From contig JAFQDL010000009.1 in assembly GCA_017399265.1 (NCBI GenBank), positions 42,052 through 106,051 on the forward strand: a DNA stretch of 64,000 bases, read 5' to 3'. Below the pieces are notes generated by a model. The model saw nothing but the letters and a program-made list of their open reading frames with translations. It had not been told where the DNA came from and made no database searches. A program made the position numbers and the translations under genes. Within the stretch, counting starts at the first letter, position 1; every line of letters starts with the position of its first letter. This DNA is from Clostridia bacterium (GTDB lineage: Bacteria > Bacillota > Clostridia > Christensenellales > UBA1242). Positions 1 through 64,000 of this stretch are shown here, in pieces.

Positions 1-978
1 TAAACAATTTAAATCTAAACTTCCGGATATTGTTAAATGATCTAACGCTTTTTCTCTAACCTTATTAAAAGCTCCTTTTAGTTCCGCAGCAGCATCATCA
101 ATATCAGACAATTCAACTTCTTTTATTGTTGGAGCGCTTGCTAAATGACAATTTTCTAAAGCATTTGTTATTTCTGATATTTCAGAAGACTCCAATACCA
201 CCCTAATCAAATCAAGTCTAGTTATCGCAAATGCTTTTAATTTATCATGATTTAACGCAACAGCCTTGTTAAGTAGTTCATTTAATCTGTTTGATAAACT
301 TTTGAATTGCGATTTATAATAATCAAGCAAAAACTTAACACAAGGAGAATCTGGCAAATACATCTCTTTTATTTTTTCCTCGAACCACCCATCTCCATCT
401 ACTTTGCAGATTAAATAATTATACAGCTTGTGAAGTGCACTTCTAAAATTCTCTTCCGATCTTCCAGTATTAAAAATTTGATATATTTTAGAAAAATCTA
501 AATTGTCACTGGAACCATATTTTTCAAAAACGGTACTTATGGCCTTATCAAACAAATATTTTCGTTCTTTTTCCGAAGACAAAATTTCGTAATTAGGATC
601 TATATCCAATGCATAAAAATATTGCTTCACCAATTTATTACAAAACGCATCTATCGTTCCAAAATCAGCAACATTTAATAAATCAATTTGCTCGTTTATG
701 TACAAGGCCTGCTCTTCACTTGTTGTACTTTCAATCGCCAAATTTAAAATATTATAAAGATCATGCTTCATTTTGGTTGCTGCGGCTGTTGTAAAAGTTA
801 CCACCAACAATTTATCTACAGATATTTTTTGATTTAGTATCAAATTTACAATCTTTCTTATCATTGTTGTGGTTTTCCCCGTTCCTGCACTAGCAGAAAC
901 TAAAACAGAATGAGTATTGTCATCTACAAAACTCTTCTGCTCATCCGTCAACCTTTTATATATCAAATCTTCAAACAT
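1..978 (-). CDS. addA: ATP-dependent helicase/nuclease subunit A (AddA), N-terminal part; C-terminus lies beyond window start
   Basis: The frame is open to the window edge. ATG at 978 lies 12 nt downstream of the addB stop. My translation MFEDLIYKRLTDEQKSFVDDNTHSVLVSASAGTGKTTTMIRKIV carries a UvrD/AddA-type Walker A. The addB-addA gene order fits. Confidence 0.8.
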   Translation of the reverse strand, partial: MFEDLIYKRLTDEQKSFVDDNTHSVLVSASAGTGKTTTMIRKIVNLILNQKISVDKLLVVTFTTAAATKMKHDLYNILNLAIESTTSEEQALYINEQIDLLNVADFGTIDAFCNKLVKQYFYALDIDPNYEILSSEKERKYLFDKAISTVFEKYGSSDNLDFSKIYQIFNTGRSEENFRSALHKLYNYLICKVDGDGWFEEKIKEMYLPDSPCVKFLLDYYKSQFKSLSNRLNELLNKAVALNHDKLKAFAITRLDLIRVVLESSEISEITNALENCHLASAPTIKEVELSDIDDAAAELKGAFNKVREKALDHLTISGSLDLNCL

Positions 979-989
979 ATTTCTTCCTT

Positions 990-3900
990 TTATTTATCTA
1001 TTTTGCGATATGTATTTCCATAAACTCTATTAAAATTACATAGTCCAATATATTTACAATGTTGGCACTCTACACCACCATTATATAACAAAGGATTTGC
1101 TTCTATGCACCCATTACAAATTTCTTGTGCATCACGAACAAGCTTTTGCTCTACTTGATCAAACAACTTATTCAACTCTTCAAAGCTCAAGCCAAGTTTG
1201 TCATATGCACCCCTTGCATAAAACTGCCCGTCATTTTTTCTTTTTAATCTTAACGTTCCACCTACTGATGGAAACTCTTTTAGTTTATTATCTATTTTTT
1301 CTAGGGTTTCAACATTTTTTACAAAAAAACCATTATATCTATAAGTATCAGCAGATCCATTAGAAAGTTTGTTTTGAACCGGTATGTAAAAAGCCCCAAC
1401 CGGAGTAAAACCACTAAACCTTGAATATAACATTAAATATAAAACCAACTGTATTTTTTTACCAATCACAACTTCGTCAAAATTGCCAAAACTTCCACCA
1501 GCACCAGTTTTGTAATCCAGAATATAAAACGAATTATCGTGTTTATTGACATCAACCCTATCTATTTTGCCATACACAACAATTTTTTTGCCGTTATTTA
1601 AAACAATTTCAAACTCCTTGTTTTTATCTCCTACTGCATATTCTTTCACATAAGGTTCATATTCGGAGTTGGACAATTGATATATAATAGCCTCCGTTAA
1701 TCTAACGACTTCGGAATAAAGACCATGTATAACATTTATATTGCACCTTGATTTTACAAATCTGTTATACTTCGGATTATTTAAAACTTTTGTTAAGTTT
1801 TCTTGAGCATATACCTTTATTTGAGTTTTAAATTCATCATCGTTTTTATAATTATTCAAGTCGTATATTGTATCACTTAAATAATCGTGCAATATATCAC
1901 CTATATCATTAACAGCCAATTTACCTTTTTGTTTGTCTTTTACTTTTATACCATATCTTACAAAATGCATATATGGGCATCTTGAAAATGTTTCAAATTG
2001 ACTTGGGCTCACCTTTCCGGTTTTAAAATATAAATGGTCGGATTCTTTTAAATTTGAAAAATTATTTTTCATCATTAAATTTTTCAACAACACATTAGAC
2101 TTCTCGTCTATAACATGATATACACTTGTTACATTACTTCGATAAACAGAGTTTTTATTATAAACATTCCAATTCTTCAACTCTCTTATAATATTTTCTT
2201 TAGAAATTTGTTCTGTTATGTTTTGCTTAACAACGTTTTCTATATTAAGCATGTTAAACTCACAAGACTCAACCTCTGTAGATAGATATTTTTGTAATTC
2301 AGAATATGCAACACAAGGAAATCTCTCCTCACCCTTTGAGTCAACAGCCACATATGAAAAATTAATCGCATCTTTAGCCTTAAACAACAACTCAAAAAGC
2401 TTAAACTTCTTACGCTTGTTTATCAAATTTATTGTTGGGTTAAGCTTGTTAAAACTTTGACATTCTTTCATTTCTGTATCATTAATCAAAGCAGTCTCAG
2501 AATTATATTTAGGCAATTCGCCGTCAGCCGCACCAACAAAATATATTACTTTACAATCCTCCACCATACAAGACTCAAACTCACTTACAACCAAACTGTT
2601 CACAGTCAACGGAGGCAAAGACAATTTTATATCCTCAATAAACGATTTAACTATTTCATTAAAATATTCAGGCTTAAACGTTTGATAAGCAAACAAAAAA
2701 TCCATCTCTGTCCACACGGTTGATAATTTATCATACGCCTGAGTCAAATGTCTTGCATTTTCAACATCTCCGCAATCTATAAACTTTGAATATATCACTT
2801 CATAAAATTTATCAAAGTTTAACTTTTGCAGCATCGCAAACAATCTACTTTTATACTCCTCAAATGTTAATTCATCACTAACCTTAAAATCATTAATGTT
2901 TCTTACAGTATCAAAAACAACATCTAACTCTTCGTCATACGCCACTCCACTCGGCAAAGAATATAACCATTCGCCCGTCGCGTTAAATGTTAAAATATAA
3001 TCTTTATATTTCATTATTTGAGCATTCGTTAGCCCACAAATCCCACTATCCATAAGTTCAATTATAGAGTATCTATCAACACCATTAGCCAAAATTTCAC
3101 ACAATGTCATAACAATGCGAGACAGCAAGTTTGACGACAAAGTTTTGGCCTCATCTAAATAAAATGGTATATCAAACTTTAACAAATTTTCTGTTAACTC
3201 ATTTTTATATACTGAAAGATTTGATACTACAAATGCAACATCATTATATTCGTATTTTCCATCTAATATATCTTTCTTTATATTCGCTAACACGCTTTTA
3301 ATTTCTGAAGAAATATTGTTTGATTTAAACAATTTAAGCTTTGGTTTACAGCCTTGTACTTCTATTTGTTTATTACTGAACAAATATTTACTCAGTTGAT
3401 TATCGTTTTCACATAATATTTTATTAGGTTTTATTCCATTAGTTTCAAAAACACTATTTAAATTATATAACAATTCATTATTATATATAGCCTCATTATG
3501 AATATCTTTTACTTTGGAATACGTAGTGCAGACATTTAACGACTTTGCGGTTTTTGCCAATTTCGCAACTATTCTTGACATGTGTGGCGTTATATCTTCA
3601 TAATCAACAAGAAAGATATCACAATCAGAAAAATCTTCTTTTGAAATATTTTTTTCAAAAATATTTAACAAGTTAAAATTATCTGTATATTCACCACTTA
3701 AAGCCTCTTCATATTTTTGATAAATTATTTTCAAATCTCTCAACTTTGCCGAAAGCAAAGTATTTTTATATTCAGTATGTAATTGTTCTGGAGATATACG
3801 GCAACTTTTGTATAATTGAATAGTCTCAAACACCTTCTCAGCAAAGCCCAATTTATTAATTGCCTTTTTATAAAGTCCTAACTCGTCTTTAGCATCTAAC

Positions 3901-4178
3901 AATATTTTTTTAACAAGAGCCACTCCTGCATGTTTTGTAAGAATATTTCTATACAACCCCTTTTCTTGCAAAACACCTTTAGCAATTCTTGAGAAAGTCA
4001 TCACATCAACATTAAAAAGCGAATTCTTGTTCAATATTTGAAACAACTCTTTTTCAACATTTAACGTGTTTCTATCTGGTGTTAAAACAATAACTCTATT
4101 ATTAATATTTTTTATATTCGTCAATGCAGCTTTTTTTGCAACACTATTAAGATTTGATAAATAAAAATTTACTTGCAT
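990..4178 (-). CDS. addB: Helicase-exonuclease AddAB subunit B (AddB), with Fe-S cysteine cluster
   Basis: 1062 aa. C-terminal PD-(D/E)xK-like ILDYKTG motif, with cysteines FSRCPYMHF ... CQHCKYIGLC typical of the AddB iron-sulfur nuclease domain. Sits directly upstream of addA. Confidence 0.85.
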   Translation of the reverse strand: MQVNFYLSNLNSVAKKAALTNIKNINNRVIVLTPDRNTLNVEKELFQILNKNSLFNVDVMTFSRIAKGVLQEKGLYRNILTKHAGVALVKKILLDAKDELGLYKKAINKLGFAEKVFETIQLYKSCRISPEQLHTEYKNTLLSAKLRDLKIIYQKYEEALSGEYTDNFNLLNIFEKNISKEDFSDCDIFLVDYEDITPHMSRIVAKLAKTAKSLNVCTTYSKVKDIHNEAIYNNELLYNLNSVFETNGIKPNKILCENDNQLSKYLFSNKQIEVQGCKPKLKLFKSNNISSEIKSVLANIKKDILDGKYEYNDVAFVVSNLSVYKNELTENLLKFDIPFYLDEAKTLSSNLLSRIVMTLCEILANGVDRYSIIELMDSGICGLTNAQIMKYKDYILTFNATGEWLYSLPSGVAYDEELDVVFDTVRNINDFKVSDELTFEEYKSRLFAMLQKLNFDKFYEVIYSKFIDCGDVENARHLTQAYDKLSTVWTEMDFLFAYQTFKPEYFNEIVKSFIEDIKLSLPPLTVNSLVVSEFESCMVEDCKVIYFVGAADGELPKYNSETALINDTEMKECQSFNKLNPTINLINKRKKFKLFELLFKAKDAINFSYVAVDSKGEERFPCVAYSELQKYLSTEVESCEFNMLNIENVVKQNITEQISKENIIRELKNWNVYNKNSVYRSNVTSVYHVIDEKSNVLLKNLMMKNNFSNLKESDHLYFKTGKVSPSQFETFSRCPYMHFVRYGIKVKDKQKGKLAVNDIGDILHDYLSDTIYDLNNYKNDDEFKTQIKVYAQENLTKVLNNPKYNRFVKSRCNINVIHGLYSEVVRLTEAIIYQLSNSEYEPYVKEYAVGDKNKEFEIVLNNGKKIVVYGKIDRVDVNKHDNSFYILDYKTGAGGSFGNFDEVVIGKKIQLVLYLMLYSRFSGFTPVGAFYIPVQNKLSNGSADTYRYNGFFVKNVETLEKIDNKLKEFPSVGGTLRLKRKNDGQFYARGAYDKLGLSFEELNKLFDQVEQKLVRDAQEICNGCIEANPLLYNGGVECQHCKYIGLCNFNRVYGNTYRKIDK

Positions 4179-4255
4179 ACTTACTCCTATGCCTTATTAT
4201 CTCACAAAATTACGCACAGGACAAATATTTATTACTTTTTATTTTTACTTTTTAC

Positions 4256-4903
4256 CTACTCAATATTTGATATTAGAAGCTTTGCCAACTCTCCCATGCT
4301 CTGATCAATATCAAATATTTTCATAGAATATTCTTGCAGTTTTTCAACAACCTCATCAGGGATCGGGTTTGGTATCTTATAACTTAAACGATGCTCTAGT
4401 GTCGCCCAAAAATCCATACCAAGTGTCCTTATTTGGATTTCCGCCTTTATCTCTTTATAGCCAATACAAAGATTAACGGGAATTAAAACAATCATATGGT
4501 AGCTAATATATCCACACTTTTTTGGCTCAGATATATAGTCTTGCTCTTCAATTATTTGAAGCCTTCCATTTTTCTTTATAGCTTCAACTACGTTAAACAC
4601 ATCGCTAAGAAACGGACATATTATTCTAGCACCAACTATATCAGTAATGTTTTTTTCAATATCTTCAACACTGATGGGTATATGCTTTTTATTCGCCTTA
4701 CAAATAATACTATCTATCGTTTTTAATCTATATTTAATATGATCAATAGGGTTGTAAAATTGCAATATATCAAACTCATCTTTGAGTAGCGACAACTGCG
4801 TTTCTAAAATCTTCAACGCTGCATTACAATAAATAAAAAAATGATGTATACCATTGTTTTCAAGCATAGTTATTAAACTTTGTTCTTTGATTATATCGTT
4901 CAT
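4256..4903 (-). CDS. Small alarmone synthetase (RelA/SpoT-domain GTP pyrophosphokinase, RelQ/RelP-like)
   Basis: 215 aa. Motifs DIVGARIICPF, YISYHMIV and EIQIRTLGMDFWATLEHRLSYK match the RelA_SpoT synthetase fold. Confidence 0.85.
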   Translation of the reverse strand: MNDIIKEQSLITMLENNGIHHFFIYCNAALKILETQLSLLKDEFDILQFYNPIDHIKYRLKTIDSIICKANKKHIPISVEDIEKNITDIVGARIICPFLSDVFNVVEAIKKNGRLQIIEEQDYISEPKKCGYISYHMIVLIPVNLCIGYKEIKAEIQIRTLGMDFWATLEHRLSYKIPNPIPDEVVEKLQEYSMKIFDIDQSMGELAKLLISNIE

Positions 4904-5137
4904 ACTTCACCTAAATTTGATTTAAATAATATACATAATTAAAAATATTATATGAAGCAAATAACTCAGTATTTATATAAGCAAATTAAAAATTAATCAA
5001 CTTCCGCAGATTTTAGTAATAAAAATACACAATTTTACAAAAAATATAACCGATAATATTTATCTGTTATATAATTAAACACCACAAAAAACCAATTGTG
5101 TTACAGCTTTGATTTATCGTTTATAGGAGAGACGCTT

Positions 5138-6133
5138 ATGAAAAAATTTTTATTCTTATTAATCTGTTGTATCTGCATTACTTCATGCGGGAATTTAAAT
5201 ACTAATACATATCCCAAAGGTAAAATGATAAATATTGAACAAATAAGCGAAATAGGCCTTAGCGAAACCCTCTCCCCAGCCATCGTAGGAGTATATTCAG
5301 CCTCAAATTCTGGAGGCAATATAGGAGCTGGAGTATGCATTAATGAACACGGACATATAATTACCAACGCTCACGTTGTTAATAACACATCTAACCCCAC
5401 ACTTTACTTACACAACGGAGAAAGATGTAATTCTGAACTTCTATACCAAGACTCTGTTTTGGATTTCGCGATTTTGAAAAGCCAAACGCCTTTACCCTAC
5501 CTACCTGTTAGCATTGAGGATCTATCAGTCGGAGAAAATGTTATTGCTGTAGGCACCCCAATTAGCCTTATGCTTAAACACACATACACCAAAGGTATTG
5601 TAAGCGCAATAAATAGAACTATCAAAATAGGTACAACTTCAGGCGAAAGTTATATGCAAAACCTGATCCAACACGACGCAAGTCTTAACCCAGGCAATTC
5701 CGGAGGCCCATTGATTAATTCAAAGGGAGAAGTTGTTGGAATAAACACATTGAAAATCACTAGCGGCGAAGGCCTTGGTTTTGCTATCCCAGTAAAAAGT
5801 TTTATTTCATTACTAGATAATTTGCATAACAATATCGACAATTCTCCTTATCTAGGAGTCTATGGATATGATGCAGAAATCGCAAAATTTAACAAATTAT
5901 CAAACACAGATACTGGATTCTATGTAGAAAATATTAGTTCAACCAGCCCTGCAAGTGATCTTTTGATTGAGGGAGATATAATAGTCGCAATTAATGGCAA
6001 CAAAATAACCAATGCAAGTGATCTTAGATATGAATTATATAAATACTCAGCTAACGATATTATCGAACTTACATATATGTCAAACAATCGGCTTTATACC
6101 AAACAACTAAAATTACAAAAAAGATCAATTTAA
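5138..6133 (+). CDS. htrA: HtrA/DegP-family trypsin-like serine protease with C-terminal PDZ; probable lipoprotein
   Basis: Start moved to ATG 5138, behind RBS AGGAGA at 5125-5130. Signal peptide plus lipobox (LICCICITSCGN). Catalytic triad context TNAHVV, DFAILK, GNSGGPL. PDZ-like C-terminus. Confidence 0.85.
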   Translation: MKKFLFLLICCICITSCGNLNTNTYPKGKMINIEQISEIGLSETLSPAIVGVYSASNSGGNIGAGVCINEHGHIITNAHVVNNTSNPTLYLHNGERCNSELLYQDSVLDFAILKSQTPLPYLPVSIEDLSVGENVIAVGTPISLMLKHTYTKGIVSAINRTIKIGTTSGESYMQNLIQHDASLNPGNSGGPLINSKGEVVGINTLKITSGEGLGFAIPVKSFISLLDNLHNNIDNSPYLGVYGYDAEIAKFNKLSNTDTGFYVENISSTSPASDLLIEGDIIVAINGNKITNASDLRYELYKYSANDIIELTYMSNNRLYTKQLKLQKRSI

Positions 6134-6171
6134 CACAAATAACTCAAGACGCTTTAGAATATAATTTAATA

Positions 6172-7353
6172 ATGAGAATTTTCCGATTTTTATTCCAAGG
6201 CTTATTAAAAATAATATTTAAAATAGCCTTTCGCCTTAATCCTAATAGAGTATTTAATAAAAACAATATTGCCGTTCCAAACGAACCTGTTGTTTTTCTA
6301 TGCAATCACCAAAACAATTTTGACGCCATTAGACTACGTATAATGAACAATAGACGAATTGCATTTGTAGCACATGACGAGTTGTATCGCAACAAATTTT
6401 ATAAATGGATAGCAAATAATTTATTAGACAGCATATGCAGAGGAAAAACAAAGAATGATATATCATTTATTAAAAATATATTTGAAGCAAAAAAGAAAGG
6501 TCTTAGTATTGGCATATACCCAGAAGGCGGCATAAATTACTTTAACAAAAGTATACCATTTGACACAAGCACAGCTAAGCTTTGTAAAAAGCTCAACTTG
6601 CCTATTATTTTGGTAACTGTTAACGGAGGTTCTTTTTTAACACCCAGATGGGCAAAACACAAAGCTCATGGCAAGCTGGAATATACTTATCAAAAACTTA
6701 TCACAAAAGATGAATTAGAAAAACTATCTGTAGAAAATTTAGATATGATATTAAAAAAATATCTCTACATTAATGATTACGATTGGCAAAGAAAAAATCT
6801 TGTCGAATTTAAAAGAAAAAATCGAGCAGAGACTCTTGACAAGGCTTTATTCATATGCCCTAACTGCTTTGGTTATCACGGAATTTCCTGTAAGAACAAT
6901 CTAATTCTCTGCAGTCGCTGCCATAGCACTTTTATTTTAGATAAACATGACTTTATTCAAAGCAATAGCAATATAACAGATTTGGTCCAGTGGGACAAAT
7001 TTCAATACTCAAAACTACTTTCCGACATTCCATGTTTGCAAGATAACCACGTATTACTGAAAGCAGAAAACGTTACATTTAATAGTTGTGACGCAACTAA
7101 ACATTTTAGCAAAAAAAATTTACAAATTTGTAATATATATCTTTACAAAAAGCACTTAATATTAAAAACGAGATACGCAGAAGATATATTATCTATCGAA
7201 AGCATTTCAAAAATATATGTAGAATTCAAAAACACTATCCAATTCAACTACAACAATCTAAAATATAGAATATCGCATAAAAACATTCCAGCATATGTTT
7301 GGGTTTCATATTTTCGAGCACTAAACCAATATTTAAAAGAAAAAGAGGCCTAA
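6172..7353 (+). CDS. Lysophospholipid (1-acyl-glycerol-3-phosphate) acyltransferase family protein with extended C-terminal domain
   Basis: 393 aa. HX4D motif (NHQNNFD) and YPEGG motif of PlsC-type acyltransferases. Cys-rich CPNC...CSRCH segment. Confidence 0.7.
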   Translation: MRIFRFLFQGLLKIIFKIAFRLNPNRVFNKNNIAVPNEPVVFLCNHQNNFDAIRLRIMNNRRIAFVAHDELYRNKFYKWIANNLLDSICRGKTKNDISFIKNIFEAKKKGLSIGIYPEGGINYFNKSIPFDTSTAKLCKKLNLPIILVTVNGGSFLTPRWAKHKAHGKLEYTYQKLITKDELEKLSVENLDMILKKYLYINDYDWQRKNLVEFKRKNRAETLDKALFICPNCFGYHGISCKNNLILCSRCHSTFILDKHDFIQSNSNITDLVQWDKFQYSKLLSDIPCLQDNHVLLKAENVTFNSCDATKHFSKKNLQICNIYLYKKHLILKTRYAEDILSIESISKIYVEFKNTIQFNYNNLKYRISHKNIPAYVWVSYFRALNQYLKEKEA

Positions 7354-7363
7354 AGCCTCTTTT

Positions 7364-8149
7364 TTACTGTTCTTTCTCTGAATCATAAAAACCAATAACT
7401 GGTTTTGCTACTTCTGACTGAGTATTAAACTTGTAGTCAATAATAGCCTTAGTTATTTCCTCATCTGCGATTGCTCTATTTCTGGCATTTTCCGAATTGG
7501 TTAATTGAATATAATCTTCTAACCTAACTGTATAATCTCGTATAGCATTATTAACTTCTAAATATGTTGCATTTTTCTCAATTAATTCGTTTTTGTAGTC
7601 AAGGAGCAAATGTTTAAAAGCATTACATATATCGCTTAGATCATCAGCATCATCAAACAAACATGATTCGAATTGTGATAAAACTTGTTCAAGATCAACA
7701 ACGTTAGTCAATCTGAAATATTCATACGCCATTTTATATAATAATTCGTTTTTAACTTCCAGACCAGTTGCTTTTGAATAAACTTTATCATCAACTTTGT
7801 CAAACATCACCGATAAAAATTTTTCATCAGATAATATTTGTGCTTGTTTGTTTTCACTTAAATTCATATTCCATTCATAAAGCTCCGGATCTTCGGAAAT
7901 TCGATGTGTATACACAACCCTTCTTTGCGGCTTAAAAGCCAAAACTAAATCTTGATTGGGTTTAATTTCTGCACCATAAAAGTTAAAAACCCCAAACACA
8001 TCTTTATCTTTTTCTTTTAAACAAACTACATTTATCTTATTAGTTTCTTCCGTTTTATCTCCTACTTGAACGACAAACCCGATTGTAGGACTAATAACAC
8101 AACCTTCACCTATTAATTTATATTTATCAACAAAATCTTTTGTAATCAT
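7364..8149 (-). CDS. Hypothetical protein
   Basis: The ORF track starts at a TTG (8245). ATG 8149 is better supported, because a TTGACA-17-TACAAT promoter lies inside the longer ORF just upstream. No recognisable motif. Confidence 0.55.
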   Translation of the reverse strand: MITKDFVDKYKLIGEGCVISPTIGFVVQVGDKTEETNKINVVCLKEKDKDVFGVFNFYGAEIKPNQDLVLAFKPQRRVVYTHRISEDPELYEWNMNLSENKQAQILSDEKFLSVMFDKVDDKVYSKATGLEVKNELLYKMAYEYFRLTNVVDLEQVLSQFESCLFDDADDLSDICNAFKHLLLDYKNELIEKNATYLEVNNAIRDYTVRLEDYIQLTNSENARNRAIADEEITKAIIDYKFNTQSEVAKPVIGFYDSEKEQ

Positions 8150-8316
8150 TTCAAAACCCTTAATTTTTAATGTTACAATTGTACCACAGCGATATTTGAT
8201 TGTCAATACCGAAAAATTAAAAGCCGTCACTTCTACAACTCTCAAATTTGTAGAATTTACTAAAATTATTTTAAGTTTTTACTTAAATCTGTTAAAATAT
8301 CAAAAAAGGAAGTATT

Positions 8317-8904
8317 ATGGAAGATCTTAAAAAGATAATTGGAAAGAATATTTTAAAGTTGAGAAAAAACAAACAAATGACTCAAACAGAATTTGCTAAC
8401 AAACTTAATTACTCAGATAAAGCAATATCAAAATGGGAAAATGGAGATTCTCTACCCGATATTGAAGTACTTAACGAAGTCGCAAAATTATTTGGTGTAA
8501 CATTAGATTATTTAGTATCCGAAAACACAGAACAGGAACCATCAAAATTTAGACGAGTTAAAGACAATCTCAGCAACAAATTAATTATTACTTTATTGGG
8601 CGTTTTAGTCATTTGGACTTTAGCCACTGTTGCATATGTATATTGTATGGAAATGACAAATATTAGTAGGCCTTGGTTAATTTTTATTTATGCTTTTCCA
8701 GTATCTTGCATAGTCCTAATAGTTTTCAATGGGATATGGGGAAAGAGAATCTATACATTTTACATTATTAGTGCACTCGTTTGGGGATTGTTGGTTGGGA
8801 TATATCTAACACTTCTAGATTACAACCCTTGGCTGTTATTTATTATCGGCGTTCCTGCCCAAATCGCAATAATATTATGGTCTCAACTCAAGAAAAAGAA
8901 ATAA
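8317..8904 (+). CDS. XRE-family HTH protein with C-terminal multi-pass membrane domain
   Basis: N-terminus LRKNKQMTQTEFANKLNYSDKAISKWENG is a classic HTH_3 motif. C-terminal half has about 4 hydrophobic helices. Confidence 0.8.
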   Translation: MEDLKKIIGKNILKLRKNKQMTQTEFANKLNYSDKAISKWENGDSLPDIEVLNEVAKLFGVTLDYLVSENTEQEPSKFRRVKDNLSNKLIITLLGVLVIWTLATVAYVYCMEMTNISRPWLIFIYAFPVSCIVLIVFNGIWGKRIYTFYIISALVWGLLVGIYLTLLDYNPWLLFIIGVPAQIAIILWSQLKKKK

Positions 8905-8932
8905 TCCTTGTAACAAACAAGGATTATTTTAT

Positions 8933-9616
8933 TTAAAATATAAAATTTATAACATTCCAGAATACATTCTCACCTTTAGGTATAATCAACTCAACGACAC
9001 CTTGTATGTCAGTATTTTTTATGCCACCCATACTCTTACTATCAGTGCTATGGATTCTATTGTCCCCCATCAAAAACAAGCAGCCTTGTGGAACAATATA
9101 ATTGCCCTCATCATCAAAACTATTTGGTTGCGTTATTTTCAAAAGACTTAACGGATTGTAACCGCTACTATCAGAAATATCTGCAAAATTATTATATTTA
9201 TCATTCTCTACTTTTAGCTTATCACGAGTAATACTTTCTTTTATATAATCTTCTTCATATAGTCTATTATTTAAGTATAGTTGATATTCTCCAATTTCAC
9301 TGTTATATTGGTACCTAATTTTCTCCCCTTCAAAAGCAATTACTCTTTTTATTAACCATTCTTCTTCGCCCTTACCAACAATTACTATATCACCTCTCTC
9401 TATCTCTGCATATTTATTATAATAAACCACATCTTTATCCACAGCACTATATTTGTTTAATGTCGGTTGCATACTCACATCATAAACTACAGCCGAAGAA
9501 TACACAATTAAAAATATCAGTACATAAATAGCAAGAGTATATAGTATGGCATCTATGACTATAGACTCTATTTTTTTCTTAACAACACCAAAGTTTCTTA
9601 ATTCTAATCTTTCCAT
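8933..9616 (-). CDS. lepB: Signal peptidase I
   Basis: N-terminal TM helix. Catalytic-Ser box VSMQPTL, KRVIAFEGEKI box and GDNRIHSTDS box. Confidence 0.85.
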   Translation of the reverse strand: MERLELRNFGVVKKKIESIVIDAILYTLAIYVLIFLIVYSSAVVYDVSMQPTLNKYSAVDKDVVYYNKYAEIERGDIVIVGKGEEEWLIKRVIAFEGEKIRYQYNSEIGEYQLYLNNRLYEEDYIKESITRDKLKVENDKYNNFADISDSSGYNPLSLLKITQPNSFDDEGNYIVPQGCLFLMGDNRIHSTDSKSMGGIKNTDIQGVVELIIPKGENVFWNVINFIF

Positions 9617-9924
9617 ACCTATATTTTAATAGTATTTTTAACAATTGTCTAAATATTTTCACATTTAATAAAAATATTTTTACAAAATTTACTAAAAAGT
9701 ATTTATTTTCTGTTAAAAAGATGTTATAATAAATTGTCAACTTAAAGAATTGGTTGACAACTAACTCATATCCGCTACTATTGTTCATCCTTATCCCAAT
9801 CCCAAACAATAGTAGCAAAAATCCCTCCTTTGGCCCATGATGAGATTTTTATCATGGGCAATATTTAATCTTAATCAAGTTTCTACTTGTTTAATATAAA
9901 TAAATTACAATAAAAAGAGAAATT

Positions 9925-10242
9925 ATGAAACTATACAAAATCGAAACATATTTGCCAAAAGAAGCACTGGATAATATTAAAAATGCACTATGTCAATTAG
10001 GCTTTGGAAAAGTCGGCAATTATGACTGCTGCATGTCATGGCATGAAGTGAATTCTTCTTGGAGACCTTTAGATGGCGCAAATCCATATCAAGGTGTAGT
10101 TAATAAAGTTGAGTTTGCAACAGAATATAAATTGGAATTTAGATGCTGCGACAAAGACCTACAAAAGGTAGTCGAAAGTATCAAGCTCCACCACCCTTAC
10201 GAAGAAGTATGTATTAATATTATACCTCTATATGTTATATAA
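9925..10242 (+). CDS. Small alpha/beta protein resembling the insert (PII-like) domain of NIF3/YqfO proteins (tentative)
   Basis: 105 aa. Recalled similarity of MKLYKIETYLPKEALDNIKNAL...HPYEEV to the YqfO C-terminal module. Not verified. Confidence 0.4.
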   Translation: MKLYKIETYLPKEALDNIKNALCQLGFGKVGNYDCCMSWHEVNSSWRPLDGANPYQGVVNKVEFATEYKLEFRCCDKDLQKVVESIKLHHPYEEVCINIIPLYVI

Positions 10243-10302
10243 TTTTTAGTTGTTTTTGATAGCAAAACAACGACTATGCTCTTAGATTAGTAACCTATAA
10301 TC

Positions 10303-10446
10303 GGCCTCGTGGTGTTCTTGAGATATATTTCACCATCAGACCACCCTCTTGGCCTCATGGTGTTCTTGAGATATATTTCACCATTAGACCACCCTCTTGG
10401 CCTCATGGTGTTCTTGAGATATATTTCACCATTAGACCACCCTCTT
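10303..10446 (+). repeat. 3 x 48-bp tandem repeat abutting the tRNA-Arg 5' end. Each unit starts with tRNA nt 1-12 and contains an inverted, diverged copy of tRNA nt 1-15.
   Basis: Units start at 10303, 10351 and 10399. Units 2 and 3 are identical (ggcctcatggtgttcttgagatatatttcaccattagaccaccctctt); unit 1 has 2 substitutions. The tRNA starts at 10447 with the same ggcctcatggtg. Confidence 0.95.
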
Positions 10447-10521
10447 GGCCTCATGGTGAAATGGATATCACACGAGTCTTCGGAACTCGTTTTTCGGGTT
10501 CGAATCCTGATGGGGCCACCA
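10447..10521 (+). tRNA. tRNA-Arg (anticodon UCG), CCA encoded
   Basis: Hand-folded cloverleaf: acceptor GGCCTCA/TGGGGCC, anticodon stem CGAGT/ACTCG with loop CTTCGGA, T arm TCGGG-TTCGAAT-CCTGA. 75 nt. Confidence 0.75.
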
Positions 10522-10530
10522 CCTTTTTAG

Positions 10531-10563
10531 ACTGGAATTTCAGTATGAATTCCAGTTTTTTTT
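10531..10563 (+). terminator. Rho-independent terminator after tRNA-Arg
   Basis: ACTGGAATT-tcagtatg-AATTCCAGT followed by T7. Confidence 0.85.
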
Positions 10564-10647
10564 GTTTTAACACCCTTATTGTCTGGCAGAATAAAACAAA
10601 AGAAGTGATGCCTGTTATAAGGTCCACTTCTTTTTCCATAAACTTTT

Positions 10648-11175
10648 TTATTGCATATACTTCTTTACCGCTTCTTCTCTTAGAATTTTATACTCCTCCT
10701 CGGATATTTTACCTTGTTCTTTTAATTCATTTATCTCATTTAGTTTTTGATTTAACCATTCAACACTATCTTTTACCTCATAACTAGATTCATCTAAAAT
10801 AATTGAATCTGGCTCTTGCGTATTCTTATATTCATTAACAACAAATCCCCTTTCCAAAAATCTAGCCTTAGTTATTGTGTTTTGTATCCAAAGAGTAAAA
10901 AACCAAACAATTATATTATTAAATATATTCAACAAAGAAATAACAAAAAAAGTCCTATGCCTAACTACAATTTTCGTCTTGTCTTTTTTAGAGTAATACA
11001 AGTAAATTGCCCCAGTAACAAGCGAAAGAACCAATCCTATAATATCAGTTATTAAGTAAAAAACTTCAAATTTATTAATTAGAAAATCTGTTACAATCAA
11101 ATATATATTAAATATGCTCAGTCCTAATATGCAAAATCCAGCAGTTTTTAAATTCTTATTAATTTTGTTCATCAT
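10648..11175 (-). CDS. Membrane protein with C-terminal SHOCT domain
   Basis: About 3 TM helices, then LKEQGKISEEEYKILREEAVKKY (SHOCT-like). Confidence 0.65.
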   Translation of the reverse strand: MMNKINKNLKTAGFCILGLSIFNIYLIVTDFLINKFEVFYLITDIIGLVLSLVTGAIYLYYSKKDKTKIVVRHRTFFVISLLNIFNNIIVWFFTLWIQNTITKARFLERGFVVNEYKNTQEPDSIILDESSYEVKDSVEWLNQKLNEINELKEQGKISEEEYKILREEAVKKYMQ

Positions 11176-11580
11176 TAAACCTCATTTATATAACACTCTT
11201 TGCACAACAAAGAGTCTATAACAATATTATTACAACATTTTATTTCTTTGTCAATCAGCATTGTGTTATTTTTTAAATAAAAAGGTTTTAAGATATATAT
11301 TTGACAAATTTATTTATAAATGTTATTAATAAAATAATCTATAAGCAATTATCATCAATACTAATACATCTATCAATAATAAATTTCAGGTAAAACTAAT
11401 TATAAAATATTTAAAATATAGCTCTATGCAAAAATATAAAAAAGTATTATAATAATTATTAAATTTTATATATTGTAAAATTATAACTTTTCCACATTTA
11501 AAGGTTTTTTGTGGAAAACTTAGTTATAAATTTAACAAAAAAACACAAACTACAACTGAATAATTCTAGAGGAGATAATT

Positions 11581-11778
11581 TTGAGAATCGAATATAATAA
11601 AGACACAGAACTTGTTAAAATGCTACAAGAGGGATTAAAACAAACCGGCGGATACTGTCCTTGCAGGAGGGCTCGCACAGAAGATTACAAGTGTATGTGT
11701 AAAGAATTTAGAGAGCAAATAAAAGATCCAAACTTTGAAGGATATTGCTATTGTTATCTATATTATAAACATAAATAA
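11581..11778 (+). CDS. Ferredoxin-thioredoxin reductase catalytic-subunit-like small Cys-rich protein
   Basis: 65 aa. TTG start behind a GGAG RBS. CPC...C.C...CYC cysteine pattern. Lies 13 nt upstream of trxA. Confidence 0.55.
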   Translation: MRIEYNKDTELVKMLQEGLKQTGGYCPCRRARTEDYKCMCKEFREQIKDPNFEGYCYCYLYYKHK

Positions 11779-11790
11779 GGAGAAAAAACG

Positions 11791-12111
11791 ATGAGTGAAA
11801 TAATAATAAACAAAGATAATTTTGAAAAAGAAGTTTTAAAATCAGAGATACCCGTACTTGTAGACTTTTGGGCAACTTGGTGCGGCCCTTGCAGAATGAT
11901 ATCGCCTATAGTATCTAAACTGGCAGAAGAATATAAGGGAAAAGTAAAAGTTTGCAAAATAAATGTAGATGATGAGTCTGAGCTTGCGGATAATTATGGA
12001 ATTGTAAGTATTCCAACTCTTATATTATTCAAAAATGGCGCAGTTTCATCACAAACAATGGGATATATGGACGAAGAAAAACTAAAAAACTTTATTGAAG
12101 AAAATAAGTAA
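11791..12111 (+). CDS. trxA: Thioredoxin
   Basis: 106 aa with WCGPC active site. Terminator AGCGGAA...TTCCGCT-T5 at about 12120-12146. Confidence 0.95.
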   Translation: MSEIIINKDNFEKEVLKSEIPVLVDFWATWCGPCRMISPIVSKLAEEYKGKVKVCKINVDDESELADNYGIVSIPTLILFKNGAVSSQTMGYMDEEKLKNFIEENK

Positions 12112-12217
12112 AATTATTAAGCGGAAAAAACAATTCCGCTTTTTATTTTTATTCAAAGTATTAATTTATTAAAAATGGATAATAATTAAAAACTAACAAA
12201 TTAAGAGAGGTTAAGAA

Positions 12218-13453
12218 ATGAATCCATTTGAAGTACAAACAAAAGAATTAGAAAGTTATTTTATGAACTGGGATCAAATGTATCCCAAAGCATACAACAA
12301 AAATAAAGTATCCCCTTACACTAAAGTACGTGTAATATTGCTTAATGGTACTGAGTTTGAGTCTAACTGGTTCCTACATCAATTTGCTAGAAACTGCAAC
12401 GACCAAGACCTGAGAAGAGAAATTGCAATAGTTAGAAACCAAGAACAGCAACAACAAAAGAGAATTAGCTGCCTAAAACCAATAAATGAAAATATGTTAG
12501 AATCAACTATAGCATATGAACAATTAGCAATAGACTTAACTGCAATATTAGCTAAAAATGAAACATGTCCTATCACAAAAGCGGCACTTGATTTTGCTCT
12601 ACTTGAAGATTTTGACCATCTATACAGATTTGCAAATCTTCTAAAAATGGACTTCGGAATAGATGCAGATGTAATGGTGGGCAAATACACAGAAATAATG
12701 CCTGGCAGACCAACAATTAATGAACATAGACACCCTGTTGACAATGTAAGACCACATATTGTCACAAAGAAAGCAGAACCTTTCACTAAACTTGTTACGG
12801 GAATAATTACAGCTGCCGAGCAGCAAACTATGAATTTCTATATGAACATGGCACAAATGTATAAAAACAATCTGGGCAGAAAATTATTCTCAGAAATTGC
12901 AATGGTTGAAGAAGAGCACGTGACTCAATACGAAAGTCTTAAAGATCCGAATTGCACATGGCTAGAACAATGGGTAATGCATGAATACACCGAATGCTAT
13001 TTATATTATTCTGCAATGAACGACGAAAGCGATGAATATATAAAAAACATATGGAAAGAACATTTTGAAATGGAGGTAGCTCATCTAAAAAGAGCTGCAG
13101 AACTATTAAAGAAATATGAGAAAAAATCTTATACTTCTCTAATGCCAAATCCAGAATTCCCTCAACTATTAAAATTTGGTGAAAACAAAGAGTATATTAG
13201 AAATGTTTTAAAAACTGTTGGAATAACATCTGTAAAAGAAGAATATATGCCTGCAAGCGACCTGCCAAAAGACTCCAGATATTTCCAACATCTAGACTTA
13301 ACAAACGGTGAACCAGAATGCGTCGCAAGCCATATGGTTATTGAAAGTTATATTGACAAATTTGGAAAAGATTATAGATATGAGGATTCTAAACACCCTA
13401 TCAAAGAATTACAAGATAGAAAATCCGACAACGTTACAGCAGGTAGAAAATAA
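12218..13453 (+). CDS. Ferritin-like/rubrerythrin-like di-iron domain protein (tentative)
   Basis: 411 aa. EEEH-type (ExxH) and AAEQQ helices suggest a ferritin-like fold. Otherwise unrecognised. Confidence 0.4.
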   Translation: MNPFEVQTKELESYFMNWDQMYPKAYNKNKVSPYTKVRVILLNGTEFESNWFLHQFARNCNDQDLRREIAIVRNQEQQQQKRISCLKPINENMLESTIAYEQLAIDLTAILAKNETCPITKAALDFALLEDFDHLYRFANLLKMDFGIDADVMVGKYTEIMPGRPTINEHRHPVDNVRPHIVTKKAEPFTKLVTGIITAAEQQTMNFYMNMAQMYKNNLGRKLFSEIAMVEEEHVTQYESLKDPNCTWLEQWVMHEYTECYLYYSAMNDESDEYIKNIWKEHFEMEVAHLKRAAELLKKYEKKSYTSLMPNPEFPQLLKFGENKEYIRNVLKTVGITSVKEEYMPASDLPKDSRYFQHLDLTNGEPECVASHMVIESYIDKFGKDYRYEDSKHPIKELQDRKSDNVTAGRK

Positions 13454-13505
13454 ATTTATAAAAAAACATATTAGAACTTACCCTTCTAATATGTTTTTTC
13501 TTATT

Positions 13506-16500
13506 TTAAGCCTTGTAAATGTTTATTTTCAATGTCTTATCGTTATACTCAAAAATTTCTTCTGTATTGACATCGCAAACTCTTATATCTGTAGTCAATA
13601 TATCTTGCATGATTGCTTCTTTTTGAGAAATTATTATATCTTCCAATTCTTTATCTCCAGATATTTCTATAATGATTCTATCTGTTACATCTAGAGTTGT
13701 ATTTTTTCTCATAGTTTGTACTTTTGATACAAACTCTCTAGCAATACCCTCTGTTAACAATTCTTCTGTAATATGAGTATCTAGAACAACTGCCAACGAA
13801 TCTTCTGACGCAGAAGAGAAGCCTTCTTTTTCAGTAACAGCAGATAGAATATCGCTTTCAGTAAATTCTACTTCTGTATCATTTATTTTAGCGACATACA
13901 CACCACCCGCTTTTGTCACACTCATTACTTCTTTTGCGTCACAATTTTGTAAATACTCTCTTATTTGATTTATCATCTTGCCATATTTTGGTCCCAACGT
14001 TCTAAGTTGTGGTTTTAGTGAATAATTTACAAATTGATCTAAGCTTTCATTTTCAACAACTTCTTTTACGTTTAGCTCGTCTTTGATTTGATCAATCAAT
14101 TCTTTTGTAAGCATTACTTTACCATTACCATCAGTTATATAAAGCTTTGATAAAGGTTGTCTAATTTTTATATTTGATAAATTTCTAGCACTTCTTCCTA
14201 GTTCTGTAAATTTATAAGTTAACTCCATATCTTTAATTAGTTTTTCGTCTATATACTCTTCGTTTACAACTGGATAGTCAGTTAAATGCACACTTACTGG
14301 AGCATCTTTAAAGAATGGTCTTGTGATATTTTGATAAATTTCTTCTGTTACAAAAGGAACAAATGGAGCACACAATCTAGTAATTCCGTCTAACACTGTG
14401 TATAGTGTTACAAAAGCAGCCTTCTTGTCTTCTGTAAAGCCACCACCCCAGTATCTCTTTCTACATCTTCTTATATACCAGTTAGACAAATTGTCTACGA
14501 ATGATTGAATTAATCTAGAACTTTCTGTACAATGGAATTCGTTTACCTCTTTAGTTACATTCTTTACTAGTGCGTTGTACTCACTAAGCAACCACTTGTC
14601 CATAACACTTAGTTGACAATCATTAAGTGAATATTTGCTTGCATCAAAGTTATCAATATCTGCATAAAGCACATAGAAAGCATAGGTGTTCCATAAAGTA
14701 CCAAAGAAATTCTTTATAGTTTCTCCCGCACTCTTAACACTCATAGGTTGATTATTCCATGGTTGAGTAGTTGTATAGAAACTCCATCTTACTGCATCAG
14801 CCCCCACCTCGTCAATAATCTCTAGTGGTGGACGATAGTTTCCTAAACTCTTAGAAAGTTTAGCGCCATTATCATCTACAACCATGCCATTTGCTATACA
14901 ATTTTCAAACGGAGCAGCACCAAACAATGCAGTACCAAGAACCAATTGTGTATAGAACCAGCCTCTACATTGATCCACACCTTCACTAATAAATTTAGCA
15001 GGGAATCTTTTCTTGAATTCTTCTACGTTCTCAAATGGATAATGGAATTGTGCAAAAGGCATACTTCCACTATCATACCAGCAGTCTATTACATCTGCCT
15101 CTCTAGTCATTTCGCCACCACATTTGTCACAAACAATCTTTACATTGTCAACATAAGGCTTGTGCAATTCAATATCTTTATCTAATCCTCCAAGTTTTCT
15201 TAACTCTTCTTTTGATCCGATTACATGATAATGACCGCATTCGCATTTCCATACAGGAAGAGGTGTACCCCAATATCTATCTCTTGATAGACACCAGTCA
15301 ATTACATTTTCTAACCAGTTGCCCATACGACCATTTTTTATGGTGTCTGGCAACCAATTTACTTTTTTGTTGTTCTCTATCAATTGATCTTTTATGGCAG
15401 TAGTCTTTACAAACCAACCATCTCTTGCAAAATAAATAAGTGGTGACTTACATCTCCAGCAGTGTGGATATTCGTGTTTATGTTTTTCCATCTTAAACAC
15501 TTTACCCTCCGCCTTCAAATCAAAAGCTATTTCTTCGTTTACTTCAAAAACATTTCTTCCAGAATATTTTCCACAATTTTGCTTAAAGTTTCCATCACTA
15601 CCAGCAAATTGAATAAATGGTAAATTATATTCCATTCCAACCAAAGAGTCGTCTGCACCATATGCCGGAGCGATGTGTACTATGCCTGTACCATCTGTTA
15701 ATGTTACATAATCAGCACAAGTTACAAAATATCCATTTTGCTTCACTTTATCGTCTGCAAAATCAAACAAAGGAATATATTTCTGTCTTTCCAAGTCTTT
15801 TCCTTTATAAGATTCTACAATTTCATAGTTTTCTTTAAAATGTTTCTCTACCAAAGCTTTGGCTAAAATATAATTGTTGCCTTCAAAAGACACCTTTACA
15901 TATTCCTCATTTGGATTAACTGCCAAAGCAATATTAGATGGAAGAGTCCATGGAGTAGTTGTCCAGGCAAGAAAATACGTATTTTCTTCATCTGCTTTTT
16001 TAAATTTAGCGACCACTGTTAAATCGTTTCTTTCTTTATAGCCTTGTGCAACCTCATGGCTAGATAGCGCAGTTCCACAACTTGGGCATGATGGCAACAC
16101 TTTGTAGCCTTTGTATAACAATCCTTTTTTGTCCAATTCCTTTAATGACCACCACACACTCTCTATATAATCATCATGATAAGTTACATAGCAGTCATCG
16201 TCCATATTTACAAAATAACCAACACGTTCTGAAAAATCCTTCCAAAGATCAACATACTTCCAAACATCTTTCTTGCATGCTTCTACAAATTTTTCTACAC
16301 CATATTTTTCTATTTCTTGTTTTCCAGAAATTCCGATTTCTTTTTCAACAGAAATCTCAACTGGTAGCCCATGAGTGTCCCAGCCGCCTTTTCTAGGAAC
16401 ATAGTAACCCTGCATTAGCTTAGTTCTGTTAAAAACATCTTTCAATGCTCTAGTAAGAACGTGTCCCGCATGCGGCATGCCATTTGCTGTTGGAGGGCCT

Positions 16501-16631
16501 TCATAGAAGGAAAATAATTCTTTGCCTTCGTTATGACATAAACATTTATTCTTTACATCATTTTCGTGCCAAAACTTCAAAACATCTTTTTCTGTTCTTG
16601 GCAAATTCAACTCTTGTACTTTTTTATACAT
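13506..16631 (-). CDS. ileS: Isoleucyl-tRNA synthetase (type 2, long form)
   Basis: 1041 aa. HIGH-type motif PTANGMPHAGH, KMSKS-type KLSKSLGN, Zn-finger cysteines. A T-box leader lies upstream. Confidence 0.95.
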   Translation of the reverse strand: MYKKVQELNLPRTEKDVLKFWHENDVKNKCLCHNEGKELFSFYEGPPTANGMPHAGHVLTRALKDVFNRTKLMQGYYVPRKGGWDTHGLPVEISVEKEIGISGKQEIEKYGVEKFVEACKKDVWKYVDLWKDFSERVGYFVNMDDDCYVTYHDDYIESVWWSLKELDKKGLLYKGYKVLPSCPSCGTALSSHEVAQGYKERNDLTVVAKFKKADEENTYFLAWTTTPWTLPSNIALAVNPNEEYVKVSFEGNNYILAKALVEKHFKENYEIVESYKGKDLERQKYIPLFDFADDKVKQNGYFVTCADYVTLTDGTGIVHIAPAYGADDSLVGMEYNLPFIQFAGSDGNFKQNCGKYSGRNVFEVNEEIAFDLKAEGKVFKMEKHKHEYPHCWRCKSPLIYFARDGWFVKTTAIKDQLIENNKKVNWLPDTIKNGRMGNWLENVIDWCLSRDRYWGTPLPVWKCECGHYHVIGSKEELRKLGGLDKDIELHKPYVDNVKIVCDKCGGEMTREADVIDCWYDSGSMPFAQFHYPFENVEEFKKRFPAKFISEGVDQCRGWFYTQLVLGTALFGAAPFENCIANGMVVDDNGAKLSKSLGNYRPPLEIIDEVGADAVRWSFYTTTQPWNNQPMSVKSAGETIKNFFGTLWNTYAFYVLYADIDNFDASKYSLNDCQLSVMDKWLLSEYNALVKNVTKEVNEFHCTESSRLIQSFVDNLSNWYIRRCRKRYWGGGFTEDKKAAFVTLYTVLDGITRLCAPFVPFVTEEIYQNITRPFFKDAPVSVHLTDYPVVNEEYIDEKLIKDMELTYKFTELGRSARNLSNIKIRQPLSKLYITDGNGKVMLTKELIDQIKDELNVKEVVENESLDQFVNYSLKPQLRTLGPKYGKMINQIREYLQNCDAKEVMSVTKAGGVYVAKINDTEVEFTESDILSAVTEKEGFSSASEDSLAVVLDTHITEELLTEGIAREFVSKVQTMRKNTTLDVTDRIIIEISGDKELEDIIISQKEAIMQDILTTDIRVCDVNTEEIFEYNDKTLKINIYKA

Positions 16632-16639
16632 CTTTTTTC

Positions 16640-16890
16640 TCCTTTAAATATAAAAAATCCTTAGCAAAAACAAGATTTCGCTAAGGAAACTATACCACTT
16701 GTTATTGCCTTTGAGCTATCACTCATCACTTCTATAACGGGAAGTCCCGGCACTACTTACTAAAACTTTTTTTCAGCAGGCAACTCTGGAAGTGATAACG
16801 TACGCAAATTTCAGAGTGTGTTTTGCACCAACCAACATTTCTCTAAGACTTGAAAATTTGCTCGCCTTGTCTTCCATCAAACGTTTTTAC
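16640..16890 (-). promoter_or_regulatory. T-box riboswitch leader of ileS (probable AUC Ile specifier), with terminator/antiterminator
   Basis: On the minus strand: promoter TTGACA-17-TAATAT (16897-16925); GA/K-turn UGAUGGAAGA; AGAGA box; GGUGCAA distal loop; F-box CCGUUA; T-box-like AACAAGUGGUAUAG; terminator CCTTAGC...GCTAAGG-T6 just before the RBS. Confidence 0.85.
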
Positions 16891-17012
16891 GTATATATAT
16901 TAGTATAACCACTTCTTTTTGTCAAGGTTTTTGTATAAGAAATTAGGTAAACAACCAAGTTAATGCAACAAAATAAGAATTGAAATTTTACCTTTCAATC
17001 CTTTTTTTATTC

Positions 17013-18002
17013 CTATTTCACACCGATAGCTTTTCTTACCTTTTGGATAACTTCTCTAGCATATACTCTTGCCTTTTTTGCACCATCTTCAAGAATTTTA
17101 TCTACTTCATCTCTATGGCTCATATAATAGTCGTACTTTGCACGCATTGGTGAAATATATCTGTTTGCAACCTCAAACAATTCCTTCTTTGCGTCTCCCC
17201 AGCCAATACCAGCAGTTAGTTTTGCATCAAAAGCTTCTTGCTCTTCCGCTGTCGCAAATAACTTGTATAATTTATTAACAGTGCAATCCAATGGTTTTGG
17301 ATCAGTTGGTAGAGACGAGTCTGTCACTATTCTATTAATCGTTTTCTTTAATTGATTTTCTGGCAAGAATAGCCCAATAGTATTGTTGTAACTTTTACTC
17401 ATCTTTCTTCCATCTAATCCCTCAAGAACTGCAAATTGTTTATCAATATATTCATCAGGAGTCTTTAAAACATTGCCATATCTATTATTAAAATATGTTG
17501 CAATATCTCTAGCAATCTCAATATGTTGTTTTTGATCAAGCCCTACAGGAACATAATCTGCATCTACCATGAATATATCTGCAGCCATAAGCACAGGATA
17601 ACTATACAACCCCATGTTTACACCATCATCTATATTGATGCCTTGCTCAGCATTTTTCTCCACAATAGCCTTATATGCATGAGCTCTATTCATAAGTCCC
17701 TTTGGTGTAACATTATTAATGATTGTAAATAACTCAAACACTTCTGGAATGTCAGACTGCCTATACATAACAACCTTATCCGGATTTAATCCACAGGCAA
17801 GCCATGTGCAAGCGATCTCATATGTATGTTCTCTTAATTCTTCTCCGCTCTTTATGGTTGTAAGAGCATGATAGTCCGCCATAAAATAAAAACTTTCTAC
17901 CCCTTCTTGCTCACTAAACTCGATAGCTGGTTTTATTGCACCGAAATAATTACCTATATGTGCATTGCCTGTTGGCTTAATACCTGTTACGTATCTTTTC
18001 AT
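17013..18002 (-). CDS. trpS: Tryptophanyl-tRNA synthetase
   Basis: 329 aa. KPTGNAHIGNY (HIGH-like) and KMSKS motifs. Confidence 0.95.
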   Translation of the reverse strand: MKRYVTGIKPTGNAHIGNYFGAIKPAIEFSEQEGVESFYFMADYHALTTIKSGEELREHTYEIACTWLACGLNPDKVVMYRQSDIPEVFELFTIINNVTPKGLMNRAHAYKAIVEKNAEQGINIDDGVNMGLYSYPVLMAADIFMVDADYVPVGLDQKQHIEIARDIATYFNNRYGNVLKTPDEYIDKQFAVLEGLDGRKMSKSYNNTIGLFLPENQLKKTINRIVTDSSLPTDPKPLDCTVNKLYKLFATAEEQEAFDAKLTAGIGWGDAKKELFEVANRYISPMRAKYDYYMSHRDEVDKILEDGAKKARVYAREVIQKVRKAIGVK

Positions 18003-18127
18003 TTTCTTTACCCCTTTATGTATTATAAATTAACATATAGCACCACTTTTGTCAAGCATATAACTGTCAAGTATGTTGTTAAAAAAATAAAGCCAACGAA
18101 CAAATTCATTGTCTCTATTTTATCAAT

Positions 18128-18991
18128 TTACATATCAAAATCATCAGTTGGTACATCGTTGTTTGTTGATACATCGTCATTGCTATGAGCCTTTGTCTCT
18201 CTAAACGCACTCTTTATTAAAGCCAGCTCTTCTGCACTCATTCCGCTTTCTTCCATAGATTTCAACCAAGCTTCCGCTTCTGATAATTGCTTTTCTCTTA
18301 TACTTGTACCTGTTTTTTCAATTTCGGCAATTTTTGTTTTATCTACAATCACACTAGGTACATAACTACTTGAATATTTTCCACTCCAATCATAAGGTTC
18401 ATTAGAAATTTCAAAAATATTTCCATTATTCATAACTTTATGAATTTCATCATATACAACTACACTCTCAGGATTAAGAACTTCTCTTGTCGCCCTCTCA
18501 CCAAGCGCAACTTCTGAAATTAACGATTTACCCTCTTTAGTTTCATATTCTCCTGTCTTCACTTGAGCCTTACCAATACGAACAAATTCATCAAATTTGT
18601 CTTCTGGAATCTTAGAGATTAATAAAGAGACCTTACTGCCAGCAACAAAATCATTTACATCAATTGGATTTTGCCAATCACTAACAACACCTTGCTCGCT
18701 AGCTGGCTGCTGAAGTAATTTAAACAAACTCTCTCTAATTTCCCCTAAGCCTGAACCATAATAGAAATAACAAGCACTGTCTTCTACTTCTTTAATAAAA
18801 CCATCTCTCAAGACTTTCTCAGTTGCAGTTAGTTTGTCCATAGTATCATTCTCAGACGAAAGAAAAGTCTCATGATTTTCTCCTGTGATGTTTTCACCTT
18901 TCATTTCGTCCCCAGAAATAAATCTTTCTATCATTCTCGCACTTCTCTCACCGCATGCCCTTACCAGATATATCATTTTTTCTTCTGTCAT
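18128..18991 (-). CDS. Hypothetical acidic protein
   Basis: 287-aa ORF with no recognised motif and an acidic C-terminal tail. Confidence 0.5.
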   Translation of the reverse strand: MTEEKMIYLVRACGERSARMIERFISGDEMKGENITGENHETFLSSENDTMDKLTATEKVLRDGFIKEVEDSACYFYYGSGLGEIRESLFKLLQQPASEQGVVSDWQNPIDVNDFVAGSKVSLLISKIPEDKFDEFVRIGKAQVKTGEYETKEGKSLISEVALGERATREVLNPESVVVYDEIHKVMNNGNIFEISNEPYDWSGKYSSSYVPSVIVDKTKIAEIEKTGTSIREKQLSEAEAWLKSMEESGMSAEELALIKSAFRETKAHSNDDVSTNNDVPTDDFDM

Positions 18992-19176
18992 ACTCCACCT
19001 ACACTAGTTTTTTAGCCAAAGTTCTTATTATAAATTATACCACAAAAAAACTCTAATATCAATTTATAATTTCTAACACACTTAAAAATTAAATAAGAAA
19101 TCAATTTTTCTTATATTTTTTTCAAATTTCGTTGACAATTGTGTAAATTTTACGCATAATACAATTGGAGGTTAAA

Positions 19177-19854
19177 ATGAACGTAAACGATTCCAGATAT
19201 GATAACCAAGGTCTACATGTAGTTTTGGCACTATTTACAGTAGACAAAGGAAGATTTAAAGTCTTATTAATAAAGAGAAAGAATGAACCATTCAAAAACA
19301 AATGGATACTAGTTGGTGGTTGTGCATACAACACCGAAACTGGCGAAGAAGCAATGGCAAGGGAATTAAAAGAAAAAACCACTCTACAGAATATCAATTT
19401 CGAGATGTTCAATGTTTTTACCAATCCAAATCGCTCCCCATTAAAGAGAATGATAGCTATTGGTTACATAGGAGTGAGTGACGCAAGCATAATTCAGAAT
19501 TTTAAACAAACAGAAAAAGCATCTGATGCTGACTGGTTTGAAATTGATCGTATTCCAGAACTGGGTTATGACCATAAAGAAATATTAACTGAGGCTATTG
19601 TAACTCTAAAGAACAAAATTTTTACATCAAATATTATGAAACGATTGTATCCAGGAAATTTTACATTGCCCGAATTACAAACAACATACGAAACAATATT
19701 GGGAATGAAATTAGATCGTAGAAATTTTAGAAAAAAATTACTTAGCTCAAATATTATCGAAGAAACCAATCAAACTATAAAAAATGAAAAAATAAAAACC
19801 ACAAAACTATACAAATTTACAAACAGCGATATTACTTTTAATTTATATAAATAG
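19177..19854 (+). CDS. NrtR-like protein: Nudix hydrolase domain fused to C-terminal winged-helix DNA-binding domain
   Basis: Start moved to ATG 19177 (RBS GGAGG). Nudix box GGCAYNTETGEEAMARELKEKT. C-terminus FTLPELQTTYETILGMKLDRRNFRKKL is typical of NrtR. Promoter TTGACA-17-CATAAT at 19132-19160. Confidence 0.75.
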   Translation: MNVNDSRYDNQGLHVVLALFTVDKGRFKVLLIKRKNEPFKNKWILVGGCAYNTETGEEAMARELKEKTTLQNINFEMFNVFTNPNRSPLKRMIAIGYIGVSDASIIQNFKQTEKASDADWFEIDRIPELGYDHKEILTEAIVTLKNKIFTSNIMKRLYPGNFTLPELQTTYETILGMKLDRRNFRKKLLSSNIIEETNQTIKNEKIKTTKLYKFTNSDITFNLYK

Positions 19855-19922
19855 CGAAAATATTTCGCTTTTTATAATAAATACAAATGTGTAAAAAATA
19901 CACATATATTAAGGAGATATAT

Positions 19923-20477
19923 ATGAAGAAAGCAATTGTTATAAATATTATGGGTGGGCCGGGAGCAGGAAAAAGCACATTGGCGAGCATGTTATTCGCC
20001 AATTTAAAAATGAACGGAGTGTCTTGCGAGTATGTAACAGAATATGCCAAAGATGTCGTATGGGAAAAAAGACTTAATCTGCTTAACGATCAATTATACA
20101 TTCTTAGTAAGCAATATAGAAGAATTAAGAGAGTGAGCAGCGAAGTCGATGTTGTTATTACAGATAGTCCTTTATTGCTAAGCTTGTACTATAATTCCCA
20201 AATTAAAGACATTGAAGATAGAATAACAGAACCTGTATTAAGATCGTTAATATTAGAGCTCAACAACAAGTTCAATAATTATTACTATTTTATAGAAAGG
20301 GCACACAAATACGAAACTAAAGGAAGATATCAAACAGAGGAAGAAAGCAATATAATATCTGCTGAGATAAAAAATATGCTTATCGACCTAAATATAGATT
20401 TTAAATCACTCCCTAGCGGAAAAGAAACAGTAAATAAAATTTTAAAAGAACTAAAAGGAATTATAAATGACAAATAA
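19923..20477 (+). CDS. P-loop NTPase/kinase-like protein (AAA_28/NadR-kinase-like, tentative)
   Basis: Start moved to ATG 19923 (RBS AAGGAGA). Walker A GGPGAGKST and Walker-B-like VVITDSP. Confidence 0.6.
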   Translation: MKKAIVINIMGGPGAGKSTLASMLFANLKMNGVSCEYVTEYAKDVVWEKRLNLLNDQLYILSKQYRRIKRVSSEVDVVITDSPLLLSLYYNSQIKDIEDRITEPVLRSLILELNNKFNNYYYFIERAHKYETKGRYQTEEESNIISAEIKNMLIDLNIDFKSLPSGKETVNKILKELKGIINDK

Positions 20478-20991
20478 GATTTGTTTTGTTGCCCCTAGTG
20501 GATTTGGAAAAAGTACTGCCATCAAAATTTTAAAAGAAAGGTATAACGTAATTAATATCAAAATTGCAAAACCTCTATACGATTTACAAGAATACTTTTA
20601 TAAAATCATAGAAAAAGATATTACCGGAGAACAAGATGGAGAACTGCTACAATTTTTAGGGACTAAAATAAGAAAAGAAGCTCCTTACTACTTGCTTAAC
20701 AAGTTTCAAGAAGTTCTTCAACAACATACAGATAGCAACTGTCTCATCACAAATGATGATTGCAGGCCACCTGATTATGAGACTTTAAAAAATTTAGGAT
20801 TTGTGTTTGTCAAAATAAATGGGTTTCGGAGAGATCGCAATGACCACTCTATCATTGACGCAAATTCCCAACTAGAATGGCAAAACGAAATATATTATGA
20901 TTATTGTGTAGACAACACAGATTCGTTAGCGGAATACAAAAAAAACTTAATTGCATTGGTGGATATAATCTTTAAGAAGGAGAGTTTGTGA
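20467..20991 (+). CDS. P-loop kinase-like protein (dNMP-kinase-like, tentative)
   Basis: Walker A APSGFGKST. Overlaps the upstream gene by 11 nt, consistent with translational coupling. Confidence 0.55.
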   Translation: MTNKICFVAPSGFGKSTAIKILKERYNVINIKIAKPLYDLQEYFYKIIEKDITGEQDGELLQFLGTKIRKEAPYYLLNKFQEVLQQHTDSNCLITNDDCRPPDYETLKNLGFVFVKINGFRRDRNDHSIIDANSQLEWQNEIYYDYCVDNTDSLAEYKKNLIALVDIIFKKESL

Positions 20992-21698
20992 TGCATCACA
21001 ATTTAACATTTAATAGAGTCCTTGGGCTGAAATTTTTACACGATCACTTCCCATATTACTTTTCTCCTAATAGAATCCAATTATACTTTGCCCATTCCAA
21101 AAAAGAACTACTAGAATTAAATATTGTAGATAATTTTGATACACTATTATTAAAACGAAGCGGAAACAATAAAACAGGCTTCTATAGTGATATTAGATGC
21201 AAAGACAATCGGTTTTTTAGAAATATAGAAGAATTAAAATGTGGAATTGGCCAGTTCAAAGATATGTTTGATTTCTGTATAGAATGTCACAAATTTAGAA
21301 ACGGAGAAAATTATTATAGCGACCGCCTTGCAATTGCACAATTTAGCACAGAAAATATATATGATCAATATGACACAATCAGTTTTATACCCTCTTTAAA
21401 ACCAGGAATATCAACAAGAGACAATCTGCCTTATCTAATGATTGATTATCCATACAATTCAGAAAGCCTTCCCCATATCAAGAAGCTAAACAACAAAGCA
21501 ATTAAAGAGAACCATTTTAGCGACGTTGATATCTCGTATCTAGCTAAAACAATTCACAGAATGATAGATAATATTCGTAATTATTTGTTAGATCTAAATA
21601 TCAGAAATTCATTTCAACTAATAATAAGAATTGACTCTTATCTTAACATTCTTCCAATAGATTTTAGAACGCCTGAAGCATGGTCAACACTAAAATAA
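20991..21698 (+). CDS. Hypothetical protein in the nucleotide-metabolism operon
   Basis: ATG overlaps the previous stop (TGATG), with RBS AAGGAGAG. No recognised motif. Confidence 0.55.
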   Translation: MHHNLTFNRVLGLKFLHDHFPYYFSPNRIQLYFAHSKKELLELNIVDNFDTLLLKRSGNNKTGFYSDIRCKDNRFFRNIEELKCGIGQFKDMFDFCIECHKFRNGENYYSDRLAIAQFSTENIYDQYDTISFIPSLKPGISTRDNLPYLMIDYPYNSESLPHIKKLNNKAIKENHFSDVDISYLAKTIHRMIDNIRNYLLDLNIRNSFQLIIRIDSYLNILPIDFRTPEAWSTLK

Positions 21699-21710
21699 AG
21701 GAATAATAGT

Positions 21711-22232
21711 ATGATATTAACCAAACAAGAAATATTAAGGCAAGTATCTAAAAGAAATATTACCATCTCCCCCTTTGATACAAACCTACTCAATCCCAAC
21801 AGCTACAACTATCGTTTGGATTACGAACTATTAGAATTTGATATCCCGTTAGATTGCAAAAAGAAAAGCATGCCCAAAAAAATCACTCTAACCGACGATG
21901 GCTACATCTTACAACCCAATAAGTTATATCTGGCCAACACCTATGAAAGCATTGGCAGTACTAAATTTGTAACACAATTAATCGGCAGAAGTTCTGTCGG
22001 GCGTCTTGGATTGTTTTTGCAAATTACAGCTCCACTAGGTCACGTAGGCACTAATCATAATTGGACTTTAGAATTAAAGGTCGTTCAACCTGTAAAAATT
22101 TATCCATTAATGAAAATAGGACAAGTCACTTTTTGGAAAATTAAGGGCAGAAAAAATAATAATTATATCAACGGCGAGTATAAAAAATATTCCAAAGCAC
22201 AAATTAGCAAATTATATAAGGAGTTATCATGA
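21711..22232 (+). CDS. dCTP deaminase/dUTPase-superfamily protein, paralog 1
   Basis: 173 aa. Dcd-type N-terminus (ILTKQEIL...ITISPF...NPNSYNYRL) and GRSSVGRLGLF. Retains the TLEL Glu but lacks the IDPGW-like segment. Confidence 0.8.
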   Translation: MILTKQEILRQVSKRNITISPFDTNLLNPNSYNYRLDYELLEFDIPLDCKKKSMPKKITLTDDGYILQPNKLYLANTYESIGSTKFVTQLIGRSSVGRLGLFLQITAPLGHVGTNHNWTLELKVVQPVKIYPLMKIGQVTFWKIKGRKNNNYINGEYKKYSKAQISKLYKELS

Positions 22233-22747
22233 TTCTTACCGGAACAGAAATATTTAAACAAGTACAAAAAAACAAAATAACAATTTCACCCTTTTGCAAG
22301 AAGAATGTTAATCCCAATAGTTATAATGTAGAATTGGGAGATTATTTAAAAGTTTATGAAGAAGAAATCCTTGATAGCAAAAAAAAATTAAAAACTATTA
22401 CCATTCCAATACCAGACGAAGGATTGGTACTACAACCAAACAAAATCTATCTAGGATACACTAAAGAAGTCATAGGTAGTAATCACTTTGTCCCAACACT
22501 CACAGGAAGAAGTTCTACCGGAAGATTAGGCTTGTTTGTCCAAATAACTGCAGACCTAGTAGATATAGGCTTCAAAGGCAACCTCACCTTTCAGTTACAC
22601 GCCGTTCAACCCCTGAGAATATACAAGGGAATGAAAATAGGTCAAATTATGTTTTGGAAAACCAAAGGAAAAATAAAATTATATAATGGCAAATATCAAA
22701 ACAGTGTTGGACCAAGAGAAAGCCAAGTCTGGAGAGATTTTAAATAA
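22229..22747 (+). CDS. dCTP deaminase/dUTPase-superfamily protein, paralog 2 (catalytic Glu position is Gln)
   Basis: 172 aa. GRSSTGRLGLF and VDIGFKG (IDPGW.G-like), but TFQL where Dcd has (T/V)LE(F/L). 4-nt overlap with paralog 1. Confidence 0.8.
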   Translation: MILTGTEIFKQVQKNKITISPFCKKNVNPNSYNVELGDYLKVYEEEILDSKKKLKTITIPIPDEGLVLQPNKIYLGYTKEVIGSNHFVPTLTGRSSTGRLGLFVQITADLVDIGFKGNLTFQLHAVQPLRIYKGMKIGQIMFWKTKGKIKLYNGKYQNSVGPRESQVWRDFK

Positions 22748-22781
22748 AAAAAGTGATAGACTTTTACCTATCACTTGATCA

Positions 22782-23468
22782 TCAATCAGCTCCACCTTGG
22801 TGTTGTGTAGACTTCTCTATCTTAAAACTAATAGTACCATTATAATTTGCATCGTTAGAAATGTTATCTATCTTAATACTATATTTAATAAGCCTACTAT
22901 TATTTGCAGGTAAACCTATCGCTCCTCCGTTAGCATATCCACTAATAATAACATTATCATCATCTTCTGGCTCATCATAATTAGGAGAAACAGTAATTGT
23001 AAATCCTGACTTATTTATGATCTCAAAATAATATATAACCGTAGAAGAAGTTGTAGAGCCGTCTGCAGCCGCAACTGGCCTTAATGTAACTGGAGCAAAA
23101 GATCGATGCTTAAACAACCACGATTTATTACTATTTATTTCAATACCATCACTATCATATGCTCTTATCTCATCAGTGGCCGAGTTTATATAACCATCGC
23201 CATCAGAGACTTGAACAATTTCCATTTTTGTAGAATCGATATTATTTAAATCTATAGTTTTGCTCTCGGCACTTTCAACATCAGCTATATGATGAATTGC
23301 ATATGCAGTAATATCGCATTCTACATTATCTGCGGTATATGTTACAGACACAGAATTTGTCATTTGTACCTGTTGCGCAACAAGAACTAGGCCAACTGCT
23401 AATCCTGCAATAACTAATACCAATACAGCAGCCATTACAGCCACAATTATTTTATATTTTTTTGTCAT
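22782..23468 (-). CDS. Membrane-anchored extracytoplasmic protein, unknown function
   Basis: N-terminal TM/signal anchor (IIVAVMAAVLVLVIAGLAVGLVLV). Upstream TTGACA promoter near 23521. Confidence 0.55.
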   Translation of the reverse strand: MTKKYKIIVAVMAAVLVLVIAGLAVGLVLVAQQVQMTNSVSVTYTADNVECDITAYAIHHIADVESAESKTIDLNNIDSTKMEIVQVSDGDGYINSATDEIRAYDSDGIEINSNKSWLFKHRSFAPVTLRPVAAADGSTTSSTVIYYFEIINKSGFTITVSPNYDEPEDDDNVIISGYANGGAIGLPANNSRLIKYSIKIDNISNDANYNGTISFKIEKSTQHQGGAD

Positions 23469-23646
23469 AATACTTCACCCATTTTATCTTTTAGAGTAGT
23501 ATACAACCACCCCTATATACTTTGTCAATAAAAACAATATATGTCTTTAAAATCAATATGGAAAAGTCATAAAAAATCAAAATTTTAAAATGATATTAGT
23601 TTAAAACTACTTTAATTAAAAAAACACCCCAAAGGAGTGTCTGATT

Positions 23647-23950
23647 AAGTGCTCTCGAAAGCATTCGGCCGTAGGTGTCGGGCAAGGTTCCCGACTACAC
23701 CTGGACTCTGTCCATGGGTTCGCGACGATGGTAATCGTCTATGTGTGTAACACATCAAGACCTGAGAGTAAAAAAAGTCGCACAAATTGCGACTTGTTTG
23801 GTGGTCTCTCAGGGATTCGGCCGCAGGTGTCGGGCAGGGGTCCCGACTACACCTGGACTCTGTCCACGGGTTCGTGACGATGGCAATCGTCTATGTGTGC
23901 AACACACTAAGACCTGAGAGTAAAAAAAGTCGCACAAATTACGACTTGTT
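23647..23950 (-). repeat. 2 x 152-bp tandem units downstream of tRNA-Lys. Each has a terminator hairpin, about 100 nt of GC-rich multi-hairpin sequence and a copy of tRNA nt C56-CCA.
   Basis: Proximal unit 23799-23950 begins on the plus strand with tggtggtctctcagggattcg, identical to the tRNA 3' end at 23951-23971. Distal unit 23647-23798 is roughly 90% identical, with a decayed tRNA fragment. Confidence 0.95.
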
Positions 23951-24026
23951 TGGTGGTCTCTCAGGGATTCGAACCCTGGACCCACTGATTAAGAGTCAGT
24001 TGCTCTACCAACTGAGCTAAGAGACC
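23951..24026 (-). tRNA. tRNA-Lys (anticodon CUU), CCA encoded
   Basis: Reverse complement GGTCTCTTAGCTCAGTTGGTAGAGCAACTGACTCTTAATCAGTGGGTCCAGGGTTCGAATCCCTGAGAGACCACCA folds as a canonical 76-nt cloverleaf. Confidence 0.92.
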
Positions 24027-24048
24027 ATATACTAACTTAACGCAAATT

Positions 24049-24077
24049 AGTATATACCAAAATATTCCATTTGTCAA
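24049..24077 (-). promoter_or_regulatory. Sigma-70-type promoter of tRNA-Lys
   Basis: Minus strand TTGACA (24072-24077), 17 nt spacer, TATACT (24049-24054), about 22 nt upstream of tRNA nt 1. Confidence 0.75.
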
Positions 24078-24128
24078 CGGTTTATTTTACAAAATCTTAT
24101 TATATTTTTTAAAAAATATTTTTTGCAA

Positions 24129-24437
24129 TTAAATTCTCATGTTTTTCATTATTGCCAAAATCAATTCATAGTTATCATCTTCAGCACATTTGTTACGTTT
24201 TAATTCTCCACATCTAGTGCATTTATGCAATATCACATAACCTTTGTTAGAATTATATTCTATCTGTGTGGGAGCCATCAACCCTTTGCACTCATTTGCC
24301 CTGTCTCCCGGATCAATATCCACATGTAGACTATATAAGCACTTTGGACAATGATTTCTACTAGTATATCCTAGTGGTTCTACATTCTCGCCGCAATGTC
24401 CGCAAACAAATCCACTATCCTTTTTTCGAAAAGTCAT
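24129..24437 (-). CDS. RNHCP domain-containing zinc-ribbon protein
   Basis: 102 aa containing the literal RNHCPKC motif plus CGHCG and CTRCG pairs. Confidence 0.7.
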   Translation of the reverse strand: MTFRKKDSGFVCGHCGENVEPLGYTSRNHCPKCLYSLHVDIDPGDRANECKGLMAPTQIEYNSNKGYVILHKCTRCGELKRNKCAEDDNYELILAIMKNMRI

Positions 24438-25182
24438 AAGTAAACCTCTCTTCTATTTGCATTTCATTAAAATTCTTCACCATATTTATTATTTTATCCA
24501 TATGCCCACGCTCTTTAAAACTAAAAATATCATCTCTTGTAAAGATTAAGTGATCTTTTAGTTGAACACCTTGAAGGCTTAAAGCCATGTATAAAACTTT
24601 AGTTATTCTTAAATCATCTTTGCTTGGATTAAAATATTGCGTTGGGTGGTTGTGTGCAATTAATACACTTCTAGCTTTATGTTTTCTAACCAAATCTGCA
24701 ACTTTGTCTACATTGACCTCAATCTCTGTTTCAGTACCATTATCTAACAATTCATAATTTATCATTTCATCTTTAGCATCTAGAAATACTATGGCAAATA
24801 CTTCTGTAGGTTGTCTATCTAGCAATGGTTTTATTACCGTTACAGCATCGGCAGGGCCATTAACTCTTATATTTTTCTTAGCTCTATAATTTTGATAATA
24901 ATCTACCATATCTTTAAATGTAGCAATGAATGTTGCAGAAACCTCACCAAGCCCAGGAATATCTAACAAATCGTCATATGAGGCACGAAAAACCTTATCA
25001 AGATCTCCGAATTCTTGAATTAAAATATGTGCTAATGGATTAGTGTCTTTTCTAGCAACAGAAAAAGATAGCAAGTATTCCAAAAATTGATGAGGCTCAA
25101 AATTCTTTACACCTTCTTTCCTTGCTCTTTCTCTTATTCTTAATCTGTGACCTTTGTGAATATTCTTATATTTCTCGTTCAT
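24415..25182 (-). CDS. radC: RadC-like JAB/MPN domain protein
   Basis: 255 aa. HhH-like N-terminus (LLDIPGLGEVSA) and JAMM motif AHNHPTQYFNPSKDD. Confidence 0.85.
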   Translation of the reverse strand: MNEKYKNIHKGHRLRIRERARKEGVKNFEPHQFLEYLLSFSVARKDTNPLAHILIQEFGDLDKVFRASYDDLLDIPGLGEVSATFIATFKDMVDYYQNYRAKKNIRVNGPADAVTVIKPLLDRQPTEVFAIVFLDAKDEMINYELLDNGTETEIEVNVDKVADLVRKHKARSVLIAHNHPTQYFNPSKDDLRITKVLYMALSLQGVQLKDHLIFTRDDIFSFKERGHMDKIINMVKNFNEMQIEERFTYDFSKKG

Positions 25183-25358
25183 GATTGGCTTATTATAACA
25201 AATATTTTGAAATATTAAAATACTTTTTTACATTTTTCGATAAATGTAATAAATTTTATACTTGTAACATACATTAAAACTGTGATACATAATTGTTATT
25301 GACATTAATACCAAAATAGTGTATCCTAAGTTAAGTTAAAATACTTAGGAGAGTTTTT

Positions 25359-26621
25359 ATGACAACAAATCATTTAATTAATCACCTGCGAAAATTAGGT
25401 TTTAATGGAGATTTAACAGAAATAGAAAAAATGTATGCAGGCAAACCTTTTAACAGACAAGATCCAGAGTATCAAAATTTATTAAAATATTCCAATCAAT
25501 TATGTTCTGAATATTCTGAATTAAATTCTATTCCTTATAGAAGTGCGAGTCCGTCTGTACAAAAAATGATTGACAGAAAACGTAATGATATCTTAGACAA
25601 GTTGTTTCCAGGGCATGGCTTAATTATTGGGGTTGGAGATAATATTTCTGCCGTTGTTGGGATGGTCAATTTAAAAGGTATTACATATATTAATCACAAT
25701 GTAACTTTTAGCCCAGATACTTTAGTTGAAAGTGGTGACTTTTGCTTGTTTGCTCCTAATGTATGTATAGGTAATCGTGTAGAAAATTCTCAAGCTGCAG
25801 GTCGAGTAACGATTGGTGATGATGTTTGGATTTGTGCAGATGTGTCTGTAGGTAATAATACAATTATTTCCTCACAATCGGTCATTGGATTAGGCTCTAA
25901 AGTATTAAATGATACTACTATAGATTCCAATTCATTATATGTGGGAGTTCCTGCACAAAAAGTATTAAACTTAACTCCAGATTATCAAACACAAACAGGT
26001 CAAAAGCAACGAAGTCAAGAAGAAATAGATTATTTGATTAACCATTTAAAGATGTTAGGGTTTGATGGGGATTTTACTGAGTATATCAAAATGTTAAATG
26101 GTGAAAAATATAACAGTATTCAATCTGTCATTTCACAAATCAGTGATTTCACTCATAATTTGTGTGCAGAGTATAATAATTCAAAAACTCCTATTGAGAG
26201 AAAAAAGGAAATTGTAAATATATTATTTCCATACAAAGGAAAGAATTGTAAATTCGGAGATAAATTATTTGTTGACGTTATCGGTTCAGTTTCTCTGGGC
26301 GACAATGTAATTATAGGTGACGGGGTGAGTTTAGCTGGTAATGTTAGATTAGGTAACAATGTTGTCGTTGGAGACGGCTCAACGTTATTTGCTACAGGGC
26401 ATGAAGTGGCTGCACAAGGTAGACGACTAGGAAAAACTAGTACTGGAGAACTGGAAGAAATAAACACTACAGGATATATTGAAGTAGAAGATGGAGTTAA
26501 AATAGGCAATAACGTTAAAATTGTACCGAATGTTAGAATTAATTCAAACATACCATCAAACAATATATATACAAAGCATGGAAGTCTTATATCTATTAAA
26601 GATGAAAATATAATGCAATAA
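25359..26621 (+). CDS. Tandem-duplicated sugar O-acetyltransferase (two Mac-N + hexapeptide LbH modules in one chain)
   Basis: 420 aa. Residues about 1-210 and 211-420 repeat the same pattern (HLRKLGFNGDLTE... / HLKMLGFDGDFTE..., then IGD/VGD hexapeptide repeats). Confidence 0.75.
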   Translation: MTTNHLINHLRKLGFNGDLTEIEKMYAGKPFNRQDPEYQNLLKYSNQLCSEYSELNSIPYRSASPSVQKMIDRKRNDILDKLFPGHGLIIGVGDNISAVVGMVNLKGITYINHNVTFSPDTLVESGDFCLFAPNVCIGNRVENSQAAGRVTIGDDVWICADVSVGNNTIISSQSVIGLGSKVLNDTTIDSNSLYVGVPAQKVLNLTPDYQTQTGQKQRSQEEIDYLINHLKMLGFDGDFTEYIKMLNGEKYNSIQSVISQISDFTHNLCAEYNNSKTPIERKKEIVNILFPYKGKNCKFGDKLFVDVIGSVSLGDNVIIGDGVSLAGNVRLGNNVVVGDGSTLFATGHEVAAQGRRLGKTSTGELEEINTTGYIEVEDGVKIGNNVKIVPNVRINSNIPSNNIYTKHGSLISIKDENIMQ

Positions 26622-26829
26622 TAAATTTTCACTTACAACTTCATAATTATTGTTGTAATAAACATCTGTAAATTCTTCCACTAGCATAGTATATCTCTTT
26701 ATTAAAAGCTATTTTATTTGAATAAACTTTCCTTCTAAGTTTGAACAAGATTAAGTCATTATTAAATAAAATAAAAAAAACTAAACCGATAATTCGATTT
26801 AGTTTTTTTTTATTCAGTTTCTACAGCAT

Positions 26830-29346
26830 TTACTCAGAGCATTCTTCAAAAGATCCCTCACCTGATTCAGACACTTCTTCTTCCTTCACAGTAGGAACAA
26901 CAGCAATTGCCACGATCTTGAATCCATCTTTGACTTTCATAAGTCTTACACCTTTAGTATTTCTACCTATTGTGTTTATCTCTGTTGCATTAAGTCTAAT
27001 TATTTGACCATCGTCACAAATTAACATCAAATCATCTTCGTCAGTTATTTGTTTTAAGCTTACAAGGCCACCAGTTTGCTCATTGAATACACCAGCCATT
27101 ACACCTGAGCCATATCTTCCTTGAGTTCTATAATCTTCTTGTCTGCTACGTTTTCCATAACCTTTTTCACTGACAGTTATAATATCATGACCTTCTTTTA
27201 CTAGAACAATATCAACTAAGTGTTCATTATCTCTTAATTTCATACCACGAACACCTATCGCATCTCTACCAACCAGTCTAATATCCGATTCTTTAAATCT
27301 TATACATTTACCATCGCTACTTGCTAAGATTATCTCGTCATTATCATTTGTAATGTATGCACCAATCAATGAATCTTCTTCACTTAATCTTATTGCTATC
27401 TTGCCACCTTTTCTGATACTTTCGAATTCAGCAAGTCTAGTCTTTTTGATAAGTCCAAGTTTTGTACAAAGTAGAAGGTTTCCTTGTTCTCTTTCTTCCT
27501 CTTTGATAGGGATAATAGTTGTTACTCTTTCGCCCGGATCAAGTTGTAAAATATTTACAATAGCTCTTCCTTTAGATTGTTTTTGAGCCTCTGGCACTTC
27601 AAAAGCCTTAATTGTATATACTTTACCTTTATCACTAAAGCAGAATAAATCATCGTGTGTATTTGTAACAAAAATGTTGTCTACAAAATCTTCCTCTTTA
27701 GTCTTGTGTCCACTTACACCCATGCCACCTCTATGCTGACTCTTGTATTCTGCAATAGGCATCCTCTTAATATATCCAGCATGTGTTAAAGTAATAGCAA
27801 CATCTTCTTTCTCGATAAGATCGGCAATATCAATATCACCATAATCAAAACTGATTTCAGATTTTCTAGGCACTGCATATTTTGACTTAATGTTAAGAAG
27901 ATTGTCTCTAATAATAGCAAGAACTTTCTCATCACTCTCTAGAATACTTCTCAATTCTTTAATTAATTCTTGAACTTCTTGAAGATCAGTTTTTAATTTT
28001 TCTACTTCAAGACCAGTCAATTTTTGCAATCTCATATCTAGAATTGCTTGTGCTTGTTTTTCAGACAATTCAAATAGTTTTGTCAATCTCTCAATAGCAT
28101 CTTGCTTATCTTCGGAAATTTTGATTTGTCTAATTACTTCGTCAATGTTTGCTTGAGCAATAACAAGACCTGCCAAAATATGCTCTTTTTGTTCTGCTTT
28201 TTCCAAATCAAATTTAGTTTCTCTAATCACTATATCTTTTTGGAAATCTAAGAAATGTTTAACAATCTCAAGCAAGTTACATACTTTTGGTGCCCCATTA
28301 ACAAGTGCAAGCATAATAATTCCGAAACTAATTTGTAGTTGTGTTTGCTTATATAGAGAATTAAGAACTACTTGCGCATTCGCATCTCTCTTTATCTCGA
28401 TTACAATACGCATTCCTTCTCTATCACTTTCTTCCTTTATATCAGAGATTCCTTCAATTCTCTTCGATTTTACCATATCAGCAATTTGCATAATAAGTTT
28501 TGCTTTATTTACTTGATATGGGATCTCTGTAATAATAATTCTGCTACGAGTACCATTATTATATTCCTCAATTTCTGCTCTTGCTCTGATATAGAATGTG
28601 CCTTTACCAGTTCTATAAGCATCTTTGATACCTTTCATGCCCAAGATATATCCTCTAGTTGGAAAATCTGGTGCAGGAATATATTTCATCAATTCTTCAA
28701 TGTCTAATTCAGAGTTTTCAATTAATGCTACAACCCCGTCAATTACCTCTCCTAAGTTGTGAGGAGGTATATTTGTTGCCATACCTACCGCTATACCATC
28801 AGATCCATTTACCAAAAGGTTTGGGAATCTAGCAGGAAGAACAACCGGTTGTTGTAATGTGTCATCAAAGTTAGGATAGAAATCTACTGTTTCTTTGTCT
28901 ATGGTACTAAGCATTTCGTTAGAAATCTTAGAAAGTCTTGCCTCAGTATAACGCATTGCAGCAGCACTATCACCGTCCACTGAACCAAAGTTTCCATGAC
29001 CTTCTACAAGTGGTGCATTGATTGTGAAGTCTTGAGCAAGTCTTACTAATGCATCATAGATTGCAGAGTCGCCGTGAGGGTGGTATTTACCCATAACATC
29101 ACCGACAATACGCGCACATTTCTTGAATGGTTTATCATTAAATAGGTTCAATTCTCCACCCATTGTGTAAAGAATTCTTCTATGTACCGGTTTCAAACCA
29201 TCACGAACATCTGGAATTGCACGAGAAACGTTTACCGCCATAGCATAAGCGATAAATGATTTTTCCAATTCGTCTTTTACTTTTACTTCTAATATTTTAT
29301 TGGAATTGCTTTTTTCAATAATTTGATCTATTTCGTTCTTATCCAT
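26830..29346 (-). CDS. gyrA: DNA gyrase subunit A
   Basis: 838 aa. AMRYTE active-site Tyr context, GKYHPHGD, and C-terminal beta-pinwheel repeats. Confidence 0.97.
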
Positions 29347-29362
29347 GATTCACCAAATTCCT

Positions 29363-31342
<1,980 letters not shown>

Positions 31343-31607
31343 TTATACCATATTTGCGGTTTTTAATGCCTAATTTCGCCGTATTGGTATAAATTAACCA
31401 AAACCCGAACAAATCCTTAGATTATATCAATTGCAGGAATTTGGTACCATTTTGCCCTTTTATTATACAACAAAAATTTCAAAACACCTAAAGATTTTTC
31501 AACATTTATTATATATTATTAATATAAATAGTAAACTGACTGCAGGTTTTTTCGACAAAAAAAAGACTATACACCTGTATAGCCTTCTATTCTTGTATTA
31601 TTTTCTT

Positions 31608-32612
31608 CTACGCCTCTTTATCAAAAATTTTATCTATCTGATTTCTCAATACTTGTCGTCCATCTTGAATTAAACTTTCTGGTAGTTCTACAGGAATATA
31701 TTTATCAGCATTTTTTAATAAAACGTTTCTTCTATTTATTAAATTAACAAATGACTCACCATTATCATTTACCCTATTAGCCATATCCACTGAGATAGTG
31801 TCAGCGAAATTTCTAACAAAAGAAGATAGTTCATCATTGCCTGCTTTTGCCATATTTATTAGCATATTATTGCCATCAGGATCTACAACTTCTCTTTGAT
31901 CAGGATAGTTAACAAATATTGATACTGGAGTTTCGCTTGCGCCTCCTTTATAACATCTAGCACAAATCAAACCCATAGTTTCTCCCTCAGGAGTTAATGC
32001 AGTTCTCAATTTTTCATTTTTGGCAGCTATAAAACAATTAGTAGCAAACCTACTATCTTTAGCCATATAATGCCCAATATTTGATCCAAATTCATCTTTT
32101 ATCTCGTGAATAACTGGACTTTCTAAAATTTTGGAAACTACTAAACTTCTTTGCTTATCAACCGCTTGATGAGGAAATGGATAAGCAGAACTATCAGTCA
32201 TTCGAATAGCAAAATCATCTTCAGCAATCTTAATTGCTAAATAATCAAAAGCGCAATTTATTGCATAATGACCAAAAGAAATCTTTTCACTAGATCTTCT
32301 ATCTTCTGAATAATTATCAAAAAGACAGTACTTTATCTCAGGATTTTCATCAACAATTTTGCAAAGTTTTTCTTCTAATAAACGCTTATATGTATCATTC
32401 ATTACGTCTTTTTCTCGTCTATATAAGTTTACATTGTAATCTAAACAACAAAGCGCATCGCTTCGATACCTTTCAGTGTTATCTATAATTTTACCTAATA
32501 ATTCAAAAACTTCTGCTCGTCTCTTTACACTTAGTCTATTTGGACCTTTATATTCCATCCCTCTTTTTGATTTATAATCGTTACATTTTTTGATATCACT
32601 TAAAAAACTCAT
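31608..32612 (-). CDS. Ankyrin-repeat-like protein, paralog 1 of 3
   Basis: Start moved to MSFLSD (RBS GGAGGGG). Paralogous to the next two genes. ANK-like helices (PFPHQAVDKQRSLVVSKIL, GETMGLICA, GNNMLINMAKAGN). Own TTGACA-17-TAAAAT promoter. Confidence 0.5.
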   Translation of the reverse strand: MSFLSDIKKCNDYKSKRGMEYKGPNRLSVKRRAEVFELLGKIIDNTERYRSDALCCLDYNVNLYRREKDVMNDTYKRLLEEKLCKIVDENPEIKYCLFDNYSEDRRSSEKISFGHYAINCAFDYLAIKIAEDDFAIRMTDSSAYPFPHQAVDKQRSLVVSKILESPVIHEIKDEFGSNIGHYMAKDSRFATNCFIAAKNEKLRTALTPEGETMGLICARCYKGGASETPVSIFVNYPDQREVVDPDGNNMLINMAKAGNDELSSFVRNFADTISVDMANRVNDNGESFVNLINRRNVLLKNADKYIPVELPESLIQDGRQVLRNQIDKIFDKEA

Positions 32613-32722
32613 TTTCCCCTCCATAGTTTCTAATAATAACAAATATCAATTAATTTTAACACATCCTATATCAGTTGTCAATACCCTATTTCCCCAAAAT
32701 ACTACACATATGTAATTCCTGT

Positions 32723-33694
32723 TTACGCCTCTTTATCAAAAAAATTATCTACTTTTTTTCTCATTCTTTCTTCTTGAGATTCTAATAAGTTTTGAGGGAT
32801 AACAATTGGCACATAACCCTTATTGGTAGCATTCTTATTCATAATATCAGCCAAATCAACAAAACTTTCTCCCTTATCATTTACGATATTAACCATCTCA
32901 GGAGTCAAAATTTCAGGATGTTTAAATAAATTTCCCAATTCTTGATTATTAGCCTTTGCCATTGTCATGAGCATATTATTTCCACCATTATCTACAACTT
33001 CTCTCTGATCTGGATATGCTAAGAATGTAAAAATTGAAGCAACCTCATAATCCTTAATTCTACTAGAGTCTGCACATAACAATCCCATAGTTTTTCCTCT
33101 ATGATTTTTTGCAGTTCTTAACTTTTCATTTTTTAACGCATCTAGATATAACTTAACATCATGTTTATCCTTAGCAATTTCGTGACCAATATTTTCATTG
33201 TAATCGTTTAAAATCTCATGTATATCTGATCTATTTAACATTGCCTTTACAACATCATATCTTCCTTCATAAAGTGCAAAATGAGGCATAGGATATCGTA
33301 AATAATCATATTGTAGTCTTATTGCGTAATCATCTTCTGCTATCATTAATGCCAATTTATCAAAAGCGCAATTTATTGCATGATGACCTAAAAAATATTT
33401 ACCAATATCACAATTTCTAATATTAAAAAATTTACAGTACTTAAGCTCTGGATTTTCTTCTACCATTTTACAAATTTTATCTTCAAGCACTTTTTTATAC
33501 TTGTCATTTTTTGCTGAACCCCAACCATTTTTTTCTTCCATAGCATCAAATCTATAACTTTCTGTTGAATCCAAAATTTTGTCTATCATTTCAAAAACTT
33601 CAGCTTCTCTTTTTAGACTTATTTTCTTAGGGCCTTTGTACTCTAGACCTCTTATCTTTTTAAGTTGTAATCTCTTTTTTAACTTTTCAAACAT
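32723..33694 (-). CDS. Ankyrin-repeat-like protein, paralog 2 of 3
   Basis: 323 aa. PMPHFALYEGRYDVVKAML, GKTMGLLCA, GGNNMLMTMAKANN. Own TTGACA-17-TAGAAT promoter. Confidence 0.5.
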   Translation of the reverse strand: MFEKLKKRLQLKKIRGLEYKGPKKISLKREAEVFEMIDKILDSTESYRFDAMEEKNGWGSAKNDKYKKVLEDKICKMVEENPELKYCKFFNIRNCDIGKYFLGHHAINCAFDKLALMIAEDDYAIRLQYDYLRYPMPHFALYEGRYDVVKAMLNRSDIHEILNDYNENIGHEIAKDKHDVKLYLDALKNEKLRTAKNHRGKTMGLLCADSSRIKDYEVASIFTFLAYPDQREVVDNGGNNMLMTMAKANNQELGNLFKHPEILTPEMVNIVNDKGESFVDLADIMNKNATNKGYVPIVIPQNLLESQEERMRKKVDNFFDKEA

Positions 33695-33802
33695 TTTCTT
33701 CCCTCTTTTAAAATTACATAATTTTAATTAATATTTTTGCAATAATTAAAACCTTTTCTCAGTACAAAAATTCTATCACTGCCCATATTCCTTGTCAACA
33801 TC

Positions 33803-34783
33803 TTATTTTTCAAAATAATCTACTATTGATTCTCTCATTGACTCTTCTTCTGGCAGAATAAATTTCTTTGGAATTTCTAACGGAGTATATCCTTGAGTAT
33901 TTTTATTTGCATTATTCATATTTTCTACCAAACTTACAAAACTTTCTCCGTCTGCATTTACTCGGTTAATAATATTATGTGTTAAAATTTCTGGATTTTT
34001 TAATATATTTGCTAGTTCATAGTTGTTATTTTTAGCCATTGTCATCAATATATTATTTCCTCTTTTATCTACAGCGTCCCTTTGATCAAGACATGCAATA
34101 AACGTAAAGATTGAAGCAACTTTAAAATCTTGATCTGTTCGTCCTGCACAACAATGTCCCATAGTTCTTCCATAAAAATCTTTCGCAGTCCTTAATTTCT
34201 TGTTTTTTAGAGCCTCTAGATAGCATTTTACATCACTTGAATTATCCGCTATATAATGCCCAATATTTTCATTATAATTAAACAATATCTGGTGAATATT
34301 AGAATTCTCTAATGCTTTCATTACAACTTCTGATCTTTCCATTCTACATGCGTAATGCGGAAACGGCATTCCGCAAAACTGCTCAGTCATTCTTAACGCA
34401 TAATCGTCTTCTGCAATCTGAGTTGCCAACTTATCAAAAGCACAACGAACTATATAATGTCCGAATGGAATTTTTTCAGAAAAACCCTCATCAATAACAC
34501 AATATTTTAACTCCGGATTTTCTTCCACAATTTTACACAACTCTTCTTCCAGTACTTTTTTGTATTTATCCTGCTGAATAGTCGTTCTGTTTCTGTAATA
34601 ATTAGAGTTATCCCTCAAATGAATAGCATCAGATTTATATTTTCCTGTTTTAGTTAATATCTTGTCTAACAACTCAAATATTTCAACTTCTCTTTTAAGA
34701 CTTATCTTGATTGGTCCATCATATTTAAATTTTCGTTTCATTTTGTATTCTATTTTCTTTTTTAGATCACTAAAAATACTCAT
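33803..34783 (-). CDS. Ankyrin-repeat-like protein, paralog 3 of 3
   Basis: Start moved to MSIFSD (RBS GAGGGA), matching the paralog N-termini. Own TTGACA-17-TAAAAT promoter near 34850. Confidence 0.5.
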   Translation of the reverse strand: MSIFSDLKKKIEYKMKRKFKYDGPIKISLKREVEIFELLDKILTKTGKYKSDAIHLRDNSNYYRNRTTIQQDKYKKVLEEELCKIVEENPELKYCVIDEGFSEKIPFGHYIVRCAFDKLATQIAEDDYALRMTEQFCGMPFPHYACRMERSEVVMKALENSNIHQILFNYNENIGHYIADNSSDVKCYLEALKNKKLRTAKDFYGRTMGHCCAGRTDQDFKVASIFTFIACLDQRDAVDKRGNNILMTMAKNNNYELANILKNPEILTHNIINRVNADGESFVSLVENMNNANKNTQGYTPLEIPKKFILPEEESMRESIVDYFEK

Positions 34784-35089
34784 TATTCCCTCGTTTTTTA
34801 TTAATACTATTCTGCTATTATTAAACATAATTTTAACACACGCCACGCACCCTGTCAATACCTAAAAATTTTTAAAACAATTCAACTTTTAGCAAAAATT
34901 AAACATAATTAAACTAACAGCAGAAAAATGTTTTTAATTTGCTTTGTATAATGCATTTTTTTTGATAAAATCTAAGTAGAAAAATGTGTAAGTTTTTTTA
35001 CATTTTTTGTAAAAAAAGCAAAACTCGAAATGTAACTAAATTTAGCCATTTTTCATAAATATTACAAATATTAAAATTTAAGGAATTTT

Positions 35090-36175
35090 ATGCATATCAA
35101 ATCTATTGAATTAAACAACTTTAGAAACTACGATAACGAAGTTGTTTACTTAGACAAAAATCTTAATGTCGTTGTTGGAAATAACGCTCAAGGCAAAACC
35201 AATCTACTTGAGAGTATTTATTTAGCATCTATTGGAAAAAGTCCAAGAACTAGCAAAGAAAAAGAACTTATCAGATGGAACTCTACTTTTGCTAAAGTAA
35301 CAATGGAATATGTAAAACACTCTAATATTCACAAAAAACTTGAGATTTTTCTATCCAACAACCAGAATAAATCTATCAAAATTAATGGCTATTATCTAAA
35401 GAAAATTAGTCAACTTTTGGGTGAAATTTATACAGTATATTTTAGCCCAGATGAGTTAAATATTGTTAAAAATGGACCTAACGAAAGACGTAAATTTTTA
35501 GATATAGCAATATGCCAATTTGATAAAAATTATTTTTACAATCTTAACAAATATTTCGAAGTTTTAGACCAAAGAAATAGACTTCTTAAGTCCTCTAACA
35601 ATTCAAAAACAATTGCGGACACACTTGCAATTTGGGACGAACAGCTAGCAATTTTTGGTGCAAAAATAGTATATACTAGACTTAAATTTGTTAATATTTT
35701 ATCAAGTATCGCTAGTCAAATACATAAGGAATTAACAGAAAATAAAGAAGTTTTAAGATTAGAATACACTGGTGTAAATGACGTAACAGAAGATAATATC
35801 AAGGCAAAATTACTACAAGGACTTATTGATTGCAGAGACAAAGATATATCTTTAGGTTATACTAATGTAGGCCCTCAAAGAGACGATATCAAACTAATTG
35901 TTAATGAGATAGATATACGTTCTTTTGGTTCACAAGGACAGCAGAGAACAGTTGCGCTATCCTTAAAACTAGCAGAACTAGAAGTTATAAAAAGCGAAAC
36001 TCACGAGACTCCTATTCTACTGCTTGATGATGTATTGAGCGAGTTAGATAACGACAGACAACTAAAATTAATTAGCAAAGTAAAAGAGTATCAAACCATT
36101 ATAACGTGTACTGAATTTAAGCACAATATAGATTATAATGAGATAAAAATCAATGATGGCAAATTAATAAAATAA
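35090..36175 (+). CDS. recF: DNA replication/repair protein RecF
   Basis: 361 aa. Walker A GNNAQGKTN, signature SQGQQRT, Walker B LLLDDV. Confidence 0.93.
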   Translation: MHIKSIELNNFRNYDNEVVYLDKNLNVVVGNNAQGKTNLLESIYLASIGKSPRTSKEKELIRWNSTFAKVTMEYVKHSNIHKKLEIFLSNNQNKSIKINGYYLKKISQLLGEIYTVYFSPDELNIVKNGPNERRKFLDIAICQFDKNYFYNLNKYFEVLDQRNRLLKSSNNSKTIADTLAIWDEQLAIFGAKIVYTRLKFVNILSSIASQIHKELTENKEVLRLEYTGVNDVTEDNIKAKLLQGLIDCRDKDISLGYTNVGPQRDDIKLIVNEIDIRSFGSQGQQRTVALSLKLAELEVIKSETHETPILLLDDVLSELDNDRQLKLISKVKEYQTIITCTEFKHNIDYNEIKINDGKLIK

Positions 36176-36184
36176 TAATTTGAA

Positions 36185-36208
36185 CCCCTACTATTGTAGG
36201 GGTTTTTT
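36185..36208 (+). terminator. Rho-independent terminator after recF
   Basis: CCCCTAC-tatt-GTAGGGG followed by T6. Confidence 0.85.
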
Positions 36209-36318
36209 ATTCACAAATTTTTAAAAAATGTGGAAAAGCATAACACACTTAAATCAACTCAAAATATCTATATTTTATAAAATTCTGCCAGATATCCACC
36301 CCAAAATTATCAAATTCC

Positions 36319-36347
36319 TTGACAATTATTTTCTCTTTTAGTATACT
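36319..36347 (+). promoter_or_regulatory. dnaA promoter
   Basis: TTGACA (36319-36324), 17 nt spacer, TATACT (36342-36347). Confidence 0.7.
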
Positions 36348-36478
36348 ATATATGTAAGATTAATTTATGGCTAAATAAAGCGGAAATTTGCAAATTGTAT
36401 GTTTTGTAAATTAGTCTTTAAAATCGTTAAAATTTGTAATTTTAATGATTAAAAAAATAAATTATAGATGAGGATGAA

Positions 36479-37819
36479 ATGAATATTAATTCTATATGGA
36501 ATGCGACTTTGAATAGTCTAAAAACTCAAGTTTCATCACTTTCTTATGATTTATGGATTAATACATTAGAACCTATTGATGTTATTGATGGAGTATTATA
36601 TCTATCAACAACCAGCGCTAATGCCAAGAACAGAGTATTGTCTTTACACGGAGAACAAATCAAACAAAGTGTAAAAGCATTAACAGATGAAATCAAAGAT
36701 TTTGTTGTATTGGATCCATACGAGAAAGATGAATATTTTGAGAAATTAAAATTTGAGCAAGAAAGAAGTTTAGCTCAATCACAGAAAGTTAACAACTTTA
36801 ACAAAAAATATACCTTTGATAATTTCGTAGTTGGTAACAGTAACAAATATGTTTTTGCGGCAGCTGTAGGTGTTGCGGAACACCCAGGAAAGATCAATCC
36901 CCTATTTATCTATGGTGGAACTGGTCTTGGTAAGACTCACTTGCTACACGCAATTGGTAATTACTTAGAAGAACACAATCCAGAACTAAACGTTCTATAC
37001 GTTACATGTGAAAAATTTGTAAACGACTACATCGAAAGCATGAAAAATGGTGGAAACCACTACAATAGCAAATTTAGAGAAAAGTATCGTAATGTGGATG
37101 TACTGATGGTCGATGATATACAGATCATTTCAAAACATACCGGTACTCAAGAAGAGTTCTTCCATACATTCAATGATTTGTATCAAAACAATAAACAAAT
37201 AATAATAGTATCTGATAGACCTCCTAAAGAGATCCCTACCCTACAAGAAAGATTGGTAAGCAGATTTAGTATGGGATTTATCCAAGATATACAAACTCCA
37301 GACTTTGAGACAAGAGTAGCTATTCTACAAAAGAAAGCAGAGAATGAAAAATACATTGTCAACAAAGATGTTATCAATTACATTGCAGAAAACTTTGATA
37401 CAAATATAAGAGAGTTAGAAGGAATACTTGGTAAGGTACATTTCTATGCTTGCTTACATATGAAAGAAGTAGCTGACCTAGAGGACGTAATGGAATCTTT
37501 AAAAGATCATGTTACATCTACAAAACAAAATTTAACCACTGACCGTATAATAGATTGCGTATGTAGATACTTTAACGTGTCTCGTACAGAAATACTTGGA
37601 AAAAAGAAAAATAAGGAAATTGTTGAACCTAGACAAATTTGCATGTACATCATAGTTGAGATGTTAGCACTTCCACTTACATCTGTTGGACAGATATTTG
37701 GCGGTAAGGATCATACTACTGTAATACACGCAAGAGAGAAGGTTGCAGACCTTATAAAGAACAATAACCGTATAAAAATAGCAGTTGAGGATATAAAAAG
37801 TATGGCTTCGCGACAATAA
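36479..37819 (+). CDS. dnaA: Chromosomal replication initiator DnaA
   Basis: 446 aa. AAA+ Walker A GGTGLGKTHL, Walker B VLMVDDIQ, and C-terminal HTH (GGKDHTTVIHA). Confidence 0.97.
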   Translation: MNINSIWNATLNSLKTQVSSLSYDLWINTLEPIDVIDGVLYLSTTSANAKNRVLSLHGEQIKQSVKALTDEIKDFVVLDPYEKDEYFEKLKFEQERSLAQSQKVNNFNKKYTFDNFVVGNSNKYVFAAAVGVAEHPGKINPLFIYGGTGLGKTHLLHAIGNYLEEHNPELNVLYVTCEKFVNDYIESMKNGGNHYNSKFREKYRNVDVLMVDDIQIISKHTGTQEEFFHTFNDLYQNNKQIIIVSDRPPKEIPTLQERLVSRFSMGFIQDIQTPDFETRVAILQKKAENEKYIVNKDVINYIAENFDTNIRELEGILGKVHFYACLHMKEVADLEDVMESLKDHVTSTKQNLTTDRIIDCVCRYFNVSRTEILGKKKNKEIVEPRQICMYIIVEMLALPLTSVGQIFGGKDHTTVIHAREKVADLIKNNNRIKIAVEDIKSMASRQ

Positions 37820-37830
37820 ATGCCACTTTT

Positions 37831-38030
37831 TGTGGATATGTGGATAACTTATCCCCACTTATCCACCGACTTATACACAATTATCCTCACTATATGTAGT
37901 AGATTAGTTGACGAAAAATCGTTAACTTTAACACAATATCTTGTGGTTTTGGGAAGTTATACACATTTCCACAGAGCCCATTATATATATTAATATTAAA
38001 AAAAATAAATAAAATATAATAGGAGAGCGC
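37831..38030. other. oriC module: DnaA-box cluster followed by AT-rich unwinding tract
   Basis: Boxes versus TTATCCACA: 37831 (rc, 1 mismatch), 37839-37847 (rc, perfect), 37849 TTATCCCCA, 37859 TTATCCACC, 37871 TTATACACA, 37881 TTATCCTCA, 37957 TTATACACA, 37965 ATTTCCACA. These are followed by an essentially pure A/T run at about 37981-38025. Confidence 0.8.
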
Positions 38031-38033
38031 ATT

Positions 38034-39134
38034 ATGAAAATCGTTTGTGACGGACTTGATTTATCTGATGCAGTCTTAAAAGTAAGTAAAGCTTTAAGTA
38101 ATAAGAGTGTAAATCCTATACTTGAAGGAATTAAAATAAGTACTGATGAAGACTATTTAACATTAACAGCAACAGATTTAGAGTTAACAATAGAAAATAA
38201 AATAAAAGCAGATATCAAAATAGAAGGTGAAGTTGTAGTTCCGGGAAAGTTCTTTGGAGAATATATTAAAAAATTAAACAGAGAGCAAATAGAGCTTACT
38301 ACAGATAACCAAAACAATCTTAGTTTAAGATATGCCGACTCATTCGGTAAGATCCAATGTTATGACAGTTCAGAATATCCAGAAATTAAAAAAGTACAAT
38401 TCGATAATAGTTTCGAGATTAGCCAAAAAGATTTGAAAGAATTAATTAATAAGACAGTATACGCAGTATCAATTGATGAAACAAGACCAATTCTAAAAGG
38501 TGTTAAGTTTGAAGCAGTTGATAATAAACTTACAGCAGTAGCACTTGATGGTTTTAGATTAGCTATGGAAATAAAAGATATCCACAATTTAACTAATAAT
38601 GTGAATATCATTATACCAGCAAAAAGTTTGAGAGAAATTTCAAACATACTTAATGACACAGATGAAACAGTAAAAATAAATATACAAAAGAATAACATGA
38701 TGGTAGAAATTGGAAATTCTACAATAAGTACAAGACTACTTGATGGTGAATTTATAAATTTCAGACAAATTATTCCAAACAGTTTTGCAACAACAGTAAT
38801 AATTAACAAAGCTCAATTAGAAAATTCTATAGACAAAGCAATGCTATTTAGCAGAATTGATAAAAACAACTTAGTAAGATTTGAAGTAAATGAAAAATTA
38901 ATGATTGTATCAAGTCATAGTGAGATAGGTGAGAACAAAGATAATATTTCTATTTCATTAAATGGTAAAGAATTAACAATAGCTTTCAATGCCAGATATT
39001 TCTCAGATGCTTTAAGAGTAATCGATGAAGAATATATTAAGCTAAACTTTAATACTTCAATATCTCCATGCGTAATAACTGGCAATGAAAAAAAAGAATT
39101 TATAAACTTAATTTTACCAGTAAGGATATCATAA
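38034..39134 (+). CDS. dnaN: DNA polymerase III beta sliding clamp
   Basis: 366 aa with the typical three-domain beta-clamp pattern (PILEGIKI..., TRPILKGV..., LPVR C-terminus). Confidence 0.95.
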   Translation: MKIVCDGLDLSDAVLKVSKALSNKSVNPILEGIKISTDEDYLTLTATDLELTIENKIKADIKIEGEVVVPGKFFGEYIKKLNREQIELTTDNQNNLSLRYADSFGKIQCYDSSEYPEIKKVQFDNSFEISQKDLKELINKTVYAVSIDETRPILKGVKFEAVDNKLTAVALDGFRLAMEIKDIHNLTNNVNIIIPAKSLREISNILNDTDETVKINIQKNNMMVEIGNSTISTRLLDGEFINFRQIIPNSFATTVIINKAQLENSIDKAMLFSRIDKNNLVRFEVNEKLMIVSSHSEIGENKDNISISLNGKELTIAFNARYFSDALRVIDEEYIKLNFNTSISPCVITGNEKKEFINLILPVRIS

Positions 39135-40415
39135 ATAATATAAAAGGGTGTTAAAACACTCTTTTTTTTGTTACTATCTATATAATATGTGACAAAAAGT
39201 GTATGTATTGTAACACAACTATATTAATCCGTGACATATTTAATAAAATAAACTTATAAACTAAATATAAAACGATATATAATTATTAAATTATATTATT
39301 AAATTAAATATTTGTGATAAAAAAATAGATTTTACTTTGATTTTAATATTTAAGTATTAAAAATTTTTTAGCTTATTAATTAATTAATGATTATTATAAT
39401 TATACTAAAATTAGATTTTAATTTTAGGATTTAGCCAGGAGTAATTAAATATATTTTTAATTGAAATAATCAGCTAATATATTATGATAAAACAAATATT
39501 ATATGAAACTTGATGATAAAATATATAATAGAGATAGCATTTTAAATTAATTATTTTAAAAACTGACAAGGATTTACCTGTCAAATTTATCAAAATTGAT
39601 TTAATTTACGATTATTAAATTTTTAATATTAAAAAAATGGCTAAATTTAGGGGATATTTACCAATTTTTAATTTGTTAATTTTTTAATAATTTTGTAATT
39701 TATTATATTATTTATCTAAATTTAATAATAATTTTAATAAAAATTTACTAAAAAAACAATAAAAAATGACATATTTTTTAATATTAATAATGACATATTT
39801 TATAAATTTTAACAAAATTTTTTAATATAATATAGTCTAATATAGATAATTAGTATATTAAATAAAAATATTATTATAAAATTAGTACAATTTATTAAAA
39901 ATTAATTATAATTATATCAAATAATAGCGTGAATTAAATTAATTATTTTATTTTTAAGTGAATAATTCCTCATTAGAATTATTAAAATCGATTTAATTTA
40001 CGATTGTTTTTATAAAAACTTAAAAAAATCTATATATAAAGCCATTTTTTGCTATTTTTGATTTTGCTATTTTTTATAATTATCAACATTATTTTATATT
40101 TTGTGGAAATAATAAAAATTTTATATTATAATTATATTAATATAAACTTATGTTTTTACAAAATTTATATTTAAATAAAAATATTTTTTAATATAAATAT
40201 TTTTAATAGCTTTACAAATTTTTTGATTAATTTTTTAATTTATATTTTTAATGATATTTATAAAAATATACTCTTTTCAAAACAAAAAAAATATGGTATA
40301 ATATATGTATAAGATTTATAATTAACTAAAAATCAAATAAAAAATATTGTTTATAAAATAATATCAATTATCCACTTTTTGACATAAAATATGGATAAAT
40401 TAAATATTAACAGAG
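39135..40415. other. 1.28-kb extremely AT-rich ORF-free block between dnaN and mnmE
   Basis: No ORF of 60 aa or more on any frame in the supplied track. Contains the dnaN terminator (about 39143-39170), short internal repeats, two DnaA-box-like 9-mers (40102, 40368) and candidate mnmE promoters (TGgTATAAT at 40294; TTGACA at 40379). Confidence 0.9.
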
Positions 40416-40421
40416 GTGTTT

Positions 40422-41780
40422 ATGGTAGAAGATACTATATGTGCAATTTCTACACCTATGGGTGTTGGAGGTATATCAATAGTTAGAATGAGTGGAAAAG
40501 ATTCATTATTATTGGCGGAAAAAATTTTCAGAAATAGCAAAACTAAAGTTTCTGATTTTGAGCCTAGAAAATTATATTTAGGTACTCTACAAACAGAAAA
40601 TTTTAATGAAAAATGTCTGATGGTTTATTTTAAAGCTCCTAATTCGTATACCGGAGAAGATATGGTAGAGTTTCAATGTCATGGTGGTGTGAAATTAGCA
40701 GAGGGTGTTTTGAAGGAATTAGTAAAAAATGGAGCACGAATTGCCGATGGTGGTGAATTTACCAAAAGGGCATTTCTTGACGGAAAGTTATCACTTGATG
40801 AAGCGGAAGGGGTAATTGATGTCATAAACTCTGAGTCTGATAGTCAGATAAGAGCAGGGTATAATTTGATGCAAGGTAAGCTAAAAAGTAAAGTTTCAGA
40901 AGTTCAAGGTAAGTTAACTGATTGTTTAGCAAAGCTAGAAGTGAGTATGGATTATCCTGAAGAAGAATTAGAAGAAGAAACAAAAATAGATATTATTAAA
41001 GAATTGTCTGATGTGAAAATCGAATTAGAAAAACTTTTATCCACATCTTCTACAGGATTGAGTATCAAAAATGGAACAAAATTAGTTATTGTTGGAAAAA
41101 CTAATGTTGGCAAAAGCAGTCTTATGAATGCTTTACTTAATTATGATAGAGCAATAGTTACAGATATTAAAGGAACAACTAGGGATATTCTAGAGGAGAA
41201 TTTTGAATACAAGGGTGTTAAATTTATTTTAACTGATACTGCTGGAATTAGAGAAAGTGATGATATTGTTGAAAATATCGGGATAAACAAAGCTAAAAAA
41301 TCGATAAATGATGCAGATTTAATATTATTTGTTGTGGATACAAGTGAAAAATTAACAAAAGAAGATGAAGAAATATTAAATTTGTTAAAAAATAAAGAAA
41401 ATGTTTTAGTTATATATAATAAAATTGATTTAGATTGTAAAATTGATAAAAAAGATATTCCATTTAAAAATATAATGGAGATATCGGCGAAAAACGAAAA
41501 AAATATTTTAGAATTAAAAGAAAAGATATATGACACTATTTTTGATCAAAATATTATGTCTGCACCTATAATGTTAACAAATATGAGACATATAGATATT
41601 ATAAGTAAATCACGTGATTTAACAAATATTGCTATTAATACTGCAAAAAATGATATAAATCTTGATTTATTAAGTATAGATATCAAAAATATATGGCTTA
41701 AAATAGGCGAAATTACAGGTGAAACAGAAGTAGAAGAGATTATAAATACAATTTTTAGTAAATTTTGTGTTGGAAAATAA
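40422..41780 (+). CDS. mnmE: tRNA modification GTPase MnmE
   Basis: Start moved to ATG 40422 (RBS AGAGG). G-domain GKTNVGKSS, DTAG, NKID. C-terminal FCVGK. Confidence 0.95.
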   Translation: MVEDTICAISTPMGVGGISIVRMSGKDSLLLAEKIFRNSKTKVSDFEPRKLYLGTLQTENFNEKCLMVYFKAPNSYTGEDMVEFQCHGGVKLAEGVLKELVKNGARIADGGEFTKRAFLDGKLSLDEAEGVIDVINSESDSQIRAGYNLMQGKLKSKVSEVQGKLTDCLAKLEVSMDYPEEELEEETKIDIIKELSDVKIELEKLLSTSSTGLSIKNGTKLVIVGKTNVGKSSLMNALLNYDRAIVTDIKGTTRDILEENFEYKGVKFILTDTAGIRESDDIVENIGINKAKKSINDADLILFVVDTSEKLTKEDEEILNLLKNKENVLVIYNKIDLDCKIDKKDIPFKNIMEISAKNEKNILELKEKIYDTIFDQNIMSAPIMLTNMRHIDIISKSRDLTNIAINTAKNDINLDLLSIDIKNIWLKIGEITGETEVEEIINTIFSKFCVGK

Positions 41781-41870
41781 AGAAAAATCAATAGCGATAT
41801 TGATTTTTTTTATGTATCGTTATATAATAATATATATGTATTACTATAATCATAATTTAAGGAAATAAAT

Positions 41871-43727
41871 ATGGATTTTGATGTAATTGTTATAGGTAGT
41901 GGACATGCTGGTGTAGAAGCTTGTCACGCTTCAGCAAAATTAGGGTTAAAAACATTACTATTGACATTGAATTTAGATAGTATATCTTTTTTGGCGTGCA
42001 ATCCAAGCATAGGCGGAACGGCAAAAGGACATTTGGTGTGTGAAATAGATGCTCTAGGCGGTTTAATGGGCGTTGTTGCTGATCAGAATACTATTCAAAG
42101 AAGAATGCTTAATAGTTCTAAAGGTGCTGCAGTACAAAGTTTGCGTGCTCAAATTGATAAAATTACATATCACACATCTATGAAACAAATACTTGAAAAA
42201 CAGCCAAATTTAGCCATTATTCAAGGAGAAGCAAGCGAAATAATAGTAGAAGATAATAGGGTTATAGGTGTTAAAACAGCGCAAGGAAATATTTATAATT
42301 GTAAGGCTTGTGTCGTAGCAACAGGTGTGTACTTAAATAGTAGAATTATTATAGGAGATTATACAAAAGATTGTGGTCCTAACGGTTTTGCTAACGCATC
42401 TCATTTAACTCAATCATTAATTAATTTGGGTTTTGAGATTAAAAGATTTAAAACAGGCACTCCTGTGAGGGTTCATGGAGATTCTATTGATTATTCAAAA
42501 TTAGAAATTCAAAAAGGTGAGGACGATATTCAAAATTTTTCATTTATCACCAAAAAATCCCCAAAGAATGTTGTAGATTGCTATTTAACTTATACTAATA
42601 AAAATACTCACAAAATAATATTAGATAATCTTGATAAAGCTCCGATGTATACTGGATTAATAACTGGAGAGGGTCCTAGATATTGTCCAAGTATTGAAAC
42701 AAAAGTTGTAAGATTTGCAGATAAAGATAGACACCAATTGTTTTTAGAGCCGGAAGCATTAAGTACAAAAGAGGTTTATATTCAGGGCTTTAGTACATCT
42801 ATGCCAAGCTATATTCAACAAGACATGGTTCATTCGCTAGAAGGTTTAGAAAATGCGCATATTATGCGTGACGCGTATGCTATTGAGTATGATGCTATTG
42901 AAAGTACACAGTTGTTTCCAACGCTAGAAAGTAAGGAAATAAAGGGATTATTTTGTGCTGGACAGGTTAATGGTACTAGTGGATATGAGGAAGCTGCGGC
43001 TCAAGGTATTATAGCTGGTATAAATGCTGCAAAACACGTTAAAAACGAGGAAAAAATCGTTTTAACACGTGATAGTAGCTATATTGGTGTACTTATCGAC
43101 GATTTGGTTACAAAGGGAACTAATGAGCCTTATAGAATGATGACTAGTAGAGCAGAATATAGATTACACTTAAGACAAGACAATGCAGATTTGAGATTAA
43201 CCGAAATAGGCCGAAAAATTGGTCTGGTAGATGATAAAAGATACAAAATCTATAAAAAACGTATAAAAGATTTAGAAATGATAAAAAAACTACTAGATTT
43301 ACGATTTGGAATTAAGTCAGTATATGCTAAAATGTTTGAAAGTAAAGGTGAAACTTTTTCTAGCTCTGGCATGACCATTAGAGACATGATAAGAAGGGCT
43401 AATATCACGATAAAAGATGTTGTAGATTGCGATACTACTCTTTTCGATAAATTTTCAATACAGGATTTAAAAGAAATAGAAATTCAAGAAAAATATTCCG
43501 GATACTTAACAAGACAGGAAATTCAAATAAATCAATCAAAAAAGAGTGAAAATATTCAGCTAAATTCCGATTTTGATTATTCAACTATTAAAGGTTTAAG
43601 AATAGAAGCACAGCAGAAATTAAATAAAATTAAGCCTCTAACCCTAGGACAAGCGAGTAGAATTTCTGGCGTTAGTCCAGCGGATATTGCGGTACTTATG
43701 GTTTATTTAAAATCAACAAAGAAATAA
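41871..43727 (+). CDS. mnmG: tRNA uridine 5-carboxymethylaminomethyl modification enzyme MnmG (GidA)
   Basis: 618 aa. FAD motif [20 protein letters not shown]. Terminator at 43731-43752. Confidence 0.96.
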
Positions 43728-43826
43728 AAACGGCTATTTAAAGCCGTTTTTTATATTTATATATGATAAATATTTGCTTGAATATTAAACAAATATGATG
43801 TATACTATTATTAATTCGGAGGTTTT

Positions 43827-44537
43827 ATGGATTATCAACAATTTAATAACATACTACGTAAATATAATATAAAAGAAATAAGTGAAGACACTTATTCACA
43901 ATTTAGACATTTTTATCATTATTTAATTGAAGAAAATAACAAATATAATTTAACAACTATTACCGATGAAAAAGATGTATATTTAAAACATTTTATTGAT
44001 AGTTTGCTTTCTATCAAATATTTAAATAACAATTCAAAAATATTAGATATTGGGTGCGGTGCTGGTTTTCCTAGCGTACCTCTAGCAATATATAATGAAA
44101 ATTTCAAGATCACTGCTATAGATTCGGTAAATAAGAAAGTAAATTTTGTAAATAATGCATGTAATAGGTTAAAAATAAATAATTTATCTGCAATACATAC
44201 TAGAATAGAGGATTTAGCGCACAAGTCGGAGTATAGAGAGTGTTTTGATATAGTTGTATCTAGAGCAGTTGCTCCTTTAAATACCTTGTTGGAATATGCT
44301 ATTCCTTTTCTAAAAGTAAATGGCTTATTTATTGCGTATAAGAGTCTAAACACCGATGAAGAAATAAATCAAGCAAAAAATGCTTTAAAACAATTAAGTT
44401 GTAGCATTTTTGAAAAAATAACCTTAAACTTTGAGGAAATTGAGTCAAATAGAACCTTTTTAATAATAAAAAAAGAAAAAACCACTAATAAAATATATCC
44501 TAGGATACAAAATAAGCCTAGAAAACAGCCACTTTAG
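43827..44537 (+). CDS. rsmG: 16S rRNA (guanine527-N7)-methyltransferase RsmG (GidB)
   Basis: 236 aa. SAM motif DIGCGAGFPS. Conserved position after mnmG. Confidence 0.92.
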   Translation: MDYQQFNNILRKYNIKEISEDTYSQFRHFYHYLIEENNKYNLTTITDEKDVYLKHFIDSLLSIKYLNNNSKILDIGCGAGFPSVPLAIYNENFKITAIDSVNKKVNFVNNACNRLKINNLSAIHTRIEDLAHKSEYRECFDIVVSRAVAPLNTLLEYAIPFLKVNGLFIAYKSLNTDEEINQAKNALKQLSCSIFEKITLNFEEIESNRTFLIIKKEKTTNKIYPRIQNKPRKQPL

Positions 44538-44542
44538 TTAGA

Positions 44543-44558
44543 TGTTTCACGTGAAACA
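44543..44558. other. parS site 1 (perfect palindrome TGTTTCACGTGAAACA)
   Basis: Matches the Firmicute parS consensus tGTTtCACGTGAAACa. Lies 6 nt after the rsmG stop. Confidence 0.9.
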
Positions 44559-44609
44559 TCTTTTTTATCAGCTTATATTTGTTTTAATTTTAAAATCTAT
44601 GTTTACACA

Positions 44610-44625
44610 TGTTTCATGTGAAACA
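44610..44625. other. parS site 2 (TGTTTCATGTGAAACA, one central mismatch)
   Basis: 15/16 match to site 1. Confidence 0.8.
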
Positions 44626-44694
44626 ATTTTGATTATAATACACAAAACAGAAATATTGATTTAAATAATCAAAATTGAAATAAAAAAAATAGAA

Positions 44695-44710
44695 TGTTTC
44701 ACGTGAAACA
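44695..44710. other. parS site 3 (TGTTTCACGTGAAACA)
   Basis: Exact copy of site 1, about 110 nt upstream of parA. Confidence 0.9.
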
Positions 44711-44817
44711 AAAGTCATTTTTTTACTTTCTTTATAAATATGTTTGATAAATCTTTTTGAAATAACTTTTTGTATATGATATACTTATTACACAAAATAA
44801 ATTAAAAGTAGGTAAAA

Positions 44818-45600
44818 ATGGGGAAAATAATAGCGTTTTTGAATCAAAAAGGCGGTGTAGGTAAAACAACTACATGCGTTAATATGGCTAGCTACCTTGC
44901 AACAATGGGCAAAAAAGTTCTTTTAGTAGATATTGACCCCCAAGGAAATGCAAGTTCTAGCTTTGGATTTGATAAAGAGAAAAAATACAAAACTATATAT
45001 GACATAATGTCTGGCAAAGCAAGTGTAAGTGAAGTTATAATGCCAACCAAAGTGGAATTGTGTGATTTGATACCTTCTGATGTTGATTTAGCTGGTGCTG
45101 AAATAGAAATGGTACAAATGAAAAGAAGAGAAAAAATTCTTAAAGATATACTTGATGAGGTAAAAGATGTATACGATTATATATGTATAGATTGTCCACC
45201 TTCACTTGGTTTGATAACTATTAATGCTTTAACTGCGTGTAATTCTGTTATTATACCAATTATATGTGAGTTTTTGGCCATGGAAGGTATTACACAACTT
45301 ATGTATACTGTTAAGTTAGTTAAAAAACACCTAAATGAAGCCATAAATATAGAAGGCATAGTGTTGACAATGAAAAATAATAGAAGTACATTGTATGCAT
45401 CTGTGGCTGAAAATTTGAGAAGATATTTCAAAGATAAGGTGTATGATACCGTTATACCACGTAATGTTAGGTTGGCTGAAGCGCCAAGCTATGGAGAACC
45501 AATAGTATTATATGATCCAAAGTGTCCAGGAGCATTAGCATACAAAGCATTAACGGAAGAATTTTTATCAAAACAAAATAGGAGAAATGATAATGAGTAA
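44818..45600 (+). CDS. soj: Chromosome partitioning ATPase ParA/Soj
   Basis: 260 aa with deviant Walker A KGGVGKTT. Confidence 0.95.
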   Translation: MGKIIAFLNQKGGVGKTTTCVNMASYLATMGKKVLLVDIDPQGNASSSFGFDKEKKYKTIYDIMSGKASVSEVIMPTKVELCDLIPSDVDLAGAEIEMVQMKRREKILKDILDEVKDVYDYICIDCPPSLGLITINALTACNSVIIPIICEFLAMEGITQLMYTVKLVKKHLNEAINIEGIVLTMKNNRSTLYASVAENLRRYFKDKVYDTVIPRNVRLAEAPSYGEPIVLYDPKCPGALAYKALTEEFLSKQNRRNDNE

Positions 45601-46501
45601 TAGATTAGGAAGAGGCCTTGATTCTCTATTAGGTATATTGGATAGAGATGATGAAGTAGCTAGTATATTAGAGACAAAAGAAGAAATTAAACCGGTTGAA
45701 AAAATGGAAGAAATTGTCAAAAACAACTCGGTTGTTGAATTAGAAATATCACTTATTGACAATAACACCGCCCAACCAAGAAAGCATTTTGATGCAAATA
45801 CTCTTGAAGAATTAGCTCAAAGCATTAGAGAGTATGGTGTTGTACAACCTATTATTGTTGTTAAAAACGGAAAGCGTTACACTATTGTTGCTGGTGAAAG
45901 AAGATTTAGAGCAAGCAAACTTGCAGGTAAAAAGACTATTCCTGCTGTAGTTAGAGAATATACAGATATGCAGATCAAAGAGATTGCATTGCTTGAAAAT
46001 ATTCAGAGGGAAGATTTAAATCCGATTGAAACTGCTCGCGCACTTGACGAATTGATGAAAGAGTTTAATTGGACACAAGAGATTATTTCTAATAAATTTG
46101 GTAAAAGTCGTTCTGCAATCGCTAATACGGTTAGATTATTATCTTTATCACCTGAAGTTATCAAATTAGTGGAAGAGGGTAAATTAAGTGCTGGACATGC
46201 ACGTAGTTTAATTGTCGTAAACAATCCCGAAGTCCAACTTAAACTGGCAAATCTCGCTATTACAAAGAAAATTACTGTTAGAGATATGGAAAAAGCAGTA
46301 AAAGACGTTCAAAGCGGGCAAGTTGAAAAGCAAAGTAAAATAAGGATAATGTCTTTAGAACTTAAGAATTTCCAATCAGAGTTAACCAAGAAATTGGGGG
46401 TTAAAGTGAAGATTGTTGGAGATGAAAAGAAGGGTAAGATAGTTATCAACTATTCTTCCACAGAAGATTTGGATAGAATAAATGATATTTTAAAAAAATA
46501 G
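45593..46501 (+). CDS. spo0J: Chromosome partitioning protein ParB/Spo0J
   Basis: RBS AGGAGA favours ATG 45593 over 45587. Motifs GERRFRA, HTH, LSAGHAR. Terminator after the stop. Confidence 0.93.
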   Translation: MSNRLGRGLDSLLGILDRDDEVASILETKEEIKPVEKMEEIVKNNSVVELEISLIDNNTAQPRKHFDANTLEELAQSIREYGVVQPIIVVKNGKRYTIVAGERRFRASKLAGKKTIPAVVREYTDMQIKEIALLENIQREDLNPIETARALDELMKEFNWTQEIISNKFGKSRSAIANTVRLLSLSPEVIKLVEEGKLSAGHARSLIVVNNPEVQLKLANLAITKKITVRDMEKAVKDVQSGQVEKQSKIRIMSLELKNFQSELTKKLGVKVKIVGDEKKGKIVINYSSTEDLDRINDILKK

Positions 46502-46635
46502 GCTATTTAGCCTATTTTTTAATATTAAATCAACGTATTAAAAATTTTTCTATATAATTTTAGATAAAAGATTTTTTTTAATATTGTATTTAATAATAAT
46601 TTATGGTATCATTAATATAATAAGAGGTGTTTGTT

Positions 46636-47679
46636 ATGAAAAATGATAAAAGAGTAGAATATTTAAATTCAACAGAAATAATGTTATTACCACAGACTAA
46701 AAGAGAAAAATATTTAAAAGATTTAACATCGCTTAGACGTCAAATGAGATCGTTGATTGGATATCAAGATAGTCCATATTCTATTAAAGGTGGATTAAAA
46801 CAAACTATATCGTCTGTTGTTAGTCATTATGGAATGGAAGATTCCGTAAATGTTGCTTATTCCAAAATTATGGAATCTTTTGTTGGAGCACAAATATATA
46901 AAGAAGAAGTAAAAGGAATATATGATAGAAAATTCGAATATGATCATGCTTCGAAAGAAGATAAGAAAAAAATGAAGAAGGTATATAGTCCTATAGATTA
47001 TATGGATCTTAAGACAATGTATCATTTTTATAAATTTCGCCAAAAAATAATAGAGCTTGATCAACAAAGAATACAAGAAACAGGAAAGAGAACTGTTAGT
47101 CAAGCAGGTTTTGATCAATTACTTGCAGATGCAAGAAAAGCGTGTTTTGCTGAAAGAGGCGTAAAAAACTTATTTTTTAGTGAATATGATATTAATTTTA
47201 AAAGTAGCCCTATAGCCTCATTTTCACCTATAAATGCATTACAATCAAAACAAGAAAATGCACCCTTAATAGAGGATTTGGAGCTTTCGTTAACAGCACA
47301 AGAAGATTTAAAACATTTACCTGTAGAACATTTTATAAAGGCTGATGTTTTAAGATATATGCTTTCCTACGTAGACAAGACAAAGTCGTTGACAGCTATA
47401 GAAAAGTTAGAATTAAGAGGCTTATACACAGAGAAAGCTGTATCTAAAATAAAAAGCATGAAAGTTTGTAAACCAGCAAAAGAGGTCTTAGCTGATAGGT
47501 ATAACTTTAGTGGACAAGTATTTACTTTTGAAGAGGATCAAAACAAAGAATTAAGTTTAACCGGAGAAGATTTTAAAGAATTAAGACAAAATGGTTTGAG
47601 TGTTTACAGGGCAAATGGTAGAACAGAAGAAAAAACAGATAAAGATATGGTAGATGGACAAATTTCTTGGAATTTATAA
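46636..47679 (+). CDS. Hypothetical protein
   Basis: 347-aa ORF (ATG behind RBS AGAGGTG) with no recognised motif and its own terminator at about 47683-47708. Confidence 0.5.
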   Translation: MKNDKRVEYLNSTEIMLLPQTKREKYLKDLTSLRRQMRSLIGYQDSPYSIKGGLKQTISSVVSHYGMEDSVNVAYSKIMESFVGAQIYKEEVKGIYDRKFEYDHASKEDKKKMKKVYSPIDYMDLKTMYHFYKFRQKIIELDQQRIQETGKRTVSQAGFDQLLADARKACFAERGVKNLFFSEYDINFKSSPIASFSPINALQSKQENAPLIEDLELSLTAQEDLKHLPVEHFIKADVLRYMLSYVDKTKSLTAIEKLELRGLYTEKAVSKIKSMKVCKPAKEVLADRYNFSGQVFTFEEDQNKELSLTGEDFKELRQNGLSVYRANGRTEEKTDKDMVDGQISWNL

Positions 47680-47805
47680 CGACTTATTTATATAAGTCGT
47701 TTTTTTTATTATTAGTTTTTTAAAATGTAAAAATTGATGTAAAAATTTGTTAAAATAAAAATTATAATATATACTAATAATAATTAGTGAAAAATGGAGG
47801 ATATT

Positions 47806-50481
47806 ATGGCGATAAGACATATTCCTAGAAAAAGTAAAGTAAAAATAGAAGTTTTCCATGGATTTGGAATAGCAGATATATGTTTTGGTATTGTGGGTTT
47901 AGCATTAGCACTAATGTTACTATTTGCTAATATTTTCCCGGCGCCAAATAATATTTATGTCGCTTTGAGTTTCATTGTAATTTGGGTAATGTTGTATGTA
48001 CACGTTAGTGAGGGAGTAAGATTGTATTATGGCCTTGTGCTATTGTTCAAGTTTGTCTCTTATAAAAAGAGGTATGTAAAGAATGCTACAAAAGCAACAG
48101 ATAGTATAGCGAGAATTATACCATTTGATGCAATAAATACAGATAAGTACATACAGTTTGAAGGATATTATGGTAAAGTTACAGAAATTTTACCTATGAA
48201 CTTTGGTTTATTAACGCCAGAAAAACAAGATTCTGTAGTTACATGTTTTGCCCATGCGATATCTAGATTAAATCCAAATCAAAAATTTTCAATTGTAAAA
48301 ACCAGAAAACCAATGGTTCTTGACCAATTGGCAAAATTTGAAGATAATAAATACAATACACTTAACGATATGAGAGATAGAGGCTTGTACAACCCCGATG
48401 AGCTAGATCCTAGAAGTGTTGTATTTGAAGAAAGATTGAATTATATAAATTATTTGAATACAGAAAGCAAAATCGTAAAAGATTATTTTTATATTGTAGT
48501 TTATGATAAGGATAGAGAAGCTTTAGAAACTGGTGTTTCTGGTATGGTAGCGGCTCTAGAAAGTAGTGCAAATCCTATATTTACAAGGGAAGTAAAAGGC
48601 AATGATTTGCTTGTATTTTTAAAAAGTACTTTTACAAGCCAATTTGATGAAAGAGAATTGGATTTGGTAAGTGAAGCTGAAAAAATAAAATGGGCAATGC
48701 CTGATAAAGTTGAATTCCATGTAAGAAACACAAATATTGATGGCGAAGAAATGCGTTCATTTGTCGTAACAGATTATCCTTTGGACATCGGAAATGCGTG
48801 GTTATTTCCATTATTCCTATTAGAAGAAAGTAGAATTGTTGTTCATTGTGAACAAATTGATAAATATCAAGCTAAAAGAATGATAGATAGAAGTTTGATG
48901 GAAGTAGAAGCGAAGTTGTCTAAAGACATGAAAACCTCTAAAAAGATAGCAACTCAGACTCATTACGAGACATTGAGAGAATTGCTTCAAAACTTAGAAA
49001 ATAACAACCAAAACCTTTATAATGTAAACGTACATATTATGGCTGCTGAAGGTGTAAAGAAAGAGGTTAGATCAGTTTTAAGGCAAAGTGGATTTAGATT
49101 TTCTGAAAACTTTGGTAGACAAATAGATGGTTTTGCAAGTGCAAATATAAGTACTTATGATAGACTAAGCAGTAACCAACGTGGAATGCAAACAGATGCA
49201 TTGGCAAGCGGTTTTCCGTTTATCAGTAATATGTTGCAAGACGAAAGAGGCGTCTATTTGGGATATAATGCTTATCCAGTGTTTGTTAACTTCTTTGCAA
49301 GAAATAGCGAACGTGTAAATTCAAATATGATGGTAATTGGTAAGTCTGGTTCTGGTAAATCATATACAACAAAGACATTGCTTACAAACTTTGCAGCAGA
49401 TAATACAAGAATATTTATTCTTGACCCGGAAAACGAGTATGAGATATTGTGTAAAAACCTAAATGGTAAAATTATAGACGTTGGTACAAGTAGCGACGGT
49501 ATATTCAATCCTTTCCACATTTATGCAACATTGGAGGCAGAAGAAGGTGGACAAGACGACTCTTATAACGCACACTTGCAATTCTTAGAGCAGTTCTTTA
49601 AATTAATATTGCCAGGCATAAATGCTGATGCTTTCGAAAAATTAAACTCTATTATTGCTCAGCTTTATGAACGTTTCCATATTACTCCAACAACCGATAT
49701 ATCTGTGCTGTCTCCTGATGACTTTCCAATCTTTGATGATTTGATAGAACTTGTTGACGAGTTAATTGCAAAAGAAAAAGATGAATACCACTTAAGAAAC
49801 TTACAAACGGTAAGAGTATATATAGAAAAATTTGCTACAGGTGGTAGAAATAGTAACTTGTGGAATGGTCCTACAAGTATTAGAACTAATGAAAACTTCG
49901 TCTGCTTTAGTTTCAGAACATTGATCTCTAACCGTAACGATGTTATTGCGAATGCACAGATGCTTCTAGTATTTAAATACTTGGATAACGAAATTATTAA
50001 AAACAGAGACTTTAACTTAAAGTATTTTGCTCACGAAGAAAAGGAAGAAGATCATAGACGTGTAATTGTTGCAGTCGATGAAGCGCACGTATTTATTAAT
50101 AAAAAATATCCTATAGCGCTAGATTTCATGGCGCAAATGGCTAAACGTATTCGTAAATACAATGGTATGCAAATTATTATCACACAAAATATTAAAGACT
50201 TCGTTGGTTCAGAAGAAATTGCTACACAAAGTACAGCAATAATCAACGCGTGTCAATATTCTTTAATACTTTCATTGTCACCAAACGATATTAACGACTT
50301 GATAGCTCTTTATCGTAACGCTGGTGGTATCAACGACTCAGAGAAAGACTCAATAGTATCCGCTCGTCGTGGTCAGGTATTCTTAATTACAGGTCCTATG
50401 AATAGAACAACAATACAAGTACATGCACTAGCAAATACAAAAGTCTTATTTGAACAAGATTTGTCAAGAGAAGAGTATTAA
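47806..50481 (+). CDS. VirB4/TrsE-family (AAA_10-like) ATPase with N-terminal two-helix membrane hairpin (VirB3-like)
   Basis: Start moved to ATG 47806 (RBS GGAGG). Two N-terminal TM helices. Walker A VIGKSGSGKSYTTK, ILDPENEY, Walker B VIVAVDEAHVF, ITQNIKDF. Confidence 0.6.
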   Translation: MAIRHIPRKSKVKIEVFHGFGIADICFGIVGLALALMLLFANIFPAPNNIYVALSFIVIWVMLYVHVSEGVRLYYGLVLLFKFVSYKKRYVKNATKATDSIARIIPFDAINTDKYIQFEGYYGKVTEILPMNFGLLTPEKQDSVVTCFAHAISRLNPNQKFSIVKTRKPMVLDQLAKFEDNKYNTLNDMRDRGLYNPDELDPRSVVFEERLNYINYLNTESKIVKDYFYIVVYDKDREALETGVSGMVAALESSANPIFTREVKGNDLLVFLKSTFTSQFDERELDLVSEAEKIKWAMPDKVEFHVRNTNIDGEEMRSFVVTDYPLDIGNAWLFPLFLLEESRIVVHCEQIDKYQAKRMIDRSLMEVEAKLSKDMKTSKKIATQTHYETLRELLQNLENNNQNLYNVNVHIMAAEGVKKEVRSVLRQSGFRFSENFGRQIDGFASANISTYDRLSSNQRGMQTDALASGFPFISNMLQDERGVYLGYNAYPVFVNFFARNSERVNSNMMVIGKSGSGKSYTTKTLLTNFAADNTRIFILDPENEYEILCKNLNGKIIDVGTSSDGIFNPFHIYATLEAEEGGQDDSYNAHLQFLEQFFKLILPGINADAFEKLNSIIAQLYERFHITPTTDISVLSPDDFPIFDDLIELVDELIAKEKDEYHLRNLQTVRVYIEKFATGGRNSNLWNGPTSIRTNENFVCFSFRTLISNRNDVIANAQMLLVFKYLDNEIIKNRDFNLKYFAHEEKEEDHRRVIVAVDEAHVFINKKYPIALDFMAQMAKRIRKYNGMQIIITQNIKDFVGSEEIATQSTAIINACQYSLILSLSPNDINDLIALYRNAGGINDSEKDSIVSARRGQVFLITGPMNRTTIQVHALANTKVLFEQDLSREEY

Positions 50482-50707
50482 GAAATACATTTATATAAGA
50501 CATATCAATAGTATTATTAAAACTAAATAAGTCTTAGGAGGAGGGTGTCAACCTTCTTCTTTTTTGGTTTGTCCACAAAATTATAAAAAATGTGGAAAAA
50601 CGACTCTGTTTGTAAAAATACAAAATTACAATTTGTAATAAATCGTTTTGTTTTTTTATATTTATGATATATACTTACTAAGAATATACCCTAAAAGGAG
50701 ATAAATT

Positions 50708-51292
50708 ATGAATTTGTTAGGAGCTTCTTACGCATGGATTGCGATAATTGCCGTAGTTATAATATTAGTTTTTTTAATCATTGTTATGTTTATTAGCTAC
50801 TACAATAAATTTGTAAAAGCCAGAAACAACGTCGAAGAAAGCTTTTCTGCCATGGATGTGTACTTGGTAAAAAGATCCAGTTTAATTCCGAATATTGTAA
50901 ATACTGTAAAGGGTTATGCAAAACATGAAAAAGAAACCCTTACAGCCGTTATTGAGGCGAGAAATTTAGCAAATAATTCTACGACTCGTGAAGAAAGAAT
51001 GAAGAATGAGGCGGCATTAACAAGTGCTTTAAAATCGTTGTTAATGGTGGTTGAGCAATATCCTAATTTACAAGCAAATGAAAATTTTATGGATTTGCAA
51101 AATCAATTAAAAGAGATTGAATTGGACATTGCTAATGCAAGAAAGTTCTATAATGCAAGAGTTAAAGCTTATAACACAAGCATACAAACTTTCCCAGCTG
51201 TAATATTTGCTAAAATCTTTAAACAAACGAAGTTCGATTTCTTTATTGTAGATGACGAAAACGAAAGAAAAAATATTAAAGTAGAATTTTAA
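50708..51292 (+). CDS. lemA: LemA family membrane protein
   Basis: 194 aa with an N-terminal TM helix and the LemA pattern (YYNKFV...ARKFYNARV..YNT.IQTFPAVIFA). Confidence 0.88.
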   Translation: MNLLGASYAWIAIIAVVIILVFLIIVMFISYYNKFVKARNNVEESFSAMDVYLVKRSSLIPNIVNTVKGYAKHEKETLTAVIEARNLANNSTTREERMKNEAALTSALKSLLMVVEQYPNLQANENFMDLQNQLKEIELDIANARKFYNARVKAYNTSIQTFPAVIFAKIFKQTKFDFFIVDDENERKNIKVEF

Positions 51293-51333
51293 TAGGCATG
51301 TATATGCCTATTTTTCTTTAAGGAGAGTTAAAT

Positions 51334-51744
51334 ATGGAAACAAAAAAAGCGGGTTGTGTGTTGATTAATAGTAAAGAAAAAACAGCAGCAATAATATTTA
51401 GAGAATATCTCAACGATTATTCTTTTCCCAAAGGTCATTTGGAAAATGGTGAAACATTAATAGAATGCGCTGTAAGAGAAACTGCCGAAGAAACTAAAAG
51501 AATTGCCGAAATAGTGAAAAACATTCCTCCTTTCATTGATAAATATACAACACCTAAAGGCGAAAAATGTGTTTGTTATATGTATTTAGCATTGGATAAA
51601 GGGAAAAGTGATAATGATTCTACAGATACGCACGACACTATATGGATTCCATATAATAGGGTTAAAGATTATTTGTCTTATCCAAGCTTAATAAAGACTT
51701 GGGAATTCTTTGAAGAGTACATAGAAAGCACAAATACGGATTAA
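51334..51744 (+). CDS. NUDIX hydrolase
   Basis: 136 aa with Nudix box GHLENGETLIECAVRETAEET. Confidence 0.85.
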   Translation: METKKAGCVLINSKEKTAAIIFREYLNDYSFPKGHLENGETLIECAVRETAEETKRIAEIVKNIPPFIDKYTTPKGEKCVCYMYLALDKGKSDNDSTDTHDTIWIPYNRVKDYLSYPSLIKTWEFFEEYIESTNTD

Positions 51745-51822
51745 TTAAAAAATATTTTATTAAACACTTGACTTTAAAATATTTATATGATAAAATATAT
51801 ACATCTTTTACAAAGGAAACTT

Positions 51823-51918
51823 ATGAAGAGATTAAAATATATTTATCAATTCAATAAATTTTGCTGCGCTGTTAGCATGGCAAATGCATTAAATAATATA
51901 CCAAAGTCGGTATTCTAA
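51823..51918 (+). CDS. Candidate 31-aa small protein (MKRLKYIYQFNKFCCAVSMANALNNIPKSVF)
   Basis: Below the ORF-track cutoff. Promoter TTGACT-17-TAAAAT at about 51767-51795, weak RBS AAAGGAAA, and a strong terminator (AGTCGGTATTCTAA...TTAGAATATCGACT-T7) overlapping the stop. Confidence 0.35.
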   Translation: MKRLKYIYQFNKFCCAVSMANALNNIPKSVF

Positions 51919-51999
51919 TTATTTTTAGAATATCGACTTTTTTTAATGCTTTTTTTAAGTTTTTAATGTAAAATAAATTCAATTTAAAAGGAGATTGTT

Positions 52000-54057
52000 A
52001 TGAGCCTAGAATATGAAAAGAAAAAGTACAAAGTCATTAAGGAAATGGTTGATGAGTACAAAAGAGAGTTGTTGCAAGGTCGAGAAATCGCGTTAGATAT
52101 GCCGATTGAGACGGATAATGGATTTAACGTTGAGAGAGAACGATTGCTAAACGATATTGATGAGAAGTTAGATATTTTGAAACGTCATGTTGAAGATCCA
52201 TACTTTGCGAAATTAATATTTAAAGATGAAGATGATGGTGAAGAATTCAAAGGATACATTGGACGACTTAGTATTGGAGAAATTAGCGATCCTACTGATA
52301 ATAAAGTAATTGACTGGCGAGCGCCGATATCTGACTTATATTATAACGGTCGCCTTGGTAAAAGTTCATACAAAGCTAACGGAAATACATACAATGTTGA
52401 TTTACAACTAAAACGCCAAATAGACATAAAGAACGACGAAGTAAAATCAATATTTGATTTCGAAAACACAATAAGTAGTGATGAATTTTTAAAACCATAT
52501 TTAACTCAGAGCGCAGACAATAGACTAAAAAATATTGTTGCAACCATTCAAGAAGAACAAGATAAAATAATTAGGCTTCCAATATTCTCTAATGTAGTAG
52601 TTCAAGGTGTGGCCGGTTCTGGTAAAACAACAGTGGCTTTGCATAGAATATCTTATTTGATGTATAACTACAAAAACCAGGTAAAGCCAGAAGAATACTT
52701 AATAATATCTCCTAACGAGATTTTTATGAGTTATATATCCACAATTCTTACAGATTTGGACGCGGATAAATCTAATAGTTTTTCTCTTAACAAAATGGCA
52801 GAAGATATTATAGGTAGTGATTACAAACGTTTATCCAAACATGCTCAATATAAACATTTGATAGATAAAAAGATTTCCACAAAGTATTTGAAATATAAAG
52901 GCAGTAAAGAATTTGCAAGATGTATAGACAAGTTCTTAACAGATTACAAGAAGAAAATTTGTACTAAAGATATCAAAGTAGATGGTGTAAAAATTCTTGA
53001 TGGAGAATATATATACAAATATTTTGAAAATGATTATGGTAATCCATTGGAAGTTGTGTTAGAACATGGTTGCAAAAAATTAGCATTAGCTATTGCGTAC
53101 GACCAAGAATTAAAAGATAATGTAGAAAAGAATTTAAATGAAGCAGATATCCCGTTAATGAAAAAATTCGCAATTAAAAGAAAGTGTGAAAAGGATAATA
53201 GTGGGTATTTAAAAAAGACAATCTCTACAACAATAAATCTAATGGAGTTGTATAAAGACTTTATAAATAATGTAGAAAAATATTCTAATTATGAAGAAAT
53301 ATCTATTTTAAAAAAGTATACTTTAGAGAATTTAAAGAAAAAAACTGTATCTCATGACGACTTGGCTTGCATATTATATATGTTATATAGAACTCAGCCA
53401 GCTCCTTATTATAACAAAATGAAATGCGTACTTATCGACGAAGCACAAGACTTAAGTGAACTTATGTATATGGCACTAAAGGGAGTTTTCTGCAATGCGA
53501 CGTTTGGTATATTTGGAGATATTGCGCAGGGTATATACGCTTATCAGAGTATTGATAGTTGGTCGCAGGTGTTAGATATATTAGATAATGCAGAAATGCT
53601 ATACTTAAAGAGAAGTTACAGAACTAGTATAGAAATAATGGAAGAAGCCAATAAGACTCTTGTGAAATTGGGTACAATTCCTGCTCAAAACGTAGTAAGA
53701 CATGGAGAGCCTGTTCAATATGTTCATACAAATGATATTAATACTATTTCAAATATATTAAAACAATGTAATTCTAAATTTGCCAATACTGCCATAATAT
53801 GTAAAGACGATTATGAATTACTAGAAGCGCAGGAAAAACTAGCCGACTTAAATCTAGCGGTAATTGATGAGAGTAATATTTCGTACGAAAACAATAAAAA
53901 TATTTTACTAACAGTGCAGACTGCAAAAGGTCTTGAATTTGATAGTGTAATTATTTATAACAAATCATCGTATACAGAAGATGTTGTAGATTTAAGGCTA
54001 TTATATGTAGCCCAAACAAGAGCGTTACATAAATTAGTGATATGTGATAATAAATAA
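52000..54057 (+). CDS. helD: HelD-like UvrD-family helicase (helicase IV / RNAP-recycling type)
   Basis: 685 aa. VQGVAGSGKTTVALHRISYLMY, LIDEAQD, RSYRTS, and C-terminal LYVAQTRALHKL. Confidence 0.8.
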   Translation: MSLEYEKKKYKVIKEMVDEYKRELLQGREIALDMPIETDNGFNVERERLLNDIDEKLDILKRHVEDPYFAKLIFKDEDDGEEFKGYIGRLSIGEISDPTDNKVIDWRAPISDLYYNGRLGKSSYKANGNTYNVDLQLKRQIDIKNDEVKSIFDFENTISSDEFLKPYLTQSADNRLKNIVATIQEEQDKIIRLPIFSNVVVQGVAGSGKTTVALHRISYLMYNYKNQVKPEEYLIISPNEIFMSYISTILTDLDADKSNSFSLNKMAEDIIGSDYKRLSKHAQYKHLIDKKISTKYLKYKGSKEFARCIDKFLTDYKKKICTKDIKVDGVKILDGEYIYKYFENDYGNPLEVVLEHGCKKLALAIAYDQELKDNVEKNLNEADIPLMKKFAIKRKCEKDNSGYLKKTISTTINLMELYKDFINNVEKYSNYEEISILKKYTLENLKKKTVSHDDLACILYMLYRTQPAPYYNKMKCVLIDEAQDLSELMYMALKGVFCNATFGIFGDIAQGIYAYQSIDSWSQVLDILDNAEMLYLKRSYRTSIEIMEEANKTLVKLGTIPAQNVVRHGEPVQYVHTNDINTISNILKQCNSKFANTAIICKDDYELLEAQEKLADLNLAVIDESNISYENNKNILLTVQTAKGLEFDSVIIYNKSSYTEDVVDLRLLYVAQTRALHKLVICDNK

Positions 54058-54166
54058 GAGTATTAAAAAATCTATTAGGATAGCGCTAATAGATTTTTTA
54101 ATAGAGTATACTAAAAATTTTAAAACTATCATGAGATATGATATGCTTCTTATATATTATCAGTGA

Positions 54167-54607
54167 TTAATGTTCTAATGAAATTTCTTTATCATCAAGG
54201 ATTTCGGACTCATAATCTTTTTGAGCTTGATTTTCTTTTAATTTTTTGATGGTTAAGCAATAATTGTTATAATCTTCCTTGTATTGTTGAGCAGAATATT
54301 TTTGGTCAAGGCTTGGATCGTTTTGTATTGTATCGTATATGTATTTAGCATATTCTTTCTGATATCTTTTAGTCATATGAATATAATTGACTACGCAAGC
54401 AAAAGGATAGAATTCTGCCTCGCCATATGATACGTGACCAATCTGATGATTCCAGATTCTGAAAGCGGCCTTGACGCAGTCGTCAGTGATATCTATATTT
54501 TTGATAGGTTTTATACTATAATTTTTATCATTTTGCACCAATGCTTGAGAAAGGAATTCAAAGCATTTGCCATGTGTTAAAATTTCTAAATAATTCTTAT
54601 CAATCAT
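54167..54607 (-). CDS. Hypothetical protein (downstream gene of an overlapping pair)
   Basis: 146-aa ORF whose start overlaps the upstream stop by 4 nt (ATGA). Confidence 0.5.
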   Translation of the reverse strand: MIDKNYLEILTHGKCFEFLSQALVQNDKNYSIKPIKNIDITDDCVKAAFRIWNHQIGHVSYGEAEFYPFACVVNYIHMTKRYQKEYAKYIYDTIQNDPSLDQKYSAQQYKEDYNNYCLTIKKLKENQAQKDYESEILDDKEISLEH

Positions 54608-54960
54608 AAACTTGCCTCTTCTTTTTCAGTAAAAACAAGACCATGATCCTTTAGGTATGAGATTTGTTCTTCTTGTGACATTGAACCGAATTTTTCTTTA
54701 AAAGCAGCGACTATTTTATTTTCAGAATCAGGATTGTTTTGTTGTGTTATTCTAGATTCATAGATTCCTTCGTCAACATATTTTACCATTCCATTATTTA
54801 ACGTCTCATCTAAAGCGCTGTATGCCAAAGCTATGATTTGAGCTTTAGTATAATGGTCTGGACAATAATCGAAAGCTAAATTTCTCGCTTTTTCTAAACC
54901 GAACTGTCCTTCTTCTAATACCAATGCTCTGTATACTTTTGAATAAATATCTTTATACAT
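54604..54960 (-). CDS. Hypothetical protein (upstream gene of an overlapping pair)
   Basis: 118-aa ORF preceded by RBS GGAGG. Confidence 0.5.
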   Translation of the reverse strand: MYKDIYSKVYRALVLEEGQFGLEKARNLAFDYCPDHYTKAQIIALAYSALDETLNNGMVKYVDEGIYESRITQQNNPDSENKIVAAFKEKFGSMSQEEQISYLKDHGLVFTEKEEASL

Positions 54961-55208
54961 TAAGTTTTACCTCCGATATAATTTGTGCTCATATTGTATC
55001 ATATTGAATTTTGAATTTCAATACCTAAATAAAAAATTTATTTCCATATAAGAAAATGCAAAGATTTAATTAAGGCACTTATGTCCATTATTGAAACGTT
55101 TATTAATAACTTATCTAACGATAAGAAAGATATATATAAAGAAATTTCCCCCACAGACTATCTGGTATGATAGAATAAAAAAGCATCTTCAAAAAAGATA
55201 CTTTATTT

Positions 55209-55473
55209 TTGTGTCGACGGCGGGACTTGGCTGGAGCGAAGCGTAAGTGACGGGCAGGGTACCCGGCTACAGAGCATGGAATGCGGGTGAAAGTCCTATT
55301 GAATAAAAAAAAGTATCTAAGATTAAGATACTTAAAAATATTGGTGCCGAAGGCGGGACTTGGCTGGAGCATAGCGTAAGTGCCGGGCAGGGTACCCGGC
55401 TACAGAGCATGGAATGCGGGTGAAAGTCCTATTGAATAAAAAAAGTATCTATGATTAAGATACTTAAAAATAT
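55209..55473 (-). repeat. 2 tandem units (133 + 132 bp) downstream of tRNA-Leu. Each has a terminator hairpin, GC-rich hairpins and a copy of tRNA nt C56-CCA.
   Basis: Proximal unit 55342-55473 starts on the plus strand with tggtgccgaaggcgggacttg, identical to 55474-55494 of the tRNA. Distal unit 55209-55341 has a partly decayed copy (ttgtgtcgacggcgggacttg). Confidence 0.95.
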
Positions 55474-55555
55474 TGGTGCCGAAGGCGGGACTTGAACCCG
55501 CATGGTTTCCCGCACGATTTTGAGTCGTGTGCGTCTGCCATTCCGCCACTTCGGC
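55474..55555 (-). tRNA. tRNA-Leu (anticodon CAA), long variable arm, CCA encoded
   Basis: Reverse complement GCCGAAGTGGCGGAATGGCAGACGCACACGACTCAAAATCGTGCGGGAAACCATGCGGGTTCAAGTCCCGCCTTCGGCACCA. 82-nt class II cloverleaf. Confidence 0.92.
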
Positions 55556-55915
55556 ATGATATATAGAAAATGTAAATCAAATAATATTATGTGCAGCATA
55601 GCCAAATGGAATGGCAGACCTGCACGAGCCGAGCGAAGCGAACGCCATTCTGGAAGAATATTCCGCCACTTCGGCATGATATATAGAAAATGTAAATCAA
55701 ATAATATTATGTGAGGCATAGCCAAATGGAATGGCAGACCTGCACGAGCCGAGCGAAGCGAACGCCATTCTGAAAGAATATTCCGCCACTTCGGCATGAT
55801 ATATAGAAAATGTAAATCAAATAATATTGTGTGCAGCATAGCCAAATGGAATGGCAGACCTGCACGAGCCGAGCGAAGCGAATGCCATTCTGAAAGAATA
55901 TTCCACCACTTCGGC
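55556..55915 (-). repeat. 3 x 120-bp tandem units upstream of tRNA-Leu. Each has an AT-rich leader, tRNA nt 1-16 and a GC-rich hairpin holding an inverted, diverged copy of the tRNA 5' end.
   Basis: ttccgccacttcggc recurs ending at 55555 (true tRNA), 55675, 55795 and 55915 (ttccaccacttcggc). Period is exactly 120 bp and the copies differ at only a few positions (4 to 7 per pair). Confidence 0.95.
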
Positions 55916-56131
55916 ATGATATATGAGTTTACTTTTTTTTTACAATTACAAAAAAACTAATTTTTTTAAACTGCAAAAGCATTGTATCACATTATGTAAA
56001 GAAATTGCAACAATTTTTTCACAAATTTACTAACATTTTATTTGCGGGCAGCAAAATGTTTTGTCTTTAGTGTTAAAAATTTGTATAATATTAATGTATT
56101 ACATTAATAAATACAAGAAAGGAGAAAAAAT

Positions 56132-56848
56132 ATGGATATAAAAATTGCATTTATTTTATCTGTTGTGTTATGTGTATTATTTACCGCTTTGTTCATCTTT
56201 GTAAGAAGTAAAGGTGCTAGCCCAAAATCTTTAATTGCAAAGACTGTAGCGAGTTTTTGTTTTGTTCTTTGCTGCCTTATATCTTTAACGTACTCAGGGA
56301 TAATTAATGGTGCATATATGTGCATAATTGCAGGACTTGTGTGTGGACTAATTGGTGATATTTTATTGGAGGCTAAAGTAATATACGTTCAAGATTCAGA
56401 CATATATTTAAATGAGGGTTTTGGATCTTTCGCCTGTGGTCACGTGTTTTATATATTTGCATTGATCGATATGGCGACAAATTGCGGAATTGATTGTATT
56501 ATGCCAATCCTTGTTGCTATCGGCGGAGGGTTGCTTTTAACAATTGGATCATATTTTTCATCAACTAAACTTTTAAAACAAGATTTCGGAAAACACAAAA
56601 TTGCTACAATCGCGTACACTTTCATTTTAACAGGCATTACAGTATTTGCTATAGTTCTTGCGATCATGAATACAATGTTCATTAGCTTTGCAATTGGTTT
56701 AATTTTCTTCCTTGTATCCGACTTAATTCTTTCTATGCAATACTTTGGAGGAAAAGCAAATAACAATACTTTACAAATTTTAAATCACTCAACCTATTAT
56801 CTTGCTCAAATTTTAATTGCGAGCACAGTATTTATTCAATTATTATAA
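56132..56848 (+). CDS. YhhN-family (lysoplasmalogenase-like) membrane protein
   Basis: 238 aa, multi-pass. GLIGDILLE and VSDLILS motifs typical of YhhN/TMEM86. Confidence 0.7.
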   Translation: MDIKIAFILSVVLCVLFTALFIFVRSKGASPKSLIAKTVASFCFVLCCLISLTYSGIINGAYMCIIAGLVCGLIGDILLEAKVIYVQDSDIYLNEGFGSFACGHVFYIFALIDMATNCGIDCIMPILVAIGGGLLLTIGSYFSSTKLLKQDFGKHKIATIAYTFILTGITVFAIVLAIMNTMFISFAIGLIFFLVSDLILSMQYFGGKANNNTLQILNHSTYYLAQILIASTVFIQLL

Positions 56849-56869
56849 TTTTACTATTAAGGACACGCT

Positions 56870-57430
56870 ATGAGAAGAAAACCTGTTAACTATCTATTAG
56901 TCACTATATGTTTACTATTAGCATTATCTGTAATTGCTACTTTAATTTTACCTATATTCCAAGTTAGAATAATCGAGGGCGGTGTGCAAGGAGAATACGT
57001 TTCTGCAAACGGCCTTCAAGTTATTCAAGCATTATTTTCAAAGCCGGCAGATTTTGCGGCCGAGTCACAAGTAATGAAAAATCTTTATGTTTTATTTGGT
57101 AAAGGTGAATATGGACTGCTTCAGTATGTGCACCCTGTATATATGTTTATTGCGGGTTATTCATATGTAGCAATAGAGGCAATCGCGACAATTTTGATAA
57201 TATTATGTATTTTTAATTATTTTGGTTATAGATTTTCTGTAACAAATGTTTTGTGTGGCCTTATTATAATGCTTGCAGGGATTTTATTAATAGTATGTTT
57301 AGTGTTGCATTCTAACGATGCAATAAATAATGTTGTTGTGACATATAGTATAAAACAATATTTTGGTGGCATATATCTACCGATTGCAGGTTTCTTGTAT
57401 ATGATGTTTGCACCAAAGAAAAGAGCGTAA
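56870..57430 (+). CDS. Integral membrane protein, unknown function
   Basis: 186 aa with about 4 hydrophobic helices. Confidence 0.55.
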   Translation: MRRKPVNYLLVTICLLLALSVIATLILPIFQVRIIEGGVQGEYVSANGLQVIQALFSKPADFAAESQVMKNLYVLFGKGEYGLLQYVHPVYMFIAGYSYVAIEAIATILIILCIFNYFGYRFSVTNVLCGLIIMLAGILLIVCLVLHSNDAINNVVVTYSIKQYFGGIYLPIAGFLYMMFAPKKRA

Positions 57431-57439
57431 GGGAAAATA

Positions 57440-58558
57440 ATGAAAAAAGTTTTAATCTTAACAGTTTCTAATGGGGACAACTATAACATGGCAGCCAGAG
57501 CCATAGCTAACGGCTTTGCCACTAGATATTCCAGTGTCTCTTTTAAGATCTTAGATATTTTTAAAATTAATAAATCAGTTGAATTCAACTTTGCAGGGGA
57601 ATCAACACTTGCCGAAAAATATGCACACAAACTAGAAAATGATAGATATATAAAAGCTAAGCATGCCCACACAATCTCACAAAAGAAAAAAATAGTTGAA
57701 AAATATATTTCTGTTGCTAGGCCATATATAGAGAGAATGGTAAAATCATATGAACCTGATATAATTATAAGTACTCATTTATTTGCAGCGATATTGTCTT
57801 CAGAAATAAAAGAGCAAAGGAATGATATTAAAACGGTATATGTATCTGCTGATTTTACAGCCCCTCCATGTTTGGAGCTTGCAAACAATTTGGACTTATA
57901 TATAGTCAGCTCTAAAAATATGGCAAAAGAGTTTGTAAAAACGGGTATAAAAAAAGACAAGTGTCATGTTTTAGGAATTCCATTAGTCGCAAAATTCGAT
58001 AAACATAGTTCTAGAAATGAAGCGCGAGAATTGTTGCACTTAGACGAAGATAAATTTACAATTTTACTAACTAATGGGACGAAACAACGGGACAATAATT
58101 TTATGTTATTTAAAGTTATTGCAAACAAGTTTAAAGATTCGGATATAATAGCTGTATGCAATAAAAATATCAAATTACAATCCAAAATAAAAAAATATAT
58201 CAAGTCCAAAAATTTAAAGAATGTGAAAGTTTATGGGCATACGAATAATATTGATATTCTTATTGCTGCATCTGATGTGGTATTAGGAAAGACTAGCGGT
58301 GTTGAGGTGAGTGAGGCGATGGCTATACACGTGCCATACGTAGCCACCTTAAAAATGAGTGGTCAAGAACTAGATAATATGAAATTCTTAAAGGCGGAGC
58401 ATTTGCTTATTAACGCAAGGACGTTGCAATCGTTAGTTTCTAGATTACAAGAATTCAAAGAAAGTAAAAAAATACAAAAATCATATGTGGACAAAATTAC
58501 TAAATTTTATCATCCATATACTACCGATGAATTGGTTAAATTAATTTTTCATATGTAA
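57440..58558 (+). CDS. Glycosyltransferase, MGDG-synthase/UgtP-like (GT28) family (tentative)
   Basis: 372 aa. N-terminus VLILTVSNGDNYNMAARAI and C-terminus GKTSGVEVSEAM resemble diacylglycerol glycosyltransferases. Confidence 0.5.
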   Translation: MKKVLILTVSNGDNYNMAARAIANGFATRYSSVSFKILDIFKINKSVEFNFAGESTLAEKYAHKLENDRYIKAKHAHTISQKKKIVEKYISVARPYIERMVKSYEPDIIISTHLFAAILSSEIKEQRNDIKTVYVSADFTAPPCLELANNLDLYIVSSKNMAKEFVKTGIKKDKCHVLGIPLVAKFDKHSSRNEARELLHLDEDKFTILLTNGTKQRDNNFMLFKVIANKFKDSDIIAVCNKNIKLQSKIKKYIKSKNLKNVKVYGHTNNIDILIAASDVVLGKTSGVEVSEAMAIHVPYVATLKMSGQELDNMKFLKAEHLLINARTLQSLVSRLQEFKESKKIQKSYVDKITKFYHPYTTDELVKLIFHM

Positions 58559-58568
58559 AAGGGTTTAA

Positions 58569-59495
58569 ATGAAATATATCGACTTATACAAAAAGTCTAA
58601 TATCTGTAAAATACTAACAAGGGACATGGAGAAAAAAACACTTTCGCATGCGTATATGTTAGTATTACCAGACGAAGTTTTGGCACGAGAGTATGCCAAA
58701 CTTTTTGTTATGCAGTTGTATTGTACAAGTATTAATAAGCCGTGTGGGGAGTGTAATAATTGTAGAAAAATATCACATGACAATTTTACAGATGTACATT
58801 TTTATCCAAAGAATGAGAGATTAACTGTAGAGGAGTCGAGGCAAATAGTAACAGATAGCTTTGTATTGCCATACGAGAATAGCAAAAAAATATTCGTTAT
58901 AAGCAATTTTGAGAAATCTACCCCGCAAAGCCAGAATGCGTTATTAAAAGTATTAGAAGAGCCAACAGACTCAAACGTGTTTTTTATAATTTCAGATAAT
59001 ACTACACAAGTTCTAAACACTATACTTTCTAGAGTAAAAAAAGTCGTAGAGTCGCAGTTAAGTAGTAGTGATCTAGAAAATTATGTAAATTGTGAAAATG
59101 TGGATAAAACGATTTTGAATTTAGCACAAGGCAACTTGACTAAAGCTTTAAAAATGACAACCAATCCAAAGTATAGAGGATTAGTCTCTGATTTAGAAGT
59201 TTTAGTGGATAGATTGAGTTCTAGTAGTGATGTTTTGAAATTTGCTCACATGCTTAATACATATAAAGATAATTTTAATGAGGTGTTAGACATTCTGATG
59301 CAAATATATTTAAATAAAAAAATCGAGCTGTGTTGTAGGGAGAACGATATTAGTAATTACAGCAAAGCTAGTATTACAAAAATTGCAAATTTGATAGTTG
59401 ATTGTAAAAACAAGTTAAAATTTAATTGTAATATTGTTGGAATAATTGATTATTTACTATTCGGTATATTGGAGGCAAAATACTTATGCAGATAG
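58569..59495 (+). CDS. holB: DNA polymerase III delta-prime subunit
   Basis: 308 aa. LSHAYML, Zn module CGECNNCRKI, LLKVLEEP, SRV. Conserved holB-yaaT order. Confidence 0.88.
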   Translation: MKYIDLYKKSNICKILTRDMEKKTLSHAYMLVLPDEVLAREYAKLFVMQLYCTSINKPCGECNNCRKISHDNFTDVHFYPKNERLTVEESRQIVTDSFVLPYENSKKIFVISNFEKSTPQSQNALLKVLEEPTDSNVFFIISDNTTQVLNTILSRVKKVVESQLSSSDLENYVNCENVDKTILNLAQGNLTKALKMTTNPKYRGLVSDLEVLVDRLSSSSDVLKFAHMLNTYKDNFNEVLDILMQIYLNKKIELCCRENDISNYSKASITKIANLIVDCKNKLKFNCNIVGIIDYLLFGILEAKYLCR

Positions 59496-60295
59496 CACAA
59501 ATAAAATTCAAGCAATCACAAAAGAATGTATTTATTGAAGTTGACGATTGCGTAAATATTAAAGATAAGATTGTTATTGAATTCGCAAAATCATTGCTTA
59601 TAGCTGATGTTTTGGCAATTGTTAACGATGGACAAATATCAGAAGATGTGAAGTTCGTTAGACGGGCTGATGAGGCTGATATTTCTAAGTATACGAAACT
59701 AAATGAGAGGGCCTGTGAAGTTAAAGATCTTGCAAAAAACTTAGCTCAAAAATATAATAGTGATATGAAAATTGTTGATGTGGAATTCACCCTAGATGGC
59801 AATAAGGTAATAATTAGTTTTGTTTGTGAAGATAGGGTGGATTTTAGAGACCTTGTAAAAGACTTAGCGGCTCAATTAAAGCTAAGGATTGAATTAAGAC
59901 AAATAGGTATTCGAGATCAGGCCAAATTAGTCGGTTGTATGGGCATCTGTGGTAAAGAATGTTGTTGTAGTCAATACTTAAACGATTTTGATAAAGTGTC
60001 TATAAAGATGGCAAAAAATCAAAATTTGTCATTAAACCCAACTAAGATAAGTGGCACTTGTGGTAGGTTAATGTGTTGCTTGTCGTACGAGAATGAAACG
60101 TATGTTGAACTGGCAAAGACCTGCCCAAAAATTAATGCTAAAGTACAGACTCCCGATGGTGATGGAACTGTTATATCAAATAATATACTAAAACAGACTT
60201 CGCTTTGTCGTATAGAGAAAGGTGACGATATCAAAGTTTCTGAATATTCTGTAAGTGATATAAAGGCAAAAAAGGATTATGATGATAGAAAATAA
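59486..60295 (+). CDS. ricT: PSP1-domain protein RicT/YaaT
   Basis: 269 aa. PSP1 C-terminal Cys cluster (CGKECCC...GTCGRLMCCL). Confidence 0.88.
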   Translation: MQIAQIKFKQSQKNVFIEVDDCVNIKDKIVIEFAKSLLIADVLAIVNDGQISEDVKFVRRADEADISKYTKLNERACEVKDLAKNLAQKYNSDMKIVDVEFTLDGNKVIISFVCEDRVDFRDLVKDLAAQLKLRIELRQIGIRDQAKLVGCMGICGKECCCSQYLNDFDKVSIKMAKNQNLSLNPTKISGTCGRLMCCLSYENETYVELAKTCPKINAKVQTPDGDGTVISNNILKQTSLCRIEKGDDIKVSEYSVSDIKAKKDYDDRK

Positions 60296-60932
60296 TCTTG
60301 TATTAGAAGACTTGCAATGTAAAGGTCTATTCATTTATCAAGGTAAAGATGGTTATAGGTTCACATCAGATGCCGTTGCTTTGGCAAATTACTTAACAGT
60401 TAAAAACAATGGAGTTTTAGTGGATTTGTGTAGTGGTAGCGGCGTAATAGGAATACTAGCCAATGCCAAAAATAGAATTAGTCAAGTATGGCTAGTTGAA
60501 CTGCAGTCAAATCTAGCACAAATGTCGCAAAAGTCTATAGAATACAACAAGCTACTTAATTTCAAAGTAGTAAACCAAAAGTTGCAGGAAATACATAAAG
60601 ACATAGGTGTTGCGATAGCGGATACTGTTGTATGTAATCCACCATATTTTACAAAAGACAATAAATTGAAATTAAATAGCGAACTTGCAATTGCAAGGAC
60701 GGAAATAGCAGTTACATTAGAAGAAATAATTGAAGAGGCGTCTAAACTTTTAAAACAAGGTGGCAAACTCTTTCTGTCTCACAAAGAAAGTAGATTGTGT
60801 GATATAATCTGCGACTGTAGAAAATATGGAATAGAACCAAAGGAAGTAAAAATTTTAAAATCAACTAAAGGCGAAAATGAAGTGTTGATTAAAGCGATTA
60901 AGGGAGGAAAGGTTGGATTTAAAATAACCTAG
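60279..60932 (+). CDS. SAM-dependent N6-adenine methyltransferase (TrmN6/YabB-like)
   Basis: 217 aa. DLCSGSGVIG and NPPYF motifs. Position equivalent to B. subtilis yabB. Confidence 0.75.
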   Translation: MMIENNLVLEDLQCKGLFIYQGKDGYRFTSDAVALANYLTVKNNGVLVDLCSGSGVIGILANAKNRISQVWLVELQSNLAQMSQKSIEYNKLLNFKVVNQKLQEIHKDIGVAIADTVVCNPPYFTKDNKLKLNSELAIARTEIAVTLEEIIEEASKLLKQGGKLFLSHKESRLCDIICDCRKYGIEPKEVKILKSTKGENEVLIKAIKGGKVGFKIT

Positions 60933-60940
60933 AATTAATT

Positions 60941-61735
60941 ATGTTTTATATAGTAGCAACTCCTATTGGAAACCTAAAAGATATATCAATACGAGCAATA
61001 GAGACTCTAAAAAGTTGTGATTATATTTTATGTGAAGACACGCGAACAAGTCGTGTTCTTTTAAATAATTACGAAATAGATAAACCGCTTGTTTCATATC
61101 ATAAATTTAATGAAAAGGAAAAGTGTGACAAGATTTATAATGACCTAATTAATGGTAAAGATATTTGCTTAATATCTGATGCCGGCATGCCTGGGATATC
61201 CGATCCGGGTGCAGTAATCATTAATTATTTAAAAGAAAAACAGTACAACAACTATACTGTCATTCCTGGCGCAAGTGCGCTTATAAATGCTCAAGTACTT
61301 AGTGGATTTCCAGCACCATTTGTGTTTGTTGGATTTTTGCCGGAAAAAACGAAAGACAGAAAATCTATATTACAAAAAGTTGCAGACTCCACGTTTACTT
61401 CGGTTTTTTATGTGTCTCCTCATGAGATAGATAAATTTTTTAAAACGTGTTTAGATTCGTTGGGAGATAGAGAAGTCTGCGTGGCTAGAGAGATTACAAA
61501 AAAGTTTGAAGAGGTCGTTTTTACAACGCTAAAACAAGGATACACTTCAGTTGTTAAAGGCGAATTTGTATGTGTTATCAAAGGCAAAGAACAAGATGTA
61601 GCTGTGTCAGACGATGCAATTATAGCCGAGTTTCAAACTTTAATTAATACTCATTCAAATAAAGATGCTGTCGCGATAATTTGTGAAAAGTATAATTTGA
61701 AAAAAAATTATGTTTATTCGCTTTGTGTAAAATAA
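60941..61735 (+). CDS. rsmI: 16S rRNA (cytidine1402-2'-O)-methyltransferase RsmI
   Basis: 264 aa. N-terminus YIVATPIGNLKDIS.RA...L, CEDTR, SDAGMPGISDPG. Confidence 0.92.
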   Translation: MFYIVATPIGNLKDISIRAIETLKSCDYILCEDTRTSRVLLNNYEIDKPLVSYHKFNEKEKCDKIYNDLINGKDICLISDAGMPGISDPGAVIINYLKEKQYNNYTVIPGASALINAQVLSGFPAPFVFVGFLPEKTKDRKSILQKVADSTFTSVFYVSPHEIDKFFKTCLDSLGDREVCVAREITKKFEEVVFTTLKQGYTSVVKGEFVCVIKGKEQDVAVSDDAIIAEFQTLINTHSNKDAVAIICEKYNLKKNYVYSLCVK

Positions 61736-61745
61736 GAGGTATACT

Positions 61746-63089
61746 ATGCTACCAAAAGAATTTGAAGAAAATATTAGGAATTTGTTAGGGGCACAGTCGG
61801 GAGATTTTTTTGAGGCTCTTAAATATGATGCTGTAAAATCTTTAACTGTTGATTTCAACCGACTTAGAAAAGCAGATTTTGAAAGGCTATCAGAGTTGGA
61901 ATTAGAAAAAATAGAACATATAGACAACGCCTATCATTATAACGGAAAGATAGGATCATCGGTGTTATGGCACGCCGGGGTTGTTTATTCTCAAGACTCT
62001 TCAGCAATGCTGCCTGTTTTAGCATTAGATGTGCAACCAGACGATGTTGTTTTAGATGTTTGTGCGGCACCCGGAGGGAAAAGTATACAGATTTTACAAG
62101 GTCTAAATAATGAGGGTTTGCTAGTTTCTAATGAAATAGACTCTTCTAGAGTAAAGATATTATACGAAAATTTAGTAAAAACTGGTTATAACAACTTTGT
62201 CATTTCTAGCACCTTTCCTAAACAACTAGAAGCTAATAAATCCATGTTTAATAAAATACTTGTAGATGCCCCTTGCTCAGGTGAAGGAATGTTCCGAAAA
62301 GCAGGAATAGAGTCTTATCATTGGAATTTAAAAAACGTTGAGACTTGCAAAGTTAGGCAACTTGAGATATTAAACTCAATAAAAGATTTACTTAAAAATG
62401 ATGGTTTGCTTGTATATTCTACTTGCACATACAATGTAAAAGAAAATGAAGAAGTTGTTTGTGAATTTTTAAAATCTAATCCGGAATTTGAATTAATTGA
62501 TTTGCCTAAAAATGTATATGATAATACCTCAAGAGGTGTGATTGTAGATAAAAGTTTTGACACTACTAAGTGTGGCAGAAGATATCCACATTTGCACAAA
62601 GGTGAAGGTCAATTTATTGCTCTATTTAAAAAGAATTCTGCAACTAGAAACAACGATAGAGTATCAACCGCAGGATTTCAAGACTTATATAAAAGAGATA
62701 AAGAATTGATTGAAAAAACCTTAAAAGATGTTTTAGATATTAACGATATTGATTTTGTAAAAAAAGGAAATAATATATATGCGCTTCCTAAAGAAATGAT
62801 TGATTTCTCTTCTTTTAATATCCTTTGTCTTGGTTGCATGGTTGGAACAATAGAAGCTGGTCAACTAAAATTAAACCATGCTTTTTATAAAGGGTACGGA
62901 TACAGATTTTATAATAAGGTTGAACTTTCTTTAGAAGAATCTAAAACATATTTAACGGGTAATGTTCTAGATATTATAGCTAATGACGGCATATGTGCTG
63001 TTTTATATAACGGACTTGTTTTAGGTGGAGGAAAGGTATCCAAAGGTGTTTTAAAAAATTATTATCCTAAGACTTTAAGAAACAAGTAA
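61746..63089 (+). CDS. NOL1/NOP2/Sun-family rRNA cytosine-C5 methyltransferase (RsmF/RsmB-like)
   Basis: 447 aa. DVCAAPGGKS, DAPCSGEG, YSTCT motifs. Confidence 0.88.
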   Translation: MLPKEFEENIRNLLGAQSGDFFEALKYDAVKSLTVDFNRLRKADFERLSELELEKIEHIDNAYHYNGKIGSSVLWHAGVVYSQDSSAMLPVLALDVQPDDVVLDVCAAPGGKSIQILQGLNNEGLLVSNEIDSSRVKILYENLVKTGYNNFVISSTFPKQLEANKSMFNKILVDAPCSGEGMFRKAGIESYHWNLKNVETCKVRQLEILNSIKDLLKNDGLLVYSTCTYNVKENEEVVCEFLKSNPEFELIDLPKNVYDNTSRGVIVDKSFDTTKCGRRYPHLHKGEGQFIALFKKNSATRNNDRVSTAGFQDLYKRDKELIEKTLKDVLDINDIDFVKKGNNIYALPKEMIDFSSFNILCLGCMVGTIEAGQLKLNHAFYKGYGYRFYNKVELSLEESKTYLTGNVLDIIANDGICAVLYNGLVLGGGKVSKGVLKNYYPKTLRNK

Positions 63090-63123
63090 AAAGCTTTTAT
63101 GATTTAATTCATAAAAGCTTTTT

Positions 63124-64000
63124 TTATTCATATAGACCTATAAATCTGATGTTTTTTCCCTCAATATTTAGTCTAGTAACATCAACAAGCGGACCATCTG
63201 ACTCATAATTATTAGGCAGATAGTCTATATATTCTTTGTTGGAAGATATTTTGACATTCTCAGCTAGTTCGCCGTATACATTGTCGCCAACAGCACGGAA
63301 CTTAAATGGATTTCTTGTAACTAATATACTGATTTTATTATCTCCCTTAGTATTACTAATTGTGTGGCGGAACAATTTGTTGAGAGGCATGTTTCTAAAA
63401 GTTACATTTACATTACATGCGTTTTCGCAATTAATTTCCACACTGTTGTTTTCATTTACTAAAGTTATATTGCCATTTTTTTGAGTTATAATAGTTTTGA
63501 TTTCTGTAGATTCTTCACTCTTGCTGTGTCCAGTAAAATTACCTGTGTTGGTAGTGATATAAGCATTTTTATAGTATTCGCTTATGCTAATGTCTCCTGA
63601 GTCAGTAGTTGTTTGTACATCTGACCAAGCCTTATTTATAGATATTCCACCAGCTGCTGAATATGCAATTATATTGCCAAAAGCATTGTCTATTCTTGTA
63701 TTGCCTTCGTTTGTAGATGTGTGTATGTTGCAATAAGCATTTGTTATAGTTATATTGCTTTCCTCAGTGACGAATGATGCATTGCCGCTTCCTTCGATTG
63801 TTCCTATTGTAATAACACCTTTTCTGCTATTTATTTTGATAGAGTTTTCTTCGTTTGAGATATTAGATGCAGAGAATTCTAAATCGGTTGAATCTATTGT
63901 AATTTTTCCGCTCAAATTCTTTAAGTTTAATTTTAGTTTTGATGCCTTTATTAATAACTGATCGTGTATATCTATATTCTCAAAACAACTTAAATCAACA
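63124..64000 (-). CDS. Repetitive beta-strand (DUF4097/adhesin-like) protein; N-terminus lies beyond window end
   Basis: I translated upstream of the TTG at 63915 and the frame stays open to position 64000. Repeated G.I.I...N patterns. A bidirectional terminator lies at 63095-63122. Confidence 0.55.
   Translation of the reverse strand, partial: VDLSCFENIDIHDQLLIKASKLKLNLKNLSGKITIDSTDLEFSASNISNEENSIKINSRKGVITIGTIEGSGNASFVTEESNITITNAYCNIHTSTNEGNTRIDNAFGNIIAYSAAGGISINKAWSDVQTTTDSGDISISEYYKNAYITTNTGNFTGHSKSEESTEIKTIITQKNGNITLVNENNSVEINCENACNVNVTFRNMPLNKLFRHTISNTKGDNKISILVTRNPFKFRAVGDNVYGELAENVKISSNKEYIDYLPNNYESDGPLVDVTRLNIEGKNIRFIGLYE

What the first reader, a model, noticed from the sequence alone, without database searches (positions are those of the whole stretch)
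55209..55915. tRNA-Leu(CAA) is embedded in tandem arrays that re-copy its own 5' and 3' termini inside GC-rich hairpin units
Seen directly. On the tRNA strand the order is three 120-bp units, then the intact tRNA, then two units of about 132 bp. Each upstream unit is an AT-rich leader, an exact copy of tRNA nt 1-16 (GCCGAAGTGGCGGAAT), then about 60 nt of GC-rich sequence. That GC-rich part contains, in inverted orientation, a diverged copy of the tRNA 5' end (plus-strand GCCAAATGGAATGGCAGAC at 55601-55619). The copied acceptor/D strand can therefore pair in cis as GCCGAAgTGG/CCATTTGGC plus GAATGGC/GCCATTC. Each downstream unit is a terminator hairpin with a T-run, about 90 nt of GC-rich hairpins, then an exact 21-nt copy of tRNA C56-A76 including CCA. 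A short inverted copy (GGACTT/AAGTCC) closes the unit. The outermost copies are the most decayed (ttccaccact; gtgtcgacgg). GC content here contrasts sharply with the AT-rich genome. There are no variable spacers and no adjacent integrase, transposase or RT. Inference: possibilities include (a) serial site-specific integration scars or miniature integrative elements using tRNA-end att cores, (b) tRNA-mimic processing or decoy RNAs co-transcribed with the tRNA, or (c) fold-back or slippage amplification. I do not recognise this architecture as a described element class.
Basis: partly seen in the sequence, partly recalled or inferred. Interest (0 to 1): 0.85.

Follow-up and report, generated by a model that had tools for sequence, protein, structure and literature searches.

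The report
tRNA-linked repeat arrays, both ends
The tRNA-Leu gene is flanked on both sides by tandem fold-back units built from copies of its own ends plus GC-rich hairpins; the downstream ones match the little-known, still unexplained "tRNA-linked repeats" of E. coli, while the upstream mirror-image type is not part of the published TLR definition I read.

Summary
tRNA-Leu(CAA) (55474-55555, minus strand) is preceded by three 120-bp units and followed by two 133-bp units.

- **Unit anatomy.** Each unit holds a direct copy of a tRNA terminus (nt 1-16, or C56-A76), an inverted copy of the overlapping tRNA segment, and a GC-rich hairpin module.
- **Not a one-off.** The other two tRNAs in the window (Arg, Lys) carry arrays with the same logic. 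So do tRNA-Lys, tRNA-Ile and tRNA-Leu genes in related uncultured Clostridia genomes.
- **Arms versus modules.** The arms always match the local tRNA. The hairpin modules are shared between different tRNAs and between genomes.
- **Dynamics.** Unit number varies between samples (1-3).
- **Not undescribed.** The 3' arrays meet the published hallmark of E. coli "tRNA-linked repeats" (TLRs; tyrT 178-bp repeat, RtT, RrA/B/F). The E. coli tyrT unit, read here, has the same fold-back layout.
- **No sequence homology shown.** The Rfam RtT model does not match these units.
- **New here.** The 5' mirror-image units, the Clostridial occurrence and the shared modules.
- **Likely mechanism.** Unequal recombination changes copy number. 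Co-transcription and processing into small RNAs is plausible but untested.
- **Disfavoured.** Integration scars.

The parts
55474..55555 (-). tRNA-Leu(CAA), intact, with encoded CCA
   Evidence: ARAGORN; Rfam tRNA 59.8 bits
55556..55675 (-). 5' unit 1 (proximal), 120 bp. Direct copy of tRNA nt 1-16 at 55660-55675. Module A at 55620-55642. Inverted copy of nt 23->1 at 55601-55619. AT-rich stretch ending in the 9-nt leader copy.
55676..55795 (-). 5' unit 2. Direct copy at 55780-55795, module A at 55740-55762, inverted arm at 55721-55739.
55796..55924 (-). 5' unit 3 (distal). Direct copy at 55900-55915 with C11T, plus the leader copy at 55916-55924. Module A at 55860-55882, inverted arm at 55841-55859.
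55981..56010 (-). Promoter-like site (TTGCAA-18-TACAAT, TG-extended) upstream of the whole 5' array. No sense-strand promoter-like site is called inside the units.
   Evidence: consensus match only
55341..55473 (-). 3' unit 1, 133 bp. Trailer and terminator hairpin at 55438-55465. Inverted T-arm copy at 55414-55429. Direct CCATGC followed by the module B hairpin at 55380-55413. Exact 21-nt copy of C56-A76 at 55342-55362.
55209..55340 (-). 3' unit 2 (distal). Terminator at 55305-55333, inverted T-arm copy at 55281-55296, module B at 55247-55280, decayed 3'-end copy at 55209-55229 (3 mismatches, CCA lost).
55177..55204 (-). Native terminator hairpin after the last unit. It is a paralogue of the terminators inside the units.
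   Evidence: read; coordinates; L022 2296-2482 aligns to window 55177-55362
23645..24026 (-). Same phenomenon at tRNA-Lys(CTT) (23951-24026). Two 152-bp 3' units (23799-23950 and 23645-23798). Each holds: terminator | inverted arm CTCTCAGG | two hairpins (Y1, Y2) | inverted CGAACCC..GGAC | AGA | direct GTCCAGG | module B | 21-nt tRNA 3' copy. That copy is exact at 23799-23819 and decayed at 23649-23667.
10303..10521 (+). Same phenomenon at tRNA-Arg(TCG) (10447-10521). Three 48-bp 5' units at 10303-10446. Each holds: direct nt 1-12 | 16-nt loop | inverted copy of nt 16->1 | ACCCTCTT. The distal unit carries a compensatory A7G / T->C pair.

Best explanation
**What it is.** These are tRNA-linked repeat (TLR)-type arrays.

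Each unit is a fold-back module made from the neighbouring tRNA gene's own sequence. It contains a direct copy of the gene's terminus, an inverted copy of the overlapping segment that can pair with it, and a conserved GC-rich hairpin module in between. The 3' units also copy the trailer and intrinsic terminator.

The 5' units are the same design in mirror orientation. Read on the opposite strand, they look like 3' units that follow the antisense tRNA.

**What is shown.**
- The anatomy.
- The same design at every tRNA in the window and at tRNAs in related genomes.
- Arms that follow the local tRNA, while modules are shared between loci and genomes.
- Unit number differs between assemblies, with crossover points inside units. 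This points to unequal homologous recombination or slippage.

**What is inferred.**
- The units are transcribed with the tRNA. The 5' units lie between the promoter and the tRNA. The 3' units would be reached by read-through of the terminator, as shown for E. coli RrB.
- The tRNA-like end and its closing helix let tRNA-end processing enzymes release each unit as a small, stable, structured RNA.
- What that RNA does is unknown.
For: **Hallmark of TLRs met.**
- 21/21 nt at the 3' end of the proximal Leu unit and of the proximal Lys unit equal the 3' end of the upstream tRNA.
- The published definition is 18-19 bp identity and 1-5 repeats per locus (PMC8144298).

**Same layout in E. coli.**
- The tyrV unit, read here, has inverted nt 77-68, direct nt 59-67, a ~68-nt GC insert, then direct nt 67-85.
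- The Rfam RtT consensus closes with exactly that inverted/direct pairing.
- rrnB has the order 5S - T1 - TLR - T2. This matches tRNA - terminator - unit - terminator here. RrB is made by T1 read-through.

**Generality.**
- Arg, Lys and Leu arrays lie in the window.
- tRNA-Lys and tRNA-Ile in MAG CAKVHF01 carry units that end in their own 3' ends.
- tRNA-Leu in a lineage with about 45% amino-acid identity carries different units of the same layout.

**Shared modules.**
- L010-Lys versus window-Leu: 44/51 identical, score 67 against a shuffle maximum of 25.
- L019-Ile 3' unit versus window-Leu 5' unit: 25/27 identical on the opposite strand, score 41 against a maximum of 31.

**Structure.**
- The sense strand of the 3' units folds better than shuffles (z = -4.2 for Leu, -2.7 for Lys).
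- Six compensatory pairs separate the two Lys-type lineages.
- One compensatory pair lies in the distal Arg unit.

**Dynamics.** Copy number is 1-3, with recombinant units.
Against: - **No expression data.** Every 3' module sits behind a canonical intrinsic terminator and has no promoter of its own.
- **Module A orientation.** It occurs in the sense orientation in one unit and antisense in another. That is awkward for a purely sense-RNA function and fits a strand-symmetric DNA process better.
- **Variable helix register.** The 3' tail after the closing helix is 4-14 nt long, read. Strict mimicry of an RNase P minihelix is therefore not met.
- **One stem unsupported.** The predicted GTGCAG/CTGCAC stem of the 5' unit is not kept by natural variants.
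- **No detectable homology to E. coli TLRs.**
  - cmscan finds no RtT match at E <= 10 on the window units, or at E <= 1 on four related loci.
  - Shared short motifs are within the range of chance.
- **Possible assembly effects.** Copy-number differences and 'recombinant' units could partly come from short-read assemblers collapsing repeats.
Confidence: 0.5

Rival explanations
1. **Non-functional DNA by-product.** tRNA genes are rich in hairpins. Fold-back or template-switch replication errors of the tandem-inversion-duplication type (direct-inverted-direct) create a palindromic copy of the gene end. Slippage or unequal crossover then amplifies it. Quasi-palindrome correction keeps the arms complementary. 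Ectopic gene conversion spreads the modules between loci.
For: - Each 3' unit is a direct-inverted-direct arrangement of the tRNA 3' portion. A tiny palindrome centre sits in the variable loop (GCAT-TCC-ATGC, GGAC-AGA-GTCC, GGAC-TAAA-GTCC, GCATG-CC-CATGC).
- The design occurs on both strands, as 5' and 3' arrays, and module A appears in both orientations.
- Copy number varies, with crossovers inside units.
- A relative with the orthologous tRNA-Leu has no units at all (L043), so the units are dispensable.
- The TID model itself is recalled from memory (Kugelberg, Roth and colleagues 2010) and was not checked here.
Against: - It does not explain where the GC-rich inserts (modules A, B, Y) come from in a 31% GC genome.
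- It does not explain why module B is about 86% identical (44/51) between units on different tRNAs in genomes whose tRNA-Lys genes differ markedly, with different acceptor stems.
- It does not explain why hairpin Y2 keeps its stem through three double substitutions.
- The sequence after the terminator is not the mirror image of the trailer, as a fresh fold-back would give (read).
Confidence: 0.25
2. **Scars or attP-only mini-satellites of site-specific integration.** Elements of a tyrosine-recombinase family integrate in the T-loop, or in mirror fashion in the D-loop. They restore the tRNA end and leave a displaced copy. Serial integration or deletion leaves attP-sized units.
For: - All 3' identity blocks start in the T-loop (C56 to nt 59) and run to CCA. 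From memory, this is the classical T-loop sublocation of tRNA att sites (Williams 2002).
- 3' unit sizes of 133-300 bp are attP-like.
- The outermost copies are the most decayed.
- DNA just beyond the Leu 3' array differs between near-identical strains.
- L036 carries a different insert at the same place.
Against: - No integrase, transposase or RT was found in 29 ORFs scanned. PHROGs and PADLOC gave nothing decisive.
- No phage, plasmid or viral-contig match to the units was found.
- The Arg units are 48 bp, too short to circularise.
- Four different target sites at three tRNAs in 64 kb would need many specificities.
- Crossovers that change copy number lie inside units, not at the core.
- An inverted arm 50-100 nt from the core is not a feature of known att sites.
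Confidence: 0.15
3. **Assembly artefact.** The arrays are a chimeric or mis-joined repeat.
For: Many public contigs break at or inside the arrays. Copy numbers from short reads are uncertain.
Against: - The same three-unit Leu 5' array, with the same variant sites, was assembled independently in another sample (L021).
- Arrays at all three loci recur in ENA and JGI assemblies, and the exact flanking proteins also occur in NCBI records.
Confidence: 0.03

Closest known systems
E. coli tRNA-linked repeats (TLRs): the tyrT/tyrV 178-bp repeat, rttR / RtT RNA (Rfam RF00391)
   Same: - Tandem units (x3.1 in K-12) lie directly downstream of a tRNA gene.
- Each ends in an exact copy of the tRNA 3' end that starts in the T-loop (19 nt there, 21 nt here).
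- The units are GC-rich.
- An inverted arm pairs with the direct arm as a closing helix.
- A direct copy of the preceding tRNA nucleotides is separated from the terminal copy by a GC-rich insert.
- The function is unknown.
   Different: - The sequences are not detectably homologous. The RtT model finds nothing here, and motif sharing is marginal.
- The Clostridial units carry an intrinsic terminator in every unit.
- They occur at several isoacceptors, with modules shared between them.
- A 5' mirror-image type exists here, which is not part of the TLR definition.
RrA/RrB/RrF: 5S-linked TLR small RNAs between the dual terminators of E. coli rrn operons (PMC8144298)
   Same: - The order is gene - terminator 1 - unit ending in a copy of the gene's 3' end - terminator 2, as in the Leu and Lys 3' units.
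- This gives an experimental precedent for expression by terminator read-through and processing.
   Different: - These repeats are linked to 5S rRNA, are single-copy, and have no inverted arm of 7 nt or more.
- Hfq/CsrA binding motifs were not examined here.
Direct repeats of tRNA 3' ends left by integrative elements (att sites; tandem accretion of islands)
   Same: A direct repeat of the tRNA 3' segment that starts in the T-loop. The intact tRNA is proximal and the decayed copy distal.
   Different: - There is no recombinase and no cargo.
- Units are 48-300 bp.
- The 5'-end copies and inverted arms have no counterpart.
- Recombination points lie inside units.
REP/BIME elements (GTAG followed by a GC-rich palindrome)
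   Same: Module B is TGTAG + YCGGG-N7-CCCGR, that is, GTAG next to a GC-rich hairpin.
   Different: It is not dispersed. In 64 kb it occurs only inside the tRNA-linked units. No RAYT/TnpA gene was seen.

Membership tests
tRNA-linked repeats (TLR; Egan & Landy 1978, Rudd 1999, as defined in PMC8144298) | Located in a tRNA or rRNA operon, immediately downstream of the RNA gene | tested here: met
   The Leu 3' units (55209-55473) and the Lys units (23645-23950) directly follow the tRNA on its strand.
tRNA-linked repeats (TLR) | The last 18-19 bp of the unit are identical to the 3' end of the upstream RNA gene | tested here: met
   21/21 in the proximal Leu unit, 18/21 in the distal Leu unit, and 21/21 in the proximal Lys unit. 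14-21 nt in L010, L019 and L032.
tRNA-linked repeats (TLR) | One to five repeats per locus | tested here: met
   1-2 units at Leu 3'; 2 at window Lys; at least 2.5 at L010.
tRNA-linked repeats (TLR) | Applied to the 5' arrays: the unit copies the 3' end of the upstream gene | tested here: not met
   The Leu and Arg 5' units copy the tRNA 5' end and lie upstream of the gene. They fit only as a mirror image on the opposite strand.
Rfam RF00391 RtT | Match to the covariance model at or above the gathering score (45 bits) | tested here: not met
   No RtT match even at E <= 10 on the window arrays, or at E <= 1 on L010, L019, L032 and L036. The same search gives 133-137 bits on E. coli.
TLR-derived small RNA (RttR, RrB) | Transcribed with the upstream gene and processed to a discrete RNA | not testable with these tools
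   No expression data are available. Only promoter and terminator consensus scans were run.
Integrative element / att-site scar | A recombinase gene in or next to the element, or a full-length relative that carries one | tested here: not met
   29 ORFs were scanned against Pfam without an integrase, transposase or RT hit. There was no phage, plasmid or viral match to the units.
Integrative element / att-site scar | Gain and loss of units at a fixed core (site-specific crossover) | tested here: not met
   The L020 and L023 units are recombinants with crossover inside the unit. Caveat: short-read assemblies.
CRISPR array | Identical repeats separated by variable spacers | tested here: not met
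   The sequences between the repeated cores are 93-98% identical to each other.
REP/BIME | Dispersed in many intergenic regions | tested here: not met
   The four module B matches in 64 kb all lie inside tRNA-linked units. The two strong GC islands of the window are the Lys and Leu arrays.
tRNA pseudogene array | Units recognisable as tRNA by ARAGORN or the Rfam tRNA model | tested here: not met
   Only the three true tRNAs are called, even at E <= 10.

The most novel reading that the evidence does not exclude
TLRs of Proteobacteria and these Clostridial arrays could be products of one unrecognised, strand-symmetric mechanism. It would place a GC-rich hairpin module about 12-25 nt inside either end of a stable-RNA gene copy. 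It would also re-template both a direct and an inverted arm from the local gene. Candidates are a terminus-copying recombinase, a staggered-cut integrase or a reverse-transcriptase-like activity. In that case the modules are a small mobile or programmable element family, not passive duplications.
Probability: 0.15. Interest if true: 0.85.

Novelty: new variant of a known kind. Interest (0 to 1): 0.6.

Why it matters
TLRs have been known in E. coli since 1978. Most still have no function and no proposed origin, and the paper read here reports RrA/B/F conservation only within Enterobacteriales.

This work found the same architecture in a distant, AT-rich Clostridia lineage:
- at every tRNA gene of a 64-kb window;
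- with hairpin modules shared between different tRNAs and genomes;
- with arms that co-vary with the local tRNA;
- with a mirror-image 5' form.

That gives comparative material to attack the question. One could define the conserved modules, ask on which strand they act, and profile which enzyme co-occurs with them.

There are also two practical warnings. These arrays break metagenome assemblies, and they generate spurious ORF calls.

Tried and rejected
**Searches that found nothing or did not help**
- Rfam at gathering and at E <= 10: only the tRNAs and noise.
- BLAST of the whole region against phage and plasmid records: only the tRNA part matched. A Fusobacterium locus that extended slightly beyond the tRNA had no arrays.
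- Module B pattern in viral contigs: 0 hits.
- Module B pattern in metagenome contigs: 0 hits. This collection evidently lacks these organisms, because JGI contigs fetched by another route do contain the motif.
- Module B pattern in GTDB genomes: one relevant MAG, plus about 15 chance hits in high-GC genomes.
- More loci through flanking proteins:
  - RadC homologues and YhhN homologue P0033 have no tRNA synteny.
  - ORF 10648-11175 is not on record.
- The Bösl & Kersten 1991 paper is not held.

**Ideas rejected**
- REP-like reading of module B: rejected because it is not dispersed.
- Each unit as a cloverleaf or pseudo-tRNA: window-Lys hairpin Y2 has a 7-nt anticodon-like loop, but this is not conserved in L010 and no tRNA model matches.
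- Strict RNase P minihelix mimic: rejected because the tail after the closing helix varies from 4 to 14 nt.
- CTX-phage-like or integron-attC-like folded single-strand att site: a resemblance from memory only, with no recombinase and no test available.
- Deep sequence homology with E. coli TLR inserts (GAGCGAAGCGA, GTGSCGGGCAGG): scores lie within the range of shuffles.
- The minimum-free-energy stem GTGCAG/CTGCAC in the 5' unit: not supported by natural variants.
Full report
**1.

The window is 31% GC. The strongest and largest GC islands are at 23624-23903 and 55199-55893 (peak 0.67-0.68); two other short stretches just reach the 0.55 threshold. ARAGORN and Rfam place tRNA-Leu(CAA) at 55474-55555 on the minus strand.

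TRF reports two arrays next to it:
- a 120-bp period x3.2 at 55540-55924 (96% matches);
- a 133-bp period x2.1 at 55211-55494 (95% matches).

The direct copies are far beyond chance:
- tRNA nt 1-16 occur four times (three exact, the outermost with C11T). None is expected in shuffles.
- The 21-nt 3' end occurs three times (two exact, the outermost with three mismatches and no CCA). None is expected.

The repeated 5' block also includes 9 nt of leader, so that core is 25 nt.

**2. Anatomy of the units**

On the tRNA strand, a 5' unit reads in this order:
- direct nt 1-16;
- a short hairpin, then GAATGGC (nt 13-19);
- module A (GTTCGCTTCGCTCGGCTCGTGCAG);
- an inverted copy of nt 23->1;
- an AT-rich stretch ending in the leader copy.

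A 3' unit reads in this order:
- CCA, then trailer and terminator hairpin;
- an inverted copy of the T arm (GGACTTTCACCCGCAT);
- a tiny palindrome centre;
- direct CCATGC;
- module B (TGTAG-CCGGG-TACCCTG-CCCGG-CAC...CTCCAGC), which replaces the 5' strand of the T stem;
- direct C56-A76.

**3. It is not a one-off**

The other two tRNA genes of the window carry arrays with the same logic.
- tRNA-Arg(TCG) is preceded by three 48-bp units. Each holds direct nt 1-12, a 16-nt loop, an inverted copy of nt 16->1, then ACCCTCTT.
- tRNA-Lys(CTT) is followed by two 152-bp units. Each holds a terminator, an inverted arm, two hairpins (Y1, Y2), an inverted and then a direct copy of the variable-loop/T-stem region, module B, and 21 nt of the tRNA 3' end.

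A scan of one genome per GTDB species with the module B hairpin found three contigs of one other genome. It is an uncultured Clostridia MAG from Hadza gut.
- Its tRNA-Lys is followed by at least 2.5 units of 174 bp.
- Its tRNA-Ile is followed by units of about 300 bp.
- Each unit ends in that tRNA's own 3' end.

In a lineage whose proteins are about 40-55% identical to the window's, the orthologous tRNA-Leu has no 5' units. It does have polymorphic 3' units of the same layout but different sequence. Another lineage at a similar distance has a plain tRNA-Leu with no units (L043).

**4. Arms follow the local tRNA; modules are shared**

In eight units, including the E. coli one, the best inverted match to the local tRNA was reached by 0-7 of 200 shuffled tRNAs. 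That comparison uses a single local segment, so it is a modest test.

Module sharing between units is significant:

| Comparison | Identity | Strand | Score | Shuffle maximum |
|---|---|---|---|---|
| L010-Lys 3' unit vs window-Leu 3' unit (module B and linker) | 44/51 | same | 67 | 25 |
| L010-Lys vs window-Lys (centre and module B) | not computed | same | 54 | 28 |
| L019-Ile 3' unit vs window-Leu 5' unit (module A) | 25/27 | opposite | 41 | 31 |

This last result matters. Read on the plus strand, a Leu 5' unit has the order of a 3' unit: trailer, inverted arm, module, terminal arm. In addition, rc(tRNA-Leu nt 1-16), ATTCCGCCACTTCGGC, resembles the true 3' end, AGTCCCGCCTTCGGCA. The 5' arrays therefore look like the same kind of unit built on the other strand.

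**5. Structure**

- The sense strand of the 3' units folds better than shuffles (z = -4.2 for Leu and -2.7 for Lys). The antisense Lys strand does not (z = -0.8).
- RNAalifold on the two Lys-type lineages predicts 31 pairs. Six have compensatory double changes, three of them in hairpin Y2.
- Module B shows a C-G to T-A exchange at the base of its stem.
- The distal Arg unit carries A7G in the direct arm together with T->C in the inverted arm.

These facts show that pairing is maintained. They do not say whether this happens in RNA or in single-stranded DNA. Quasi-palindrome correction could give the same pattern.

**6. Dynamics**

| Locus (source) | Leu 5' units | Leu 3' units |
|---|---|---|
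| window | 3 | 2 |
| L020 | 2 | 2 |
| L021 | 3 | contig ends in the array |
| L022 | 2 | 1 |
| L023, L026, L027 | 1 | 1 |

The L022 group is about 94-97% identical in nucleotides to the window. Arg 5' units number 1, 2 or 3.

The variant-site table shows two recombinant units:
- the proximal unit of L020 is a recombinant of the window's middle and proximal units;
- the single unit of L023 is a recombinant of the two L022 units.

Crossovers therefore lie inside units. This is the mark of unequal homologous recombination or slippage, not of site-specific recombination.

One caveat applies. Short-read assemblers can collapse repeats and produce such chimeras, and many contigs break at the arrays.

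**7. Context**

The window is the chromosomal origin region. It carries dnaA, dnaN, a RecF/SMC-family ATPase gene, gyrA, mnmE, mnmG, parA and parB. No integrase, transposase or RT was found in 29 ORFs scanned against Pfam. PHROGs and PADLOC gave nothing decisive. The units have no match in phage, plasmid or viral collections.

**8. Comparison with what is known**

From memory, I recalled the E. coli tyrT locus, and I then checked it with the tools.
- In K-12, a 178-bp unit is repeated 3.1 times after tyrV. A fourth copy lies between tyrT and tyrV.
- All four are hit by Rfam RtT at 133-137 bits and are annotated rttR/tpr.
- Each unit ends in 19 nt of the tRNA-Tyr 3' end.
- It also contains an inverted arm (GGGGAAGGAT, nt 77-68), a direct copy of nt 59-67, and a GC-rich insert of about 68 nt in the T-loop.
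- The Rfam consensus structure closes with exactly this inverted/direct pairing.

The literature names the class tRNA-linked repeats (PMC8144298):
- 22 TLRs at ten E. coli loci, one to five per locus;
- hallmark: 18-19 bp at the 3' end identical to the upstream tRNA or rRNA gene;

I read the rrnB example. It has the order 5S - T1 - unit - T2. A direct 5S segment is interrupted by a GC-rich insert of about 70 nt. There is no inverted arm of 7 nt or more.

The Clostridial 3' arrays meet the TLR hallmark and share the architecture. They are not members of Rfam RtT. Short shared motifs are within the range of chance. The 5' arrays fall outside the TLR definition.

**9. Mechanism**

Shown:
- the units are built from the local tRNA gene plus shared modules;
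- unit numbers differ between assemblies, with crossover points inside units, which points to homologous recombination (subject to the assembly caveat in section 6).

Inferred, with about 0.5 confidence:
- the units are co-transcribed with the tRNA;
- they are released as small structured RNAs through their tRNA-like ends, as in E. coli.

Supporting this, the Leu 5' units lie downstream of the only sense-strand promoter-like sites. The Arg units contain promoter-like TTGGCC-17-TATATT sites that span unit junctions. Every Lys 3' unit is preceded by a canonical terminator, as RrB is by T1.

Against a purely RNA explanation stand three points:
- module A occurs in opposite orientations;
- the register of the closing helix varies;
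- a relative has no units at all.

These keep a strand-symmetric DNA origin (fold-back or template switching) at about 0.25. Integration scars stay at about 0.15. The origin of the GC-rich modules is unexplained under every model.

**10. Verdict**

This is a real, multi-locus, multi-genome feature. It is a new variant of a known but unexplained kind. Interest is moderate to high (0.6).

Noticed in passing
L036:1990-2200 (NCBI GCA_964314045.1 contig, tRNA-Leu 3' flank): In one strain of the distant lineage the TLR-type segment is replaced by a different insert of about 210 bp. It is made of four AATGATATT + small-hairpin repeats followed by four or five inverted AATATCATT repeats. It gives three sub-threshold matches to Rfam Gut-1 RNA (25-31 bits; gathering score 50).
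   Followed up: partly
window:55429-55917 (-): A 162-aa ORF runs through the tRNA-Leu gene and the 5' units. It is called as a gene in a public assembly (L021 45-533, no Pfam hit). It is almost certainly spurious, like tpr inside the E. coli tyrT repeat.
   Followed up: partly
window:55590-55596, 55710-55716, 55830-55836 (+): A 7-nt patch just 3' of the inverted arm of the Leu 5' unit is hypervariable between units and strains (TGCTGCA, TGCCTCA, TACTGCA, TACCGTA). The rest of the unit is nearly invariant.
   Followed up: partly
window:23649-23667 (-): The decayed outermost tRNA-Lys 3' copy (CGAATGCTTTCGAGAGCAC) resembles the 3' end of the other MAG's tRNA-Lys (CGAGTCTCCGAGGGAGCAC) at least as well as that of the resident tRNA. 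This hints that the tRNA allele at this locus was once different.
   Followed up: no
window:54604-55177 versus L022:1838-2295: The DNA just beyond the Leu 3' array, including the first gene of a two-gene operon (118 aa here, 98 aa there), is not alignable between genomes that are otherwise about 95% identical. L022 also has an extra ~880-bp segment next to the helicase gene.
   Followed up: partly
window:56132-56848 (+): The YhhN-family protein is only 73% identical to that of the L022-group strains, although the surrounding DNA aligns at about 94-97%.
   Followed up: no
window:47794-54057 (+): A gene cluster next to the tRNA-Leu 3' side: a HerA/TraG-like P-loop ATPase (895 aa), a protein matching a phage virion-structural PHROG, a NUDIX hydrolase, and a UvrD/GajB-like helicase (685 aa). 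PADLOC hits are weak. It may be a defence or mobile remnant.
   Followed up: partly
window:39663-40312: A dense cluster of short AT-rich tandem repeats lies between dnaN and mnmE in the dnaA-dnaN / mnmE-mnmG / parAB region. It is probably oriC.
   Followed up: no
L010, L019, L021, L039, L040 and several JGI contigs: Public contigs often end inside or at these arrays, so the arrays fragment metagenome assemblies. The copy numbers given here are lower bounds.
   Followed up: partly
L019:7107-7248 (-): A near-threshold Rfam match to the antisense RNA family HPnc0260 (52.4 bits; gathering score 59) overlaps the 3' part of tRNA-Ile and the first terminator.
   Followed up: no

What the first reader, a model, noticed from the sequence alone, without database searches (positions are those of the whole stretch)
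55380..55404. Shared 25-nt hairpin core and identical U55|C56 breakpoint link the Lys and Leu 3'-side units (with a compensatory base-pair change)
Seen directly. Plus-strand cores are GTGTCGGGCAGGGGTCCCGACTACA (Lys unit, 23827-23851; older copy 23675-23699) and GTGCCGGGCAGGGTACCCGGCTACA (Leu unit, 55380-55404; older copy 55247-55271). They are 21/25 identical even though the rest of the units and the two tRNAs are unrelated. Two of the four differences are a coupled T...A to C...G swap that preserves the 5-bp stem (TCGGG/CCCGA versus CCGGG/CCCGG). The other two lie in the 7-nt loop. In both loci the copied tRNA segment starts exactly at C56 of the T-loop and runs 21 nt through CCA. Established knowledge: many tyrosine integrases cross over in the T-loop, with an identity block extending to the tRNA 3' end. 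Inference: the core may be a recombinase or other protein-binding hairpin of one element family that has colonised two different tRNAs, or a functional RNA hairpin.
Basis: partly seen in the sequence, partly recalled or inferred. Interest (0 to 1): 0.75.

Follow-up and report, generated by a model that had tools for sequence, protein, structure and literature searches.

The report
Conserved hairpin of tRNA-tail fold-back units
The 25-nt hairpin is real: it is the most conserved part of a family of small, gene-less, highly structured DNA units that sit in tandem behind two rare-codon tRNA genes in gut Clostridia, each unit carrying a sense and an antisense copy of its own tRNA's tail, a layout that no described element or RNA family fully explains.

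Summary
The core TGTAG-YCGGG-N7-CCCGR-CAC occurs four times in 64 kb, against 0 expected. All four lie in the 3' units of tRNA-Lys(CUU) and tRNA-Leu(CAA).

The core is hairpin "D" of a 130-200-nt gene-less unit. Reading in the tRNA sense, each unit has:
- a terminator;
- an antisense copy of tRNA positions about 68 to 46, interrupted at 57|56 by two covarying hairpins, or mismatched there in the window's Leu unit;
- a small hairpin C;
- hairpin D;
- a linker;
- a sense copy of the tRNA 3' end through CCA.

Homologous units sit behind the same two tRNAs in at least seven other Clostridia lineages. Unit similarity falls as host divergence grows. The units stay alignable where other intergenic DNA does not.

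D is an 8-bp helix with a bulged A. Two of its base pairs show compensatory double changes.

The U55|C56 breakpoint is not universal: it is 58|59 in one species and about 60 in another. No integrase, transposase or reverse transcriptase lies nearby, and there is no Rfam, phage or plasmid match.

The closest known layout is the microCIME, a 130-220-bp att-only remnant. The antisense arms, the covariation and the long-term conservation do not fit an inert remnant.

Best reading (confidence 0.4): a non-autonomous insertion unit that rebuilds the tRNA 3' end, with D as a protein-recognition hairpin in a folded single strand. Main rival (0.3): a structured trailer RNA.

The parts
55474..55555 (-). 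tRNA-Leu(CAA), the host gene of the Leu units
   Evidence: ARAGORN; Rfam tRNA, 59.8 bits
55342..55473 (-). Leu 3' unit 1 (proximal, 132 nt), running from the terminator to the sense copy of the tRNA 3' end
   Evidence: Direct repeats D2/D3, spacing 132-133 nt; sequence
55438..55465 (-). Terminator-like hairpin plus T-run at the start of unit 1 (AAGTATCTT..AGATACTTTTTTT)
   Evidence: Read from the sequence. AT-rich stem, so the consensus scan did not score it
55414..55429 (-). Antisense arm GGACTTTCACCCGCAT, the complement of tRNA positions 62-47. It matches 14/16, with the two mismatches opposite positions 55 and 56
   Evidence: Local alignment, score 22, shuffle p=0.02; flank test p=0.013
55407..55417 (-). 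Hairpin C (GCAT-tcc-ATGC), formed by the end of the antisense arm and a short sense piece (positions 47-50)
   Evidence: Sequence; equivalent hairpins in all homologues
55380..55404 (-). Hairpin D core, the finding itself: TGTAG-CCGGG-TACCCTG-CCCGG-CAC
55363..55379 (-). Linker TTACGCTATGCTCCAGC, conserved with the Lys-type units of other species (L040: TTCCGCTTTGCTCCAGC)
   Evidence: Alignment A1
55342..55362 (-). Sense copy of tRNA-Leu positions 56-76 including CCA (21/21)
55210..55341 (-). Leu 3' unit 2 (distal). Hairpin D lies at 55247-55271 with a broken outer pair (C..T). The tRNA copy is decayed (CAAGTCCCGCCGTCGACACA)
55177..55205 (-). Probable ancestral terminator of tRNA-Leu, displaced outward by the units
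   Evidence: Sequence. The same position follows the single unit in L120
23951..24026 (-). tRNA-Lys(CUU), the host gene of the Lys units
   Evidence: ARAGORN; Rfam, 76 bits
23799..23950 (-). Lys 3' unit 1 (proximal, 152 nt). Contents: terminator 23927-23947; antisense arm part 1 at 23913-23920; hairpin A 23893-23907; hairpin B 23876-23891; antisense arm part 2 at 23862-23874; hairpin C 23852-23865; linker 23820-23826; sense copy of positions 56-76 at 23799-23819
23827..23851 (-). Hairpin D core of Lys unit 1: TGTAG-TCGGG-ACCCCTG-CCCGA-CAC
23647..23798 (-). Lys 3' unit 2 (distal, 82% identical to unit 1). Hairpin D lies at 23675-23699. All stems are kept but the tRNA copy is decayed
23622..23642 (-). 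Ancestral terminator of tRNA-Lys, displaced outward
   Evidence: Terminator scan

Best explanation
The 25-nt core is hairpin D, the only sequence-invariant helix of a family of gene-less fold-back units. D reads GU[A]G-YCGGG, a 7-nt loop, then CCCGR-C-AC. The units are 130-200 nt long. One or several of them sit in tandem between the CCA end of tRNA-Lys(CUU) or tRNA-Leu(CAA) and that gene's original terminator.

I read the unit as a non-autonomous insertion element that rebuilds its target. Its layout is that of a microCIME, a fused attL/attR. The unit supplies a replacement tRNA 3' end plus a terminator and pushes the old 3' end outward, where it decays.

It differs from an ordinary att remnant in that its body is a folded single strand, either DNA or RNA:
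- An arm complementary to tRNA positions about 46-68 pairs with the tRNA 3' sequence and so specifies the target.
- That arm is broken at the T-loop (57|56) by hairpins.
- Hairpin D plus the linker next to the junction is the constant part that a trans-acting protein recognises.

Arrays then grow or shrink by further insertion or by unequal crossing-over between the repeated 3' ends.

What is shown: the anatomy, the tRNA specificity, the covariation, the conservation across species, the copy-number polymorphism and the decay of distal copies.

What is inferred: that the units arose by insertion, that a protein binds D, that the antisense arm acts as a target guide, and which nucleic acid folds.
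For: 1. **Layout.** Each unit starts right after CCA with a terminator and ends with a copy of the tRNA 3' end. Distal copies are the decayed ones.
2. **Two unrelated tRNAs.** The same 42-nt module and the same order of parts occur behind Lys and Leu. The arms match the local tRNA each time, including species whose T-stem or acceptor stem differs.
3. **Antisense arms are significant and specific.** They occur next to Lys(CUU) and Leu(CAA) but not next to Thr, His, Glu, Met, Ala or Ile tRNAs in related genomes.
4. **The arm is interrupted at the same place.** The break is between the complements of positions 57 and 56 in Lys L003, Leu L124 and Leu L131. In the window's Leu unit the two mismatches are opposite positions 55 and 56.
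5. **The arm tracks the real tRNA.** In L003 and L040 the proximal antisense arm matches the real tRNA perfectly (23/23 and 17/17). It matches less well to the unit's own sense copy.
6. **Covariation.** Hairpins A and B have 4 pairs with double changes, and 0 of 500 shuffles reach the observed covariation score. Hairpin D has 2 pairs with double changes and 98% of cells paired.
7. **Presence/absence and copy number.** There are 0 units at Leu in the CAMEKS MAG, 1 in L120, L128 and L131, 2 in the window and L124, and at least 3 identical copies at Lys in L040.
8. **Precedent for size and site.** Gene-less att-only microCIMEs of 130-220 bp occur in tandem at the 3' ends of target genes. tRNA-Lys CTT and tRNA-Leu are classic targets of ICEs and IMEs (integrative conjugative and mobilizable elements) (PMC7563491, PMC5704250).
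Against: - No recombinase, transposase or reverse transcriptase lies near any unit. No larger element carrying these ends was found in the phage, plasmid, viral or metagenome collections or in 185,579 species genomes.
- Lys-type and Leu-type units in one genome share only the module, so there has been no recent copying between loci.
- At the Leu locus, unit similarity falls with host divergence. This looks like vertical inheritance under selection rather than active spread.
- No excised form, empty-site polymorphism within a species, or junction read was seen.
- Non-Watson-Crick pairs overall do not pick out one strand. My tally by eye gave about equal numbers of G-T and A-C.
- Covariation of perfect inverted repeats can also arise from symmetric protein-binding sites in duplex DNA.
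Confidence: 0.4

Rival explanations
1. The units are genes, or transcribed trailers, for a structured non-coding RNA made by read-through from the tRNA promoter. The RNA is closed by a helix between the antisense arm and the tRNA-like 3' end and is trimmed to CCA like a tRNA. Hairpin D binds a protein. The antisense arm may pair with the pre-tRNA or tRNA 3' half to control maturation or abundance of a rare-codon tRNA.
For: - The unit is more conserved than its surroundings: about 81% identity between window and L128, while flanking coding DNA is 67% identical and other intergenic DNA is unalignable.
- Stems A, B and D show compensatory changes.
- The distal Lys unit keeps every stem although it is 18% diverged.
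- Three G-U cells in the D extension fall on the tRNA-sense strand.
- All terminators work in the tRNA sense and bracket each unit.
- Units fold better than shuffles, with z from -2 to -5.8.
- The 5' leaders of tRNA-Leu and tRNA-Arg also carry antisense arms. In L128 this occurs without any duplication.
Against: - The unit lies behind an intrinsic terminator and has no promoter-like site of its own.
- This reading does not explain why the same module sits behind two unrelated tRNAs with arms rebuilt for each. Some insertion or copying mechanism is still needed.
- There is no Rfam match, even at E<=10.
- L128's unit folds no better than shuffles.
- The length of the 3' single-stranded tail varies from 7 to 14 nt, so the unit is not a consistent acceptor-stem mimic.
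- No expression data are available.
Confidence: 0.3
2. The units are ordinary, inert microCIMEs: fused attL/attR scars left by classical tyrosine-integrase ICEs, IMEs or phages that integrate at the tRNA 3' end. They were later duplicated by unequal crossing-over. Hairpin D and the other inverted repeats are former integrase or excisionase binding sites in duplex DNA.
For: - Size, lack of genes, tandem arrangement, direct repeats equal to the tRNA 3' end and distal decay all match published microCIMEs and the accretion model.
- A 21-nt identity running from the T-loop to CCA is what I recall for P4-like integrases. I did not check this against a source.
- This very tRNA-Lys is used by a 9.1-kb integrase element in sister strains.
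Against: - Inert scars should be unalignable at 52-61% identity of the neighbouring protein. These units keep their architecture, and their stems keep pairing through double changes.
- Classical att sites do not contain a 20-nt antisense copy of the target 40-100 nt from the junction.
- No inverted core-type sites flank the junction.
- No ICE or IME adjoins the arrays.
- No integrase-bearing element with these arms was found.
- The integrase element at tRNA-Lys uses the anticodon loop and unrelated arms.
Confidence: 0.15
3. The units are traces of a tRNA-primed or tRNA-copying reverse-transcription process. On the strand antisense to the tRNA, the 18-21-nt copy reads TGG... like a retroviral primer-binding site. 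It would be re-copied from the tRNA each cycle, which would explain why it tracks the tRNA.
For: - The copy always ends at CCA and is 21 nt (from C56) or 18 nt (from A59) long.
- From my own knowledge, not checked here: these lengths resemble primer-binding sites and 3' tRNA fragments, and Neurospora retroplasmids integrate at tRNA genes through hybrid cDNAs.
Against: - No reverse transcriptase is present in the window or in any fetched locus.
- CCA is encoded in these tRNA genes, so it carries no RNA signature.
- Breakpoints vary (56, 59, about 60), and in L003 and L040 the copy deviates from the tRNA.
- The antisense arm is not explained.
- No bacterial precedent is known to me.
Confidence: 0.04
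4. Hairpin D is a REP-like or IS200/IS605-type (PATE) hairpin moved by a Y1 HUH transposase (RAYT or TnpA). The resemblance is the 5' GTAG followed by a GC-rich stem.
For: GTAG immediately 5' of a GC-rich hairpin is, from my own knowledge, the REP signature recognised by RAYT transposases. IS200/IS605 ends are subterminal hairpins about 10-20 nt from the cleavage site, and D lies 7-18 nt from the junction in most units.
Against: - The motif occurs only inside units behind two tRNAs, never dispersed in intergenic DNA.
- GTAG is GTAC in two species, and that base pairs with the 3' flank.
- IS200/IS605 elements make no 18-21-nt target duplication.
- The unit's left end has no matching hairpin.
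- No tnpA or RAYT gene lies in the window.
Confidence: 0.03

Closest known systems
microCIMEs / CIMEs (cis-mobilizable elements: decayed ICEs or IMEs that retain only att sites), described in Streptococcus salivarius and at the tRNA-Lys CTT gene of S. agalactiae (PMC7563491, PMC5704250)
   Same: - Gene-less and 130-220 bp long.
[quoted passage not shown]
- Arranged in tandem, with the most decayed copy farthest from the gene.
- The target genes include tRNA-Lys(CTT) and tRNA-Leu.
   Different: - No ICE or IME sits in tandem with the units, and no cognate integrase element is known.
- The units carry an antisense copy of the tRNA 3' half that tracks the local tRNA.
- The stems covary.
- The units are conserved at the orthologous locus across species whose neighbouring protein is only 52-61% identical. 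A decaying remnant should not be.
Folded single-strand recombination sites: integron attC sites and the CTX-phi attP hairpin used by XerCD (from my own knowledge)
   Same: - An imperfect fold-back in which two inverted arms rebuild a duplex resembling the target site.
- Unpaired or extrahelical bases are kept: the unit's sense copy lacks G59 in both L003 and L040, leaving the antisense arm's matching base unpaired.
- A variable terminal structure lies between the arms.
- Arrays grow at the proximal end.
   Different: - There is no GTTRRRY core or dif-like sequence.
- No IntI gene was seen nearby, and no Xer involvement has been shown.
- The arms equal a tRNA sequence and differ between loci.
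- No single-stranded intermediate has been shown.
Tyrosine-integrase att sites at tRNA 3' ends, T-loop/3'-end class of P4-like and related integrases (from my own knowledge)
   Same: The identity block starts in the T-loop and runs to the tRNA 3' end. The element restores the tRNA and adds a terminator.
   Different: - No integrase gene is present.
- No inverted core-type sites lie around a 7-bp overlap at the junction.
- The start of the identity block varies (56, 59, about 60), and the block is imperfect in two species.
REP elements and RAYT transposases; IS200/IS605 PATEs
   Same: A GTAG tetranucleotide followed by a GC-rich hairpin. The elements are small, gene-less and act as single-strand hairpins.
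   Different: - These units are strictly tRNA-linked, not dispersed.
- They duplicate 18-21 nt of the target.
- G/C of GTAG/GTAC is part of the helix.
Guide-programmed mobile elements: group II intron EBS-IBS pairing, IS110 bridge RNA, IS200/IS605 guide-target pairing (from my own knowledge)
   Same: A constant structured scaffold combined with variable segments complementary to the target on both sides of the insertion point. The family retargets to a different sequence by changing those segments.
   Different: No associated enzyme gene is present, there is no sequence or Rfam similarity, the target is duplicated, and the mechanism is untested.

Membership tests
microCIME (att-only remnant of an ICE/IME) | [quoted passage not shown] | tested here: met
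   Units of 132-174 nt; no ORF that is more than chance. There are 21-nt repeats of tRNA positions 56-76
microCIME (att-only remnant of an ICE/IME) | Derived from, and recombined by, a cognate ICE/IME integrase whose att arms it retains. It is usually found in accretion with such an element | tested here: not met
   No integrase or conjugation gene adjoins any array. No larger element with these arms was found in phages, plasmids, IMG/VR, JGI metagenomes or GTDB species genomes. This is absence of evidence only, because complete genomes of this clade could not be scanned
microCIME (att-only remnant of an ICE/IME) | A decaying, non-functional remnant, so expected to evolve neutrally | tested here: not met
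   Architecture and pairing are kept across species with 52-61% YhhN identity. Double changes occur in stems A, B and D
Tyrosine-integrase attP/attB at a tRNA T-loop/3' end | An identity block from the T-loop to the tRNA 3' end, shared by element and target | tested here: met
   Perfect copy of positions 56-76 in window Lys, window Leu, L120 and L131. The block is shorter or imperfect in L124, L128, L003 and L040
Tyrosine-integrase attP/attB at a tRNA T-loop/3' end | Inverted core-type binding sites flanking a 6-8-bp overlap at the crossover, and an integrase gene next to attP | tested here: not met
   The sequence 5' of the junction (CTNCRGC) has no inverted partner 3' of it. No integrase is nearby
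Integron attC / CTX-phi-type folded single-strand att site | Two inverted arms that fold into a duplex-like site, with conserved core boxes (GTTRRRY or dif-like) and a dedicated or Xer recombinase | tested here: inconclusive
   The fold-back with conserved imperfections is present. No GTTRRRY or dif-like core was seen by eye. The recombinase is not identifiable with these data
REP / RAYT | Many dispersed extragenic copies of GTAG plus a palindrome, with a RAYT gene in the genome | tested here: not met
   Only 4 copies in 64 kb, all in tRNA units. Every copy in 335 kb of related loci is tRNA-linked. No Y1 transposase gene lies in the window
IS200/IS605 PATE | Similar subterminal hairpins at both ends, insertion 3' of a 4-5-nt target, and no target duplication | tested here: not met
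   18-21 nt of the target is duplicated. The left end carries only an unrelated terminator hairpin
Any described RNA family (Rfam 15), tRNA or tmRNA | A covariance-model match at or near the gathering score | tested here: not met
   Only the three tRNAs pass. Nothing relevant appears at E<=10 over either locus. ARAGORN calls no tRNA-like gene in any unit
tRNA-primed retroelement (primer-binding site) | An 18-nt complement of the tRNA 3' end next to a reverse-transcriptase-encoding element | tested here: not met
   Complements of 18-21 nt exist, but no reverse transcriptase is present in the window or the loci

The most novel reading that the evidence does not exclude
The units are a previously undescribed kind of tRNA-linked element. 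A constant folded scaffold (hairpin D, the linker and the junction hairpins) is combined with two arms, one antisense and one sense, that are templated on or selected to pair with the resident tRNA's 3' half. Either of two forms would be new:
- a nucleic-acid-guided, non-autonomous insertion element that targets the T-loop region and rebuilds the tRNA end;
- its domesticated descendant, a new class of trailer RNA that pairs with its own rare-codon tRNA.

The 5'-side units of tRNA-Leu and tRNA-Arg would be the mirror-image version of the same principle.
Probability: 0.3. Interest if true: 0.85.

Novelty: new variant of a known kind. Interest (0 to 1): 0.66.

Why it matters
tRNA 3' ends are the commonest landing sites for integrative elements. 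The small repeats left there are usually dismissed as scars.

Here such a "scar" is a conserved, covarying, multi-hairpin structure. Its arms are rewritten for each tRNA it accompanies. If the arms act as guides, this would be a compact, sequence-programmable way of targeting a gene and repairing it on insertion. If the unit is an RNA, it would be a new regulator tied to rare-codon tRNAs in abundant, uncultured gut Clostridia.

Either way, the family gives a concrete and searchable signature: GU[A]G-YCGGG...CCCGR-C-AC lying 7-50 nt upstream of a tRNA 3'-end copy. It also warns annotators that gene callers turn such arrays into false proteins. A called 162-aa "protein" in one metagenome assembly spans the tRNA-Leu gene and its 5' units.

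Tried and rejected
- **Rfam.** Gathering thresholds over the whole window, and E<=10 over both loci, gave only tRNAs and noise.
- **Pattern scans of public collections.** In the species genomes only two MAGs had true hits, among about 75 high-GC chance matches. IMG/VR and JGI metagenomes gave chance matches only.
- **blastn of units against phage and plasmid records.** Nothing meaningful.
- **Synteny walk from leuS,** the gene next to tRNA-Lys in L003. The neighbourhood is not conserved. It did yield control tRNAs (His, Thr, Ala, Ile) without units.
- **Protein search with a spurious ORF that spans a Lys unit.** Hits were almost all antisense-tRNA ORFs. One distant relative turned up (L105), which lacks the core.
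- **Hammerhead-type ribozyme core between the two antisense arms.** No CUGANGA or GAAA motif by eye.
- **tRNA-like cloverleaf or acceptor-stem mimic.** Arm lengths and the 3' tail are inconsistent between species, and ARAGORN and Rfam are negative.
- **Target-site duplication or terminal inverted repeats of a transposon or casposon.** The ends are not inverted repeats, and the duplication length varies.
- **The D loop as a crossover overlap matching the tRNA.** It matches 6/7 only in the window's tRNA-Lys, not elsewhere.
- **Reverse complement of the A+B insertion compared with D plus linker.** Only a weak 8/10 match.
- **Strand assignment from G-T versus A-C mismatches over all stems.** The counts were about equal. 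Only the D extension favours the tRNA-sense strand.
- **An ICE next to the Leu array.** The region is the oriC core (dnaA, dnaN, recF, gyrBA, mnmEG, rsmG, parAB), not an island.
Full report
**1. Observation**

ARAGORN finds three tRNA genes in the window:
- tRNA-Arg(UCG), 10447-10521, plus strand;
- tRNA-Lys(CUU), 23951-24026, minus strand;
- tRNA-Leu(CAA), 55474-55555, minus strand.

With up to two mismatches it matches only at 23675, 23827, 55247 and 55380. No match appeared in 100 dinucleotide-preserving shuffles.

The cores lie in tandem units directly downstream of the two tRNAs: two 152-nt units at Lys and two 132/133-nt units at Leu. Both proximal units end in a perfect 21-nt copy of canonical positions 56-76, including CCA.

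**2. Anatomy of a unit**

Read in the tRNA sense, every unit has the same order of parts:
- an intrinsic-terminator hairpin with a T-run, which now terminates the tRNA;
- an antisense copy of the tRNA's own 3' half;
- a small hairpin C, made by the end of that arm and a few sense bases;
- hairpin D, which is the core;
- a linker;
- the sense copy of the tRNA 3' end.

- In the window's Leu unit it is GGACTTTCACCCGCAT, the complement of positions 62-47. It matches 14/16, and both mismatches lie opposite positions 55 and 56.
- In the window's Lys unit it is split into CTCTCAGG (positions 69-62) and CGAACCC-G-TGGAC (positions 57-46). Two hairpins, A and B, lie between the parts.

Shuffle tests put most of these matches at p<=0.05.

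The block shared between Lys and Leu units is longer than 25 nt. Hairpin plus linker is about 42 nt, and window Leu and L040 Lys are identical at 37/42 positions. The window's Lys unit has an 11-nt deletion in the linker.

Folding predicts a multi-branch structure, closed by a helix between the antisense arm and the sense copy. Z-scores range from -2 to -5.8. One unit, L128, folds no better than shuffles.

**3. Relatives**

An exact-pattern scan of 185,579 species genomes returned about 75 matches in high-GC sequence with no unit features, which I read as chance hits. It also returned three true loci from two gut Clostridia MAGs:
- L003 and L043 (one MAG) carry at least three units behind tRNA-Lys(CUU);
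- L040 carries at least three identical 174-nt units behind tRNA-Lys(CUU).

That tRNA-Lys has a different T-stem and acceptor stem from the window's, and the units' arms differ accordingly.

I then walked the orthologous YhhN/tRNA-Leu(CAA) locus through homologues of the neighbouring protein.

| Locus | YhhN identity to window | 3' units at tRNA-Leu(CAA) |
|---|---|---|
| L120 | 73% (DNA 95-98% identical, so a close relative) | 1 |
| L128 | 61% | 1 |
| L131 | 52% | 1 |
| L124 | 52% | 2 |
| L127 (the CAMEKS MAG) | 52% | 0 |

L131 and L124 have the full architecture with hairpins A and B. In both, and in Lys L003, the antisense arm is interrupted exactly between the complements of positions 57 and 56.

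The T-stem pair 50:64 is C-G in the window and T-A in L131. In L131 the antisense arm, the short sense piece and the 3' copy all carry the change.

L105 comes from a diderm lineage, judged by its LptC/LptB neighbours. It has a distant relative of the Lys unit without the core.

Control tRNAs in related genomes (Thr, His, Glu, Met, Ala, Ile) have no such flanks.

A relaxed D pattern hits only units behind Lys(CUU) or Leu(CAA) in 335 kb of low-GC sequence.

**4. Selection**

The G of TGTAG pairs with the C of CAC. In L131 and L124 this pair is C-G instead (TGTAC...G). Beyond a bulged A, two further pairs form.

Across 11 distinct copies:
- two pairs show double changes (G-C to C-G, and U-A to C-G);
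- three cells are G-U on the tRNA-sense strand;
- the only broken pair is in the decayed distal Leu copy.

In that alignment, the long loop of the L124 row was replaced by a placeholder. Only stem columns were counted.

Hairpins A and B have four pairs with double changes, and 0 of 500 shuffles reach the observed covariation score.

By my count on alignment A2, the distal Lys unit differs from the proximal one at about 10 body positions. Nearly all are in loops, while its tRNA copy has decayed.

Between the window and L128, the unit is about 81% identical. Flanking coding DNA is 67% identical, and other intergenic DNA does not align. The units are therefore under purifying selection and are not neutral scars.

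**5. What argues for insertion, and what is missing**

The layout is that of an integrated element that rebuilds its target: a new 3' end plus terminator lies proximal, and the old 3' end is displaced and decaying. The published parallel is the microCIME (PMC7563491, PMC5704250). These are gene-less att-only remnants of 130-220 bp. They lie in tandem at the 3' ends of target genes, with the most decayed copy farthest from the gene. tRNA-Lys CTT and tRNA-Leu are frequent targets of such elements.

Copy number varies between close relatives. 3' units number 1 versus 2 between L120 and the window. 5' units number 2 versus 3 in L001 and L120 compared with the window.

No enzyme was found. The window is the chromosomal origin region:
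- the GC-skew minimum is near 36 kb;
- it holds dnaA, dnaN, recF, gyrBA, mnmEG, rsmG, parAB, ileS and trpS;
- the ORFs scanned against Pfam, about 30 including all those beside the three tRNAs, gave no integrase, transposase or reverse transcriptase match.

The only integrase element seen is a 9.1-kb island in sister strains. It crosses over in the anticodon loop of tRNA-Lys, has unrelated arms and brings its own tRNA-Lys. The host 3' half at its far end is still followed by a truncated unit.

Classical att sites also do not explain three features:
- an antisense target copy 40-100 nt from the junction;
- the interruption of that arm at the T-loop;
- a proximal arm that matches the real tRNA perfectly (23/23 in L003, 17/17 in L040), better than it matches the unit's own sense copy.

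**6. Interpretation**

I commit, at confidence 0.4, to a non-autonomous insertion unit. Its constant scaffold, hairpin D plus linker, would be a protein-recognition site in a folded single strand. Its arms would pair with and rebuild the tRNA 3' half. The arrays would be modelled by further insertion or unequal crossing-over.

What is shown: the anatomy, the specificity, the covariation, the conservation and the polymorphism. What is inferred: that the units arose by insertion, that a protein binds D, that the arm acts as a guide and which nucleic acid folds.

The main rival, at 0.3, is a trailer-derived structured RNA that pairs with its own tRNA. It explains the conservation and the sense-strand G-U pairs better. 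It does not explain how one module came to sit behind two unrelated tRNAs with rebuilt arms. The two readings could be successive stages of one history.

The other rivals score lower:
- inert microCIME scars, 0.15;
- a tRNA-primed retro-process, 0.04;
- REP or IS200/IS605-type hairpins, 0.03.

**7.

The verdict is "partly supported".
- The hairpin, the compensatory change and one family at two tRNAs all hold, and are strengthened.
- The identical U55|C56 breakpoint is a feature of some members only.
- A T-loop integrase crossover is not demonstrated.

Noticed in passing
window 55556-55915 (minus strand), three 120-nt units; window 10303-10446 (plus strand), three 48-nt units: Tandem units also occur on the 5' side of tRNA-Leu and tRNA-Arg. 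Each has a sense copy of the tRNA 5' end (positions 1-16 for Leu, 1-12 for Arg), a short hairpin beginning TTCTT, and an antisense copy of roughly the first 30 tRNA positions (12-31 plus a short 7-1-like piece in Leu; 29-1 in Arg). In Arg the last antisense arm can pair with the first 25 nt of the real tRNA (80% complementary, 6-nt loop). L131 has a version that breaks at 26|27. L128 has the antisense arm in the leader without any duplication. The Leu 5' units share the motif CGCTTCGCTC with the distal Leu 3' unit's linker.
   Followed up: partly
L116:10450-19585 (also L106, L108-L112, L118, L119): Sister strains carry a 9.1-kb integrative element inserted in the anticodon loop (CTCTTAAT) of tRNA-Lys(CUU). 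It encodes a 483-aa tyrosine integrase, an FtsK-like protein and a rolling-circle Rep (G2P). It splits the host tRNA and carries its own complete tRNA-Lys(CUU), with a different acceptor stem (GGACCTT/AAGGTCC), 110 nt inside attL.
   Followed up: partly
L116:19618-19697: Behind the displaced host tRNA-Lys 3' half at attR there is a terminator and a unit truncated after half of hairpin B (ACTCTCAGG...GACGATTA). The unit therefore predates the strain split and can be lost by deletion.
   Followed up: yes
window, about 36000 (GC-skew minimum); dnaA 36479-37819, dnaN 38034-39134, recF 35090-36175: The window spans the replication origin. By orientation, tRNA-Leu and tRNA-Arg, the two tRNAs with 5' tandem units, are transcribed head-on to replication. 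tRNA-Lys, which has no 5' units, is co-directional. With only three genes this is an anecdote.
   Followed up: partly
L043:1770-2141: tRNA-Arg(UCG) in the CAMEKS MAG is preceded by a duplicate of about 70 nt of upstream sequence plus tRNA positions 1-41. A 150-nt body follows, containing an exact 11-nt antisense copy (CCCTCAGTTCC) that spans the breakpoint.
   Followed up: partly
L105:3990-4216 (minus strand): In a diderm lineage (LptC/LptB neighbours), tRNA-Lys(CUU) is followed by a distant relative of the Lys unit. It shares ATCGTCACGAA and has a sense copy GAATCCCTGCGCGTCCA. The CGCTTCGCTACAGC linker motif lies after the copy rather than before it. There is no TGTAG-YCGGG core.
   Followed up: partly
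window 55429-55917 (minus strand) and 55115-55372 (minus strand); L002:45-533: Long spurious ORFs run through the repeat arrays. The 162-aa ORF is a called gene in a public metagenome assembly, so the arrays generate false proteins in databases.
   Followed up: yes
window 23834-23840 compared with 23962-23968: The D loop of the window's Lys unit (ACCCCTG) is 6/7 identical to tRNA-Lys positions 59-65 (ATCCCTG). The same loop consensus NACCCTG is kept in Leu units and in species whose T-stem differs. It may be a relic of the family's first host tRNA.
   Followed up: no
L102:7470-7680: Two copies of a repeat of about 120 nt lie between leuS and tRNA-His in a related MAG (AAAGCGCGGAAAAATCTTTTTATACTAGTATACGCAAGCATAAA...). 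It is unrelated to the units.
   Followed up: no
window 47794-50481 (plus strand): An 895-aa protein with a TraG/VirB4-type P-loop and a HerA-like domain sits in the origin-proximal core region. No other conjugation genes are around it.
   Followed up: no
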